Notes: generated by a model not told the origin, from the letters alone. A stretch of DNA of 57,375 bases from Actinomycetes bacterium (GCA_023424135.1 JAFAEH010000150.1:1-57375); one strand, 5' to 3'; shown: positions 1 through 57,375, counted from the stretch's first letter. Program-made: numbers and translations.

Positions 1-1482
1 GTGCTGCTGCGCGCCCCCGCCGGCACCGCCGGACCCGTGGGTGACGTGCGCGTGACGGTCGCCGGCGACGACGCGGACGTGCCGGTCCGTGCGGCGACCG
101 TGCCCGTCGCGGTCGTGCCGCCGCTGCTCACGCTCACCGACCCGACCGCGGTCGTCGACGACGCGACCCGCACCGGGACCCTCGCGTTCGCCGTGGGCGT
201 CGCCGGGCAGCGCGGCGACGGTCGCCCGGCGGCCGCCGCGACCGGGGTCGTCGCGACCGTGACGCTCCCGCCGGGAGTCGAGCCCACGGTCGGCCCGTCG
301 AGCATCGCGCTGTCCCGCTGCACGGCCGACGGACGCGTCGTGACGTGCCCCGTGGGCGACGTCGCAGCAGGCGGGGTCGTGCCGCTGCAGATCGGCATCC
401 GCGCCGCGGGCGCCGTGCGCGGCACCGTGGACATCCGGCTCGACGCCCGGGGTGCCGAGCCCGTCACCGCGACGACGCAGGTCGTCGTGTCCTCGGCGAA
501 CCTCACCCCGGTGTGGTCCGGCACCGGCGACCTCGACGTCGTCGAGATCGGCGCCCCGCTGCTCGTGTGCGTCGACGCCACCGGGGCGACGTGCCCCGCG
601 GTCCACGGCACCCAGGACAACAACCGGCTCGACATGCGTCCGCTCGACGAGGCGGCCCCCGACGAGGGGGTGCGCGCGTCCGTGCCGGTCTCGTCGCAGA
701 GCGTGCTCGACGTGCCCGACGGGCGCCCCGTCGTGTGGGCCGGGCTCTACTGGTCGGGCGTGCGCGCACCCACGGACGCCTGGAGCGCGCCGCTCGGCAC
801 GGCCCGGCTGCGCGCCCCGGACGGCACCTGGACGCAGGTCACCGCCGACTCCGTCACGCAGGTGAGCGACAACGAGCAGCGGCAGTACTACCAGTCCGCC
901 GTCGACGTCACCGACCTCGTGGCCCGGGGCGGGGCCGGTGCGTGGGCGCTCGCCGACGCCGCGGTCAGCGCGGGCCGCACCGACCGCAGCCCGACGTACT
1001 ACGCCGGGTGGGCGCTCGTCGTCGTCCACGGCACCGTGGCCCAGCAGGCGGCGCCCGGCTCGACGACCGTCACCGTCCACCAGGGCGGGTCGTGGGTCGG
1101 CACGTCGGCATCGGCGCCGGCGTTCACGTTCGTCGGCGAGGCCGCCGCGCGCACCCGCATCGGCGTCGTCGCCTGGGAGGGCGACCGCGGCACGGCGAAC
1201 GACCAGCTCACGCTGACCGGTGTCGGGGCCCTCACGCCGCAGCGCTGGGACGGCACAGGGCCGGCGGGCGGCGGCTCGCCCGGCAACGCGTTCGACTCGA
1301 CGGCCACCGGGTGGCGGTACGCCAACTCGCTGGGCGTCGACGCGAAGGGCTTCGCCGAGGTGGTCCTGCCGTCGAGCGGCATCGGCACGCTCACGGCCAG
1401 CACGCGCGGGGACCAGTACCTCATCGGTGTCGTCACCGTGCGCACCGTCACCGCGTCGTCGTCCGGGGCGTCGCAGAGCTGA
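1..1482 (+). CDS. C-terminal part of a large extracellular Ig-like/DUF11-type protein (5' truncated)
   Basis: Long ORF with host-like codon usage; beta-rich repeats; WAGLYWSG, YQSAVDVTDLV and YAGWALVVV motifs typical of such extracellular domains. Confidence 0.55.
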   Translation: MLLRAPAGTAGPVGDVRVTVAGDDADVPVRAATVPVAVVPPLLTLTDPTAVVDDATRTGTLAFAVGVAGQRGDGRPAAAATGVVATVTLPPGVEPTVGPSSIALSRCTADGRVVTCPVGDVAAGGVVPLQIGIRAAGAVRGTVDIRLDARGAEPVTATTQVVVSSANLTPVWSGTGDLDVVEIGAPLLVCVDATGATCPAVHGTQDNNRLDMRPLDEAAPDEGVRASVPVSSQSVLDVPDGRPVVWAGLYWSGVRAPTDAWSAPLGTARLRAPDGTWTQVTADSVTQVSDNEQRQYYQSAVDVTDLVARGGAGAWALADAAVSAGRTDRSPTYYAGWALVVVHGTVAQQAAPGSTTVTVHQGGSWVGTSASAPAFTFVGEAAARTRIGVVAWEGDRGTANDQLTLTGVGALTPQRWDGTGPAGGGSPGNAFDSTATGWRYANSLGVDAKGFAEVVLPSSGIGTLTASTRGDQYLIGVVTVRTVTASSSGASQS

Positions 1483-1577
1483 CCTGTGCCGCGGGCAGGC
1501 ACGTCGGGCGTGCAAGGTGCGCTGCCGGGCCGGTCGGGGTCCCCCGATCCCGGGCCCCGGCCCGGCAGCGCGTGTCC

Positions 1578-1952
1578 TCAGCCGGCGTCCCCCGAGCCGC
1601 TGAGGACGTCGGGGGCGCCACCGGCGTCGACCGGGCCGAGCAGCCGCAGCCGGGCGGCGCGGGCACCGGCGGGCGGGGTGGGGTCCGGGGAGCCCGGACC
1701 GAGCGAGAGAGCGGTGAACGTCTCCGCACCGGGGAGCACGTCCTGCGCGAGCTCGCGCAGCAGGTCGGCGGTCTCGGCGAGGTCGGCCGCGGACGGGCGT
1801 CGCTCGTCGCTGCCGTCGGCGGCCTCGTCGGCGCCCTCCTCGGGCAGGCTGACGTACAGCACGAAGCCCGTGCGTCGGGCGGCAGGCGGGCGGGGCGCCA
1901 GGGGCGCGCGGGCGTGGTCGGCGCGGGTGCGCAGCCGTGCGGGTGTGCTCAT
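1578..1952 (-). CDS. Small protein resembling the N-terminal part of actinobacterial winged-helix regulators (no wHTH visible)
   Basis: GFVLYVSL...LPGAETFTALSL motif; GGAG RBS upstream. Confidence 0.5.
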   Translation of the reverse strand: MSTPARLRTRADHARAPLAPRPPAARRTGFVLYVSLPEEGADEAADGSDERRPSAADLAETADLLRELAQDVLPGAETFTALSLGPGSPDPTPPAGARAARLRLLGPVDAGGAPDVLSGSGDAG

Positions 1953-2024
1953 GAGATCTCCGTGACGGGTGACCGGCGGCAGGGCCTGCGGCGGTCGGCG
2001 GGATGGACGGTCCGGCGGGTCGGT

Positions 2025-2108
2025 TCAGGAACAGCGACAGTGGCGCGGATACCACCCGGACGTGGGCACGCCGACGACGGCATGCACACGGGACGTCATG
2101 AGACTCAC
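2025..2108 (-). CDS. Putative Cys-ending leader peptide (M)SLMTSRVHAVVGVPTSGWYPRHCRCS
   Basis: Hand-translated. GTG at 2108 lies 6 nt after a CACGAT -10-like hexamer (leaderless); in-frame ATG at 2099; stop is 73 nt upstream of the next gene. Confidence 0.5.
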   Translation of the reverse strand: MSLMTSRVHAVVGVPTSGWYPRHCRCS

Positions 2109-2255
2109 GTGAGGATCGTGGCACGACGGGCGCGTCATCCCAAGGGCTTACGGCAGTCGTCTCAGGCCGTGGGACCGCACCCAGCGGTCTGTGGACGCGG
2201 GCAGCCCGCCGCGGTCCTCACGACGGTCGCCGCGGCGGGGACGCGCGCGCAGGTG

Positions 2256-2891
2256 TCAGACGATGCCGTAGAGGCGGTCGCCCGCGTCGCCGAGACCGGG
2301 CACGATGTACGCCTTCTCGTTGAGCCGCTCGTCGACGGCCGCGACGACGACCTGCACGTCCGCACGGTCGCCCACGGCGTCCTCGACGACCTTGACGCCC
2401 TCGGGCGCGGCGATCAGGCACACCGCCGTGACGTCGCGCGCCCCGCGCTGCAGCAGGTAGTCGATCGAGGCGACGAGCGTGCCGCCCGTCGCGAGCATCG
2501 GGTCCAGCAGGAAGCACTGGCGACCCGTCAGGTCCTCCGGCAGGCGGTTCGCGTACGTGACGGCCTCGAGGGTCTCCTCGTCGCGCTGCAGGCCGAGGAA
2601 GCCGACCTCCGCGGTCGGCAGCAGGCGCGTCATGCCGTCGAGCATGCCGAGACCCGCACGCAGGATCGGCACGACGATCGGGCTCGGGTCGGCGAGCTTG
2701 ACCCCCGTCGTCGTCGCGACCGGCGTCACGACCTCGACCTGGTGCGTGCGGACGTGGCGCGTCGCCTCGTACGCCAGCAGCGTCACCAGCTCGTCGACGA
2801 GCTGGCGGAACGTCGGGCTCGGGGTGTTCGCGTCCCGCAGGACCGAGAGCTTGTGGGCGACGAGGGGGTGGTCGGCGACGTGCAGGCGCAT
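2256..2891 (-). CDS. upp: Uracil phosphoribosyltransferase
   Basis: [20 protein letters not shown] and [15 protein letters not shown] motifs. Confidence 0.97.
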
Positions 2892-3063
2892 GCCGTCAGG
2901 GTAGTGCGAGGATGCCCGGTGCGGGCCGGACGTCGGTCCGCGGCCGGTGGCCGTGCGTCACGTCGCGTCGTCGGCGCGGGCTGCACGTCGGTCCGTGGGC
3001 GGTGGGTGTGCGTCACGTCGCGCAGGCTCAGCGTCGTCGGCCTGGGGACGGGGAGGTGTCGGG

Positions 3064-3552
3064 GTGGACGAGTCGGACGTCGTCGTCGGCCCGTCGTCGC
3101 CGTACGCGACGCCCGCGGACGAGGCCGCGATGGACCTCGCGCTCGCCGAGGCCCGCGCCGCGCTGGCGACGCACGACGTGCCGGTCGGTGCCGTCGTCCT
3201 GGGGCCCGACGGCGGCGTGGTCGGGCGTGGACGTAACGTGCGTGAGGCCGTCGGCGACCCGACCGGGCACGCCGAGGTCGTCGCGCTGCGCGCCGCCGCC
3301 GACGCGCTGGGCCGCTGGCGGCTCGACGGCTGCACGCTCGTGGTGACCCTCGAGCCGTGCCTGATGTGCGCGGGCGCCGTGCTGGCCGCGCGCGTGCCGC
3401 GCCTCGTGATCGGTGCGTGGGACGAGAAGGCCGGGGCGTGCGGCTCGCAGTGGGACGTCGTGCGCGACCGCCGCGCGCTGCACCGCCCCGAGGTCGTCGC
3501 CGGGGTCCGCGCCGCCGAGTCCGCGACCCTCCTGCGCGCGTTCTTCCGCTGA
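3064..3552 (+). CDS. tadA: tRNA adenosine(34) deaminase / nucleoside deaminase
   Basis: DVPVGAV, HAE and TLEPCLMCAGA motifs; GGAGG RBS before GTG at 3064; usual neighbour of upp and tRNA-Ser. Confidence 0.9.
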   Translation: MDESDVVVGPSSPYATPADEAAMDLALAEARAALATHDVPVGAVVLGPDGGVVGRGRNVREAVGDPTGHAEVVALRAAADALGRWRLDGCTLVVTLEPCLMCAGAVLAARVPRLVIGAWDEKAGACGSQWDVVRDRRALHRPEVVAGVRAAESATLLRAFFR

Positions 3553-3634
3553 CCGCCCCCGCGCTCACCCCGCCCGCGTCTCCGCACCCCCGACCACCCA
3601 GCGCGGGGCTCGTCCACCGAGCGCGGTACTCGTC

Positions 3635-4540
3635 TCACCCGCGCTCGGTGGACGACGACCGCGCTCGCGGGGGAGAGGGGAGGCTCGCGGCCAACGCGGT
3701 CAGGGTCGGGGTCGTGCCCGCGTCGAGCGTGACCGTGGCGTATCGGTCGCCCCGGGTCGTGCCCCGGTTGACGACGACGACGGGTCGGCCGCTGTGCGCG
3801 GCGTGCCGCACGAAGCGCCGGCCGGACAGGACCGTGAGCGAGGAGCCCGCGACGAGCAGCGCATCGGCCTCGTCGACCAGCGCGAACGCCCGCGCGACCC
3901 GCTCGGACGGCACGTTCTCGCCGAAGTACACGATGTCCGGCTTGAGGACACCGCCGCACGGTCCGTCGTCGCCGGGCGCCCAGCAGGCCTGGACCCGGAA
4001 GTCCGCGGTCTGCTCGACCACCGCGTCGGCGTCGGGGGCGATCTCGACGTCCGCGACGACGCCCGCCCGCTCGACGAACCCCGGGTTGAGGGCCTCGAGC
4101 CGGTCCGCGAGCGCCGCGCGCGGCACGACGTGCCCGCACCGCAGGCACACGACACGGTCGTAGCGGCCGTGCAGGTCGATGACGTCCCGCGAGCCCGCGG
4201 CCTGGTGCAGCAGGTCGACGTTCTGCGTGACGACCCCGACGACGACGCCCCGCGCCTCGAGCTCCGCGAGCGCACGGTGCCCACCGTTCGGCGTCGTGCG
4301 GTGCACGTGCCGCCACCCGACGTGGTTGCGCGCCCAGTAGTGCCGACGGAACGCCTCGTCGCCCACGAACTGCTGGTACGTCATGGGCCTGCGCGGCGGG
4401 GAGTCGGGCCCGCGGTAGTCGGGGATGCCGGAGTCCGTCGAGATGCCGGCGCCCGTGAGCACGGCGACCCGCCGCCCCGCGAGCACGTCGACGACGTCCG
4501 CGAGCGTCCCCGCGCGGGCCGTGCCGGTCGTCGTGCTCAC
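3635..4540 (-). CDS. NAD-dependent deacylase, sirtuin (SIR2) family
   Basis: TGAGISTDSGIPDYRG, TQNVD, LHG, CxxC, KPDIVYFGE and GSSL motifs. Confidence 0.93.
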   Translation of the reverse strand: MSTTTGTARAGTLADVVDVLAGRRVAVLTGAGISTDSGIPDYRGPDSPPRRPMTYQQFVGDEAFRRHYWARNHVGWRHVHRTTPNGGHRALAELEARGVVVGVVTQNVDLLHQAAGSRDVIDLHGRYDRVVCLRCGHVVPRAALADRLEALNPGFVERAGVVADVEIAPDADAVVEQTADFRVQACWAPGDDGPCGGVLKPDIVYFGENVPSERVARAFALVDEADALLVAGSSLTVLSGRRFVRHAAHSGRPVVVVNRGTTRGDRYATVTLDAGTTPTLTALAASLPSPPRARSSSTERG

Positions 4541-4660
4541 GCAGCCACGGTACGACGGACCCGCGAGCGGGCGCGGTCGGGGGCCCGTGCGGGCACCGGG
4601 GATGCGTCGTCGGCATCGGATTGGGTCCCCGGGCGTCGAGCGGGTACTCTGAGCCGCCGA

Positions 4661-4749
4661 GGTAGCGTGTCCGAGCGGCCTAAGGAGCACGCCTCGAAAG
4701 CGTGTGTGGGTGAAAGTCCACCGTGGGTTCAAATCCCACCGCTACCGCC
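4661..4749 (+). tRNA. tRNA-Ser (anticodon CGA)
   Basis: Acceptor stem GGTAGCG/CGCTACC; anticodon arm CACGC-CTCGAAA-GCGTG; long variable arm; T-loop GGTTCAAATCC; discriminator G. Confidence 0.96.
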
Positions 4750-4750
4750 G
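4727..4750 (+). repeat. att core, left (tRNA-side) copy GTTCAAATCCCACCGCTACCGCCG
   Basis: Matches 49740-49763 at 23 of 24 nt. Confidence 0.93.
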
Positions 4751-4753
4751 AAT

Positions 4754-4809
4754 GGAACGCCCCGGGTCTCTGACCAGCGCGAACGCTGATTTGAGGCCCG
4801 GGGCGCTCC
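4754..4809. terminator. Hairpin between tRNA and integrase (bidirectional terminator-like)
   Basis: Arms GGAACGCCCCGGGTCTC / GAGGCCCGGGGCGCTCC. Confidence 0.6.
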
Positions 4810-4830
4810 ATATACGCTCCACAAACCCTC

Positions 4831-5982
4831 TCACTCGAGGTCCTCGACCTCGAGCACGTCGCGGACGTCGGGGGCGGTGTGCGAGCGCTGGATGTAGGCC
4901 CGAATGGTCGCCGTACCCGAGTGCCCGAGCAGCGCTGCGGCGGTCGCGTCATCGTAGGCGCGGGCGACCTTGGTCGCGGCGGTCTTCCTGGCCGTGTGGG
5001 TCGTCACCCACTCGAGGTCGGTGCCGCTGACGAGGCGCGCGAGCTCCGTGCGGATGGCGCCCGGCTGACGCAGGCGGCCACCGGTGAGCGAGGGGAACCA
5101 CAGCTTCTGCTCGCCACGGGCCAGACCGAGGTCGGCGGCGGTGCGGAGTGCGGCGACGGCGTCACGCGTCAGCGGCACGACCCGCCAGCCGGCGGCGCTC
5201 TTGGGCATGGGCTGGCGGACGAGCCCCTGGTCCGATGCCGGCACCACTGTGGCACCGACAGTGACGCTCGGGGTCGTGCCGTCGAGGTCGACGTCGTCCG
5301 CACGCAGCGCGAGGACCTCGCCCACACGCAACCCCGTCGCGAGCTGCACGCGCAGCACGCACGCGGCCTGCACGGCTGCCGCTGGCTCGTCGGTCCTGCG
5401 CAGCAGCTTCAGCAGACGCTTGAGCTCAAGGTCGTCGAGCGCCCTCACGGGCTTCGTCCCGCGCGGGATGGGCGCCGTCTGGTCGGCGGCGTTCTTCTCC
5501 ACGGCGCCGTGCCGCACCGCCATGCCGAGCGACATCCGCAGGATGGAGCGCAGCGTGCGTGCGTTGCCCGGCCGCGTGCGTGCGAGTTCCTTCAGCATTC
5601 GGTCGAGCGTGGGTGTCGTCGCGTCGTCGAGCGTGAGGGCGGTGAAGCCGTTGCGCTCCGCAACCGTGATGTTGTGGCGGTAGGTCACGATGCTCTGCGA
5701 CCTCAACTTCGGCCGGCGCTCCTCAAGCCATACGTCGAGCAGCTCGCCGATGGTCGTGCCGCCGTGCAGCTGGTCGGCAGGCGCTTCCCCCGGCCGCGGT
5801 TCGAGCGCTGCGGCGGCCTCGCGGACCGCGTTCATCGCGGCGGACTTCGACGAGCGCTTGCGACGGAGGCGCCGCGCCGCGCCGCTGGCGTCACGGGCCC
5901 AGGTCTGCGCCTCCCATCCGCCCGGGACCTGGCGCGCCCAGACCTCCCCGGCGACCTGCGCCGCCTTCGCGGGGCGGGCCAT
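4831..5982 (-). CDS. int: Tyrosine recombinase/integrase
   Basis: Catalytic residues in TGLRVGE (R), PKS (K), HTAR (HxxR), LGH and terminal Y; ATG overlaps the xis stop codon. Confidence 0.95.
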   Translation of the reverse strand: MARPAKAAQVAGEVWARQVPGGWEAQTWARDASGAARRLRRKRSSKSAAMNAVREAAAALEPRPGEAPADQLHGGTTIGELLDVWLEERRPKLRSQSIVTYRHNITVAERNGFTALTLDDATTPTLDRMLKELARTRPGNARTLRSILRMSLGMAVRHGAVEKNAADQTAPIPRGTKPVRALDDLELKRLLKLLRRTDEPAAAVQAACVLRVQLATGLRVGEVLALRADDVDLDGTTPSVTVGATVVPASDQGLVRQPMPKSAAGWRVVPLTRDAVAALRTAADLGLARGEQKLWFPSLTGGRLRQPGAIRTELARLVSGTDLEWVTTHTARKTAATKVARAYDDATAAALLGHSGTATIRAYIQRSHTAPDVRDVLEVEDLE

Positions 5983-6323
5983 CAGGCGGCCACCTCTCGA
6001 GAAGCGGCCCAGGCCAGCACCGCGGACCTGCGGTAGCGGAGCGTCCGCTCGCCGAGCCGCACTACCGGCGGGCACGGCAACCCGCCCGAGCGCCAGTGCG
6101 CGAGAGTCGACGGGCTGATGCCGAGCAGCTTGGCGGCCTCCGCGCTCGTCAGGAGTACATCGGCGTCCCGCTGCGGAGCGGTCTGCGCGATGGGGCGGAG
6201 GTCCGCCTGGCGGACCCACTCGTGGAGGCCACGCTGGGCCTCGGTGTCGGCGGCCAGCCAGAGGCCACCGGTGCGCTCGCTGCGCCCGTCATCCGCGGGC
6301 GGGGTCGAAACGAAACTCTCCAT
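5982..6323 (-). CDS. Excisionase / AlpA-like HTH protein
   Basis: LLTSAEAAKLLGISPSTLAHWR...RYRRSAVLAW; translationally coupled to int. Confidence 0.85.
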   Translation of the reverse strand: MESFVSTPPADDGRSERTGGLWLAADTEAQRGLHEWVRQADLRPIAQTAPQRDADVLLTSAEAAKLLGISPSTLAHWRSGGLPCPPVVRLGERTLRYRRSAVLAWAASREVAA

Positions 6324-6403
6324 GGATACCCAATGTGCGGATTTGAACGCCACAGAACGGGAAGCGTTTTCCATTTCCTACAGGGTGATGCACCTCACAC
6401 AAG

Positions 6404-6793
6404 TCAGCCCAGTTCGTCGCTTTCGGGCGTATCGCGCAGCACGCTGACCGCCGAACTCTGCGGCTGGTCCAGAGCCCATCTGGCGATGGCCATCGCACCC
6501 CGGTGGATAGGCAACAAACACACCGTGTCCACGACCTCGCCGTCCAGCAGCTCGATGCCCTCGTGCCACGGCTCGTGCTGCTCCCAACTCGTCGGGACGA
6601 TGGCGAGGTCGGTGTCGTGTCCGATGATGCGCACGGTCAGATGGCGTCCAGAGATGGTCGGGACCGCGTATGCAGACGTCTCGTCGTACGGGCGGATGAC
6701 CACCACCGGGGTTCCGCAGCGGAGCAGCGATGCGAGCGCGATGGCCAGGCGGGGCGAATCGTCGCCGTCGTCGACCGTGATGTAGGCGGTCAT
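6404..6793 (-). CDS. Hypothetical protein
   Basis: ATGA overlap with the upstream ORF; plausible composition. Confidence 0.5.
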   Translation of the reverse strand: MTAYITVDDGDDSPRLAIALASLLRCGTPVVVIRPYDETSAYAVPTISGRHLTVRIIGHDTDLAIVPTSWEQHEPWHEGIELLDGEVVDTVCLLPIHRGAMAIARWALDQPQSSAVSVLRDTPESDELG

Positions 6794-7230
6794 GAGGGCA
6801 GCTCCACCCAGTGCACGCCTGGCAGAGCTGGCGCCTGAATGCCCATGCTGGCCACCTGCGCCGCCCGCCGGACGGCGGTGGCGACGTCGACCGACGCACC
6901 GGGCCCGACCATGGCCGGCTCACGGTCGGCGACGTGGCGGAGCTCCAGCCGGGCGTCGTCCGCGAGGGCGTCGAGCCACTGCGTGTGACACCACCTCTCC
7001 ACCGTGCACCAGAGGCCGGTCCCTGCCCACACGATGCTCACCGGCTCGTCCATGCCGCTGGTCGCGCTGAGGTAGAGCAGTGGCCCTGCCTGCAGCGCGG
7101 CGTACACCGCGAGCTGCTGCGAGCCGACGCGGAAGGGGCGGTCACGGTCCGGCCAGTCGGCCCAGACTCCGTCGCTCCAGGGCTCCACGGCCCCCGTCGA
7201 GCACGGCTCGACATCCCATCGAATCTCCAT
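6790..7230 (-). CDS. Hypothetical protein
   Basis: CCGCACAT motif 9 nt upstream of ATG; coupled to the next ORF. Confidence 0.55.
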   Translation of the reverse strand: MEIRWDVEPCSTGAVEPWSDGVWADWPDRDRPFRVGSQQLAVYAALQAGPLLYLSATSGMDEPVSIVWAGTGLWCTVERWCHTQWLDALADDARLELRHVADREPAMVGPGASVDVATAVRRAAQVASMGIQAPALPGVHWVELPS

Positions 7231-7313
7231 GGCTACCTAATGTGCGGCAGGGCCCCTTGGCAGACGTCAAGCCACTCGAGCGGGTGACCTTCAAACTCGT
7301 CTGGCCCAACCCC

Positions 7314-7392
7314 TTGACAGCACTGCAACTGTCAGGGACTGTCGAAGTGTCAGACAGCAACTCTGCTGTCAGGCTGAGGCGGTGGATGACCG
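7314..7392 (+). promoter_or_regulatory. Promoter/operator block, copy 1 (TTGACA plus palindromic operators)
   Basis: 79-bp ungapped repeat of 42848-42926 (~12 mismatches); contains TGACAG-N8-CTGTCA and GACAGCA-N4-TGCTGTC. Confidence 0.75.
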
Positions 7393-7429
7393 GCTCGCAG
7401 GGGAAACAGGGCGCAGAGGAGATGGAACG

Positions 7430-7759
7430 ATGGCTACAGCAGCAGCACTCGCAGGGGTCGACCTCCGCGATCACAGAGCGGCCTACGCCGCGCTTGACTA
7501 CGCCCGCTGGGACGCACGGCGCGAGACCTGGCATCGCATCAGGCGCACCGCTCGGCGCACCGTTACGACCGTCCTGGCAGTCGGGCTCATCGCACTCGGT
7601 ATCCAGTACGGGGCCGCCCTCGTCGGCGCCGGTCAGGATGCGACAGCCGGGCCGGTGATGGGCTGGATCGAGCGGACGGTGGACAAGCTCGTCGAGCCCT
7701 TCACCGCTGGTCTGGACGAGCGCGTCGCGATCTACGACGAGCTGGCTGCGGAGGCCTGA
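7430..7759 (+). CDS. Small membrane protein
   Basis: GAGGAG RBS; one hydrophobic segment. Confidence 0.65.
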   Translation: MATAAALAGVDLRDHRAAYAALDYARWDARRETWHRIRRTARRTVTTVLAVGLIALGIQYGAALVGAGQDATAGPVMGWIERTVDKLVEPFTAGLDERVAIYDELAAEA

Positions 7760-7760
7760 C

Positions 7761-8222
7761 GTGTCCGCCCCCATCGGCATCGGCGAGCTGACCACGGCCC
7801 GCGTCATCCACGACATCCTCGAGGCGCGTTTGACGGTCGGCTTCGACGACAAGCGCTCCGGGCAGGGCACCCACGCCTACCTGGACGAGCAGGTGGCTGG
7901 CCTCACTGTGGGCGATACGACGACGGCGATGCTCACCTACATGGCGCGCGACCTCGACACGGGCACCGTCATGGCTGAGCTGCGGGTCAGGTCTGCGCTG
8001 ATCTGGCGCACAGAGACCGGCTACCGGGTCGGGCTGTCGGACGACGGTCTGGGCGGTCCGGAGCTGAATCACGCCTACACGGCAGTGGCGGACGGCCACA
8101 TGGACAGCCTGACCGTCGACGAAGCGATGCACGTGGTGACGAGCTGGCTCGCGCTCGGTCTGACCCCGATCAGCGGGCGCCTGGGAGTCCTGCTGCACCT
8201 GCGTGAGCGGGTGGCAGCGTGA
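7761..8222 (+). CDS. Hypothetical protein
   Basis: Operonic spacing; GGAGG RBS. Confidence 0.6.
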   Translation: MSAPIGIGELTTARVIHDILEARLTVGFDDKRSGQGTHAYLDEQVAGLTVGDTTTAMLTYMARDLDTGTVMAELRVRSALIWRTETGYRVGLSDDGLGGPELNHAYTAVADGHMDSLTVDEAMHVVTSWLALGLTPISGRLGVLLHLRERVAA

Positions 8223-8641
8223 CCTCCCGGCTCGCGTCCCTCGCACGGGCCGTCCTGCTCACCACAGCCGCAGTCGTGACCCTGACGCAGACCAGCGAGG
8301 CCGACGCACTCGACTACACCGACTACGGCGACGGCCTGGCCGTCGAGTCCGAGCAGACTGACACCGGCCGGGTCCTGCACCTCATCAACGGCTCACCGGT
8401 CCCACTGACCGTCACGCTGCGCGTCGACCACACCTCCGGCGGCTGCGACGTCGCGGTCGCGCTGACCACCGATGACCAGATGCTCGGGCGCGTCTCGGTC
8501 TGCGAGAGCGGGCCGGTCACGGTCACCGAGACCCTCGCCCCGGGTGCCACCGTCACGGTCCATGCCGACGCCGAGGCGACAGCTGGCGAGCCTGATGCGC
8601 GGTGGAGCTACGTGCTCGACGCGGGCCCTGCAGACACCTGA
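8219..8641 (+). CDS. Secreted beta-rich hypothetical protein
   Basis: Signal peptide ending in ADA; GTGA overlap. Confidence 0.6.
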   Translation: MTSRLASLARAVLLTTAAVVTLTQTSEADALDYTDYGDGLAVESEQTDTGRVLHLINGSPVPLTVTLRVDHTSGGCDVAVALTTDDQMLGRVSVCESGPVTVTETLAPGATVTVHADAEATAGEPDARWSYVLDAGPADT

Positions 8642-8643
8642 CG

Positions 8644-9273
8644 TCAGACCCGCCGCAGCAGGATGACGACGTTGTGCTGGGCGCGCGGAGTGGACTCGAC
8701 CTGGCAGGTGACGAGTACGACCGCACCTGGGTCCGCGAAGGCCTCCGCGAGCCGGGACGTCGTCGTGCTCTTGTCGCTCACCCACGCGTCCACGACCACG
8801 GCCGCGCTCCCGTCCGGCAGCATCGCCTGAGCGCCGACGAAACGCGCGGGGTCACCTGCCGCGGTCAGCACACCGCCGGGTCCTGAGCCCGACGGGCCGC
8901 CGGAGTGCACTGCCCACAGCTCGGCCAGTAGCCCGTCGGCTGTCACCCTCGCCAGACCGTCACGCGTCGTCGGCCGCACGACGCCATCTGCGTCCGGACT
9001 GATGGTCTCGACGTGTGTCGCGCTGAAGCCGAGCGAGGGGATGGACAGCGCGCCCGTGGACACCGGGGCGACTGCCTCGGCCTCCGGCTCCGCCACCTCC
9101 TCGGCCGGCTCGGCTGGCACTTCGCGGACGGCCGGCGGCGGCACGGCGGCCTTCTCAACGGCCACTGGCGCCTGCACGCTCACGACGACTGGGGCCGGGG
9201 TCGGTGCTACCGGCGCGCAGCCGACGAGGACGGCGGCGAGGAGTAGAACGACGGTGGTGTGACGTGAGCGCAT
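8644..9273 (-). CDS. Sortase-like lipoprotein (class F-like)
   Basis: Lipobox LVGC; LSIPSLG; AVHS (His); VLVTC (catalytic Cys motif). Confidence 0.7.
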   Translation of the reverse strand: MRSRHTTVVLLLAAVLVGCAPVAPTPAPVVVSVQAPVAVEKAAVPPPAVREVPAEPAEEVAEPEAEAVAPVSTGALSIPSLGFSATHVETISPDADGVVRPTTRDGLARVTADGLLAELWAVHSGGPSGSGPGGVLTAAGDPARFVGAQAMLPDGSAAVVVDAWVSDKSTTTSRLAEAFADPGAVVLVTCQVESTPRAQHNVVILLRRV

Positions 9274-9304
9274 GGGACCTCCTAGAGCAGCCCCTGACGA
9301 AGAG

Positions 9305-9340
9305 CGGCCCCCGGCTCGCAGGGGTACGAGCCGGGGGCCG
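9305..9340. terminator. Strong GC hairpin between the surface protein and sortase genes
   Basis: CGGCCCCCGGCTCG-N8-CGAGCCGGGGGCCG. Confidence 0.6.
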
Positions 9341-9472
9341 GGGAAGCCCGCGGGCGGCTGGCCGGATGATGAAGCCGGCTACCGATCGCCAGAGCGGTGA
9401 GGAGAGGACTCGCCGCCCGCGGGGGTTCTGTGGTGTCCCGCTCTACCTACACGCGCGGATCCCCATCGGGTG

Positions 9473-11140
9473 TCACCGCGCCCGCAGCCGCAGCACGCGC
9501 CGTGCCAGGATCAGCGCCCCACCGCCGAGCAGCAGCCAGACCGCGACCGGGACCAGCCCGCCCGTGGCCGCTGCGTGGGCGAGGGTCCAGAGGCGCTCGT
9601 CGCGCTGCGCCGCGGCCAGCTGTGAGCGGGGCGACTCGTCGGCGAGCTCGCTGGCCGTCAGGTCGGTCTCGATGCTGCGGATGGGCACCGCGACGGGTGC
9701 AGTGGCAGGTGCAGGCTCAGGCTGCGGCTGAGGTGCCACCGGCTCGGGCTGGGGCTCCGGCTCGACCACGGGTGGGTCGACGGGCTCCGGCTCGACGGGC
9801 GTCACGGCATCGGTGACCACCAGGGTCAGGGTCGCGGTGTCCCAGGCGCTGTAGTCCGGGCTGTACCCCTCGACCATCACGGTCCAGGTGCCGGCCGTCG
9901 TCGGCAGGACGGTCGCGGTACGTCCGGCACGAACCCATCCCATGCCATCGCGCAGGCTGACCGGGTCCGCGGTGGTGGCGTAGACGAGCAGGTCGTCGAC
10001 GCTCACGCCGGTAGCCGATGCGCCGGTCAGCAGGTCGATGGTCGCGGTCTCGCCGACGGTCAGCTCGACCGTCTGGTCCTGCAGGTCGACTGTCGGGGTC
10101 GCAGCAGCAGGCACCGCCGTCACGGTGAGCGTCGCGGACCCGGTCAGGGTCCGTGCTGAGCCGGTGGCCGTGCCCGTGACGGGGATGATCACCGTGCCGG
10201 GCTCGGTCGGTGTTGCGGTGACCGTCGCACCGGTCTGGGACAGGCCCAGTCCAGCAGGCGCGACGTCGAGCGCGGCCGTCGCGGCCAGAGCCTCGGTGCC
10301 GACCGCTTCGGGCCGGATCTGCGCGCCGGTCAGCAGGTCGACGCTGGCGGACTGGCCCACAGGCACCGTGATGACCTGGTCCTGCAGGTCCAGACCACAG
10401 TCAGTCAGGACCGGAACCGCAGACTGGACGCTCTCGACGGTACCGTCTAGGCGCTCCAGCTCCAGGCGAGCGCTGGTGGTGTCGGATGGCAGCTCGATGA
10501 CCGCATCGACGTGCCAAGTGGCCGGCGCTCCTGCGCCCGCAGGAGGAGCAGGATCTGTTGGATCCGACTGCACGTAGGCACGTGCCGTGCCACGCCCAGG
10601 CGTGGTGGATGTGGTGCCATCGCTGGAGAAGATCTCGGAGCTCCACCGGGCCACAGTCGGTGCGCCCTCGGATGGCGCCAGGCCGACATCTGCGACATGC
10701 GGCGCCAGCTCGTCACGTGTCGTGATGGACGCGTCCTCCGGTGGGGTCGTCCACGACCATGCGGTGACGTCACCACCGGCGGTCTGAGCAACGACTCGGA
10801 CCGCGCTGCCCGCTCGCGGGTTCTCGTAGGGCGTCGGTGCGTACTCGGAGGTCCAGGCGGTCCGAGCGATGAGTCTGATGTCCGCGATTGGCAGCTCGGC
10901 GCAGAAGCCTCCGAGCTGCATCGATCCGCCGGTGGCGAGGCCGCTGGCTGTCACCTCGACGATGCCCGATCCTGAGTCGCTCGGCTCGGTCCAGCTGAAG
11001 GGGCCGGTGGTGACGTCGGGCAGGACGACGAGGTCGCCATCCGCCGCCGTGGCCGGCAGTGCCAGTCCCATGGCTCCTGCTGATGCGACCGCCACGGCAG
11101 CCGCTGCGCCCGCGATACGGGTCGCGATTCGATTCGTCAT
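9473..11140 (-). CDS. Cell-wall-anchored surface protein / putative adhesin
   Basis: Signal peptide; two DLQDQ-starting Ig-like repeats; EP-rich stalk; AATG followed by TM helix and basic tail; AGGAGG RBS. Confidence 0.75.
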   Translation of the reverse strand: MTNRIATRIAGAAAAVAVASAGAMGLALPATAADGDLVVLPDVTTGPFSWTEPSDSGSGIVEVTASGLATGGSMQLGGFCAELPIADIRLIARTAWTSEYAPTPYENPRAGSAVRVVAQTAGGDVTAWSWTTPPEDASITTRDELAPHVADVGLAPSEGAPTVARWSSEIFSSDGTTSTTPGRGTARAYVQSDPTDPAPPAGAGAPATWHVDAVIELPSDTTSARLELERLDGTVESVQSAVPVLTDCGLDLQDQVITVPVGQSASVDLLTGAQIRPEAVGTEALAATAALDVAPAGLGLSQTGATVTATPTEPGTVIIPVTGTATGSARTLTGSATLTVTAVPAAATPTVDLQDQTVELTVGETATIDLLTGASATGVSVDDLLVYATTADPVSLRDGMGWVRAGRTATVLPTTAGTWTVMVEGYSPDYSAWDTATLTLVVTDAVTPVEPEPVDPPVVEPEPQPEPVAPQPQPEPAPATAPVAVPIRSIETDLTASELADESPRSQLAAAQRDERLWTLAHAAATGGLVPVAVWLLLGGGALILARRVLRLRAR

Positions 11141-11357
11141 GTTGTACCTCCTGGTGCCGCTCTGGCTGCGGCGCAGGGCCGCAATCTGACGACCTCCAAC
11201 ATGCGCCGACGCCGCTGGCACCGGTCGTCGGGCAGCAGGAAGGCCCCGCCGTTGGACGGGGCCTTCCACTGTTTATGCAGGTCAGAGCGCTGAAGATCGA
11301 TCCGTGGCGTGCAAGAGCGGTGTCATGCGCGGTCACAACGTGACCGGGCGCTGCGGC

Positions 11358-12248
11358 TCACTCAGCGACGGCCTCCAGGGCCATGACGGTGACGAAGGAG
11401 CCCACGGTGACCGTCGCGGACGGGTCGGCGTCGGCGTCCGCCCAGACCACCAGTGCGTCGGCGTACCCCTCACCTGTCGACACGAGCTCGACGTGCCAGC
11501 CGGCGCCCTCCACCACCCAGTCGAAGGCCCTGCGGTCGGTGTCGGGCAGCTGGATCTTGACTGGTGCAGCGCCCGGGACGATGACCGACGTGGGGGCGCA
11601 TTCGACGTCGCCGTCCATGTCCAGATCCATCCACCGAGACAGGACCAGGCAGGCCGTCATCTCCTCATCGCCAAGCGTGAGGGGGATCTCGTAGACCTCG
11701 ATCGGGTCTGCGATGAGCGGCAGCCAGCCGTCCGAGGTGCGCGCCTGTACCTCGACGTCGTACGTCGAGCCGCTCTGGACGAATCCGGTCACCACCGCGC
11801 CCAGCGGGCCGCGCTGGGTGAGCGCGCCGGAGGCCACGCGGATCTGCTCGAGGCCGCTGTTCCCCGCCAGCGCTGACAGGTCCAGCACGGCGTCGCTCCC
11901 GGTCGGGATCGTCGGCACGGACGCCGGAGCCGTGAGCAGCCCGCTACTCAGGTCGACTGGACGCACATCGTCCTGGTGCGACCGAGTCGGCCCGTCCAGC
12001 GTGGCCGGGTCGAAGGCCCCGCCGAGCCCCTTGCTCGCGTCGTCGGTCGGCTCACCACCGGGATCGGTGGTCTGCGTGGGCGAGGACACCGGTGGAGGCG
12101 TCGCCACGGGCTCGCTGCCGCCGCCCAGCCTGCTGCCGACAGCGATGCCGACGACCAGCAGCAGGACGGCGCCGACCGCGACGGCGACGGGCACGAGCTG
12201 GCGGCGGGACGGGGCGGACGCGGGGGTTGGGGCGCTCTCGTTCACCAT
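11358..12248 (-). CDS. Membrane-anchored hypothetical protein
   Basis: N-terminal TM helix; AGGAGG RBS; overlaps the FtsK stop codon. Confidence 0.7.
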   Translation of the reverse strand: MVNESAPTPASAPSRRQLVPVAVAVGAVLLLVVGIAVGSRLGGGSEPVATPPPVSSPTQTTDPGGEPTDDASKGLGGAFDPATLDGPTRSHQDDVRPVDLSSGLLTAPASVPTIPTGSDAVLDLSALAGNSGLEQIRVASGALTQRGPLGAVVTGFVQSGSTYDVEVQARTSDGWLPLIADPIEVYEIPLTLGDEEMTACLVLSRWMDLDMDGDVECAPTSVIVPGAAPVKIQLPDTDRRAFDWVVEGAGWHVELVSTGEGYADALVVWADADADPSATVTVGSFVTVMALEAVAE

Positions 12249-13945
12249 GACAGACCTCCTGTTGCGTTGGTTTCCTCCCGATGTGCGGACGGGGTGGCGA
12301 GCTCGTCACCCCAGGGGATTGCACGGTCCGCAGACGCGGCGTCCGCGAAGGCGGCGTCGTCCCAGTTGAGGTCGACGGTGCCCAGGTCCAGCTCCTCGAC
12401 CTCCGCCTCGAGCTCGTCCTCGACGGCGTCCGACATCGCCTCGACACCCCACTGCGTCGCCGTCGGAACGCCACGAGAGCGCAGGAGGGCAGCGAGCGTC
12501 GCCGTCGGTTCGTAGCCGACGCGCATGACACTGACGCCGCCGCCCTCGCCCGCCGTCACAGCGAGACCAGGGGTGGGTGGGTCGCCGAAGGCCGCCAGCG
12601 CGGTGTGCGCCTCGTCGATCTGATCCCCTGCGAAGAGCATCCCGAGTGCTGTCTTCGAGACGGGGTTCTTCGGTGGGCTGAGTTGCACGGCGCTGGACAG
12701 CAGGGACCTGAGCTCACCGCCGATGATCGCGGCGTCCGGCCGCTGGGTCGCGATGACGAGGTGGATGCCGACGAATCGCATCTCGCGCGCCAACTTCCCC
12801 AGCAGGTAATGCGTCATCGTCGTATCGGCCACGAGCTGCTTCATCTCGAGCTGTTCGTCGCTGTCCTTCTCTAGGCCGTTGACGACCTTCGAGTCGGGCA
12901 TGACCAGCAGCGAGCTCGCCTCGTCCACGATGAGCAGCAGCGGACGCACGCGCTCACGCTCACGCACATCGGCAGGCAGCCGGTCCCAGCGATCCGCACC
13001 GTGTCGGGCGAGGATCTGCCGACGGCGCGTCCCCTCCGCGTACACGGCCTGCAGCGTCTCTCGGACCTGTGCCATGGAGTCGGTGCCCCAGGCCGAGATC
13101 CACGGCGCCAGGGCCCCGAAGTCGGTCCGCCCCTTAGATGGGTCGACGACCACGACGACGTCGAAGCCGCGCATGAGCGCGCCCGCAGCGAGGCAGTTGA
13201 TGCCCACGCTCTTACCGCTGCCAGGAGGCCCCACGAGGATCGCGTGCGGGCCAAGCTCAAGATCGAGCGATACGACCTCGCCGTCAGGACCGACACCAAG
13301 CGGCAGCCGGGTCCAGTCGGCGGGGTCGAGGCTGTCCGGCAGGAGGTCGGCGAGCGGGACGGTCGCGGGGAGCTTCGGCTGGTCGCGACGCTCCAGCACG
13401 ATGCGTCCGTCCCAGGAGCCTTCACTCAGCGCCCACCACGCTGCAACGCCCGGCAGGGAGTAGAGCGCGGCCGTGGCATCACGGCCACCGGGATGCCGGA
13501 TGACCTCGTAGCTCTGCGGGAGTCCATCCGCACCCCAGATGCACCGGACGTCCACCTCCCAGGGCGATCCGCCGACCCCGTAGGCGCCTGCCAACCGGTC
13601 ACGGACGGCAGTATCGAAGCTGCCTGCCCAGCAGGCCCGAGCGCGGCGCTCCAGCGGCGCCCACTCGGCCAGGCGTGCGCCTGCCTCGCGCAGCACGCGG
13701 TCGACGGCCTCGGCAGCCCCCTTCGCGTCCCAGCTGGCCACAGCCTCGCTGACGTCCCACGACTCCGGCGCGTCCTCGCCCAGGGTCACGACCTGGCAGC
13801 CCTGGCGGTCCGCAGCGGGCGCGACGGCCACGATCTGCAGGCCGCGCTCGGGGTGGGCGCTGCGCGCCGCACCGATGAGCCCGGCCGCACCGTTGGGACG
13901 GCTCGTGGTGCCCTCCGGCACGACGACGGTGACTGGCGCGCTCAT
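12242..13945 (-). CDS. FtsK/SpoIIIE-family ATPase (TraB-like translocase or coupling protein)
   Basis: Walker A GPPGSGKS; Walker B LLIVDE; IATQRPDA..GGELR; acidic C-terminal tail. Confidence 0.88.
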   Translation of the reverse strand: MSAPVTVVVPEGTTSRPNGAAGLIGAARSAHPERGLQIVAVAPAADRQGCQVVTLGEDAPESWDVSEAVASWDAKGAAEAVDRVLREAGARLAEWAPLERRARACWAGSFDTAVRDRLAGAYGVGGSPWEVDVRCIWGADGLPQSYEVIRHPGGRDATAALYSLPGVAAWWALSEGSWDGRIVLERRDQPKLPATVPLADLLPDSLDPADWTRLPLGVGPDGEVVSLDLELGPHAILVGPPGSGKSVGINCLAAGALMRGFDVVVVVDPSKGRTDFGALAPWISAWGTDSMAQVRETLQAVYAEGTRRRQILARHGADRWDRLPADVRERERVRPLLLIVDEASSLLVMPDSKVVNGLEKDSDEQLEMKQLVADTTMTHYLLGKLAREMRFVGIHLVIATQRPDAAIIGGELRSLLSSAVQLSPPKNPVSKTALGMLFAGDQIDEAHTALAAFGDPPTPGLAVTAGEGGGVSVMRVGYEPTATLAALLRSRGVPTATQWGVEAMSDAVEDELEAEVEELDLGTVDLNWDDAAFADAASADRAIPWGDELATPSAHREETNATGGLSW

Positions 13946-14349
13946 CGTGCCACCACCCCGATCAGGCGCCGCATGTGCCCGTCACGCGGGCCGCGCACCG
14001 TCTGCGTGGCGCGGACGTGGGTCATCGTCACCCGGCGGCTGCCCTCCAGGTCCACTGCGGGTGCCTGCGGACGGGTGCGAGGCGCGTCGATGACCGTGGA
14101 GAGGTCGCCAGCGTCTGCGGCCTCACGCATCCGTGTCAGCGCGCGCTCCGCGGCGGTCAGGTCGGCGGAGTCGTACCGCCCTACGGCGAGGTCATCCGCG
14201 AATCGGAGCATCCAGCTCCGCGTCGCGACCGCCCCCATGAGCGCCAGCTCGGACCCGCCAGAGGCCTGGTCGACCTCGCGGTCCGCCGCCCTGGCGAGCT
14301 CGCGCGCCTGCCGGATGAGCGCGTAGCGACGAGTCAGGAGGTCTGTCAT
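13942..14349 (-). CDS. Hypothetical protein with shared basic C-terminal tag
   Basis: ATGA overlaps on both sides; tail PAVDLE...VRATQTVRGPRDGHMRR. Confidence 0.75.
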   Translation of the reverse strand: MTDLLTRRYALIRQARELARAADREVDQASGGSELALMGAVATRSWMLRFADDLAVGRYDSADLTAAERALTRMREAADAGDLSTVIDAPRTRPQAPAVDLEGSRRVTMTHVRATQTVRGPRDGHMRRLIGVVAR

Positions 14350-14594
14350 GCCGCACCTCCGAGCACGCCGTCGACGGTGCGCGCCTGGTCTGCTGGCGGG
14401 TAGAGGACGACGAGGCGGTTCTCCTCGGTCACGAGCACGAGATCGCTGAGGGTGCCGTCGTCACGGACCAGGAGGGCGCCGGTCTCGGCCAGGCGCCGGT
14501 CAGTGACCGGCGTGCTGTCGGTGCCGGTCGGGGGCTTCCAGCCGGCGGCCAGTGCGGCTGCTCGGGTCGGGAAGATCTGGGTCGTGGTGGTCAT
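14346..14594 (-). CDS. Small hypothetical protein
   Basis: GAGGAG RBS; ATGA overlap. Confidence 0.6.
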   Translation of the reverse strand: MTTTTQIFPTRAAALAAGWKPPTGTDSTPVTDRRLAETGALLVRDDGTLSDLVLVTEENRLVVLYPPADQARTVDGVLGGAA

Positions 14595-14617
14595 CGTGCT
14601 CTCCTCTCGTCAGGGGT

Positions 14618-14650
14618 GGCGGGGGCCGGTGTGAGCGGCCGGCCCCCGCC
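14618..14650 (-). terminator. Hairpin after the 14660-15544 gene
   Basis: GGCGGGGGCCGG-N9-CCGGCCCCCGCC. Confidence 0.55.
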
Positions 14651-14659
14651 GGGTCGGGG

Positions 14660-15544
14660 TCAGCGCTTCAGCTGCCGGCGGACATGCGCCTGGCGGGGAC
14701 CGCGTGCGGTCTGCGTGGCGCGGACGGGCACCGTCGCGACGTGCAGAGGCGCCTCGAGGTCGACTGCCGGACCGCCGGTCGTGGGTGCAGGACCGTCACC
14801 GTCAGGGCCGCTGCCGCCGTCGGGGCCGTCCTCGTCGTCCTCGTCCTCGTCGTCGTCCTCGGCGAGGTCGTCGAGGTACTCCTGCTCCTCGACCCCCCAG
14901 CGGGCGATGGCAGCGTCCACGTCAGCTTCGATCTCGTCCGCTGACAAGTCGCCGGCGTAGAGCTCGTTGGCCGCGTCGCTGAAGCGCGTCTCGTACACGC
15001 TGCCGCTGGGATAGGCGCGCTCGACCTCCAGATCAGTCCCGCTCCAGCGCCAGGACAGGCCAGGTGTGGCCGCCGCCACACGATCGAGCGCGTCGCTCAG
15101 ATCGTCGCTCGCCTCCTCAGTAGCTTCCTCGATCCAAGCCATCTGGCGCTGTCCGCCCGGCTCCCAGGCGTTTTCCTCGACCGCCTGGCGCAGCGCGACG
15201 AGCACGGCCGGCCCGTCCTCGTCCTCGTCGTAGCCGCCGTCGAACTCCGCGACCGTGTTCGAGCCGTCGAAACCGCTCGAGTAGGCATCGACGGCCGCCT
15301 GAGCCTGGCGGCGGATGGCCTCCAGAAGCTCGTTGTAGGCCTGTGCGCTCATGGCCGGGACCTCGATCTGCCGGACGTGCCCGTGCCAGACATCCGACGG
15401 GGTGCCGGATCGATCGGCGTCGTAGTGCTGGACGCTGAGCTCGCCGGTGCGCAGGTCGAGCTCGACGCAGCTCTCCTCGCGGGGGTCGTCGAGGTCGTAG
15501 AACGGCTCCGCGTCGCGGGCCGGGGTGATTCTGATCTCTGCCAC
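14660..15544 (-). CDS. Acidic hypothetical protein with shared basic C-terminal tag (alternative start 15580)
   Basis: D/E-rich body; tail PAVDLE...VRATQTARGPRQAHVRR. Confidence 0.75.
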   Translation of the reverse strand: MAEIRITPARDAEPFYDLDDPREESCVELDLRTGELSVQHYDADRSGTPSDVWHGHVRQIEVPAMSAQAYNELLEAIRRQAQAAVDAYSSGFDGSNTVAEFDGGYDEDEDGPAVLVALRQAVEENAWEPGGQRQMAWIEEATEEASDDLSDALDRVAAATPGLSWRWSGTDLEVERAYPSGSVYETRFSDAANELYAGDLSADEIEADVDAAIARWGVEEQEYLDDLAEDDDEDEDDEDGPDGGSGPDGDGPAPTTGGPAVDLEAPLHVATVPVRATQTARGPRQAHVRRQLKR

Positions 15545-15745
15545 GTCGTCTCTCCCTCTGCCCCCGTAGGGGGCGGTCATCTACCTGGACGTCACTCAAC
15601 ATGCGCCGACTCATCGCGCCCCCACCCCGCACATGAGAGGAACCCGGCCGCTTGGACCGGGTTCTTCAGTGTTTGTGCAGGTCAGAAGCGTGTTTGGGTG
15701 TGTGATACCGAGCCGTCGGGTGCAATGCGCGGTCGCCTGGTGTCC

Positions 15746-16183
15746 CTACTCGCCGCCCTCGTCTCCGGGGTGGATCTCGTGCACCGCAGCGGTGACGCGG
15801 TTGCCCCGCTGCGCGGACTCGTAGGCGGACGCCACATCGGTGAGCAGGCGTCCGATCTGGCCCAGGTGCCGGTCGACGACGCGCGAGATGTCGGTCTCGT
15901 CGAAGATCGGTCCGCTCGGCCGGAACCACGCCGCAGCCCGCTCGGCGTGCGGGCGCACCGCATCAAGGAGCCGGCCGAGCTCGTCAGCCGGCAGGGGCGG
16001 CACGGGCCAGCCGATGGCGTGCCCGACGAGCTGGACGTCGCCGGTCGTGACCAGACCGGTCGCGAGGTCGACGGTGAGCAGGTCGTCATAGCTGACCTCC
16101 GTCACCGGGCCGCCGTCGAGGCGATCTGCGAGGTCGGTCAGCCACTGCACGATGCGCGGCTGCGGGGTGTCGGTTGCGGTCAT
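15746..16183 (-). CDS. Hypothetical protein
   Basis: AGGAG RBS before ATG at 16183. Confidence 0.6.
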   Translation of the reverse strand: MTATDTPQPRIVQWLTDLADRLDGGPVTEVSYDDLLTVDLATGLVTTGDVQLVGHAIGWPVPPLPADELGRLLDAVRPHAERAAAWFRPSGPIFDETDISRVVDRHLGQIGRLLTDVASAYESAQRGNRVTAAVHEIHPGDEGGE

Positions 16184-16203
16184 GGTGTCTCCTGTCGTCG
16201 AGG

Positions 16204-16974
16204 TCATCGGGCACCTACTCGGCGGACGTGCGCATCCCGGTGGACGCCATCGCGGGTGGTCGTGGCGCGGACGTGGACCGTGCGGACCCCACGCGGGGCC
16301 TCGAGGTCCGCGGCGGGGGCCGTGGTGGCCCAGCGAGGCGTCCAGCTCTCGTCCTGCCACGGGTCATAGGCGGCGGGTGCAGGAGCCACAGCGGCAGCGG
16401 CACGGGCAGCGGTGCGCTCACGCTCGACGCGGCGCTCCTCGCGCATCTCACGGATGCCGGCGGGGATGTCGTGCACGAGGTAGCGGCCGAGCGCCTTCGC
16501 ATCCTGGCCGCGGTTGTAGGCCCAGGCCTTCGCCACGCGGCCGACGTACGCGGCGCCATTGCGGGCCTTGCGAGCGGCCCAGCCACGCAGACGCTGACCG
16601 ACGGTGGGCCTGGTGCGCCGCTCGACGTACGTCGAGTACGCGGCCAGAGCCCGGCGCGCCCGGCGGTCCATCAGACCGGCACCCGGCCCGCGCCAGGCGG
16701 CAGCCTGCCTGATCGGCTTGACGGTCCGATTCAGGTCGCGGACGAGCTCACGCCTCTCCTTGTCCGTCAGCCGACGGCGCACCTGAGTGGCCATCTGACC
16801 CTCCGGCGGCTTCCACCCCGCGGGCTGCTGAGTGCTGCGGACCTTCCCCGTGGCCGGGTTGAGCACGATCCACGTCACGCGCTTCTCCTGACCGCCCCGC
16901 TGCGCACCGGCGCGCCGTGCGCCGCGCTGCGCGGCCCACGGGTCCACGGGGCGCGTCGTCTGCTGTGTCGCCAT
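16204..16974 (-). CDS. Arg-rich hypothetical protein with shared basic C-terminal tag
   Basis: GAGGAG RBS; tail PAADLE...VRATTTRDGVHRDAHVRR. Confidence 0.7.
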   Translation of the reverse strand: MATQQTTRPVDPWAAQRGARRAGAQRGGQEKRVTWIVLNPATGKVRSTQQPAGWKPPEGQMATQVRRRLTDKERRELVRDLNRTVKPIRQAAAWRGPGAGLMDRRARRALAAYSTYVERRTRPTVGQRLRGWAARKARNGAAYVGRVAKAWAYNRGQDAKALGRYLVHDIPAGIREMREERRVERERTAARAAAAVAPAPAAYDPWQDESWTPRWATTAPAADLEAPRGVRTVHVRATTTRDGVHRDAHVRRVGAR

Positions 16975-17004
16975 GTCGTGCTCCTCTCAGGTGCGGGTGG
17001 TTGG

Positions 17005-17826
17005 TCAGCGCTTGCGCCGCTGCTCGCGGGTGTAGGTGTAGCCATCGACGCGCTTGCCCTGCCGCGTGTGCGCGGGGACGTGGACGACGTCCACGACCGT
17101 CACCTGCTCGAGGTTGGGGCTGACGCCGATGTAGTGGGCGAATCCGTCGAAATGCCCCGCGTCGATCGCGTTGACGAGCCCGTAGTAGTCGTCGTGGGGG
17201 TCGTGACGGCCACGTGCGTCGGTGATGGTGCCGGTTTCGCGGTGGATGCCCTTCCGGTTCCATCCGGCACGGCTGTAACCATCGGGGCCGTAGAGGTCGC
17301 CGGTCTCGCGGTGGTGGCCACGGAAGTCGAAGCCGCCGCGGTCGAAGCCGGCCTGGTCGTACCCCTCGAAGTCGTACCGGCCCTCCCACCGGGGGTTGTA
17401 CCCCGAGCGGTCGAAACCGCGCCGGTCGAGGCCGCGGCGGCTGTAGCCGTCCTCGCCGTAGTAGGTGCCGGTCCGCTGGTGGCGCCCGGCGGCATCGAAG
17501 CCGCCGGGGTCGACCTCACTGCCGGTGTCCCGGTGGACCGCGCGGATGTCGAAGCCGGCGCGGTCGAAGCCAGCGCGGTCGTACCCGTACTCGTCGAAGC
17601 CCTCGCCATCGAAGCCGTTGCGGGGGTTGCCGGCGCGGTCGCGACCGTAGGAGTCGAACCCCTCGCGGTCGTAACCATCGGCGTCGAGACCGGACATCCG
17701 GTAGCCGTCCGCGTCGTAGCCCGCCCGGGTGTACCCGTGCCGGTTGAAGCCGGCGCGGTTGTAGCCGAACCGGTCCCGCCCGTCGGCGTCGAAGCCGTCG
17801 GCGTCAAACGTCCGTGCCATGGTCAT
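17005..17826 (-). CDS. G-[FY]-[DN]-x-x pentapeptide-repeat protein with a divergent basic C-terminal tag
   Basis: About 25 GFDxx/GYDxx-like repeats; tail NLE...VHVPAHTRQGKRVDGY...RRKR. Confidence 0.75.
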   Translation of the reverse strand: MTMARTFDADGFDADGRDRFGYNRAGFNRHGYTRAGYDADGYRMSGLDADGYDREGFDSYGRDRAGNPRNGFDGEGFDEYGYDRAGFDRAGFDIRAVHRDTGSEVDPGGFDAAGRHQRTGTYYGEDGYSRRGLDRRGFDRSGYNPRWEGRYDFEGYDQAGFDRGGFDFRGHHRETGDLYGPDGYSRAGWNRKGIHRETGTITDARGRHDPHDDYYGLVNAIDAGHFDGFAHYIGVSPNLEQVTVVDVVHVPAHTRQGKRVDGYTYTREQRRKR

Positions 17827-18039
17827 CCCCTACCTATCTGCCCCGTGAGGGGCTGGTCGTACTGCCGGTCGAGGTGATCCACCTCTACCTATCTTTCATG
17901 CGCCGACTTGGCAGGCGGGCTCCTGGCGCCGCACGGAACTCCGGGGCGGAACGGGGTTCTCAGCCCCTCTGACCAGCACAAACAACCGTGAGACTGAGCC
18001 GTCGTGTGCAATCCGCGGTCACGCGGTGTCCGAGCGCTG

Positions 18040-19008
18040 TCAGGGCCCGTGCGGGGCCCGCCTGGCGGGCGCCATCCCGCGGCCGGGGGCGTAGACGAAC
18101 TCCGCGTCGGCCGCCAGCACGGTCGGCACGGTCGGCATGGCGCGCAGGACGCCGCCTGTCGCTGCGAGGAGCTCGCGCTCGGCGGCATCGTCGGCCGTGG
18201 CGATCTCAAGGAGACTGCGGTGAGTGCTCAACTCGGCCAGCCTGAAGCCATACTCCCAAGCGCGCCGGTCCACCGCGTCACGCTGCGCGACCACGCCCGG
18301 GGGCAGATTCGTAGCCACCCACGACCCATCCGGCTGGCGGCTCAGTTGGGTCTGGTGACGCTCCATCTCACCGTCGCTCAGGGCGTAGATCGCCTGCACC
18401 TGTACCTCGGTCAGATCGCGTCCGCGGCCGGCGAGCTTGCTGCGGATGACGCGGCCGACCGTCCACGCGACGGCGACCTGTGCTGCGGCCGCGACACGCA
18501 GCCACGACCCGGCTTCCAGTGGGCCGATGTCGGGGACCTCGAGGTCCAGGTGCTCGCTCGCGAGCAGGATCGCCGGCACGCTGGCGAGCAGCGCGACGAA
18601 GGCAGCCAGCGCGACCGGGCTGCCGCCCTGATCCGCGGACGCCCAGCGGGCGCGGATGTGCTTGGCGACGCTGCCGAACGTCGGCTCCCCGGCGCAGGCG
18701 ACGAGCAGCAGCACCGTGATGGCCACCACCCAGCCCCACAGCGGCAGCAGCACGGCGGCGATCATCAGGACCAGCGAGACCCTGACGACGGCCGCTGCGC
18801 GCCGGTTCGTGCGTGCGCGCTCGTCCGCACCTGTGGCCGTCGCGACCTGGCGCCCACCACCAGTGATGCGCCGCACCAGGCCTGTGATCGTGCGGGCGGT
18901 GCGGTGCCACCGCGCGAGCTTGGCGACGATCCAGAGGATGGCGACGCCGATGACGACGGCCAGGACAGTGATGCCGATCGACCGGATCTGATCGAGGAGA
19001 TCGTTCAT
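18040..19008 (-). CDS. Multi-pass membrane protein
   Basis: About 5 hydrophobic segments; start overlaps the stop of the SH3 gene. Confidence 0.7.
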   Translation of the reverse strand: MNDLLDQIRSIGITVLAVVIGVAILWIVAKLARWHRTARTITGLVRRITGGGRQVATATGADERARTNRRAAAVVRVSLVLMIAAVLLPLWGWVVAITVLLLVACAGEPTFGSVAKHIRARWASADQGGSPVALAAFVALLASVPAILLASEHLDLEVPDIGPLEAGSWLRVAAAAQVAVAWTVGRVIRSKLAGRGRDLTEVQVQAIYALSDGEMERHQTQLSRQPDGSWVATNLPPGVVAQRDAVDRRAWEYGFRLAELSTHRSLLEIATADDAAERELLAATGGVLRAMPTVPTVLAADAEFVYAPGRGMAPARRAPHGP

Positions 19009-20138
19009 CAGATGCGCTCCTTCCGGCTGAAGAGCCTGGTGACGCGCGGGCCGAACGCCACGGCAGTGCCGAGGCCGACGACGAGGAGCGCAACGACACC
19101 CCACTGCTTGACCTCACGCAGCGGGTCGAGCTTGGTCTTGGTGTCGTCTGCCTTCTCGCTAGCCTTGTCGGTGAGTTCGTCAGTCTTGTACTTAATGTCA
19201 GACCACTCGTCCTTGGCCTTGTACTTGATCTCCTCCCAGGTGCTCGACGTCGGCGACGCGGACGGGTCATCGGTGGCGGCGAGGTCCTCCGCCTGTACCC
19301 ACATGACCTCGTCGTCCCACTCGACAGCGGTCCAGCCATCGACGAGCGTCTGCCCGACCATCAGCTCGGTCCCGGCGTCCACGGTCTCGACGACCTCAGC
19401 CCCGACGCTCGCCGGTACGTCGACGAGGTCGACATCGGTGCTCACGGTGCGCTGCGTGGCGCGCGCGAGCAGTGCGTCATCGTCGGGGGTCAGGTAGACA
19501 CGATCGGCGTAGGTCCAGCCCTCGAGGCTGCGGCCCACGACGCTGACGTACCGGAAGCCGGCGTTGTCACCGAAGAGCGCGGCGCCGCCGACGTCGCCCT
19601 CCTGGGTCGACTCGCTGGTCTGTACGGCTTCACCGGGCTCGACCTGACCGAGGCGCGGTGCCTGGGCGGTGGGGTACGCGAAGACGGGCGCGCTCTGAGA
19701 GAGAGCCGCGACAGCAGCGGACCCCAGGCCCACTCCGGTGGAGTGCGGCTGGGGCTTGATGCCGAGCCTGTCCAGGCGCGGCGCGTCGACGACCAGCGCG
19801 ACATCACCGCTGTGGACCCATCCCCACGTGCCGGCGTCGAGCTCCACCGCGTACCACTGGGTGCCAGTGGCCTCCTCGGTGATGGTCGCGCTGCTGCCCG
19901 ACACCTCGACGCCGACCTGCAGGGTGCCGACGACCGGCTGCTGGAAGCCAGGGTCTACCCGGACCTGCGCGGGCGAGAGCGCGATCAGGGTGGCGTCCAT
20001 GTCCGGCTGGGCGAGCACGTGGCCGTCAGCCTCAGCCGTCACGGCCGGGTTGGGAGCGGGCGCCACGGCCGCTGCCGTGGTCAGAGTGACGAGCGCAGCG
20101 GCGAGCGCGGCTGCGGTCAGGATGCGGGGTGTTCTCAT
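19008..20138 (-). CDS. Exported SH3b-domain protein with C-terminal TM anchor
   Basis: Signal peptide; three SH3b-like units (WY.V...GWVH, EGWTYA, GWTAV..MWV); C-terminal TM helix. Confidence 0.7.
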   Translation of the reverse strand: MRTPRILTAAALAAALVTLTTAAAVAPAPNPAVTAEADGHVLAQPDMDATLIALSPAQVRVDPGFQQPVVGTLQVGVEVSGSSATITEEATGTQWYAVELDAGTWGWVHSGDVALVVDAPRLDRLGIKPQPHSTGVGLGSAAVAALSQSAPVFAYPTAQAPRLGQVEPGEAVQTSESTQEGDVGGAALFGDNAGFRYVSVVGRSLEGWTYADRVYLTPDDDALLARATQRTVSTDVDLVDVPASVGAEVVETVDAGTELMVGQTLVDGWTAVEWDDEVMWVQAEDLAATDDPSASPTSSTWEEIKYKAKDEWSDIKYKTDELTDKASEKADDTKTKLDPLREVKQWGVVALLVVGLGTAVAFGPRVTRLFSRKERI

Positions 20139-20578
20139 GGGGTCCTCCGGCGGGTTGATGTGCGTCCGTCACTGGACGACATGCGCCGGACGTGCGGACG
20201 GCGCTGAGGTCGTGCCTCAGCGAGCTCGTCGACGGCCCGCCAGGCGGCCGTGTCGATGCGGCGCAGGGCGACCCGCGCCCCGGTCTCATCGGTCCAGATC
20301 TCGGTCAGCTCGGCGTCCCAGTCGACGTCCAGCACTGTCGCCATGCCGGTCCCGACCACCGGCGCGACGGTGACCGTGGGGGCAGCCGCATCGCCGCCGA
20401 TGAGGACGGTCAGGCTGCCCCGCAGGCCGAGCGTCGTGATGCGGATCTGCGCCGAACGCACGGCGACGGCGAGCAGGTCGGACAGCGTCGCGTCGACGTG
20501 GCGCTCGACGATGGCGAGCATGGCCGCGTGATGGGCCGCGAGAGCTGGGGTGGCGGGGACGAAGAGCGTGTCCGGCAT
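20135..20578 (-). CDS. Hypothetical protein
   Basis: AGGAGG RBS; ATGA overlap; RRPHVRR near the C-terminus. Confidence 0.6.
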   Translation of the reverse strand: MPDTLFVPATPALAAHHAAMLAIVERHVDATLSDLLAVAVRSAQIRITTLGLRGSLTVLIGGDAAAPTVTVAPVVGTGMATVLDVDWDAELTEIWTDETGARVALRRIDTAAWRAVDELAEARPQRRPHVRRMSSSDGRTSTRRRTP

Positions 20579-20781
20579 GGTGGCCTCCTGGGTGGTCGTC
20601 GTGTGGCGGTCTGGGCTCCTCACGAGCCCCTATTGAGAGGCTCTGTCAGTTGTGAAATCGCGTCTATGGGACTCGCGCCGTCAACGCTGCGCTCATGCAA
20701 CTGGATGCCGTTTGCGCAGGTCAGAACCCGCGTGTGGTCCGCAGCGGATGGTGAAAGACGATCCGCGGCGTGAAGGCCGCG

Positions 20782-21564
20782 TCAGGCGGCTACGAGCTCG
20801 CGGGCGGCCCGTGCGTCGCGCCAGACCGTCACGCCGCTGACGCGCAGGACCGCAGCGATGGCGGCGTCGTCCAGACCAACGAGCGGCTCGCGAAGCGCCT
20901 CGGCGATGACCGCACGGTCAGCCGGCTGAAGCCCGGCGGGGATCAGACCACTCAGGTGCAGGAGCTTCACGCGCGTGCCGAGCCGGGTGACCGGCACCCC
21001 GGCGCGGGCCTCCACCGCAGCGGCGAGGAGCTTGGCCAGGCCGCGCGCGCCGTAGCGGCCCGCGTAGCGCACCAGGTCGTGGGTCTCCGCCTGGGGGATG
21101 CGGGCGTTCGTCATCGTGACCGCGCATGCCTGCATCACGCGGCGAACGCCGGGGTGCGGGCGACGCTCGGCAGGCCGCACGGCCGCGATGCGCTCGGCTA
21201 CGTCGGCGCGGACGCTCGCGACGACACCGGCGACGATCCGCTTGAGCGTGCCGAGCGGCACGCCGGACGCGCTCGCGATCTCCGGCAGCGTCATGCCCCG
21301 GTTGCGCAGGACGGCGACGTGACGCTGGACGACCGCGACGTCGACCTTCTGCGGGCCGGTCCCGAGCTCGCGACGCGCACGGCGGCGGCGCTCGTAGGCC
21401 GCGTGGCGCGCCCGGTGTGCCTCCAGGTCGGTCACGACCCTGCGCGCGGCGCTCACGGCCGCGGGGTCAGCGCCGCCCGGGATACGGGCGAGCAGGTCGT
21501 TGTCGTTGGCGAAGAGGGCGCTGGCGATAGCGCGGTCCTCGCGTGTCAGGGTTGCTGCATCCAT
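20782..21564 (-). CDS. Multi-HTH DNA-binding protein
   Basis: GMTLPEIASASGVPLGTLKRI and DAAIAAVLRVSGVTVWR HTH-like motifs. Confidence 0.7.
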   Translation of the reverse strand: MDAATLTREDRAIASALFANDNDLLARIPGGADPAAVSAARRVVTDLEAHRARHAAYERRRRARRELGTGPQKVDVAVVQRHVAVLRNRGMTLPEIASASGVPLGTLKRIVAGVVASVRADVAERIAAVRPAERRPHPGVRRVMQACAVTMTNARIPQAETHDLVRYAGRYGARGLAKLLAAAVEARAGVPVTRLGTRVKLLHLSGLIPAGLQPADRAVIAEALREPLVGLDDAAIAAVLRVSGVTVWRDARAARELVAA

Positions 21565-21654
21565 GGTGTTCCCTCTCTTGACAAGCGGACATCGGTGTTG
21601 GGTTGGTGGCCGGCCGCTGGGGATCGACCTCGGGCCTCCCCGGCGGGCCGGGTC

Positions 21655-22470
21655 TCATGCGGCGGCTCTCGTGCTCGCGCGAGCTGTCGGCGTGCCTGTG
21701 CGGACCCAGGTCAGGCAGTCGCGGCAGCTGAGCAGTGCGTAGGCGGTGGTCTGCGCACGGGTGGTGCCTGCGCGGATCAGGCGGGTCCCGCCGCAGCTGG
21801 GGCATCCGTCGCGGTCGCCGGTCAGTAGTCCGACGTGTGCGGTGGCCGGTAGCCACGGCAGCAGGTGCAGGTAGAGCTGTTCGGTGAGTGCGACGTCCTG
21901 GCGGCAGTAGCGCGCCATGCGGGCCCATGACCGTGGGTCGCCGGCCATGCAGCCGCGCCACAGCTCCATGCCGCCGGTGTGCACCTTCGCCCCGAGCCCG
22001 AGCTCCTGGGCGACGAAGTCGAGCTTCGCGGACAGGGGGCGGAACCGGCGGCGCACGGTGCGGTAGAGGTCGATGTGCCGGCTGGGGGCTGCGGGTCCGA
22101 GACCGATGCGCGCGAAGTGCCAGCTCAGCACCTTCTCGTCGAAGCCGAGGCCGTTGTAGGTCACGACGGCGTCGGCGGCGCTGAGCGCGGCGTGTACCTG
22201 ACGGAGCATCGTCTCCTCGCCGTCGCGTTCGTCGACCCAGCTGACCTCGCGTTCGCCGAGCCACCTGTAGCCGACGCCGAGGACCCGTGACGGCTCGACG
22301 ATCTGTGCGAGACCGACGTTCTGATCGCGCGTGCCCCACACGAGAGCGGTCGCGGGCGCGCACTCGATGTCGTACGTGAGGATGCGGGCCGGCTTTCGCG
22401 CCATGCGGCGTCGGTTCGCGGCGGCGCGACGATGCGCGACCGTGGTCAGGTCCGAGACGACGGCGGTCAT
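21655..22470 (-). CDS. RNase H-like / DNA polymerase-type 3'-5' exonuclease with C-terminal Zn ribbon (phage-type)
   Basis: YDIE, YNGLGFD, HIDLY and YCRQDV motifs; CPSCG...CRDC. Confidence 0.85.
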   Translation of the reverse strand: MTAVVSDLTTVAHRRAAANRRRMARKPARILTYDIECAPATALVWGTRDQNVGLAQIVEPSRVLGVGYRWLGEREVSWVDERDGEETMLRQVHAALSAADAVVTYNGLGFDEKVLSWHFARIGLGPAAPSRHIDLYRTVRRRFRPLSAKLDFVAQELGLGAKVHTGGMELWRGCMAGDPRSWARMARYCRQDVALTEQLYLHLLPWLPATAHVGLLTGDRDGCPSCGGTRLIRAGTTRAQTTAYALLSCRDCLTWVRTGTPTARASTRAAA

Positions 22471-22739
22471 GGCGCCACCTCCGTGGTGTCGGCCGCGCGC
22501 ATGCGTCGGCGCTCCATGGCGGTGTGACCGCCCCGCACGAACCACCTGTCGGGGGTGGTGCTGGTGAGGTCGTCGGTCAGGCACGCATCCCGGACGGGGC
22601 AGTGCTGGCAGCCGGCCTCGATGACGAGGCGGTCGCGCAGCGCCAGGGTGGCGGGAGGTAGGTCTGCGGTGATCAGGTCGCGCAGCGGTGGCTGTGCGCA
22701 GACGGCCTGGGTGCTCCAGTGCTGGTCAGAACGTGCCAT
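22467..22739 (-). CDS. WhiB-family transcriptional regulator
   Basis: W..QAVC...CQHCPVRDAC...VRGG.T..ERR (four Cys; variant of the GVWGG turn). Confidence 0.8.
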   Translation of the reverse strand: MARSDQHWSTQAVCAQPPLRDLITADLPPATLALRDRLVIEAGCQHCPVRDACLTDDLTSTTPDRWFVRGGHTAMERRRMRAADTTEVAP

Positions 22740-25599
22740 CGCCGGGCACCTCCTCGGTCGTGGTGGTCTCGAGATCGATGCCGAGCTTCGCGACGGGGAC
22801 GATCCAGCCGCGCGGGCGGCTGGGGATTCCGACGGTGTTGTGGCGTACGTCGCGGCCACCGACGTAGCCGGCCGCGGTCATCGCGGCCTGCAGCTTGGCC
22901 GGGGCGATACCGAGCTGACCGGTGCGGATGGCTGCCGTGACGGCGCCGGGGGTGACGACCACGCTGGTGCGGTCGCGGCTCAGCCACCCCAGGAGCTCGC
23001 CACGGGGGACCCACAGCGCGTCGCGGCTGTCGTCGCGGTGCCATCCGCAGGCGGCGGGGCTCTGCGGGCGGGTTCCGTCATGGGCCTGGACGTAGGCGAC
23101 CCGACGCTCGACCTGGTCGGCCAGGACTGCCAGGACGCGAGCTGCGGGGTCTGCCTCGAGGTGGATGTGCTGGTTGCCGGTCACGAGCCGGCCCAGGGCG
23201 GGCTTGATGACGGCCTGCCATGAGGGCATGAGGTCCAGCACGCCGTGCTCGCGTGCCCAGCGCAGGAGCATCCGCCAGCCTGTGGAGACCACCGAGGCGG
23301 TTTCGCCTGCCCGGTCGGTGCCGAGGTGCTCCATCGACAGGCGCCACTGGTGCTCAGCGTCCTGGCGCAGGTGGAGCAGCGGGTCCTTGCCGGAGGCCTG
23401 GGCCTGGGCCATCAGCTGTGCGAGCCAGCGCATGTAGTGCGCCCACGCGGCACGGGCGAGCCCGGTGGCGCCGTAGGTCGCGTTGAAGTGGTCGACGGCG
23501 CCGCCCGCGGCGAGGTCGACGTCACCCTCGACGAGCTCGACGACGGCGACACGCTGCATCGTGGCGCCGTCGGGGTGGGCCTCCTCGCCGGTCATCAGCG
23601 CGACCGTGCTGATGGGCAGGCCACGGCGCATGCCGCCCTCGCGGGTCGCCTTGGCGTTGCTCGCACCGGTGTACGCGCCGCGTGCGAGCGCACCGAAGGC
23701 CCGCTTGACGCCGAGGTCGCCCTCATCGCCCGCGAGCTTGAAATCGTCGGCGAAGAGGGGGGCGTCGCGGTGCCAGGAGGCGACGGCCTTCGCGGCGGCC
23801 TCGGACGACCCGGGCAGGTCCAGCGCGAAGCTCGCAGGCCCGGTGCTGTTCCAGAACCAGGACGCCGCGCCGAGCAGGTGGCTCTTGCCGACCTTCGGGA
23901 GCGCCTTGGTCAGGACCGAGCAGCGGCGCGACAGCCGCAGCGGGGCGGCAGCCATGCCTCCGATCAGCGCGACCCCTGCCTCCGGGCGCTGGGGTGCCAT
24001 CGCGAGCAGCGCTGCGAACGCCTGCACGGCCTCGCGCAGCTCTGCCCCCTCGGCGACGTGGGTCCAGCCCGTCGTGCGCTGGGCGTCGGTGAGGGCGTCG
24101 TCGTCGGACCCGGCCGGTGGGCCGGCGGTGATCGCGTCGGTCGGCCCGTCGGCGGTCATCGACCCGGCGGGTGCTACGAAGGTCGGCCCGTGCTCGGGGT
24201 CGACCAGCCACCCGGTGGAGGTGAACCGGCGGCCAGGCACCTGGCCGGCGCCGTCAGCGCCCAGGATGCGCAGACAGTTCGCCACGTAGGCGCGGTGGGC
24301 GGGACGCTCAGGCAGCGCGACCGCCGCACCGGCGTAGTCGACAACCCTGGCTGCGTCGGTGCTCTCGGTCTCCGAGAGGTCATCGACGGACCAGCGGCGG
24401 CGGTCGGCCCGGATGATCTCGACCGCCCAGCGGGGGCGCACGCCGGTGACCGGTGCTGCGAGGCCCCGGGCGTCGATCTGGATCTGTGTCTCGTAGCGGG
24501 TGCGCCACGCGAGCCAGTCCGTGATGCGCTCGACGACGAGCACCTCGCGCTGCTGCTTCTCGTCCCACTTCTTCGAGCCGGCCCACAGCCCGTGCTCAGG
24601 GCCGCCGACGACTGCCATGACGCCGTCCTGCACGAGGATCTTGCGACCGGACCAGGCCGTCAGCAGGTCCGGCACGGTGACCCCGGCCTCGCCCATCGCC
24701 GTGGCCACCAGGTCGGCTGCGGGCTCGTCGATGAAGATCTCGTGCGCAGGAGGGGCGGCGTTGAGCAGGAGCGTCAGCGGGTAGAGCTGTCCAGTCGCGA
24801 GCTCGGCGGCCAGGTAGTCGTCCGCGCCGCGCTTCGGGTCAGCCTCGGTGGCCGGGATGCGCGGGATGTAGACGGTCGCGCCGTACTTCTGCAGGAGCTT
24901 CGCGGTCTTCCGCAGAGCGCTCTTGACCATCGCGTTCGTCATCGAGTCGGCGTCGAAGGCGAGGTACACGTCGCGACCACGCAGGGGCATCTTGGTGAGC
25001 CCCGGAGCAAGGCGCGGGTCGGCGCCGTCCTTTCCTGCGATGAAACCGAGCGTCACGCCGGTCAGGGTCACCGGGCATACCCGAAGGCCCTCACGGAATG
25101 CGGAGGTCAGCATCGAGTCGGCCTTTGCCTGACCCTCGGTGATGATGAGGGGGACATCCGTGTCCTCGAGCCAGTCCATTGCCAGCGGGTGCACGTCCGG
25201 TGGCAGCGTGCCGTCCTCGCGGTGCAGGCCCCCGGGGATGACGAACTTCTGCCCGGCCGTGGCCGGTGTCTCCAGCCGCAGCTGGAACGTCACGGGGAAG
25301 AACGGATCGTCGGATGTGGCGCTGTACAGGGGGATCACCATCGCCGAGTTACCCTCGGCGTCGACCGCCTTGCGGACCGCAGCGCTGTAGCCGCCGTGCT
25401 CGAGGTCAGGCAGCATCCCGGCCGACGTCGCGGTGTACAGCTCCCGTTCACGTGCCACCCGGGGCCCTACGGCCCGCACGCGCTGGTAGGCACGGTGCGT
25501 CTCCGACAGGCTCTGCGGCCAGTCGGCCTCGGTGCCGATGTCCTGCACCAGGCGTGGGTCCGGGACCATCCGGGCCGCCACAGTTACTGTTCCGGTCAT
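22726..25599 (-). CDS. Primase-helicase replication protein (DUF3854/TOPRIM plus DUF927-like P-loop helicase)
   Basis: IITEGQAKAD, YLAFDAD and GADDYL (TOPRIM); ALPKVGKS Walker A; FADDF Walker B. Confidence 0.82.
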   Translation of the reverse strand: MTGTVTVAARMVPDPRLVQDIGTEADWPQSLSETHRAYQRVRAVGPRVARERELYTATSAGMLPDLEHGGYSAAVRKAVDAEGNSAMVIPLYSATSDDPFFPVTFQLRLETPATAGQKFVIPGGLHREDGTLPPDVHPLAMDWLEDTDVPLIITEGQAKADSMLTSAFREGLRVCPVTLTGVTLGFIAGKDGADPRLAPGLTKMPLRGRDVYLAFDADSMTNAMVKSALRKTAKLLQKYGATVYIPRIPATEADPKRGADDYLAAELATGQLYPLTLLLNAAPPAHEIFIDEPAADLVATAMGEAGVTVPDLLTAWSGRKILVQDGVMAVVGGPEHGLWAGSKKWDEKQQREVLVVERITDWLAWRTRYETQIQIDARGLAAPVTGVRPRWAVEIIRADRRRWSVDDLSETESTDAARVVDYAGAAVALPERPAHRAYVANCLRILGADGAGQVPGRRFTSTGWLVDPEHGPTFVAPAGSMTADGPTDAITAGPPAGSDDDALTDAQRTTGWTHVAEGAELREAVQAFAALLAMAPQRPEAGVALIGGMAAAPLRLSRRCSVLTKALPKVGKSHLLGAASWFWNSTGPASFALDLPGSSEAAAKAVASWHRDAPLFADDFKLAGDEGDLGVKRAFGALARGAYTGASNAKATREGGMRRGLPISTVALMTGEEAHPDGATMQRVAVVELVEGDVDLAAGGAVDHFNATYGATGLARAAWAHYMRWLAQLMAQAQASGKDPLLHLRQDAEHQWRLSMEHLGTDRAGETASVVSTGWRMLLRWAREHGVLDLMPSWQAVIKPALGRLVTGNQHIHLEADPAARVLAVLADQVERRVAYVQAHDGTRPQSPAACGWHRDDSRDALWVPRGELLGWLSRDRTSVVVTPGAVTAAIRTGQLGIAPAKLQAAMTAAGYVGGRDVRHNTVGIPSRPRGWIVPVAKLGIDLETTTTEEVPGDGTF

Positions 25600-25770
25600 T
25601 TTTCGTCCTCGCTTCTGCGGGGTGTTCAGTCCCACATCGTTCTCGCGTCTCGTCGGCTTGTTCAGGGCCGCTGAGACGAGAATCCCTCGGATCGAAAAAC
25701 CGGTGTGTCGCATTGGGTCTAAACCGCAAATCTGAGGTATTGTGATGGCAAGAGCTCAGGAGGTGAGTTC

Positions 25771-27048
25771 ATGGCCAGGCTGATCGAGCAGCACCCCGAG
25801 GTCGCAGCGTGCGTCCAGCTCGTCCACGACGGACGGGCCGTGGATGAGCTGACCAGCGGCAGCGCCGTTCTCGTCGACGCCGCCTGCCCGGTGTGCGGGA
25901 CCCTGCGCGAGCGTGTGCGCGTGGCCGATCTCGTGCGACGTCCCCGGTGCCGCGCCTGCTCACCGCGCTCCACCAGGCGCCCTGACGCCCCGACCGGTGT
26001 CGCGCCGATGACGCTGCGTCAGTGGGTGCTGACCCGGATGGCCGACGCCGGCAGCGAGCGCCCTGGCCCGTGCCCGCGCTGCGATCGCGACGGGGGACGC
26101 GACGCCGGCCTGGTCATCGTCGGTACCCAGGGCGCGCACCGTGACGCCCTGCTGGACCGCCCCGGGTGCGCGCACCGCCCCCAGCGGGCATGGGGGATGC
26201 ACCTGCTGGCCGAGCTCGTCGACCGCGCAGCCGCCGAGCTGCCCGCCGGCAGCTCGCGCATCGTGGCCTGGTCATGTCGCCTGTGTGCGTACCGCTGGCA
26301 GGACTCGATCCGTCACCGCACCACCGACGGGCGCTCGTGCCCGCGCTGCACCGTCGTCGCGCAGCACCGCACGCTCGCGGTCCGGCACCGGCGTGAGCTC
26401 CCGCAGATCCTCGAGCGTGAACTCGTCGGGCTCGTCGTCGACGCTGACGGCGCACCGGTGACCGAGCAGGGAGCCGACGGCGACGACGACGCGGTCCGTG
26501 AGACCGCACCCGGGCAGCTGAAGCCCGACGACCCTCGCGTCGCGCGCTGGCGCTGCTCCTGCTGCGAGACCACCTGGGACCAGCCAGTCGCAGACCGCTA
26601 CGACCTCGCGACCGGACGTGCGGGCCGCGACGAGCTGCCTGGCTGCCCCCTGGCCGAATGGACCGCGCGCACCCGCCGCACGGACCCCCGGCTCGCGATC
26701 GACGGCCCCCACGGCCAGGGCAACCCCCACATGGGCCCCGTCACGCGACGAGTGCCACTCCTGCGCGAGCGCGCCTACGGCGACGACGTACGCACCCCGC
26801 GTCACGCCCGTGACGCGGTTGCGGCGCTGGCCGCCCAGCTCGCGGACGCGGCGCTCTCCAGGCAGAAGAACTCCGCGACCACCCATCCACGCGCTCGGGT
26901 CGCCTCGAGCGCCACAGCAGTCACGCGTGCCGCTCAGCCCCAGCCGGTGCTCGCACCCGACGGACGCCCCCTCCACGAGTCCTGGGCGGTGGAGCTGCGC
27001 GCGATGACTGCTGTCGACGCCGCTGCTGCACGCCGTACACACGCCTGA
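25771..27048 (+). CDS. Multi zinc-ribbon protein (DUF4379-like)
   Basis: Repeated W.C..C...W......R....CP.C units; AGGAGGT RBS. Confidence 0.7.
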   Translation: MARLIEQHPEVAACVQLVHDGRAVDELTSGSAVLVDAACPVCGTLRERVRVADLVRRPRCRACSPRSTRRPDAPTGVAPMTLRQWVLTRMADAGSERPGPCPRCDRDGGRDAGLVIVGTQGAHRDALLDRPGCAHRPQRAWGMHLLAELVDRAAAELPAGSSRIVAWSCRLCAYRWQDSIRHRTTDGRSCPRCTVVAQHRTLAVRHRRELPQILERELVGLVVDADGAPVTEQGADGDDDAVRETAPGQLKPDDPRVARWRCSCCETTWDQPVADRYDLATGRAGRDELPGCPLAEWTARTRRTDPRLAIDGPHGQGNPHMGPVTRRVPLLRERAYGDDVRTPRHARDAVAALAAQLADAALSRQKNSATTHPRARVASSATAVTRAAQPQPVLAPDGRPLHESWAVELRAMTAVDAAAARRTHA

Positions 27049-27068
27049 CGGGCTCTACAGCGCGGACC

Positions 27069-27342
27069 TGTCCATCTGTGTCCACCCGTGCCCAACCCGT
27101 GTCCAGTCGTTTTTGGCCTCTGACCTGCACAAACGCACTGTGTCCACTCTGTCCATAGAACCCACAGAGATTCCCATAGTGGGGGGAGAGAAGCGTAAAG
27201 ACAGACACTTACGCGCGAGAGAGAACTTCTATGGACACACTGGACACTACACGTACATATCTACGTTTACGCAGGTCAGAGGCTGTTTTTGGGGCGCAGA
27301 GGAGGTGGACAGTCACTGGACACAGGTGGACACAGATGGACA
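27069..27342. repeat. Inverted iteron array, putative replication origin
   Basis: Perfect 18-bp inverted repeat TGTCCATCTGTGTCCACC (27069-86 / 27325-42); multiple TGTCCA then TGGACA(C) iterons around an A-rich centre. Confidence 0.75.
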
Positions 27343-27533
27343 CTCCCCAGGCTGACGGCACCGCCGGTGCACGGCTACGCTTGAGCCAAGCGCACCGTCG
27401 GCCGGTCACGTTCGGCTGTTCACCGGACCAGCTCCCCTCGAGCCTCGCTTCTCGACGGGTCGAGCGCCCACCGGCCGGCGGACGCGCAGAGCGGCGCCGC
27501 CTGGCCCGTGTGCTGCAGCTGAACGGAGAGGGT

Positions 27534-28094
27534 GTGGCTGTGCCGCTCGTTGATGATGTCATCGCCGCACGTGCTGCCCTCCGTGGCTTGGAGGGGGCAG
27601 TCGCTCGTCACCTTCGCGATCGCGCCGATGCTCGCGACCCCCGCAGACTCGAGGTGGCCTTCGCCTCACTGGTTGAGAGCACGTGGTGGATCGCGTCACT
27701 CGATGGGCATCTGTGGCAAGAGGGCAAGACGCCCGAAGGGGAGCGGTACAGGCGGTTGCGCGACGGCGACACAGACGGTCGCTACGTGTCGGCGATGATC
27801 TGGGCGCGCGACCGGCACTATCACCAGTTGCCGTTCTCCGCCGAGGTCGACGAGACACCCTTCTTCGGCTCTCGCGGCGGGCCGCCTTTCCACATCAGTT
27901 CCGGACTCATCTGGCGCACCTCGGCGGAGCTGGCCGCGGACGGAGAGCGACGGTCGCCTGCCGGATCGCGGGAGGCATTCGACCGGTACGTCGCGGGCAA
28001 GAAGACAGGCGTAGCACTGTCGCACTGCCTGCAGTGGTTCCAGTCGCTCACCCAGCCGCCGCACGACTACCTGCCGGCGGTGGACGAAGGCTGA
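27534..28094 (+). CDS. Putative HEPN-like protein
   Basis: Helical protein with an Rx4H motif (ARDRHYH); GGAG RBS. Confidence 0.45.
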   Translation: MAVPLVDDVIAARAALRGLEGAVARHLRDRADARDPRRLEVAFASLVESTWWIASLDGHLWQEGKTPEGERYRRLRDGDTDGRYVSAMIWARDRHYHQLPFSAEVDETPFFGSRGGPPFHISSGLIWRTSAELAADGERRSPAGSREAFDRYVAGKKTGVALSHCLQWFQSLTQPPHDYLPAVDEG

Positions 28095-28237
28095 ACTGGT
28101 CCCTAGAAGATCGACGCGGCATTACCTGGCGACGGCCGGCGTCGAGGTGCGTGATGTCACCCGCGTGTCGGCGACCATGATGTGGCGGGTCACCTCGCTA
28201 GGGTGACTGCAGCTCAGGTCGTGGCTGGGGGGTGAGA

Positions 28238-29365
28238 ATGACCGACAAAGCTGTCGAAAAGGACTCAGTCCTGTGGTCAGCTGCTCCTCACACCCTGGCC
28301 AAGCACGGCGTGTACCGCCAGTACCTCAGTAAGTGGATGCCGATCATGATCCACAGTTGGAAGGGCGACGTCACGTACGCCGAGGGGTTCGCCGGGCCGG
28401 GCATCTACACGGCTGGGGAGCCCGGATCGCCCGTGATCGCTCTTGAGACGCTGATCCGCGATCCGGACCTGCGTGTGAAGGCCCGCGACCTTCGGTTCCT
28501 CTTCGTCGAGAAGGACAAGCGTCGAGTCGCGCGGCTCCGCGAGCAGCTCGCGATCGCAGCGCGACCGGTGCCGCTGGAGGACCTTCCCCGCTACGGAATC
28601 GACCTGGCCGTGGAGGCTGGTGACTACGACCCGGCGCTCCTCGAGCTGCTGTCGAAGCACGACGCGTGGGGCCGACCGATGCTGGTAGTTCTCGACACGT
28701 ACGGTGGCGGCGTCAAGCTCGACCTCGTCCGGCGAATCGCGAGCAACCCGTCCAGCGAGGTGATCATCACCTTCGAGCCACAGATCTTCTTGCGCTTCGC
28801 GACGGCGGCCAACGTGGTCCATGGCGATGCCGTGTTCGGTGACGCCGGGTGGAGGCAAGTCGCCGACCAGCCGAGCGCCACAAAGGTCCGGTGGGTGATC
28901 GGTAGGTACCGCGAGGTGCTGCACGACGCTGGCTTCCCGTACGTCCTGACCTTCGAGCTCGTCGGGAAGGTCAACTCGCTGTTCCTCATCTTCGGGACCA
29001 CCCATGTTCGGGGCCTGCAGAAGATGAAGGAAGCGATGTGGGAAGTTGACCCGATCCAGGGTGTGCAGTACAGGGACCCGGCCGACCCTGACCAGCAGTT
29101 GCTTGACATTGAGCTCGAGCCCCACACGGAACCGCTACGCCGCGAACTGCTGCAGTACTTGCGCCGCACGGACGAGAACACTGCGAGCGTCGGGGACCTG
29201 CGGCGCTATGCGCTGTACCGGACGGTCTACAAGGAGAGCCAGGTCAAGCCGGTACTCGACAAGCTTGTCGTCGCCGGCCTGGTTGTCGGCGACGGCGCCG
29301 AAGGGCACGTGCGGCTCGGCGGGAGCGTCCGGCTGACCGAGACCGGTCGCCGCAACGGAGGATGA
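28238..29365 (+). CDS. tcmP: Three-Cys-motif partner protein TcmP (SAM-methyltransferase-like fold plus wHTH)
   Basis: HTLAKH..YL..W, EGFAGPGIY, GSP and LDTYG motifs; linked to a DUF5131 gene. Confidence 0.85.
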   Translation: MTDKAVEKDSVLWSAAPHTLAKHGVYRQYLSKWMPIMIHSWKGDVTYAEGFAGPGIYTAGEPGSPVIALETLIRDPDLRVKARDLRFLFVEKDKRRVARLREQLAIAARPVPLEDLPRYGIDLAVEAGDYDPALLELLSKHDAWGRPMLVVLDTYGGGVKLDLVRRIASNPSSEVIITFEPQIFLRFATAANVVHGDAVFGDAGWRQVADQPSATKVRWVIGRYREVLHDAGFPYVLTFELVGKVNSLFLIFGTTHVRGLQKMKEAMWEVDPIQGVQYRDPADPDQQLLDIELEPHTEPLRRELLQYLRRTDENTASVGDLRRYALYRTVYKESQVKPVLDKLVVAGLVVGDGAEGHVRLGGSVRLTETGRRNGG

Positions 29366-31884
29366 GCATGGACATCGACTGGGACGCAGTGTCCGACGGC
29401 GACGGCCTGAGCTCGATCCGCGAGCCCGCCGCGTTGTTCGACGCCCTGCCAAACAAGCAGCCCGGCCTGGGCTACCTGCGGCAGGTCCAGGCGACAGTCC
29501 TGGCGCGGTGGTCACCAAAGCGTGACGCCAAGGACCTCGTCATCAAGATGAACACGGGCACCGGCAAGACGATCGTCGGGCTTCTCATCCTGCAGGTGAG
29601 CCTGCACGACGGTGCCGGGCCCGCGCTGTTCCTCGCGCCCACACCGCACCTCGCCGAGCGGGCGGCCGATGAGGGAAGGCGCCTCGGGCTTCCCATAGTC
29701 ACCGACCCGTCGAGCCCGAAGTTCGGATCCGGTGAGGCAATCTGCGCCACGACGCTGCAGACGCTGTTCAACGGCAAGACGCGGTTCGGGCTCGACGGTG
29801 TTGGAACGCCGGTGAAGGTTGGCACAATCGTCATTGACGACGCGCATTCAGCCATCACCCGCCTCGAGGAGTACAGCCGAGCTCTGATCCACCCCGACAA
29901 CAAGACCAAGGCCTACGACCAACTTCTCGCGTTGTTCGAGACCGAACTGAACGCCCAGGGCGCCGCCACTCTGCTCGACATCAAGGACGGGGATCGCAGC
30001 GCCGTCATGCGGATCCCGTTCTGGGCATGGCAGGACAGTGCCGCTGACGTCCTGAAGATCCTGCACCCGCACCGCAACACGCCCATGTTGGAGTGGCAGT
30101 GGCCGCTGGTCAAGGACCACCTGGCTCTGTGTGAGGCGACCTTGACCAGCAGCGGCCTGGAGATCGCGCCTCCACTGCCACCCGTGCAGAAGTTCCCGAG
30201 CTTCGCCGATGCCAGGCGCCGTGTGTACATGACCGCCACGCTCGCGAACGACTCCGCGCTCGTGACCCACTTCGCGGCGGATCCCGCGACAGTGGCCGCA
30301 GCGATCGTCCCGGACTCTGCCGCCGACCTCGGTGACCGCCTCGTCCTGGTACCGCAGGAGCTAGTGCCGGACCTGTCTGACGCCGACCTGCGCACGGCGG
30401 TCGCGTCGATCGCGGTGACCGACAACGTCGTTGTTCTAGTACCGAGCAAGGCCCGCGCGCACGAGTGGACCGACGTCGCGAACGAGACGGTCTCAGACTC
30501 GAAGCAGATCGCCGAGGTCGTCGCCCGGCTCCAGGCCGGCATGGTCGGCCTCGTAGTCATCGTGAACCAGTACGACGGCATCGACCTGCCCGACGACGCA
30601 TGCCGTGTCCTGGTCATCGACGGACTGCCGCAAGCAGCGTCCGGCTCAGAAAGGCGCGAGTCAACGGCGTTGCGCGACAGCAACACCATCACAGCCCGGC
30701 AGGTCCAGCGTTTCGAGCAAGGCATGGGGCGGGGGGTCCGCTCACGCGAGGACAGGTGCGCCGTCCTCGTGATGGACCGTCGGCTGGTCGACCTGATCTC
30801 GCGCCCGGAAACAGCTGCACGCCTCTCCCCCGGCACCCGCGCCCAGCTTGAGCTATCGCGGCGAGTCGCCCGCAGCCTCGGCGGCCGTACGGACATAACG
30901 ATGGACGGTGTGGTTGACCTGATCCGGAAGGTCATCGATGGGGCAGAGGACTTCCGATCCGCCGCCCGCAAGGCCCTCGTCAACGTCGTCTACGAGACAG
31001 CCCCGCTGCTCCCCACCGCCCTGCCGATGCGACAGGCCTACGACGCAGCCGTGCGCGGCGACTACGAAGCCGCCGCCAACGCCGCCGATACCGCGGTGAA
31101 CGCCGCACGACAGACGCTGAAGGACGAGCGACTGGCTGGCTGGCTGAGCGAGAAGGGAGCTGCCTACCGACACGCCACCGACGCCGCCCGTGCGCAGACG
31201 CAGCTCTCCGGTGCCACAGCGTCAAACCCCTCGATCCTGCGTCCGATGTCTGGCATGACCTTCCAGCCGACCCGTCCAACCCGCCGGCAGGCCGAGGCCG
31301 CGTCGGCGTACCTCAGCCAGAAGTACACCGACGGGCCACGCCTGCGGATCGGGTTCGAAGCACTCATTGCCGACCTCGCGTGGGACCCTGACCGCACCGA
31401 GGAAGCAGAGCAGGCCTGGGCCGATCTCGGCGAGCACCTCGGCTTCTCCGGCCAACGGCCGGAGAAGAACGGGGGCGTCGGGCCCGACGACCTGTGGTCC
31501 GACGCCGACGGCAACCATCTGGTCATCGAGGCCAAGACCGGTGCCGTCAGCCACCTCATCGGCAAGCGTGACATCAACCAGCTGGGCGGCTCCGTGCGCT
31601 GGGCCGAGAAGCAGCTGACCAATCCGGCCAGCATCACGCCCCTGATCGTGCACCCCAGCCACATCGTCGATCGCGCGGGCACCCCGCCCCAGGGGGCCCG
31701 GGGCATCGACGCCGCCGCACACACCAACCTCATGGAAGCGATCCGGCGGTACGCCACCGCCCTCGCCGTGGACGACCGCTACCGCGACGTCGCCGCTGTC
31801 CAGCAACAGCTCGTTGCCCTGCACTTCAACGGGCGCGAGTTCGCGAGGTTCTACGGCACCGTTCTGCGTGCGGAGGGGTCATGA
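29362..31884 (+). CDS. SF2 (DEAD/DEAH, DinG-like) helicase with C-terminal PD-(D/E)xK-like domain
   Basis: TGTGKT, IDDAH, MTAT and QGMGRGVR; C-terminal GPDDLW...IEAK. Confidence 0.85.
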   Translation: MSMDIDWDAVSDGDGLSSIREPAALFDALPNKQPGLGYLRQVQATVLARWSPKRDAKDLVIKMNTGTGKTIVGLLILQVSLHDGAGPALFLAPTPHLAERAADEGRRLGLPIVTDPSSPKFGSGEAICATTLQTLFNGKTRFGLDGVGTPVKVGTIVIDDAHSAITRLEEYSRALIHPDNKTKAYDQLLALFETELNAQGAATLLDIKDGDRSAVMRIPFWAWQDSAADVLKILHPHRNTPMLEWQWPLVKDHLALCEATLTSSGLEIAPPLPPVQKFPSFADARRRVYMTATLANDSALVTHFAADPATVAAAIVPDSAADLGDRLVLVPQELVPDLSDADLRTAVASIAVTDNVVVLVPSKARAHEWTDVANETVSDSKQIAEVVARLQAGMVGLVVIVNQYDGIDLPDDACRVLVIDGLPQAASGSERRESTALRDSNTITARQVQRFEQGMGRGVRSREDRCAVLVMDRRLVDLISRPETAARLSPGTRAQLELSRRVARSLGGRTDITMDGVVDLIRKVIDGAEDFRSAARKALVNVVYETAPLLPTALPMRQAYDAAVRGDYEAAANAADTAVNAARQTLKDERLAGWLSEKGAAYRHATDAARAQTQLSGATASNPSILRPMSGMTFQPTRPTRRQAEAASAYLSQKYTDGPRLRIGFEALIADLAWDPDRTEEAEQAWADLGEHLGFSGQRPEKNGGVGPDDLWSDADGNHLVIEAKTGAVSHLIGKRDINQLGGSVRWAEKQLTNPASITPLIVHPSHIVDRAGTPPQGARGIDAAAHTNLMEAIRRYATALAVDDRYRDVAAVQQQLVALHFNGREFARFYGTVLRAEGS

Positions 31885-31927
31885 GGCACACTCCGGCAGG
31901 TGAGCATCCACGAACCTGGCTACCGCG

Positions 31928-32698
31928 ATGAGTGATCGATCCCGCATCGAGTGGACTGAAGCAACGTGGAACCCCGTCACCGGCTGCGATCGCGTGTCCT
32001 CCGGGTGTGACCACTGCTACGCGCTGACGCTTGCTAAGCGCTTGAAGGCGATGGGTGCTGAAAAGTACCAGCAAGACGGTGACCCGCGGACCTCTGGACC
32101 CGGCTTCGCCGTCACCACGCATCCCACTGCCCTGGCCCAGCCGCGCAGGTGGCGCTCGCCCAGGACTGTCTTCGTCAACTCGATGAGTGACCTGTTCCAT
32201 GCCAAGGTGCCGGCCTCGTTCGTCCGCGACGTGTTCGACGTCATGGTCGACACCCCGCAGCACACGTACCAAGTACTCACCAAGCGACCGCTGCGAGCCG
32301 TGCGGCTGGCCGATCAGTTGCCCTGGCCGTCGAACGTCTGGCTGGGGGTGTCCGTCGAGGATATGCGTGTTTCGCACCGCGTAGACCACCTGCGCCGCGT
32401 TCCCGCCGCCGTGCGCTTCCTGTCGTGCGAACCACTACTTGGGCCGCTCGATGGGCTGAACCTCGATGGGATCGACTGGGTCATCGCCGGCGGCGAGTCA
32501 GGCAACGACTACCGCCCGATGGACGTCCGGTGGGCGCGTGGCATCCGCGACACGTGCATTGAGGCGTCAGTACCGTTCTTCTTTAAGCAGTGGAGCGGAC
32601 GTGCACCTAAGGTGCTCGGCCGTGACCTCGACGGGCAGACGTGGGATCAGACGCCAAACCTCGAACATGGGAGCCTGGCTCGACGTCACGGCACCTGA
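31928..32698 (+). CDS. DUF5131 / phage Gp37Gp68 family radical-SAM-like protein
   Basis: IEWTEATWNPVTGC-x6-C-x2-CYA, FVNSMSDLFH, GGESG and FFKQW motifs. Confidence 0.92.
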   Translation: MSDRSRIEWTEATWNPVTGCDRVSSGCDHCYALTLAKRLKAMGAEKYQQDGDPRTSGPGFAVTTHPTALAQPRRWRSPRTVFVNSMSDLFHAKVPASFVRDVFDVMVDTPQHTYQVLTKRPLRAVRLADQLPWPSNVWLGVSVEDMRVSHRVDHLRRVPAAVRFLSCEPLLGPLDGLNLDGIDWVIAGGESGNDYRPMDVRWARGIRDTCIEASVPFFFKQWSGRAPKVLGRDLDGQTWDQTPNLEHGSLARRHGT

Positions 32699-33035
32699 CG
32701 CCCGGTTCTCGTAGAGCGTCGGTGTTGCCGTCCTGGACGACTCGCGCGCTGCTGGCGCGGTCTGTCCACGGCGGCGCCGCCTTGCTCATGCGGTGCCGCA
32801 GTGACCGGTGTCAGAATCGCCAGCGTCTCGCGGTCGGTCGCTGCCAGCCCGGCGTCGATGCGCTCCTCGAGCGTCCCGTGCTGGACGACGCGGTACGCCG
32901 CCGCGAGGGGCCGCTCGCCGATCCGGCCCCGCTGGGCCATCGTGGTCCGGTCCATGCCGGTGGACCATACGAGCACGGTCCGACAGCGGAGCGGGGGCCT
33001 TGTGCAGGGGCCTCACCAGCCCGTGGGCCAGTGGC

Positions 33036-34289
33036 TCAGGCGGCCCGGTCCGCTGTCGACTCGACCCGCACACGCCGGCCCATCAGATCCACGCTGACGG
33101 GCCGCAGACCGCGGGACAGCAGGTGGTCCTGTAGCCGGGCGCGGTGGTCCGCGTTGGCGTGGTCGTACGCAGCCGGCAGGTCCGCCCAGCGCGCCGCAGC
33201 GGGCTCAGCCGCCTGCTCCCGCACTGGAATTTCCTCGGACTGCTCAGGCTGCTCCTGCGCCTCCTGAGCACTCTTGCCGCGCTTCTCAGCTGCGTGTGCG
33301 GCTCGACGCTCTGCTCGAGCAGCCTGGGCCGCGGCCAGCTCGGCCTCGGCCTCGGCCCGCTCCTGTCGCGCGGTCCGGCCCGCCTCGTCCGGCTGATCCG
33401 CCACCTGGTCCAGCGCGGCCCGGATGGCTGCTCCGGTCCAGCGGTCCACCGGCCCGAGTCGATCCACCGCGGTCAGCTTGCTGGCCCGGACCGTGGTCCG
33501 GCTCATCCCGAGCGAGCCGGGCTCCATGCCTGCTGCCATCGCAAGAGCCGCGGTCCACGCCGAGCGGCCCAGCCTGGTCCAGGCCGGGTGATCCGCCGCG
33601 CAGATGACAGCCACCAGCGCCTCGTCATCGTCGAGCCTCGAGAGCGCCTCGACCGCGTCGTAGAGATCGCCCCGGTCGAGGCGCTCCGCTGTCCCGGGCG
33701 CCGCCTGCAGCGCAGGCCGGTACCTGCCGGCCCGTCCCGGCCGGATGCTCACCAGACTCACCCACGACTCGTCAGCTGCACGAGTCAGCGCGCCGGCTGC
33801 CGTCCCGCGGGTAACCCCGAGCCGGATCGCCAGCGCCTCCTGGCTCACCATCACGGTCCGCCACCCGCTCCCGCCAGGAGCCAGCTGCCTCAGCGTGTCC
33901 ACGGCGATGACCGCCGCCGCCGCGCGCGCCTGCTGGGCCGCTGCCTGACGAGCAACGACCGGGGCCAGGACGCAGCGACTGAGGAATGACCGGGCGACAG
34001 CGACTGCCGCATCGCCACGTGCCGCATCGTCACGAGAAGCCGAGACGTACCGGCGAGCTTTGCGAGTGAGCTCGGTCCAGCGGGGGGTCGAGCCGGTGAT
34101 GTGACCGAGCTCTGGCGCGACGCGACGCAGCGACCCGCGCAGGGCACGAGGTGCGATGCGACGCGAGGGGTCCATGGCCCAGGCGAGCGCTGCGAGGACG
34201 CGCTCTCCGGCGGGTAGGTGCTGGCGACCTGCGAGGACGCCACTGACCTGGCTGTCGAGCCAGGTCAGTGGCGTCTCGTGTCGGTCCAT
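33036..34289 (-). CDS. Hypothetical protein with a central winged HTH (possibly Rep-like)
   Basis: VSQEALAIRLGVTRGTAAGALTRA...WV. Confidence 0.55.
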   Translation of the reverse strand: MDRHETPLTWLDSQVSGVLAGRQHLPAGERVLAALAWAMDPSRRIAPRALRGSLRRVAPELGHITGSTPRWTELTRKARRYVSASRDDAARGDAAVAVARSFLSRCVLAPVVARQAAAQQARAAAAVIAVDTLRQLAPGGSGWRTVMVSQEALAIRLGVTRGTAAGALTRAADESWVSLVSIRPGRAGRYRPALQAAPGTAERLDRGDLYDAVEALSRLDDDEALVAVICAADHPAWTRLGRSAWTAALAMAAGMEPGSLGMSRTTVRASKLTAVDRLGPVDRWTGAAIRAALDQVADQPDEAGRTARQERAEAEAELAAAQAARAERRAAHAAEKRGKSAQEAQEQPEQSEEIPVREQAAEPAAARWADLPAAYDHANADHRARLQDHLLSRGLRPVSVDLMGRRVRVESTADRAA

Positions 34290-34939
34290 GGCAAGAATGC
34301 TAGCATACTATCCAGATATAGGGGCGTAGCCCCGTAATCTGGAATAGGAATGCACAGAATTGCTGCCCCTGGGCTCGCGCGTAGCGGTACCCGACCGCAG
34401 CCCTCCGTCTCCGCCTACGGGCAGCGGCCTGCCGAGCAGGGGTAGCCATCCACATCCATCCCGTGACGGGGCGCTGCGTGGCCGATGCGAGTGATGCCGC
34501 AGGACAGGGGCACGGAGCGGGGCAGAGCGACGCAGGGTCCGGAGCGGGGGCAGCGACGGCCAGCGGGGCAGCAGTGGGCGCGAGGGCTGCGGGTGCCGGG
34601 CGAGAGCGTCACAGCGTGGCGTTGCGGTTCTCGTGGCGGGGCTCGTGGCGGACGGCGCTGCGATCACGGGGCGGGGTCAGGCGCGAGGTCGGATCGGCTG
34701 GCCGGTGGCGGTCGGGCGGGGCTCAGGAGCAGGGCTGTTCGGGGTCTGGGTGTTGCGAGGAGAAGGCTTTTCGACTTCTTGGTTCTTGTCTTCGTCACCT
34801 ACTCCAGGATCGCGTGGATCCGGGTCACAGCCTGTTCCGCCAGGTCGCGCGTGCATCCCTTGAGAAGGATCTGCAGGTCGAGCGTGGTGGCGTGACTCGT
34901 CCAGCCTGCGCGCCCGATTGCGGATGGGTTGGGGCTGCG

Positions 34940-35995
34940 CTATCTGTCCTTAAGCTGTGCGGCGATGCCTCCGCGAGCGGCAGCCACGCCGCACAGCGCA
35001 CCGGCGGGCGCGCCGACGAGCACGGCCGCTGCGAGGGCGCGCAAGATCGCGAGGACGACGTCGCCGGGCAACGGGCCCCACCAAGCCCACGAGGTCAGGA
35101 GCGTAACGGTTACGGCAGACCCGAGTGCGAGGATGAGCACGCAGATCTGTTCCACGAGGTGCAGTAGCCACAGGTCGGTCGGGGTCGCACCGAAGGTGCG
35201 GTACACCGCGGTCTCCGCGCGTCGTGTCCACGCCACGAGCCCCGCGACGAGGGTCAGGCCAGCGGCGGTCTGCAGCCAGGGCATCCGTCCGACGAAGCTC
35301 GCCCACCGCTGCGGGCCGCTGGCGACCCCGTGCGGGAGCGTGGAGAACGGTGCCGTGCGCACGCCCTCGTCGGCGAAGGCCGCGCGCAGCAGGTCCGGGC
35401 CGTGGGCGACGTTGCCCGGGTCCATCGCGAGCCAGCACTCGGTGACCTGGCCCAGTGCGGGGGCGATCGTGACGACGTGCGACCTGAGGAACGAGACGGG
35501 CAGGTGCTGGTCCAGCACCCCGCTGATGCTCACGACGGCGTCGGGCCCGGCGGTCAGCGTCGCCCCCGATCGGGTCCGCCCCGTCGCGACCAGGTCGGCA
35601 CCCGCCCAGACCCCGGTAACCACTGGCTGCCCCCAGACCGCCAAGGCGCGCGGTGTGACGGCGATCGACGGCAGGGGGCGGGCGCCGTCGAGCACGGCGT
35701 AGTCACGATCGACGTATGCAAGGGGGCCACCGGCTGCCTGGACACCCACCAGGTGCGTCAGGGAGTCGCAGCGGTCGGCCGGGAGTGTGTCGTCGACCGA
35801 CGGTGTGGCGACCCACACTAGTGACCCGTTCGCGCGCGCCGCACTCTCCTGCGCGATCGCGTCTGTTGCACTCTGTGCGGTGGCCGCGCCGAGCGTCGCG
35901 AGCAGAGCCACCGCGATGGCGCCCTGGATCAGATGGCGGGGGGAGAGGTTGCGCCGGGCCTCACCTGCCAGGTCGCGCACGCGCCAGTCGCTCAT
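34940..35995 (-). CDS. ABC transporter permease (FtsX/MacB-like)
   Basis: N-terminal TM, extracellular loop, RRAETAVYRTFGA, three C-terminal TMs. Confidence 0.8.
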   Translation of the reverse strand: MSDWRVRDLAGEARRNLSPRHLIQGAIAVALLATLGAATAQSATDAIAQESAARANGSLVWVATPSVDDTLPADRCDSLTHLVGVQAAGGPLAYVDRDYAVLDGARPLPSIAVTPRALAVWGQPVVTGVWAGADLVATGRTRSGATLTAGPDAVVSISGVLDQHLPVSFLRSHVVTIAPALGQVTECWLAMDPGNVAHGPDLLRAAFADEGVRTAPFSTLPHGVASGPQRWASFVGRMPWLQTAAGLTLVAGLVAWTRRAETAVYRTFGATPTDLWLLHLVEQICVLILALGSAVTVTLLTSWAWWGPLPGDVVLAILRALAAAVLVGAPAGALCGVAAARGGIAAQLKDR

Positions 35996-36648
35996 GTGCC
36001 GATCACCTCACGAAAGGTTCCGTGCTCGAGGACGACCAGGCGGTCGGTCATCGCCGCGATGCGCGGGTCGTGCGTGGCGATGACGACCGTGGTGCCCGTC
36101 GCGGCGCGCAGCAAGGTTCGGGCGACCGCGTGCGCCGTGTCGCCATCGAGGTTGGCTGTCGGTTCGTCAGCGAACAGGACGACCGGTTCAGTCGCCAGTG
36201 CGCGCGCGATTCCTACGCGCTGCGCCTCCCCACCGGACACGGTCCGTGCCTGTTGCTGCTCGCTTCCCTCCAGCCCGACCGTCCGCAGCCGCTGTGCGGC
36301 GGCGACGTAGGCTGCCGCGCGGTTCCAGCCGCGCGAGAGCAGCGCCAGCGCGACGTTGTCGACCACCGAGCGCCGGGGCAGGAGGTTGACCTGCTGTGGC
36401 AGCCAGGCGATGGTCGTGCCAAGCAGGCGGTCGGCATCGCGAGTCGTGCGCACCTGGCCGTCGATCAAGACGTCCCCCTGGTCCGGGGCGAGCAAGAGCC
36501 CGGCGATGGACAGTGCGGTCGACTTCCCCTCACCCGACGGTGCCATGAGCGCGACCGACTCCCCGGAGCGCACGTCCAGCGACGCGCCGTGCAGGAGCAA
36601 GGGCCGCTGAGGGTATCCGAAGTGCACGTCATGCAGTGTCAGGGACAT
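35992..36648 (-). CDS. ABC transporter ATP-binding protein
   Basis: APSGEGKST, VSGGEAQR, DEPT and THD motifs. Confidence 0.93.
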   Translation of the reverse strand: MSLTLHDVHFGYPQRPLLLHGASLDVRSGESVALMAPSGEGKSTALSIAGLLLAPDQGDVLIDGQVRTTRDADRLLGTTIAWLPQQVNLLPRRSVVDNVALALLSRGWNRAAAYVAAAQRLRTVGLEGSEQQQARTVSGGEAQRVGIARALATEPVVLFADEPTANLDGDTAHAVARTLLRAATGTTVVIATHDPRIAAMTDRLVVLEHGTFREVIGT

Positions 36649-37706
36649 TGTGGATCGAGCCCGACCTCGCCGGCGTTGACCAGCACCTGCGTGAGAGGCT
36701 CACCCTCCGGCGGCTCGAGCAGGGCGGCCCCGTCCGGGGCTGTGCCGACGGGGACGACCGACACCGTGCGCCACTGGCCGTCGTCGTCGACCACGACGCA
36801 GTACCGGAGTCCAGAGTCGGTGAGGACGGCGCTCGCCGGTACGGCCAGCCCGGTCGGGGGCTCGACGGGCCGCACCTGCACCTCGCTCGACACCCGGCCG
36901 ACTGCGACGTCGCCGGTGACGAGAAACGTCAGTGCCTGACCCGCGTCGATGCGCCACGCCGCGTCTTCGTAGCGTGCCTGCAAGGGCTTCCCGTCGCGCA
37001 GCAGCGTGTAGTCGCCTGCGGGGAGCACGAGCGAGGAGCCGGACATGTCCTGGACGTCGAGCGAATCCAGGGACGGCGAGCTTTGCGCGATCACGTCGCC
37101 AGGTCCGGGCGCGGCCTCCCCGAGCTTCAGGTCGACGTCGTCGACCACTAGGCCGTCGTTCGCTCGCACGACCCAGGAGATCGAGAAGACTCCGCTCGGT
37201 TGGGCGATCCCGCTGCGCCTCTCTAGCGCCATCACGTCGAGCCGTGTCGCCCGGTCGGCGATCCCGGTGACCCTGGGCTCCTTCTGAAGGACGACCGCGA
37301 GGAACCGCTGGAGGGCTGCGACGTCGTCGCCTCGCGTCCCCGGGGTAACGTCCCGGTAGAGCACCACGGGATCGGTCCACGCCCGGACGGGGAAGGTGTC
37401 CACCGTGTAGAGCTCCTGCCCGGCCGTGACCACCACCCCGGTCTCTAGCGAGACTCCTGTGACGACTCCGGGCAACCCCGAGCCGGTGATCGTCTGTTCC
37501 TCGCCGACGACTCCCGTGAGCGTCGCAGTGATGGTCGTGTCCAGGGAAGCTGGCACTGGGTGGGCAAGGACCGGTGACGCGGTGGCTGCCAACGACTCCA
37601 GGGAGCGCGCGTCGTCGTGCACGAGCCACCATGCCAGGGCCACGGGGACCACCACGGTGCTCGCGACGAGCGCCCACCTCCATACGGTGGAGCCAGGACG
37701 ACCCAC
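36639..37706 (-). CDS. Membrane-fusion-like protein with peptidoglycan-binding domain
   Basis: N-terminal TM; LYRDVTPGTRGDDVAALQRFL; AVPASAV. Confidence 0.75.
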   Translation of the reverse strand: MGRPGSTVWRWALVASTVVVPVALAWWLVHDDARSLESLAATASPVLAHPVPASLDTTITATLTGVVGEEQTITGSGLPGVVTGVSLETGVVVTAGQELYTVDTFPVRAWTDPVVLYRDVTPGTRGDDVAALQRFLAVVLQKEPRVTGIADRATRLDVMALERRSGIAQPSGVFSISWVVRANDGLVVDDVDLKLGEAAPGPGDVIAQSSPSLDSLDVQDMSGSSLVLPAGDYTLLRDGKPLQARYEDAAWRIDAGQALTFLVTGDVAVGRVSSEVQVRPVEPPTGLAVPASAVLTDSGLRYCVVVDDDGQWRTVSVVPVGTAPDGAALLEPPEGEPLTQVLVNAGEVGLDPQCP

Positions 37707-37710
37707 CGCC

Positions 37711-38340
37711 CTACCCCTCCCCGAGCGCGGGGAAAAGGCGCGCGGCGCGCTCGAGGCACAAGTACGCGGCATCCGAGGCAGCCGAGTCCTGCAAGAGGAT
37801 GCTGATCTCTTCCCGGCTCCGGCCGTCGACCTCACCGTCGACTCCTGAGTCCTGCAAGCAGTCGGCAAGATCGCCGTATGCTGCGGACCGCTCCGCGCCG
37901 GTGTAGAGGTTAAGGTCGAAGTACGCCATCTCCAGCGGGTCGATGGTGCCCGCCGCGCACTCGTTGAAGTCGCGCTCGTTGCGGTCGCTGCGGTCCTGCT
38001 GACTCTCGGAGGCCGCAGCCGAACTGCCGGTCGCGAACGCGTAGGTCACCCCGTCAAGGCGACGCTCCGGCTCGCTGACCTCCCACCCACGATCGGTCAT
38101 GCAGTCCGCAGCAGCCTGTACCGCGCCGAGGTACTCCGCTTCCGTGATGACCCCGTCGGCGATGATCGCCTCCTGGAACGGGCTCGGCTCGGTCTTGGTC
38201 ACCCGCCAGGCCCGCATCAGTTCCTCACGCGTGGACGCGGGCGCTACCTCACTATGCGAGCACGAGGCCAGCGCGCACGCGATACCCAGGACGAGCATCG
38301 CGTGCGCGCCGGCCCTCAGTGTCAGGGCAGACTTCAGCAC
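37711..38340 (-). CDS. Lipoprotein
   Basis: Lipobox LASC; FQEAIIADGVITEAEY...CM motif; start overlaps the upstream stop. Confidence 0.7.
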   Translation of the reverse strand: MLKSALTLRAGAHAMLVLGIACALASCSHSEVAPASTREELMRAWRVTKTEPSPFQEAIIADGVITEAEYLGAVQAAADCMTDRGWEVSEPERRLDGVTYAFATGSSAAASESQQDRSDRNERDFNECAAGTIDPLEMAYFDLNLYTGAERSAAYGDLADCLQDSGVDGEVDGRSREEISILLQDSAASDAAYLCLERAARLFPALGEG

Positions 38341-38744
38341 GTCAGCGAGCGCGACGCGCTGTTCACGTAGCTCTCGCCACCGTTGACGTCCTTGCCGTAA
38401 CCGCGGGTGCGGTAGGTATAGGTCCCGCTTCCGTTGCAGTTGAAGGATGCCTCCGCGACACGGGACTGGGCGACCCCGGTCGAGTAGACCATGGTCTGCA
38501 CAGTCGTCCAGGTGATCAGGCTTCGCTGCAGCGACGTTCCGGCCTGCGCGACCAACTGTGCCCCGTTCGAGCAGCTCACGCCCGTCCTGTGGGACACCGT
38601 CGTGCCGTTGGTCGTGGGCGCGATGGGTGTGACCGCGCACAGGGGGTTGATGGCCGCCGCGCTCGGTGTGGCGAGTGTGATGACGAGCATGGCCGCGGAC
38701 ACGCCAGCGACGATGCCGGCGCGAGTACGGGAATGAATCGACAT
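38334..38744 (-). CDS. Small secreted four-Cys protein
   Basis: AAGGAGG RBS; signal peptide ending AAA; C-terminal Cys. Confidence 0.75.
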   Translation of the reverse strand: MSIHSRTRAGIVAGVSAAMLVITLATPSAAAINPLCAVTPIAPTTNGTTVSHRTGVSCSNGAQLVAQAGTSLQRSLITWTTVQTMVYSTGVAQSRVAEASFNCNGSGTYTYRTRGYGKDVNGGESYVNSASRSLTC

Positions 38745-38926
38745 TGATCCTCCTTGACGTAAACCCCCTGGTCAGAGGTGTGGGCGAAAGACTAGCAGCA
38801 GTAGCCCATCATCCAGTATGACTATTGTCACTCGACTTGTTGCGTGTGATCGTCCTCCATGGATGCCCGTGCGGCGGGTGCCCGGGTTGGGGTGGATCGC
38901 GTTGGTGCGGCTGCTGGTCGGTCTAG

Positions 38927-39180
38927 GGATCCTTCTATGTTCGTCAAGCCGGGCTGGGGGTGGGGTCGGCGGCGTTGAGGAGCCGGTAGATCTGCCCGGC
39001 CAGGTAGCGCTTGAGGCAGCGGCGGATCTCGCGGGCGGTGAGCCCCTCGGCAGTGCGCCGTTCGACGTAGGCGCGGGTGGCCGGGTCGTGCACCATGCGA
39101 GTGATGGTCGCCGTGTGCAGGCGGCCAGGACGCTGGCCGCGCCCCGCCCGGCAGCGCAGCACCACCTCGCGCTCGTGAGT
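38927..39180 (-). pseudogene. IS110-family transposase 3' remnant with element end
   Basis: RM.HDPATRAYVERRTAEG..REIRRCLKRY..IYRLL followed by TTGACGAACATAGAAGGATC; N-terminal domains absent. Confidence 0.8.
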
Positions 39181-39254
39181 GCGGCGTGATGTCCGACGCA
39201 TGTTGGCTCTTGCAAGAGGCTCGCGTTCCGCACATATAGTCCCAGGAGGTCATC

Positions 39255-39878
39255 ATGAGAACGATGCGCAGTAGGGCGGTAGGCGCCGTAGTAATCCTCG
39301 GTGGGCTCGTGCTGGGCGCGTGCAGCGCACCCGACGAGGCGGTCGCCTCGCCTCCCGGTAGCGGCTCGACATCCTCCGCCCCTCCGGCCATCCACAGTGC
39401 GCCCACGGATGCGGCGACCGACGACCCGGAGCCGCTCGCGGCGGGGGTCGTGGTCGGCGCGGACCGACGTGAGGAGGTCGAGGCCGCCGGTATGCGTGTG
39501 ATCTGGCTCAGCCAGACCGAGGGAGTCGTGGTCGACCCTGCCCAGCCGCTGCCCGACGCCGCCCGCGCCCAGGTCGCTGAGTCCGCCGCGGCGGCGGTCG
39601 CCGGCACCGACGGCCTGAGCCGCGTCAGTGCCGCAGTGGATGCCGCCTCGCGCGCGGGTAGCCGGACCGGCCGTCAGATCGCCCTCGTGATCGGGGACAT
39701 CGGTGATCACGAGCAGTGGGGTGCGGCGGCGAGCCTGGGTATCCAGGACCCGCGCTCGCAGGAGCTGGGGCACGCCTCGCTGACCGGCACGGCGGACGAG
39801 GCGGTCCGGGCTGCCGAGGCATGGATCGCCTCGCAGCCCGACGCGGCGATGTGGGACATCGTGCTGATCAGCGAGTGA
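39255..39878 (+). CDS. Lipoprotein, paralogue of 47542-48162
   Basis: Lipobox LGAC-SAPDEAV; AGGAGGT RBS. Confidence 0.75.
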   Translation: MRTMRSRAVGAVVILGGLVLGACSAPDEAVASPPGSGSTSSAPPAIHSAPTDAATDDPEPLAAGVVVGADRREEVEAAGMRVIWLSQTEGVVVDPAQPLPDAARAQVAESAAAAVAGTDGLSRVSAAVDAASRAGSRTGRQIALVIGDIGDHEQWGAAASLGIQDPRSQELGHASLTGTADEAVRAAEAWIASQPDAAMWDIVLISE

Positions 39879-39879
39879 C

Positions 39880-42357
39880 CTACCCGGCCGGCACCGTCAC
39901 CCACGCGGTGGTGAGCCAGTCGGATGCCCTACCAAGGTAGATCGCGCGCACGCGCCACCGGAAGTCGGCCACGACGGCGGGGCTGATCGTCGTCGTGATG
40001 ACGTGCCTCCCCGTGCCGGCGTCGGGCGTGATCGGCGGGGCCCACGCCTGTAGTGCACCCGCGTGTGGTGCGCCCCAGATTCGGTCGCGCGTCGTGATCT
40101 CGGCCTCGTAGCTGATCGCGCCCGCCATCCTGCAGATCTCGACCGCGGCCACCAGGCTGCCCGCCGTGAGGTTCGTGCGCGGCGTCGCGCAGGCCGGGGC
40201 GAGGATCGGCGGGGGATCGATGGTGGCTGAGCACGGTGCGCTGCTCCGCGTCGCCGAGCGCTCGATCCGACTGAAGCCGTCCGTGCGCGCGGCAGTCTCG
40301 CTGCGGTAGGCCTGGGCGGAGTACGTGCCTGCGCCACTGGCGCTCTGGGCCTGACGGTAGACCCAGCCCGTCGAGCCGCTGCTGCGCGTCCACGCGATCG
40401 TTGCCGGCGCGTAGCCGGACACCGTCCCGGTGCACGTCGGCGCAGCGAAATCGGGCACGGCCGGTGGCTCCAGGACGCCCGTCGTCGTGCCGCACTCGCC
40501 GCCCCACGGGCCCCAGATGCCAGCCTCGCCGCCACCGTCGGCTGCGGCCTGACCGCGCCACGAGTGCGCGGTGCTGTGCGGCAGCGGGTCGTAAACGGCG
40601 CCCCTGCCCAGGATCGTCCCCAGCGGCACGGGGGATGAGCCGGCACCCTCGCCCCGGGCGCCGCTGCGCCACGTCAGCCGTGTGCGGTACGCCGACCCGC
40701 CGGCGACATCGGCAGTGTGCACGCGTGCGGATCTAGTCTCGGCACCCGCCACGAGCTCGACGGAGCAGGCGGGCGCGTCGGGGTAGGTGAGTCGCTGCGT
40801 GGCCGCGCCCGGTCCGGTCAGGCCGCCTGCTGATGGCGTGATGGACCACGTGCCGACCGCTCCGCGCGGTGCGCTCGCGTCGTCCATGCTGGTGCTCGCC
40901 GTGGTGCCGAGCGCCGTGCCCGTGCTGGTGCGCGCGACGGCGTACCGCGTCGCAGCGCGAGCTGCGTCGGCATACGCGCCGGTCCAGGCGCTGGCCGTCC
41001 AGGACACGGTGATCCGGGCGTCCCAGGCCGAGCCCGGGTCGTCCACCGACCCCTGCACGGGCTGCCGCGCTGCGGTCAGGTCCGTGACGGCGGGGGGTGC
41101 CGACCAGGCCGATGCCTCGGCGCTGAGAGTTCGCCGCACTCCGCCCGTCGGCAGTACCGCAGACGCCGCCGTGCCCGCGTTCAGCGTCCTCGTCTGGTTG
41201 GCCTCGGTGCAGCGCAGGCTGACGGTGGCGCAGCGCTCCCAGCGGTTGACCGGCACGACGAGGTAGCTGTGCGCATGTCCGCGCCCTGTGGCGTCGGTCC
41301 AAGTCGTTCCGGTGCGTTCTACCGCGACGAGCACGCCGTCGCGGTAGATGTCGTAGCTGTCCGCACCGGCCACGGCTGGCCAGTCGACCCGGATCGCAGT
41401 CGTCTGGCCCGTCGCTGTCGCCGTCGTCGCGGTCGGTCTGCGCCCCGTCGCGACCTGATTCGAGGTCGGCCCCTGGCGCCCGTCGGTGGTCGTGGCGCGC
41501 AGGAGGTAGCGAGCCGTCCAGCCCCTCGCGAGTGAGACGTCGCGGTAGGAACTCTCGGTGGCTGGCAGCGTGATGAGCGCCTGCCAGGTCGTCGATGCGG
41601 GCTCACCTTCGGCGTAGGCGATGCGATAGAGCGTGTAGTTCTGCGTCAGCGCGTGCGTCGGGTCGGTCCAGGCGAGAACCGGCGCGTCGACGCCCTCATG
41701 TGGCGTGACCACCTCGAGCAGCGGGCTCCTGGGGTCGCCAGCATTCTGTCCGCCGCCGCTGGTGCCGGTGCGCTGGGACAGCGCCGCGCCCGAGGCGATC
41801 GTGCGTTGCTTCGCATCGCGGGGGTAGGCGGGGGTCGCGGTGAGCGACCAGGCGACCCGGGCGACGTCATCGGCGCGAACGGGCGCGGTCAGCGGTGTAC
41901 TTGTCGAGGTCTTGCTGAAGTACGTGAACGGCTCGAGGTCGTCGAGGTGCCGCACGACAGTGAGCTCCGCACGCTCGCCGCCCGTGTCGGCGCAGGCGGG
42001 GTCGCCGGTTGCGGAGTCGGCTTGCACGAAGGTCGTCCGGGCCACGGTGAGCGAGCCGTCTGCGGCGGTCCAGGCGGTCCGGACGCAGGCGCCGTCGCGC
42101 ACGACCTCGAGGGTGAGGCTGGATGACGTCGCATCGATGACCTGCCGGGCGTCCTGCACGTCGCGCAGCAGCTGCGTACTGGCGGACTCGAGCTCGCCCA
42201 TGGTCGTCGTGGAGGAGCCGCTGGTCATCATCAGCCGGCCGCCCCAGATCACGAGCTGCACGCCGGTGGCTGCGATCAGGGTGGCGATGAGCATGGCGAC
42301 GAGCAGCTCGGCGAGCGACAGGCCCGCGTCGGATCGGGTGCGGTGCGTGGGCGGCAT
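39880..42357 (-). CDS. Type IV prepilin-like protein fused to fibronectin-III-like repeats
   Basis: Class III signal DAG|LSLAELLVAMLI (Glu at +5); WPAVAGADSYDIYRDG...WTD...HSYLVVPVN FN3-like units. Confidence 0.8.
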   Translation of the reverse strand: MPPTHRTRSDAGLSLAELLVAMLIATLIAATGVQLVIWGGRLMMTSGSSTTTMGELESASTQLLRDVQDARQVIDATSSSLTLEVVRDGACVRTAWTAADGSLTVARTTFVQADSATGDPACADTGGERAELTVVRHLDDLEPFTYFSKTSTSTPLTAPVRADDVARVAWSLTATPAYPRDAKQRTIASGAALSQRTGTSGGGQNAGDPRSPLLEVVTPHEGVDAPVLAWTDPTHALTQNYTLYRIAYAEGEPASTTWQALITLPATESSYRDVSLARGWTARYLLRATTTDGRQGPTSNQVATGRRPTATTATATGQTTAIRVDWPAVAGADSYDIYRDGVLVAVERTGTTWTDATGRGHAHSYLVVPVNRWERCATVSLRCTEANQTRTLNAGTAASAVLPTGGVRRTLSAEASAWSAPPAVTDLTAARQPVQGSVDDPGSAWDARITVSWTASAWTGAYADAARAATRYAVARTSTGTALGTTASTSMDDASAPRGAVGTWSITPSAGGLTGPGAATQRLTYPDAPACSVELVAGAETRSARVHTADVAGGSAYRTRLTWRSGARGEGAGSSPVPLGTILGRGAVYDPLPHSTAHSWRGQAAADGGGEAGIWGPWGGECGTTTGVLEPPAVPDFAAPTCTGTVSGYAPATIAWTRSSGSTGWVYRQAQSASGAGTYSAQAYRSETAARTDGFSRIERSATRSSAPCSATIDPPPILAPACATPRTNLTAGSLVAAVEICRMAGAISYEAEITTRDRIWGAPHAGALQAWAPPITPDAGTGRHVITTTISPAVVADFRWRVRAIYLGRASDWLTTAWVTVPAG

Positions 42358-42429
42358 GGGTACCTCCGTAGGTAGATGAGAACGACTCCCACCTACCTGA
42401 CATGCGCCGGATCGGCCCGCGCCCGCGCC

Positions 42430-42711
42430 CTACCCCTCCCGCGGGCCTTCCTTGGCGGCGAGTTTGGCTGCCGATCGCTCCGCCCACGCCGTCGCCCAGG
42501 CGCGGATCGTGCGTTCGTCCCAGACGGGCAGGCCGGACTCGTCGTAGGCCACCGCGTCGTCGAGGTTCCGCACGGGAGCGGGCATGCCGCCACGTCCGCG
42601 GACTTGCATCGAGGTCAACTCGTTCGAGCGGATCGGACGCAGGCGAGGGTCCGCATCGTGCCGCGCACGGTTGACAACCTCGCGGATCTGAATCATCTGG
42701 ATCAAACCCAT
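42430..42711 (-). CDS. Small AlpA/MerR-like DNA-binding protein, candidate repressor
   Basis: MPAPV...PVWDERTIRAW; GGAGGT RBS; divergent from the operator block. Confidence 0.55.
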   Translation of the reverse strand: MGLIQMIQIREVVNRARHDADPRLRPIRSNELTSMQVRGRGGMPAPVRNLDDAVAYDESGLPVWDERTIRAWATAWAERSAAKLAAKEGPREG

Positions 42712-42847
42712 GTCTCACCTCCGTGTTTGTACTGACTTTGGCCGCGTCGAGGGTAGCAGTGACAGCATCAGTGCTGCTAGATGCACAGCATCGTTGCTGT
42801 CATATTCACCCGATCGGGTGAAGTTTCGAGAAGTCACCCGGGGCCTG

Positions 42848-42926
42848 TTGACAGCACTACAACTGTCAGGGATCGTGGAGGAGTCGGACAGCACATCTGC
42901 TGTCAGACCGGGGCGGTGGATGACCG
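42848..42926 (+). promoter_or_regulatory. Promoter/operator block, copy 2
   Basis: Repeat of 7314-7392; an extra ACAGCA-N4-TGCTGT palindrome at ~42785-42800. Confidence 0.75.
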
Positions 42927-42965
42927 TCACGACGACAGCAGGACCCTTAACAGAGGAGCAGGGAC

Positions 42966-43160
42966 ATGCAGGGACACACGGCATGCAGGGACTCGCTGGC
43001 CACGAGAGTCGACCGCCGGGGCGCACGCGCCCGCCGCCACCAGCTGGAGCAGCGTCGCGAGCACGACGGCCTCCGCCAGATCGAGCGTGACGGGCAGCTC
43101 ATCGAGCTGGCGCGCCGGCCTCGCGTCCGCCACACCGCCACCACCGGGTGGGCCGCCTGA
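42966..43160 (+). CDS. Small hypothetical protein
   Basis: GAGGAG RBS; first of a chain of TGATG/ATGA-coupled ORFs. Confidence 0.5.
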   Translation: MQGHTACRDSLATRVDRRGARARRHQLEQRREHDGLRQIERDGQLIELARRPRVRHTATTGWAA

Positions 43161-43378
43161 TGGCCGGCAAGCGCCCGGAGGGGCGAGTCGTGGCATGGGA
43201 GGTCATGGCGCCTCTGCAGCGGGCTCGCCTGCGGGCGGACAACGCCCTGGCCGGGATGCGGGAGGCCGAGGCGAAGGGCGACACGCAGCGCTTCGGGCTG
43301 TACGCCGCCGCGTACGTCAACGCGAGGCGAGACGAGCGTGCCGCGCTCGGACTGAGCACGCCGGCGGGGGTGGCCTGA
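43160..43378 (+). CDS. Small hypothetical protein
   Basis: TGATG overlaps at both ends. Confidence 0.55.
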   Translation: MAGKRPEGRVVAWEVMAPLQRARLRADNALAGMREAEAKGDTQRFGLYAAAYVNARRDERAALGLSTPAGVA

Positions 43379-43470
43379 TGGACGCCACTACGGCCATGGC
43401 GGTCTACAGCGTCCTCAGCATCGTCCTCAGCATCGTCGGCGCGGTCGTCACGAGGGCGGTGCGGCGATGA
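43378..43470 (+). CDS. 30-aa single-TM peptide MDATTAMAVYSVLSIVLSIVGAVVTRAVRR
   Basis: Coupled by TGATG and ATGA overlaps. Confidence 0.5.
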   Translation: MDATTAMAVYSVLSIVLSIVGAVVTRAVRR

Positions 43471-43670
43471 CCACCGCAGACGCGCTCGAGCAGGCCGAGC
43501 GGCACCTGAAGCAGGCCCGCGCCGCGTCGCTGGCGCACGACCAGCGGGCGATGGTCCAGCACCTCGTCGCGGCCCGTCGGGCGAGCCGGTGGGTCATCGA
43601 GCACGGGCCGAACCCCGACGACGCCCACCGTGCCCGGCAGGTCGCGATGGCCGAGCTCATCGCCGCCTGA
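43467..43670 (+). CDS. Small hypothetical protein
   Basis: ATGA overlap. Confidence 0.55.
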   Translation: MTTADALEQAERHLKQARAASLAHDQRAMVQHLVAARRASRWVIEHGPNPDDAHRARQVAMAELIAA

Positions 43671-43756
43671 CCGCATCCGCACATCTTGGTAGCAGCACCC
43701 CACCCCGCGTGTGCGGGGGTTCACCACACACTGCCAGAGCACCCAGGAGATGCCTG

Positions 43757-44524
43757 ATGACCCAGTCCCGGCCGAGTTTCGGCCAGATCGCCACTATCGC
43801 CGTCATGCTCGGCCTGGCGGCGCTCGCCTTCGCGACGACCTTCGATGCGTTGGTCTGGGTGGGCGAACTCAGCGGGCACGGCGTCACGGCTGCGCGCCGC
43901 GTGCCCTGGCTCATCGAGGGCACCACGCTGGTGGCGGCGCTCGCGTGGGTGCAGGCTCGCCGTCGCGGTGAGCGCGGCCTGGAGTGGATGTGGACCGTGG
44001 GCGGCTCGGTCTTGCTCTCCGGCATCGTGCAGCTCGCGAACGCTCTTGTGCACGGAGCGCAGTTCGGACTGACCCCCGCGCAGGTCGCGCTGGTCGAGCG
44101 AGTCGTCGCGGTCGTGATGGCACCCGTGCCGAGCGTGCTGCTCCTGATCGCCCTGCACGCGGCCTTTGAGCTCATGCTCGGGCGCGCGCCTGCTCGCCGA
44201 CCGGCTCGTAGCCGTGCTCGCAGCGTCGTCACGACCACGCCCGACGCCTCAGCCAAGCCGCGGGCGACGGCGCCTGCGGCGCCCACCACCGCCGATCCCG
44301 CCGCCACCACGACGCAGGCTCGCGCACCGCGCAAAGCGGGCCCGTCGCGCTCCGCGCTGACGGCGGAGCAGGTCGCGGAGGTCGCCCGCCTGACTGCTGA
44401 CGGACTCGGCCAGCGGGCCATCGCCGAGCAGGTCGGCAGCACCAAGAGCAGCGTCGCTCGGGCTCAGGCAGCACTCCGCGCCGAGAACGGCGACGAGCCC
44501 CGTCCCGCACTGCACGCGGTCTGA
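43757..44524 (+). CDS. SpdA/DUF2637-like membrane protein with C-terminal HTH
   Basis: Four TMs (AFATTFDAL...PWLIEG...ANA...APVPSV) plus GLGQRAIAEQVGSTKSSV; AGGAG RBS. Confidence 0.72.
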   Translation: MTQSRPSFGQIATIAVMLGLAALAFATTFDALVWVGELSGHGVTAARRVPWLIEGTTLVAALAWVQARRRGERGLEWMWTVGGSVLLSGIVQLANALVHGAQFGLTPAQVALVERVVAVVMAPVPSVLLLIALHAAFELMLGRAPARRPARSRARSVVTTTPDASAKPRATAPAAPTTADPAATTTQARAPRKAGPSRSALTAEQVAEVARLTADGLGQRAIAEQVGSTKSSVARAQAALRAENGDEPRPALHAV

Positions 44525-44526
44525 CC

Positions 44527-44808
44527 ATGATGGCAGTAACCCGCCCGCTCATGACCCCGCGCCAGCTCGGCGCCGCGGTGCGCGAGCGCCGGCTCGCAGC
44601 CGGCCTCACCCAGGCCGACCTCGCCTCACGGGCGGGGGTGTCGCGCCGCTTCGTCAGCGAGCTCGAGCGCGGCGAGCGCGGTGGTGACCGCACGGGCCGT
44701 CTGGTATGGGTGCTGCGTGAACTCGGGGCGGCCATCACGATCGTCGACCACGCATACCGGACTGTCGAGGAGCAACTCTGCGAAATCCTCGGCTACCAGC
44801 ACTCGTGA
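44527..44808 (+). CDS. XRE-family HTH regulator
   Basis: RERRLAAGLTQADLASRAGVSRRFVSELERG. Confidence 0.88.
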   Translation: MMAVTRPLMTPRQLGAAVRERRLAAGLTQADLASRAGVSRRFVSELERGERGGDRTGRLVWVLRELGAAITIVDHAYRTVEEQLCEILGYQHS

Positions 44809-45833
44809 GATGACGGATCGGTGCGTTCGGCGGCGCTGAGTGCCATGTGGCATCGGGCGCACATCAGGCTGTCGTCCGTGCAACCGCACGTCCCGCAGGC
44901 CGGGCACCTCAGCTCCTCGCAGCTGCCACAACGCGACCTAGCCTCGTTGGTGCTGAACTCTTCGTCGCAAGCAGGGTTGGCGCACTGGTGGGTCTGCGTG
45001 GACCACGAAGGTCGGGCGCGGCGACTGATCGGGCGGATGACAGCGAATGCGTACCTGCCGGACTCGTCGATGCAGACGTCTGCCCGCAGGGCGTCCTGGA
45101 CGGCGCCAGAGCCTGCGACCAGGCCCGGACGCAACTCACCAGATGCCCTACCTTCATTGCTGCTCGCCATCTCGACGAGTGACGTCAGGCCAGGCTGCGC
45201 GGCATCGCGACGCGGAGCCCACATCGTGCCGGCTGCCCGCGCGAACACCACGACACCGTCGAGATTGCACACCACCACGACGACGTCGTGGGTCGACCCC
45301 GCCGCACGCAGCGCGTGGTAGGCCAGTGCCGAGCGGGACGCCGTCGGCACCTTGCGTTGTGCATCGCGCAGCGACCGCGCCGTCACGTCATCGGCCCCGA
45401 AGTCGACCAGCCGCTCGGGCACGAGCACCTGGGCTGCGAGCGCATCTGCGACGCCCTCGTCCACACGGTCCACCACAGACGCGGGGAGCATGAGCCAGAC
45501 ATCGGCCCAGTCGAGGTTGGTGCGCTGCAGGTGATGGCCCAGCTCGTGGAGCACGGTGAAGCGGTCACGGGCCGCAGTCGCAGATGGGTGCAGGACGATG
45601 GTGGGAGGCTTCGTGCGGTGGTCGTAGTACCCGTCCACGAGGCAGCCGGCGGAGTACAGCGGGTCAACTCGGACCGCAACCTCGCCTGCTTCGTGGATCT
45701 CTGCGGCGGGGTCGGCACGTAGTCGATCGAGGTCGTACACCCCGCGGGCCTCTTCCACCTCAAGCAGCGCCTGGGCGATCGCACGGTAGTCATGGGCGCC
45801 CGCCAGGGCCTCGAAGTCCACGGGGTCACCCAA
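44793..45833 (-). CDS. ImmA/IrrE-family metallopeptidase with C-terminal Cys-rich Zn finger
   Basis: RDRFTVLHELGH (HExxH); ADALAAQVLVP; multiple CxxC at the C-terminus. Confidence 0.85.
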   Translation of the reverse strand: MGDPVDFEALAGAHDYRAIAQALLEVEEARGVYDLDRLRADPAAEIHEAGEVAVRVDPLYSAGCLVDGYYDHRTKPPTIVLHPSATAARDRFTVLHELGHHLQRTNLDWADVWLMLPASVVDRVDEGVADALAAQVLVPERLVDFGADDVTARSLRDAQRKVPTASRSALAYHALRAAGSTHDVVVVVCNLDGVVVFARAAGTMWAPRRDAAQPGLTSLVEMASSNEGRASGELRPGLVAGSGAVQDALRADVCIDESGRYAFAVIRPISRRARPSWSTQTHQCANPACDEEFSTNEARSRCGSCEELRCPACGTCGCTDDSLMCARCHMALSAAERTDPSSHECW

Positions 45834-45840
45834 CGGGCTG

Positions 45841-46707
45841 CTACTCCCGCAGCATGCGGTCGAACACCGCGTCGAGCCGCTGCGAGGCGTCGCCCGAGGA
45901 GCGTGCGGCGAGTGCGTACTCGGCGGCGATCCTGTCCCGAGCCTGGGACTCCCCTACCCCGAGTGCGGATGCGACCGCGAGTGTCGAGGCCTTGCGTGCG
46001 GGCTGGACCAGGAGCCTGGCGACCAGCCCCGTGCTCGCGGCGGCTGCGAGATCCTCAAGGTCCACACCCGCCGATGAGGCGAGCTGCTCGGCCTGGCTCG
46101 TCGAGAGGCTGCTCTCACCCCGGAAGGCGTGGATCGCGTCAGCCGATTCGAGTCCGAGGGTCTTGGCAACCCGCGACGGGGTCAGTTCTGCACGGCGCAG
46201 CAGGTCAGGGTCGAGCACGATGGTCCTTCCTGCCTGCGGCCACTGCCTCAGGCAGATCGACTCCCATGCCTCGATCATGTCCAGCGAGTAGTCCCGTGCG
46301 ACCTGCTCGTCCGTCGGCTCGTCGGCGAAGGGCAGCGGCGGTGGCTCGCCGTCGTCGAAGGCGTCGGCTGTGGCCGCGATCGTCTGCTGGTCGAGCATGC
46401 TCCCCAGGCGACGGTGGAGCAGCTCGATTCCGACTCCGGTCTCGCGAGATGGCCACACGTGGAGGTCGACACCGAGTGGTGTGTCGGTGACCGTGACGGC
46501 AGGTCGCGAGACGGGGTCGCCAGGCAGGCTCACGGGCCAGACCAGCACGAACCCGTCGTGCACGGAGCTGACCATCCCGAGCGCCAGCCCCGTGCCGTCC
46601 CACGACAGCAGCCAGAGGTCGCCTGCGACGGGCGCGGGCGCGTCGTCGATGCGCCAGAGTTGGGGGTCGATCCCCTGGGGCGCTTCGGTCAGTGAGATGG
46701 TTCGCAT
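45841..46707 (-). CDS. Hypothetical protein: possible PemK-like N-domain plus XRE-like HTH
   Basis: GDLWL...VLVWPVS...LHRRLGSM; LTPSRVAKTLGL...FRGE. Confidence 0.55.
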   Translation of the reverse strand: MRTISLTEAPQGIDPQLWRIDDAPAPVAGDLWLLSWDGTGLALGMVSSVHDGFVLVWPVSLPGDPVSRPAVTVTDTPLGVDLHVWPSRETGVGIELLHRRLGSMLDQQTIAATADAFDDGEPPPLPFADEPTDEQVARDYSLDMIEAWESICLRQWPQAGRTIVLDPDLLRRAELTPSRVAKTLGLESADAIHAFRGESSLSTSQAEQLASSAGVDLEDLAAAASTGLVARLLVQPARKASTLAVASALGVGESQARDRIAAEYALAARSSGDASQRLDAVFDRMLRE

Positions 46708-46710
46708 GTC

Positions 46711-47085
46711 CTACAGATGTGCGGCAGGCCGCGGCTTGTTCCGGTTGCGGTACAGGTTGAGCACGTCGGTGCGCTCGGGCTCGGGAAGTGTACACATGTA
46801 CGAGCAGAGCTCTGCGTGCCCCGTCAGGTCCTTGCGGACCGATCGGATGAACCGCAGCGTCCAGTGCCCGTTCCGCGTGAAGGTCACAGCCGAACTGGTT
46901 CCGCTGGGGAGATCGCCGGGCATCGAAGTCGAGCTGATACGAGGCAGCCCCCTCCATGCCACTGGGTCGTGAGGGGAGAGCGCGACGCACGCCACCGGGT
47001 GTGCGTCCTTGGTGTCGTTCTCATCGACCGTGGCTTCGCGGCGGACGAGGTAGACGTCGCCGTTCTCGGCGGTGCTCCCTGGCAT
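46711..47085 (-). CDS. Possible PemK/MazF-fold toxin
   Basis: GDVYLV...K..HPV.CV...RISS...C.LPE pattern; lies downstream of an RHH-like ORF. Confidence 0.5.
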   Translation of the reverse strand: MPGSTAENGDVYLVRREATVDENDTKDAHPVACVALSPHDPVAWRGLPRISSTSMPGDLPSGTSSAVTFTRNGHWTLRFIRSVRKDLTGHAELCSYMCTLPEPERTDVLNLYRNRNKPRPAAHL

Positions 47086-47198
47086 GCGGACACGCTATCT
47101 CCAGGGTGCGACAGACACCAGGTCCCCCTTGGCTGCCGTGCTCGGCCACCTCTGATGAGTGCCGAACGGCACGTGCGAACTTGGCCGCTCCGGTGCCG

Positions 47199-47357
47199 CT
47201 AGTGCTTGGCCAACGCCCGCTCGAGGTTTCGCAGCTCGCGCTCCTTGCGCTCCTTGCGCACCTCTCTGACGACCTGCTCGAGCGTCTTGCTCTCGCGCTG
47301 TGTGCGCAGCGCCAGGAGCCGGGCGCGTGTCGTCTCATCGAACCTGATCGTCGTCAC
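47199..47357 (-). CDS. 52-aa ribbon-helix-helix antitoxin-like protein (not in the ORF track)
   Basis: Hand-translated MTTIRFDETTRARLLALRTQRESKTLEQVVREVRKERKERELRNLERALAKH; GGAGGT RBS. Confidence 0.65.
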   Translation of the reverse strand: MTTIRFDETTRARLLALRTQRESKTLEQVVREVRKERKERELRNLERALAKH

Positions 47358-47541
47358 TGCTGCTCACCTCCCGCGCCGTTCATGCCATCCGACATGCGCC
47401 GACATGGGCCCCGCTTCACCCGAGACAGGTGGCTCGTCGTGCACGATTCGGGGGTCGTGCCGCACATCTGGAAGACATGAGCGCAAACGTCGCAGCCCAC
47501 CCTCTCGGGAAGGGCCCGAGAGGGTGGGACGGCGGACTGGC

Positions 47542-48162
47542 TCAGTCCGTGAGGTCGAAGACCGTCGTGCCCGGGTTTGCCGAGGCGTACGCCTGGGCGG
47601 CGGACACAGCGTCACCCTTCGAGCCGTTGGTCACCTTGGCGAACCCGGACACCAGGCGGTTCGCCATCGTTGTGTACCCAGTGATGGTGAACGACGTTCC
47701 AGAGACCTCACCCACGGCGATGATGAAGATGGCAGGGACGCCCGCCTCGTCGAGCGACAGTCGCATCGCGTACAGGTGTTCACCCTGCTCGAACATCCCT
47801 GCCGAATCGGCAACCACCCCGTCGATGGCCTCTGCGTCAGACACGACGGCCTCAGGAAGGGGTGCGGTCGGGTCGATCACGATGCCGTTGCCATCGCCGT
47901 TGGGCGAGACGTAGACCGCGACACCCGCCTCGCGAGCCGCCTCGATCTGGTCGGCCGTCACGACAGAACCGACCTCGGTGGGGATGACCACATCAGGAGT
48001 AGCCGGGTCGGTCGGCGACGGGGTCGTCGGCTCGGAGGTCGGCTCCTGGGTGGTGGTCTCGGTCGGCGTGGGCACGACCGCCTCGTCGGGGGTGCTGCAC
48101 GCGGCGAGCGTTGCCGCGAGAGCCAGCGTCGTGACGGCTCTGGTGATCGTGATGGTCTTCAT
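47542..48162 (-). CDS. Lipoprotein, paralogue of 39255-39878
   Basis: Lipobox LAAC-STPDEAV; PT-rich linker. Confidence 0.75.
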   Translation of the reverse strand: MKTITITRAVTTLALAATLAACSTPDEAVVPTPTETTTQEPTSEPTTPSPTDPATPDVVIPTEVGSVVTADQIEAAREAGVAVYVSPNGDGNGIVIDPTAPLPEAVVSDAEAIDGVVADSAGMFEQGEHLYAMRLSLDEAGVPAIFIIAVGEVSGTSFTITGYTTMANRLVSGFAKVTNGSKGDAVSAAQAYASANPGTTVFDLTD

Positions 48163-48241
48163 CTCATCTTGCTCATCGGCGCCAATGCGGTGCGACCTGA
48201 GCGCATGCCGCACATAGGGGTAGAGGGGAGAGGAGGAGTCG

Positions 48242-49075
48242 ATGGCTGAGCGCACTCTGGAAGACGCCCTCGCGGACGCGAGACGTGTCGTCGTGCTCGG
48301 GGATGTCCATGGCGAGACCACGTGGCTGCGCACCGTCATCGCCCGAGCCAGCGACCTCGAGGGGCTGGACGTCATCCTGCAGGTCGGCGATTTCGGCATC
48401 GGCCCGTGGCCCGGCGACACACGCGACAAGGTCTCGTGGACGGTCGGCCGAGAGCTCGCGAAGCACAGCATGTGGATGCTGGTCACGCCCGGGAATCACG
48501 AGAACCACCACACCCTCGCGCGCGCCCGACGCGACGCTGCGGGTCGCATCGTGCTCGGTCGCGAGGGGAGGCTGCTCGCCTACGAGCGCGGTCATCGGGA
48601 GACGATCGGCGGGCGCGCCTTCGGGTCGCTCGGTGGTGCGATCTCGGTCGACAGGTATGCCGAAGCAGCCCGCGCCGGCAGTCGGATGGCGGGCCGAAGC
48701 TGGTGGCCCGAGGAGGAGGTCACCCAGGCCGACGTCGACGCGCTCGGTGACGACGACCTCGATGTCCTCGTCACGCATGACGTCCCGGCGAGGGTGCCGA
48801 TGGTGGGCTGGATGCGGATCGATCCGCATACCCTCCTGCGCGCGCACGGGGTACGAGAGCTGCTCGATCAGGCCATCGACCGCACCCAGCCGTCGGTCGT
48901 GCTGTCGGGGCACTGGCACCAGCGCGTCACGCACGATCTGGTGCGTGCGGACGGCGGGACGACCCGGTGCGAGGTGATCAGCGACGAATTCACGATCGGA
49001 TCGGCCATCGTGCTCGACCTCACCGACCTCTCGGTCGCGCCCCTGCAGGAGGTCTGGAGCCGCGAGGTCCAGTAG
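48242..49075 (+). CDS. Calcineurin-like metallophosphoesterase
   Basis: GDVHG, GDFG, GNHEN, THD and GHWH motifs. Confidence 0.9.
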   Translation: MAERTLEDALADARRVVVLGDVHGETTWLRTVIARASDLEGLDVILQVGDFGIGPWPGDTRDKVSWTVGRELAKHSMWMLVTPGNHENHHTLARARRDAAGRIVLGREGRLLAYERGHRETIGGRAFGSLGGAISVDRYAEAARAGSRMAGRSWWPEEEVTQADVDALGDDDLDVLVTHDVPARVPMVGWMRIDPHTLLRAHGVRELLDQAIDRTQPSVVLSGHWHQRVTHDLVRADGGTTRCEVISDEFTIGSAIVLDLTDLSVAPLQEVWSREVQ

Positions 49076-49078
49076 GCC

Positions 49079-49585
49079 TCAGCCCTCGTCGTCGCAGATG
49101 CGCAGGCTGAGCCCCAGCGTGTCGAGCACCTGCAGTAGCCGCGCGAGGTCCGGTGCCGTCTCCTCGCCCTCGAGCGCGGCCAGCCAGGACGGCGGGACGG
49201 ACGCGAGGTCCGCGAGCTCGTGTGTCGTGAGCCCGCCCTCCCGGCGGGTGAGCCGGATCATGCGCGTCAGAGTCTCCGGTCCCAGCACGCGCACCGGCTC
49301 CTGCCGGGGCGGCTCGGTCTGCTCGTCGTCGAGCCAGGCCAGCACCAGAGCAGACACCCCGCGCACGTCCACCGGCCGGTGCCGCTCGACGACCTCGTCG
49401 CGCTCGAGCAGCTCCACATCGAAGCGCCGCGCCCGCCGGGCCAGCCAGACCGAGCGGTGCCCGCCCTCGACGACGGCCGCGGTGTCCGCGGGCAGCCGGC
49501 CGATCTGCCCGCGCAGGTGCCGGGGCGAGCGCACCGCGCGGGTTGCGTCGCCACCGTGCCAGAGGAGGGGAGGAGTGTCGCTCAT
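49079..49585 (-). CDS. Protein with C-terminal XRE HTH
   Basis: RREGGLTTHELADLASVPPSWLAALEGE; GGAGG RBS. Confidence 0.7.
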   Translation of the reverse strand: MSDTPPLLWHGGDATRAVRSPRHLRGQIGRLPADTAAVVEGGHRSVWLARRARRFDVELLERDEVVERHRPVDVRGVSALVLAWLDDEQTEPPRQEPVRVLGPETLTRMIRLTRREGGLTTHELADLASVPPSWLAALEGEETAPDLARLLQVLDTLGLSLRICDDEG

Positions 49586-49739
49586 GCCTCCCATATGTGC
49601 GGCACGATGACGCTCCAGAAACGCTCCAACTACGCTCCACACTCCCTGCATCGAAACGTCGGTCTGCGAGCACCCAGCAGAGCGTCCGTGCAGGTCACAG
49701 CCTCTTCGTGCATGGCCTCGCAATCGGTTGCAACGGCCC

Positions 49740-49763
49740 GTTCAAAACCCACCGCTACCGCCG
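49740..49763 (+). repeat. att core, right copy GTTCAAAACCCACCGCTACCGCCG (displaced tRNA 3' end)
   Basis: 23 of 24 nt identical to 4727-4750. Confidence 0.93.
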
Positions 49764-50218
49764 CGCACAGGACCCCGGGTCTCTGACCAGCGACAACGTT
49801 GGTGTGAGACCCGGGGTCCTGTCGTCCCTACGCGCTGGTCGCCGTCTCCCCGGATCGTGAGCAGCGCCTCTGCCGACATGGACGGTCGCAGCTCGGCGAC
49901 GGTGTTCGCCCAGTCGGCGAGCACGACCGAGGAGTCGACGCCGAAGCGGGGGAGCCCGGTCACGACGGAGACGACCCGGGCGAGTGCCTCGAGGGCCGTC
50001 CAGTCGATGTCGAGCGTCTCCCCGACCACGTCGATCTCGACGAGCGCAAGGAGTGCGTCGCCGTCACGCACCGCGACCTGACCGGCGGAGAGCGCGGCGA
50101 GTCGCCCCGTGGCTGCTGCGAACGACGAGCCCGGCCATGCCCGGGCCAGCGCCTCGGACGTCGCGGCGGGATCGAATCGGAACTCGCCCTCGATCACCGC
50201 GACCACGGAGCTCGGCAT
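49742..50218 (-). CDS. Host hypothetical protein (3' end runs through the terminator into the att core)
   Basis: Plausible globular N-terminal ~120 aa; true end uncertain. Confidence 0.45.
   Translation of the reverse strand: MPSSVVAVIEGEFRFDPAATSEALARAWPGSSFAAATGRLAALSAGQVAVRDGDALLALVEIDVVGETLDIDWTALEALARVVSVVTGLPRFGVDSSVVLADWANTVAELRPSMSAEALLTIRGDGDQRVGTTGPRVSHQRCRWSETRGPVRGGSGGF
49767..49822. terminator. Original host tRNA terminator hairpin
   Basis: Perfect arms ACAGGACCCCGGGTCTC / GAGACCCGGGGTCCTGT. Confidence 0.65.
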
Positions 50219-50275
50219 CCGACCACCCTGGCACGAGACGGTACGTACGTCACTGATCGCCCCGCTGCGCTACCT

Positions 50276-50406
50276 GGCGTGAGAGAGCGATTCGATTGCT
50301 CTCTCACGCCCGGGGGTGGGTGTGGTGCGTGTGCGTGTGGTGTGCCTGCGCGTTCCCGGCACGTCCCGCCAGGGCGTGAGAGAGCGATTCGATTGCTCTC
50401 TCACGC
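50276..50406. repeat. Two copies of a REP-like palindrome GGCGTGAGAGAGCGATTCGATTGCTCTCTCACGC
   Basis: 34-bp identical hairpins at 50276-50309 and 50373-50406. Confidence 0.8.
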
Positions 50407-50524
50407 ACTGGGGAGGGGTAGCCGCGGACGGTGACGCGGGGGCGCCTGGGGCTCCTGACGCTGCCGCCGCACGGTGCGGGGATGCCGCGCCGGCGTCGAC
50501 GCGCGCCGGCGTCGACGGGCGGGC

Positions 50525-51526
50525 TCAGCGGGCGCGGGTCGAGGCGCGGGGGACGAGGGAGACGGGGGTCTCGACGTGCTCGCCGCTCGCGGGGACGCCG
50601 GCCATGCGGCGTTCGAGCAGGCGCATGGCGGAGGCGGCGAGGTCGTCGTGGTGCACGTCGACGGACGTCAGTCGCGGGTGCAGGTGGTCGACGAACGGGA
50701 GGTTGTCGAAGCCGGCGACCTGGATGTCGTCCGGGATGCGTAGCCCGCGCTCGAGGATCGCGGACATCGCGCCGAGGGCGACCATGTCGGTCACGGCGAA
50801 CACGCCGTCGAAGGGGATGCCGGCGTCGAGCAGCGCGGCGGTGGCGGCGCGGGCCTGGCGCGCCTCGTAGTTGGGCACGGGCACGACCAGGCCCGGGTCG
50901 TACGGCACGCCCGCATCGGTGTGGGCGCGCTGCCAGCCGAGGCGGCGGGACTGCGCGATGCCGTGCGCCGCGGTCGTCGACCCGCCGAGCACCGCGATCC
51001 GTCGGGAGCCTCCGGCGAGCAGGTGCGCGGTCGCGAGGCGTCCGCCCTCCTCGTTCGCGAGGCTCACGTGGTCGAGCGTCGTCGGCATGGGGCGTTCGCC
51101 GAGCACGACGAGCGGCACGCGTGCGCTGGCCTGCTCGATGTCGTCGTGGTCCAGGCCGACGGCGGAGATGAGCACGCCGTCGAACATGGTCAGCCGGCGC
51201 AGGGTCAGGGCCTCGCGCTCGGACTCCGCGAGGGCCGACGTGCGCTCGACGACGAGGTGGCGGCCCGTGCGTTCGACGAGCACCGCGAGCCGGTCGGCGA
51301 CCTCGCTGAAGTAGTCGTGGAACGACGGGACGATGAGGGCGATCGTGTCGGAGCGGCCCACGCGCAGGTGGCGCGCGACGAGGTTGACCTCGTACCCGAG
51401 CTCGGTGGCGACGGCGAGGATCCGTGAGCGCGTCGTCTCCGAGACGCGGCCGCGGTTGGTGAGCGCGTTGGAGACCGTCGTCACGGTGACGCCGGTCCGC
51501 TGCGCGATGTCGCTCATGGTGACCAT
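50525..51526 (-). CDS. LacI-family transcriptional regulator
   Basis: VTMSDIAQRTGVTVTTVSNAL HTH; IPDDIQVAGFDN; LTSV. Confidence 0.93.
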   Translation of the reverse strand: MVTMSDIAQRTGVTVTTVSNALTNRGRVSETTRSRILAVATELGYEVNLVARHLRVGRSDTIALIVPSFHDYFSEVADRLAVLVERTGRHLVVERTSALAESEREALTLRRLTMFDGVLISAVGLDHDDIEQASARVPLVVLGERPMPTTLDHVSLANEEGGRLATAHLLAGGSRRIAVLGGSTTAAHGIAQSRRLGWQRAHTDAGVPYDPGLVVPVPNYEARQARAATAALLDAGIPFDGVFAVTDMVALGAMSAILERGLRIPDDIQVAGFDNLPFVDHLHPRLTSVDVHHDDLAASAMRLLERRMAGVPASGEHVETPVSLVPRASTRAR

Positions 51527-51691
51527 CGCAACCCTCCGTGGGGATCGCGGCAGCCTCGTCGCTGTCCGCACGTCCCGCTCGCAAGTATCGCAGACGGAGC
51601 CGTCGGGATCTGCGAGACGACCCCGCGGGCCTGCGACCTGCGTGTCCGTTCACCGGTGCTTAATCGTTACCTCATAGGTGTGATGCAGGCC

Positions 51692-51720
51692 TTGACGTGG
51701 GTGATCGGTCCGCATACCGT
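51692..51720 (+). promoter_or_regulatory. Sigma70-type promoter of the sugar ABC operon
   Basis: TTGACG-N17-TACCGT. Confidence 0.55.
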
Positions 51721-51869
51721 CCGGAAACTATCGGTTCCTGATCGATACCTGGTGGTCACGGTCGGGACGTGTGAGGACCCAGCCCGCTGCCCGCGGCCCG
51801 CCGCGGGGACACGGGTGGTCCGACGCCCGGTCGACGTCGCCCGGGTGGGGACTCGATGAGGAGACGTAC

Positions 51870-53543
51870 ATGCTCAAGGGTGAGACGTACAGAGGACGTA
51901 CACGGTCGTGGCGCCGCCGCGGCGGCGCGATCGGCGCGGCGGCGCTCGCGACAGCACTGGGGCTCACCGCCTGCAGCAGCGGCGGCGGTACGACCGGCGG
52001 CGCTGCGGCCGGTGACCTCGAGTGCACCACCGAGGCCGTCGCCGACCAGCCGTGGAAGGCGGCCGAGCCGCGCGAGTTCTCGATGCTCTGGACCGACTGG
52101 CCCGACTACCCGATCACCGACACGTGGGAGTTCTTCGACGAGATCGAGGAGCGCACGAACGTCCGGCTGACGCTGACGAACATCCCGTTCAGCGACGCCG
52201 TCGAGAAGCGCAGCCTGCTCATCAGCGCGGGCGACGCACCCCAGATCATCCCGCTGGTCTACACCGGCGACGAGCGGCAGTTCGCCGCGTCCGGCGCGGT
52301 GGTCCCGCTCAGCGACTACGTCGACCACATGCCCAACTTCCAGAAGTACGTGGAGGAGTGGGACCTCGGCGACATGGTCGAGAACCTCAAGCAGGCCGAC
52401 GGCAAGTACTACATGACACCCGGTCTGCAGGAGGTGTCGGTCCCCGTCTTCACGCTGATCATCCGCAAGGACATCTTCGACGAGGTCGGCGCCCCGGACC
52501 CGGAGACCTGGGACGACGTGCGCGAGGGCCTCGAGCTCATCAAGGCGAAGTACCCCGACAGCAACCCGCTCGCCGACGGGTTCGAGGGCCAGTCGATGAT
52601 CAACTACGCCGCGCACGCGTTCGGCACCGTCGGCGGCTGGGGCTTCGGCAACGGCGCCTGGTACGACGAGGACGCCGACGAGTTCGTCTACGCCGCCACC
52701 ACCGACGGCTACAAGGAGATGGTCGAGTACTTCCACGGCCTGGCCGAGGACGGTCTGCTCGACACCGAGTCGTTCACCGCGTCCAACGACGGCGGCGGCA
52801 CCGTGACGGAGAAGTTCGCCGCCGAGCAGGTGTTCGCCGCCTCGGGTGCGTCGGGCACCGTGCAGGAGTTTGCGCAGGCGCTCGACGCCGCGGGCGTCAC
52901 CGACTACGAGCTCGTGCAGATCGCGCCCCCGGGCGGGCCGGCCGGGCAGGTCGTCGAGCCGCGCAACTTCTGGAACGGCTTCATGCTGACGCAGGACGCG
53001 GTCAACGACCCGAACTTCTGCGACCTGCTGCAGTTCACCGACTGGCTGTACTACGACCCCGAGGCGCGCGAGCTCATCCAGTGGGGCGTCGAGGGGGAGA
53101 CGTACACCCGGGACGGCGACACGTTCACGCTGGAGCCGGACTTCACGCTCAAGGCGCTCAACCTCAACCCGAGCGGCACGATCGACATCAAGAAGGACCT
53201 CGGGTACGCCAACGACGTGCTCGCCGGGTCGACCGAGTCGCGCGTGCTCAAGGAGTCGTACAACGTCCCCGCGTTCGTCGACTACATCGACGCCGTGCAG
53301 TCCACGCGCACGCCGCGTGACCCGTTCCCGCCGGCGCCGCTGGACGAGACCGAGCTCGAGCAGGCGTCGCTGCTCGGCACACCGCTCAAGGACACCGTCG
53401 ACACCGCGACGCTCGAGTTCATCCTGGGTCAGCGTGACCTGTCGCAGTGGGACGCGTACGTGACCCAGCTCGAGGGCCAGGGCCTGCAGGGCTACCTCGA
53501 CCTCATCAACGGGGCGCGCGAGCGCGCGGCCGGGCTGGACTGA
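51870..53543 (+). CDS. Carbohydrate ABC transporter substrate-binding lipoprotein
   Basis: Lipobox LTAC; family-1 SBP features; GAGGAG RBS. Confidence 0.9.
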   Translation: MLKGETYRGRTRSWRRRGGAIGAAALATALGLTACSSGGGTTGGAAAGDLECTTEAVADQPWKAAEPREFSMLWTDWPDYPITDTWEFFDEIEERTNVRLTLTNIPFSDAVEKRSLLISAGDAPQIIPLVYTGDERQFAASGAVVPLSDYVDHMPNFQKYVEEWDLGDMVENLKQADGKYYMTPGLQEVSVPVFTLIIRKDIFDEVGAPDPETWDDVREGLELIKAKYPDSNPLADGFEGQSMINYAAHAFGTVGGWGFGNGAWYDEDADEFVYAATTDGYKEMVEYFHGLAEDGLLDTESFTASNDGGGTVTEKFAAEQVFAASGASGTVQEFAQALDAAGVTDYELVQIAPPGGPAGQVVEPRNFWNGFMLTQDAVNDPNFCDLLQFTDWLYYDPEARELIQWGVEGETYTRDGDTFTLEPDFTLKALNLNPSGTIDIKKDLGYANDVLAGSTESRVLKESYNVPAFVDYIDAVQSTRTPRDPFPPAPLDETELEQASLLGTPLKDTVDTATLEFILGQRDLSQWDAYVTQLEGQGLQGYLDLINGARERAAGLD

Positions 53544-53559
53544 CCCAGCCCGTCCACGT

Positions 53560-53599
53560 CCCGGTGGGCCGACCCCGCGCACGGGGTCGGCCCACCGGG
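53560..53599 (+). terminator. Intercistronic hairpin (mRNA stabiliser or partial terminator)
   Basis: 18-bp perfect stem CCCGGTGGGCCGACCCCG, 4-nt loop. Confidence 0.6.
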
Positions 53600-53626
53600 C
53601 ACCGACCGCTCACGAAGGAGTGAGAG

Positions 53627-54661
53627 ATGAGCGCAGTCCGAGCGACGGGCGACGCACCGCGCGGCACCGACGTCCTGCCCGCCCCCGACCCGGTCCCCGG
53701 CCCGGGGCGACCCGGGGACCCGACGTCCCCGGACCCGCGGCGGGGCAAGGCGTCCGGACGCGTGCCGTGGCGCCTCGCGCTGCGCCGCGACTGGGTCCTG
53801 TACGCGATGGCCCTGGTCCCGGTGCTGTTCCTGCTGCTGTTCCGCTACATGCCGATGATCGGCAACGTCATCGCGTTCCGGCGGTTCCGCCCCGGGGGGA
53901 GCATCTTCGGTGACGAGTGGGTCGGGATGCGCTACATCGAGATGTTCATCTCGGACCCGAACTTCTGGCACGTCTTCGCCAACACGGCGATCCTCGGCGG
54001 GCTGACCCTGCTGTTCTGCTTCCCCCTGCCGATCGTCCTGGCGCTCGCGCTCAACGAGGTGCGCGTGCGGGCCTTCAAGCGGGTCGTGCAGTCGATCTCG
54101 TACCTGCCGCACTTCCTGTCCGTCGTCATCGTCGTCGGCATGGTCATGCAGCTGCTGTCGCTGCAGGGCACCGTCAACCAGATCATCGGTGCCCTCGGTG
54201 GCGAGGCGATCCCGTTCCTGCAGCGCGCCGAGTGGTTCCGCACGATCTACGTGGGCTCGGAGATCTGGCAGACCGTCGGGTGGGGCACGATCCTCTACCT
54301 CGCGGCCCTGACGACGGTCGACGCGTCGCTGTACGAGGCGGCGCGGATCGACGGCGCCAACCGGTGGCGCCAGACGTGGCACGTCACGCTGCCGGGCATC
54401 CGGCCGACGATGGTCACGCTGCTCATCCTCAACATCGGCACGTTCCTCAACGTCGGGTTCGAGAAGGTCCTGCTGCTGTACAACCCGTTGACGTACTCGA
54501 CGGCCGACGTCATCTCGACCTACCTGTACCGGGTGGGTCTGGTCTCCAACAACTTCAGCTACGCGACGGCGATCGGCCTGTTCCAGGCGGTCATCGGCCT
54601 CGTGATGGTCCTCACCGCGAACTTCGTGTCGCGCCGAGTGGTGGGAGCAAGCCTGTGGTGA
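53627..54661 (+). CDS. Carbohydrate ABC transporter permease
   Basis: LYEAARIDGA EAA motif; multiple TMs. Confidence 0.93.
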   Translation: MSAVRATGDAPRGTDVLPAPDPVPGPGRPGDPTSPDPRRGKASGRVPWRLALRRDWVLYAMALVPVLFLLLFRYMPMIGNVIAFRRFRPGGSIFGDEWVGMRYIEMFISDPNFWHVFANTAILGGLTLLFCFPLPIVLALALNEVRVRAFKRVVQSISYLPHFLSVVIVVGMVMQLLSLQGTVNQIIGALGGEAIPFLQRAEWFRTIYVGSEIWQTVGWGTILYLAALTTVDASLYEAARIDGANRWRQTWHVTLPGIRPTMVTLLILNIGTFLNVGFEKVLLLYNPLTYSTADVISTYLYRVGLVSNNFSYATAIGLFQAVIGLVMVLTANFVSRRVVGASLW

Positions 54662-55590
54662 CCCAGTCCGCCCTCACGTCCACGGTCGGGCCCCGCGCCG
54701 GCCGGTCCGTCGGGCCCCGCGACACACGCGGCTACACCGTCTTCACGTGGCTGAACGGTGCGTTCCTCGTCGTGCTGTGCGGGTTCATGCTCTACCCGTT
54801 CATCACCGTGCTCGCGCAGTCGTTCTCCAGCTCGGGCGCCGTCAAGGCGGGCCTGGTGAACGTGTGGCCCGTCGGCTTCAACATCGACACCTACCGGGCC
54901 GTCGCGCAGAACGGCCTGTTCTGGAGCTCCTACCGCAACACGGTGGTCTACACCCTCGTCGGGACGACCATCGCGATGGTCCTCACGACGCTGCTCGCGT
55001 ACGTGCTCTCGAAGCACCACCTGCGCGGGCGCACGTTCCTCATCTGGATCGCCATGTTCACGATGTTCTTCAACGGCGGTCTGATCCCGAACTACGTGCT
55101 CATCCAGACCCTCGGGCTGAAGAACACGATGTGGGCGGTGATCCTGCCCGGGGCGATCTCGATCTTCAACCTGCTCGTCATGAAGTCGTTCTTCGAGAAC
55201 CTCCCGCGCGAGATGGAGGAGGCCGCGCAGATCGACGGTCTCGGCTGGTTCGGGATCTTCACGCGCATCGTGATCCCGCTGTCGAAGGCCGTCATCGCGA
55301 CGATGATCCTGTTCTACTCGGTCGCGATCTGGAACGACTGGTTCGCCGCGTTCCTGTACCTCGACAAGCAGGAGCTCTTCCCCGTGACGCTGTTCCTGCG
55401 CAACCTCATCGCGGGTGCGTCGTCGGCCGCGTCCGAGGGGGCCGCAGCAGCCGGGTCCACGACGGCGGCGATCTCCGCGAACATCCAGTCCGTCACGATG
55501 ATCCTCACGATCATCCCCATCCTGTGCGTCTACCCGTTCGTGCAGCGCTACTTCGTCTCGGGCGTCATGCTCGGCTCGGTCAAGGGGTGA
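54658..55590 (+). CDS. Carbohydrate ABC transporter permease
   Basis: EEAAQIDG motif; YPFVQRYFVSGVMLGSVKG terminus; GTGA overlap. Confidence 0.93.
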   Translation: MTQSALTSTVGPRAGRSVGPRDTRGYTVFTWLNGAFLVVLCGFMLYPFITVLAQSFSSSGAVKAGLVNVWPVGFNIDTYRAVAQNGLFWSSYRNTVVYTLVGTTIAMVLTTLLAYVLSKHHLRGRTFLIWIAMFTMFFNGGLIPNYVLIQTLGLKNTMWAVILPGAISIFNLLVMKSFFENLPREMEEAAQIDGLGWFGIFTRIVIPLSKAVIATMILFYSVAIWNDWFAAFLYLDKQELFPVTLFLRNLIAGASSAASEGAAAAGSTTAAISANIQSVTMILTIIPILCVYPFVQRYFVSGVMLGSVKG

Positions 55591-55703
55591 GGCGCCAGGT
55601 CGCGAGGTTTCCGTAACGCCCGGGGGGTCGAGCGCGTCTCCTTCACGGGCCCGCCTCCCAACGTCCGGGGCGCGGGTCGTCACGCACAGACCCCGGAGGC
55701 GAC

Positions 55704-57368
55704 GTGAAGCTCCCTGACCTGCTGGGCCGCAGGCCCACCCGACCGATCCTCGCCGGCCTGCTGGCGCTCGCGTGCGCCGTGCCGCTCGCGCTGGCCGCAC
55801 CCGCCGTGGCCAGCACGTCCTCCGACGTCGTCGTCGACCTGGCCGACGAGCGGCAGACGATCCGCGGGTTCGGCGGCATGAACCACCCCGAGTGGGTGGG
55901 CGATCTGACGGCGTCGCAGCGTGAGGTGGCGTTCGGGACCGGTGCGGGTCAGCTCGGATTCTCGGTGCTGCGCGTGTTCGTCAACGAGGACCCCGCGCAG
56001 TGGCACCGCGCGGTCCCGACGGCCAGGCGCGCCGTCGAGGCCGGGGCCCTGGTGTTCGCGTCCCCGTGGAACCCGCCCGCGTCGATGGTCGAGACGTTCA
56101 CGCGGGGCGAGCAGACCGACGCCAAGCGGCTGCGGCACGACAAGTACGACGAGTACGCGCAGCACCTCGACGACTTCGTCGACTTCATGGCGGACAACGG
56201 CGTCGACCTGTACGCGATCTCCGTGCAGAACGAGCCCGACTACGCGCACGACTGGACCTGGTGGACGCCGCAGGAGATCCGCACGTTCATGGTCGAGAAC
56301 GCCGGCACGATCGGCACCCGCGTCATGGCGCCCGAGTCGTTCCAGTACCTCAAGAACCTGTCCGACCCGATCCTCGACGACCCGGCGGCGCTCGCGAGCA
56401 CCGACATCCTCGGGGCGCACCTGTACGGCACGCAGTACCGGGACTTCCCGTACCCGAAGTTCGCCGACAAGGGCGGGGACACCGAGCTGTGGATGACGGA
56501 GGTCTACTACCCGAACAGCGACATGACGTCCGGCGACCGCTGGCCCGAGGCGCTCGGCGTCGCGGAGCACATGCACCACGCGATGGTCGACGCCGAGTTC
56601 CAGGCGTACGTGTGGTGGTACATCCGCCGCGGCTACGGCCCGATGCGTGAGGACGGCACGGTCAGCAAGCGCGGCGAGATGATGGCGCACTTCGCACGGT
56701 TCGTGCGGCCCGGGGCCGTGCGCGTCGACGCGACCGCGAACCCGCGCGACGGGGTGCTGGTCTCGGCGTACGAGCAGACGGACGGCAGCGTCGTCGTGGT
56801 CGCGGTCAACAGCGCCACGGCGGCCGTCGAGCAGCGGTTCGTCGTCGAGGGCGGGGCTGAGCCCGCCGGTGTGTCGTCGTGGGTGAGCGACGCGACGCGC
56901 AGCCTCGCGACGCAGCCGGACGGGGTCGTGACGGACGGGGCGTTCCGGGCGACGCTCCCGGCGCAGTCCGTGACGACGTTCGTCACCGCGCCGACCGGGC
57001 AGGCCGCAGCGCCCGCGCCGTCGTCGTCGCCGGTGGCCGCGCCGGCCCCGACCTCCGGCCCGACGTCCGTGCCGTCACCGGGAGCCACGTCCTCGGCGCG
57101 GCCCACGGCCGACGACGACACGGCCCTGCCGGTGGCGGCCTCGGCCGCACCGACCTCGGACGGCACCGGCCCGACCCCGGCACGGACCGACGTGGCGGTC
57201 GCGGGTGCGGACGACGGCGCCTCGGAGGTCCTGGCGGCCACCGGTGGCCCGGGCGGCACGCTCGCCCTGGTCACGCTCGCGCTGCTGCTGCTCGGTGGTG
57301 CCGCGGTGGCGCTGCGTCACCGGGCACGCGCCTCGGCGGCGCGTCGGCCGCGAGCACCGCGGGCCTGA
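55704..57368 (+). CDS. GH30 glucuronoxylanase (XynC-like), wall-anchored
   Basis: IRGFGGMNHP, ASPWNPP, QNEPD (acid/base) and WMTE (nucleophile); LAATG sorting signal with TM helix and basic tail. Confidence 0.88.
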   Translation: MKLPDLLGRRPTRPILAGLLALACAVPLALAAPAVASTSSDVVVDLADERQTIRGFGGMNHPEWVGDLTASQREVAFGTGAGQLGFSVLRVFVNEDPAQWHRAVPTARRAVEAGALVFASPWNPPASMVETFTRGEQTDAKRLRHDKYDEYAQHLDDFVDFMADNGVDLYAISVQNEPDYAHDWTWWTPQEIRTFMVENAGTIGTRVMAPESFQYLKNLSDPILDDPAALASTDILGAHLYGTQYRDFPYPKFADKGGDTELWMTEVYYPNSDMTSGDRWPEALGVAEHMHHAMVDAEFQAYVWWYIRRGYGPMREDGTVSKRGEMMAHFARFVRPGAVRVDATANPRDGVLVSAYEQTDGSVVVVAVNSATAAVEQRFVVEGGAEPAGVSSWVSDATRSLATQPDGVVTDGAFRATLPAQSVTTFVTAPTGQAAAPAPSSSPVAAPAPTSGPTSVPSPGATSSARPTADDDTALPVAASAAPTSDGTGPTPARTDVAVAGADDGASEVLAATGGPGGTLALVTLALLLLGGAAVALRHRARASAARRPRAPRA

Positions 57369-57375
57369 CGCATCC

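Follow-up and report, generated by a model that had tools for sequence, protein, structure and literature searches.

A basic C-terminal peptide shared by three unrelated proteins encoded beside an FtsK/SpoIIIE-domain ATPase in an actinomycete genomic island

The window analysed here, a 57,375-nucleotide stretch of actinomycete DNA, contains a 45-kb island integrated at a tRNA-Ser gene. The 3′ end of the tRNA-Ser gene (4727–4750, plus strand) marks the left end of the island and is repeated directly at the right end (49740–49763, plus strand), and GC3 rises from 0.8–0.9 within the island to 0.95–0.97 beyond it. A tyrosine integrase gene (4831–6219, minus strand) lies next to the tRNA-Ser gene, with an excisionase-like HTH_17 gene (5982–6374) beside it. 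Pfam searches of 40 island proteins revealed no relaxase, no T4SS component (VirD4, VirB4 or other) and no secretion channel family; a 995-aa island protein, considered as a replication initiator of the known AICE types (RepSA/RepAM or prim-pol), matched DUF3854 alone and had no NCBIfam match. In a weak test for a clt locus, at which a translocase recognises short repeats, the island showed no over-represented 8-mer that was clustered.

From 25713 down to 9473, every gene lies on the minus strand, and this co-oriented stretch includes a gene for a 567-aa ATPase (12242–13945). The protein carries one P-loop motor domain (PF01580, E 4e-14), matches the FtsK motor among PDB sequences (E 1e-11) and has TcpA, FtsK and EccC as its top Foldseek matches (EccC, E 6e-9), and is thus the genuine FtsK/SpoIIIE-domain ATPase that the first-pass annotation had taken it to be. 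It is about 30% identical to its best plasmid relatives. With 46.6 bits against the NCBIfam TraB equivalog (cut-off 800) it is not a member of that family, and its scores against EccCa (34.7 bits, cut-off 509) and EccCb (15.8 bits, cut-off 347) are likewise far below the thresholds. The last 67 residues have a net charge of −17, an acidic C-terminal extension that has no equivalent at that end in the aligned distant relatives. Many genes near distant FtsK-like relatives in other genomes from this order have an N-terminal tag in common, R-x-P-A-G-x3-G-G-Q-F, which is found on at least 20 proteins around these relatives and sits on Fic, hexapeptide-transferase and DUF7007 bodies.

Three minus-strand ORFs of the cluster encode proteins that end in a common peptide of 36–39 residues. 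P0001 (13942–14349) has 135 residues and comprises a body (residues 1–87) predicted to form a three-helix bundle and a predicted disordered tail; its AlphaFold2 (AF2) model has a pLDDT of about 80 in the body and about 30 in the tail, where residues 117–119 and 126–128 show a hint of a hairpin. Its stop codon and the start codon of the FtsK-like gene share the sequence ATGA, so that, as first noted, the last tail gene is coupled to the ATPase gene. P0002 (14660–15580), an orphan of 306 residues, has a body with a net charge of −53 and a pI of 4.05, followed by an acidic Gly/Pro linker and the tail, and matches no family in Pfam, PHROG or NCBIfam. P0003 (16204–16974), an orphan of 256 residues, has a body with a net charge of +27, an Ala/Pro linker and the tail. 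No effector-like or other recognisable domain was found in the three bodies in these databases, and homology assigns no function to any of the carriers.

Two further minus-strand genes, both without the tail, are interspersed with the carriers. An 82-aa protein (14346–14594) lies between tail genes and resembles residues 46–80 of P0003 over 35 residues, with the stretch AGWKPP in common, which indicates that partial duplications do occur in this mosaic cluster. The gene for an acidic 153-aa protein (15746–16207), supported by its frame GC3 profile and translation, separates two tail genes and is ATGA-coupled to the P0003 gene.

The tails (copy 1, 13945–14061, 39 aa, net charge +5; copy 2, 14663–14770, 36 aa, +5; copy 3, 16207–16317, 37 aa, +4; all on the minus strand) match the tail profile with 77.7, 79.8 and 72 bits, respectively. 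In their alignment, 17 of 40 columns are invariant, and the consensus opens with the acidic P-A-x-D-L-E and continues with a basic segment rich in Val, Thr, His and Arg, V.V.VRAT(Q/T)T.RG.R..H(V/M)RR. All three have a pI of about 12, conserved Arg residues and a Gly(-Pro) turn, and none contains Tyr. Among the conserved positions are non-basic ones (P, A, D, L, E, V, A, T, T, G and H), a pattern more in keeping with a specific contact than with a tail that acts by charge alone. When whole proteins were compared by BLASTP, the tail was the only similarity: 20 of 34 residues are identical between P0001 and P0002 (E 6e-10), 24 of 40 between P0002 and P0003 (E 1e-6) and 22 of 41 between P0001 and P0003 (E 3e-7), and every non-tail segment had E ≥ 0.75. 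In an all-against-all BLASTP comparison of 42 island proteins, these pairs are three of only six with E ≤ 0.05. Each tail is preceded by a Pro/Ala/Gly-rich or acidic linker, and the bodies differ widely in net charge (−1, −53 and +27). The tail is thus a module on unrelated bodies.

The first-pass annotation had named five carriers of this tail. Three of them hold, with tail sequences exactly as it quoted them, whereas the other two are not real members. The supposed divergent fourth tail, at the end of a 273-aa protein with G(F/Y)D-type repeats (17005–17826, minus strand), scores 4.4 bits against the tail profile (E 1.5 among 761 ORFs of the window), a chance level at which four unrelated ORFs outscore it, and BLASTP found nothing (best E 1.6); this protein is a neighbour and not a demonstrable tail carrier. 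The RRPHVRR motif of 20135–20623, proposed as a remnant, falls outside the best 15 of the 761 ORFs and is likewise at chance level.

At the nucleotide level, all three copies contain the 13-nt core CGTGGCGCGGACG in one orientation, as the annotation had stated, and the 15-mer around it occurs with 0–1 mismatch at the three tail sites only in the whole window. Its further proposal, that selection acts on the peptide, is borne out by the codons. More than one codon is used in 11 of the 17 invariant amino-acid columns; nucleotide differences number 19–22 at third positions versus 7–12 at first and second positions; and codon analysis of the three pairs gave a dN/dS of 0.25–0.40 at a dS of about 1.0–1.3, with synonymous divergence exceeding non-synonymous divergence in every pair (Fisher p 0.002, 0.03 and 0.02). 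The codon-position pattern and the dN/dS values together argue for purifying selection on the tail as a peptide. Part of the conservation is not driven by the peptide, because two tails end in GC(A/C) CGA TGA, where the last codons are shaped by the ribosome-binding site and start codon of the following gene, with which they overlap. In addition, the four adjacent codons of V-R-A-T are identical in all three copies, which may reflect gene conversion or a superimposed DNA site.

A profile search of 1.84 billion proteins recovered only P0001, P0002, P0003 and one orthologue, P0004, and three copies are all that the genome contains. P0004 is 55% identical to P0001 and keeps the tail, in which 25 of 39 residues (64%) are identical, versus 46 of 96 in the body; within residues 116–129, 13 of 14 are identical. 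This greater conservation of the tail than of the body between the only two known orthologues counts in favour of a tail function. The module is therefore known from two elements only, this island and one other contig, and, judged by these searches, an addressing system based on the tail sequence as it stands here is not widespread.

These observations are best accommodated, at a probability of roughly 0.35, if the tail acts as a portable docking peptide through which three accessory proteins attach to a single partner within an FtsK-type transfer machinery. The tail would have spread by partial duplication inside the transfer gene cluster of an AICE-like island and been retained by selection on the peptide. 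Disordered alone and folding upon binding, it would tether three unrelated cytoplasmic orphans (one a three-helix bundle, one very acidic and one very basic) to a shared partner, of which the FtsK-like ATPase, with its strongly acidic last 67 residues, would be the most likely candidate. The suggestion draws on the tail-only similarities between unlike bodies, the low dN/dS and the stronger conservation of the tail than of the body in the orthologues; on the confident AF2 body beside a tail of low pLDDT, the linkers and the disparate body charges; and on the co-oriented cluster, the ATGA coupling to a true FtsK/SpoIIIE-domain ATPase and the acidic C terminus of that enzyme. The conserved non-basic positions of the tail and the work of Thoma et al. 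on the TraB–Spd complex also speak for it. The tail is tied to the ATPase by gene adjacency alone; we infer that the tail may bind a partner, which partner this might be, and any effect on transfer. Against docking, nucleic acid would be an equally plausible ligand for a basic, Arg-rich peptide, and in P0002 the tail could be masked by the acidic body and linker of the protein itself.

A less likely alternative, the second option of the first-pass annotation, is that the tail is a nucleic-acid-binding arm, a basic β-hairpin that binds DNA or RNA and through which the three proteins would coat the DNA of the element or travel on it. The pI, the net charge of +4 to +5, the conserved Arg residues and the Gly(-Pro) turn suit such an arm, as do the small hairpin hinted at in the AF2 model of P0001 and the location of the tail genes in a DNA-transfer module. 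However, the conserved acidic P-A-x-D-L-E and the many conserved positions that are not basic are atypical of a tail that binds DNA without specificity. An arm of this kind would be redundant on P0003, with its strongly basic body, and in P0002 it is joined to a body with a net charge of −53. Moreover, the tail resembled no solved DNA-binding motif in the PDB (best match E 0.42) and matched no Pfam family.

It is unlikely that the tail has some other role, as a degradation or regulatory tag or a strand for tail-to-tail hetero-oligomerisation, or is a remnant of duplication. The cluster is mosaic, as the separate 35-aa stretch common to P0003 and the 82-aa protein attests, and homology assigns the tail no function; yet a dN/dS well below 1 at a dS of about 1 is not expected of a functionless relic, nor would such a relic outlast the body in conservation between orthologues.

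Rather improbable is an export or transfer signal, the main reading of the first-pass annotation, by which the FtsK-like ATPase would move the three proteins into the recipient, or they would accompany the DNA there. It shares the features that favour the docking peptide, and FtsK-family ATPases do read C-terminal signals: PDB 4n1a, EccC (ATPases 2 and 3) with a signal peptide, is a structural neighbour of the ATPase. Shared C-terminal delivery domains on varied T4SS effectors are established (XVIPCD; PMC8740702, available sections), and the N-terminal tag on varied bodies near distant FtsK-like relatives offers a parallel. Against it, the three bodies lack effector-like or other recognisable domains, the excerpted texts of PMC2440964 and Thoma 2015 contain no description of protein transport by TraB-type single-domain FtsK ATPases, and no secretion channel family occurs among the 40 scanned island proteins. 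Quite doubtful is the bolder proposition that the tail represents the first protein-addressing signal to be recognised in T4SS-independent TraB/FtsK-type conjugation, read by a single-domain ATPase that delivers the tagged proteins. The ATPase would then recognise the tail, perhaps through its acidic extension, and the three proteins would enter the recipient together with the double-stranded DNA or before it, very acidic P0002 as a possible DNA mimic and very basic P0003 as a possible DNA-coating protein, while the R-x-P-A-G-x3-G-G-Q-F tag would play the equivalent part in a sister system.

Highly unlikely, finally, is a cis-acting DNA or RNA element (MIRU-like, translocase-guiding, regulatory or coupling) with the peptide as a by-product: although the next cistron follows immediately on each copy, with an ATGA overlap at two of the three, and all have a core of 13–15 identical nucleotides in one orientation, the differences fall mostly at third positions with a dN/dS of 0.25–0.40, no conserved RNA fold was found (RNAalifold covariation +4.22 kcal/mol, a penalising value, with many broken pairs), the genome holds just three copies, P0004 keeps the peptide at 64% identity, and clustered 8-mers were not seen in the weak test of the island.

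Actinobacterial FtsK/TraB-type conjugation is believed to transfer double-stranded DNA alone, with very few proteins, and the assembly of its accessory proteins is poorly understood. A conserved, transferable peptide of 36–39 residues on unrelated proteins beside the ATPase would provide a handle that can be fused, mutated or pulled down. With it, one could investigate recruitment by the ATPase or by the DNA, and whether the DNA is accompanied by proteins in transit. Its rarity limits this value, as any rule drawn from a tail known from two contigs may be local; the N-terminal tag near distant relatives suggests that tags at protein termini may recur more widely near ATPases of this kind, a subject that merits separate study.

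Several known systems share individual features with this cluster. The mycobacterial MIRU is an intercistronic repeat of 40–100 nt, in frame with the flanking genes and with overlapping stop and start codons; such repeats are conserved as DNA, with no codon-position bias, in many dispersed copies. The tail repeat similarly adjoins the next cistron of an operon in frame, with a stop/start overlap in two of the three copies, but it forms the end of long ORFs, whereas the MIRU is a separate mini-ORF, and it is present in three copies with a codon-position bias and peptide-level selection. In type VII secretion, the FtsK-family ATPase EccC reads the C-terminal signal of its substrate EsxB. Both systems thus pair a short C-terminal peptide with an FtsK/HerA-family ATPase (EccC being the reader; PDB 4n1a, 4nh0), but EccC has several ATPase domains, whereas the present enzyme has one FtsK_SpoIIIE domain in 567 residues. 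In addition, the tail carriers have no WXG100 match, and the tail, a longer and basic peptide with a well-conserved sequence, lacks a YxxxD/E motif.

In the available sections of PMC8740702, T4SS signal modules (Arg-rich tails, BID and the XVIPCD of Xanthomonas X-Tfe) are C-terminal, sit on varied bodies and are recognised by the coupling ATPase, and a positively charged extreme C terminus matters for effector translocation. The tail, as the last 36–39 residues with a net charge of +4 to +5 and a pI of about 12, resembles the Arg-rich signals. It differs from XVIPCD, which is folded, spans about 120 residues and has a Gln-rich tail (PMC8740702, same sections), in being short and predicted disordered, with no sequence similarity; a VirD4/TraG-type coupling protein and a VirB4 channel were not found among the 40 island proteins.

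A further known setting is that of TraB and the Spd proteins. On pSVH1, small proteins encoded beside TraB interact with one another and with TraB (Thoma et al. 2015, PMC4447253, in excerpt), and Spd proteins are described as small and often hydrophobic in the excerpted AICE review (PMC2440964). The ATPase described here is far from TraB (46.6 bits versus 800), the tail carriers are highly charged, soluble proteins, and the excerpts of PMC4447253 and PMC2440964 make no mention of a common terminal peptide on Spd proteins. In both cases, however, a tRNA-integrated element encodes an integrase, a single FtsK/SpoIIIE-domain transfer protein and, alongside, several small proteins of unknown fold. 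With no relaxase or T4SS among the 40 proteins scanned, a single PF01580 protein, an integrase beside tRNA-Ser (4661–4749) and direct repeats at both ends, the island resembles an actinomycete integrative conjugative element (AICE).

P0001 (13942–14349), P0002 (14660–15580) and P0003 (16204–16974), all encoded on the minus strand, share a basic C-terminal peptide of 36–39 residues (the tail), which is a real, selected and orphan module; the three proteins are otherwise unrelated, and their genes belong to the transfer cluster of an AICE-like island. Translation yielded the three C-termini exactly as the first-pass annotation had given them, and its description of the bodies as unrelated held: whole-protein BLASTP comparisons matched in the tails only (E = 6e-10, 20 of 34 residues identical; E = 1e-6, 24 of 40; and E = 3e-7, 22 of 41), with all other segments at E ≥ 0.75. 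An alignment of the three copies spans 40 columns, 17 of which are invariant, and when 42 island proteins were all compared with one another, only six pairs reached E ≤ 0.05, three of them through the tails. The 13-nt DNA core described earlier is found in all three copies, and within the window the 15-mer around it occurs with 0–1 mismatch at the three tail sites only. The two further carriers that had been proposed did not stand. Against the tail profile, the putative fourth tail (17005–17826) scores 4.4 bits (E = 1.5) among 761 ORFs, four unrelated ORFs scoring higher, and BLASTP likewise found no match; we regard it as chance. The RRPHVRR motif of the 162-residue protein at 20135–20623 lies outside the best 15 rows of the tail-profile scan, and was rejected as a tail remnant, again as chance. 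As both candidates fail, there are three carriers, not five.

The selected object is the peptide, as had been suggested from the synonymous differences. Codon differences between tails fall at 19–22 third positions versus 7–12 first or second positions, more than one codon is used in 11 of the 17 invariant amino-acid columns, and dN/dS is 0.25–0.40 with dS of 1.0–1.3 (Nei–Gojobori). The synonymous excess is significant in every pair (p = 0.002, 0.03 and 0.02), the pairs not being independent of each other. Furthermore, RNAalifold analysis of the three coding stretches gave a covariation term that penalises the fold (+4.22 kcal/mol), with many pairs broken. Together with the codon pattern, this result indicates that the peptide is under selection and that the tail copies are old. 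Two local features of the DNA qualify this pattern: the end codons GC(A/C) CGA TGA of two tails are set by the start codon (ATG) of the following gene, which overlaps them, and the three copies do not differ at the four adjacent V-R-A-T codons, which may reflect gene conversion or a DNA site overlaid on the coding sequence.

Outside the window, the tail is nearly absent. A profile search of the genome itself recovered the three window copies and no further carrier, and a search of 60 relatives gave five weak partial matches (19–22 bits) inside long open frames, which we judged to be chance. Among 1.84 billion representative proteins, the profile matched the three window proteins and only one other, P0004 (39.4 bits, E = 4e-5), a 130-residue orthologue of P0001 with 55% identity, which is a singleton on one 15.6-kb contig. 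The two orthologues are identical at 25 of 39 tail positions versus 46 of 96 body positions (13 of 14 over residues 116–129), and thus the tail is kept better than the body. A profile of P0001 and P0004 found a P0001 relative in none of the 109 other genomes of the genus. Pattern-based locus searches of genome and metagenome contigs, a degenerate back-translated DNA pattern run against genome and metagenome collections, and an ATPase search of viral contigs revealed no further carrier. No homologues were found for the P0003 body or for residues 1–235 of P0002, the ESM Atlas held no usable match for P0002 or its tail, and the best match in a PDB profile search with the tail had an E value of only 0.42; the precomputed Pfam label of P0002 is PF26929. 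As far as these searches reach, the tail in its present sequence form is not a widespread system, and none of the papers listed on AICEs and TraB, C-terminal signals and protein transfer dealt with such a tag.

The window is one whole contig of a draft genome. The 3′ end of a tRNA-Ser gene (4727–4750) is repeated directly at 49740–49763, with similar sequence following both copies, and the repeats bound a 45-kb island. Third-position GC is 0.8–0.9 between the repeats and 0.95–0.97 outside them, and genes for a tyrosine integrase and an excisionase-like HTH_17 protein adjoin the tRNA. A Pfam scan of 40 island proteins found no relaxase or T4SS families. We call the island AICE-like because this architecture matches the one described in an AICE review (PMC2440964), where such elements integrate at a tRNA, rely mainly on an FtsK–SpoIIIE-domain protein for transfer and move dsDNA. 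Elsewhere in the island, outside the transfer cluster, are helicase, DUF5131, GMT-wHTH, ABC-transporter and metallophosphatase genes. An 84-nt repeat rich in CTGTCAG-like sub-repeats (7314–7397 and 42848–42931; 83% identical) lies between divergent small genes near each end of the island, and the two copies look like paralogous operator/promoter regions. The proteins at 39255–39878 and 47542–48486 share 30% identity over 189 residues (E = 1e-7) and are probably paralogues of a secreted or lipoprotein-like type.

Every credible gene between 25713 and 9473 lies on the minus strand. By domain assignment, a 995-residue DUF3854 protein and an RNase-H-like exonuclease come first in transcription order, followed by an HTH protein with the 162-residue protein (20135–20623), and then by a secreted SH3_3 protein and a membrane protein. 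The 273-residue protein at 17005–17826 consists almost entirely of G(F/Y)D-x-x-G-type short repeats, represented in the DNA by eight copies of a 66-nt unit; it has no family match, and a homologue search with its last 49 residues found none. P0003 (256 residues) is ATGA-coupled to a 153-residue protein (15746–16207), which is followed by P0002 (306 residues), an 82-residue protein (14346–14594), P0001 (135 residues), the 567-residue FtsK/SpoIIIE-domain ATPase (12242–13945) and, last, two membrane-anchored proteins. A 35-residue stretch around AGWKPP is common to the 82-residue protein (residues 11–45) and P0003 (residues 46–80), with 43% identity (pairwise E = 5e-5), and the cluster is thus a mosaic with at least two common modules.

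The reported coupling of the ATPase gene to an upstream carrier was borne out, the P0001 stop codon overlapping the ATPase start codon as ATGA. A single FtsK_SpoIIIE domain was identified in the ATPase (E = 4e-14), a PDB search matched the protein to the FtsK motor (E = 1e-11), and its closest folds are TcpA (the pCW3 coupling protein), FtsK and EccC. Its similarity to TraB is remote (46.6 bits, where the cut-off is 800), and it is only about 30% identical to the best relatives, which occur on Micrococcales plasmids and in five other genomes of the order. The last 67 residues (12242–12445) have a net charge of −17, with no equivalent extension at this end in the aligned distant relatives, and this acidic end is a candidate counterpart of the basic tails. 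The AF2 model is confident at residues about 200–420 only, and is uninformative on the N-terminal 196 and C-terminal 140 residues.

Many co-oriented genes near distant FtsK-like relatives encode proteins that open with a shared N-terminal module of about 26 residues, R-x-R-(V/Q)-P-A-G-x3-G-G-Q-(F/W)-(A/T)-T (loci L024, G401:C7:1160000-1179000; L023, G419:C8; and L025, G392:C1), on differing bodies that include Fic, hexapeptide-transferase (Hexapep) and DUF7007 domains. At L024, conservation also seems to extend to the sequence directly 5′ of the start codons. The module occurs in 6 of 400 sampled other genomes of the order, one of which has 20 or more copies in a stretch of about 60 kb, and is absent from the genome of the window. 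Four of the six positive genomes are among the five with an FtsK-like relative, a lead rather than a test, as two of those genomes supplied the profile and the relatives are not independent. The pattern suggests that terminal tagging of diverse proteins may recur around ATPases of this kind.

The tails follow Pro/Ala/Gly-rich or poly-acidic linkers. In the AF2 model of P0001, residues 1–87 form a three-helix bundle (pLDDT about 80), and residues 88–135 have a pLDDT of about 30 with two three-residue strands. Among the conserved tail positions are those of an acidic lead-in, P-A-x-D-L-E, together with several Val, Thr, Ala, Gly and His residues. The body net charges are −1 (P0001), −53 (P0002) and +27 (P0003); as whole proteins, the neighbouring carriers P0002 and P0003 are extreme and opposite (−48 and +31). 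A conserved, disordered, linker-attached peptide with conserved non-basic residues, on bodies of opposite charge within a single transfer cluster, would fit a docking peptide that the three proteins have in common and that binds one partner, the ATPase being the likeliest. We tentatively prefer this reading (probability roughly 0.35), and an addressing or docking role is plausible.

A nucleic-acid-binding arm, also proposed earlier as a hairpin, is a possible but doubtful alternative: the tails have a pI of about 12 and a net charge of +4 to +5, and the conserved non-basic residues speak for docking. Some other role, or a relic, is unlikely, and a tail kept better than its body speaks against a functionless relic. 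A true export or transfer signal, the other first-pass proposal, would be slightly less likely; it is proposed by analogy with EccC, a structural neighbour of the ATPase that binds a C-terminal signal peptide (PDB 4n1a title), and with T4SS effectors, whose unrelated bodies carry common C-terminal delivery modules such as XVIPCD (PMC8740702). A DNA or RNA element is very improbable given the codon pattern and the RNAalifold result.

For the docking reading, the established comparison point is the Streptomyces plasmid pSVH1, for which it has been proposed that TraB and the Spd proteins assemble into a multiprotein complex for translocation (PMC4447253).
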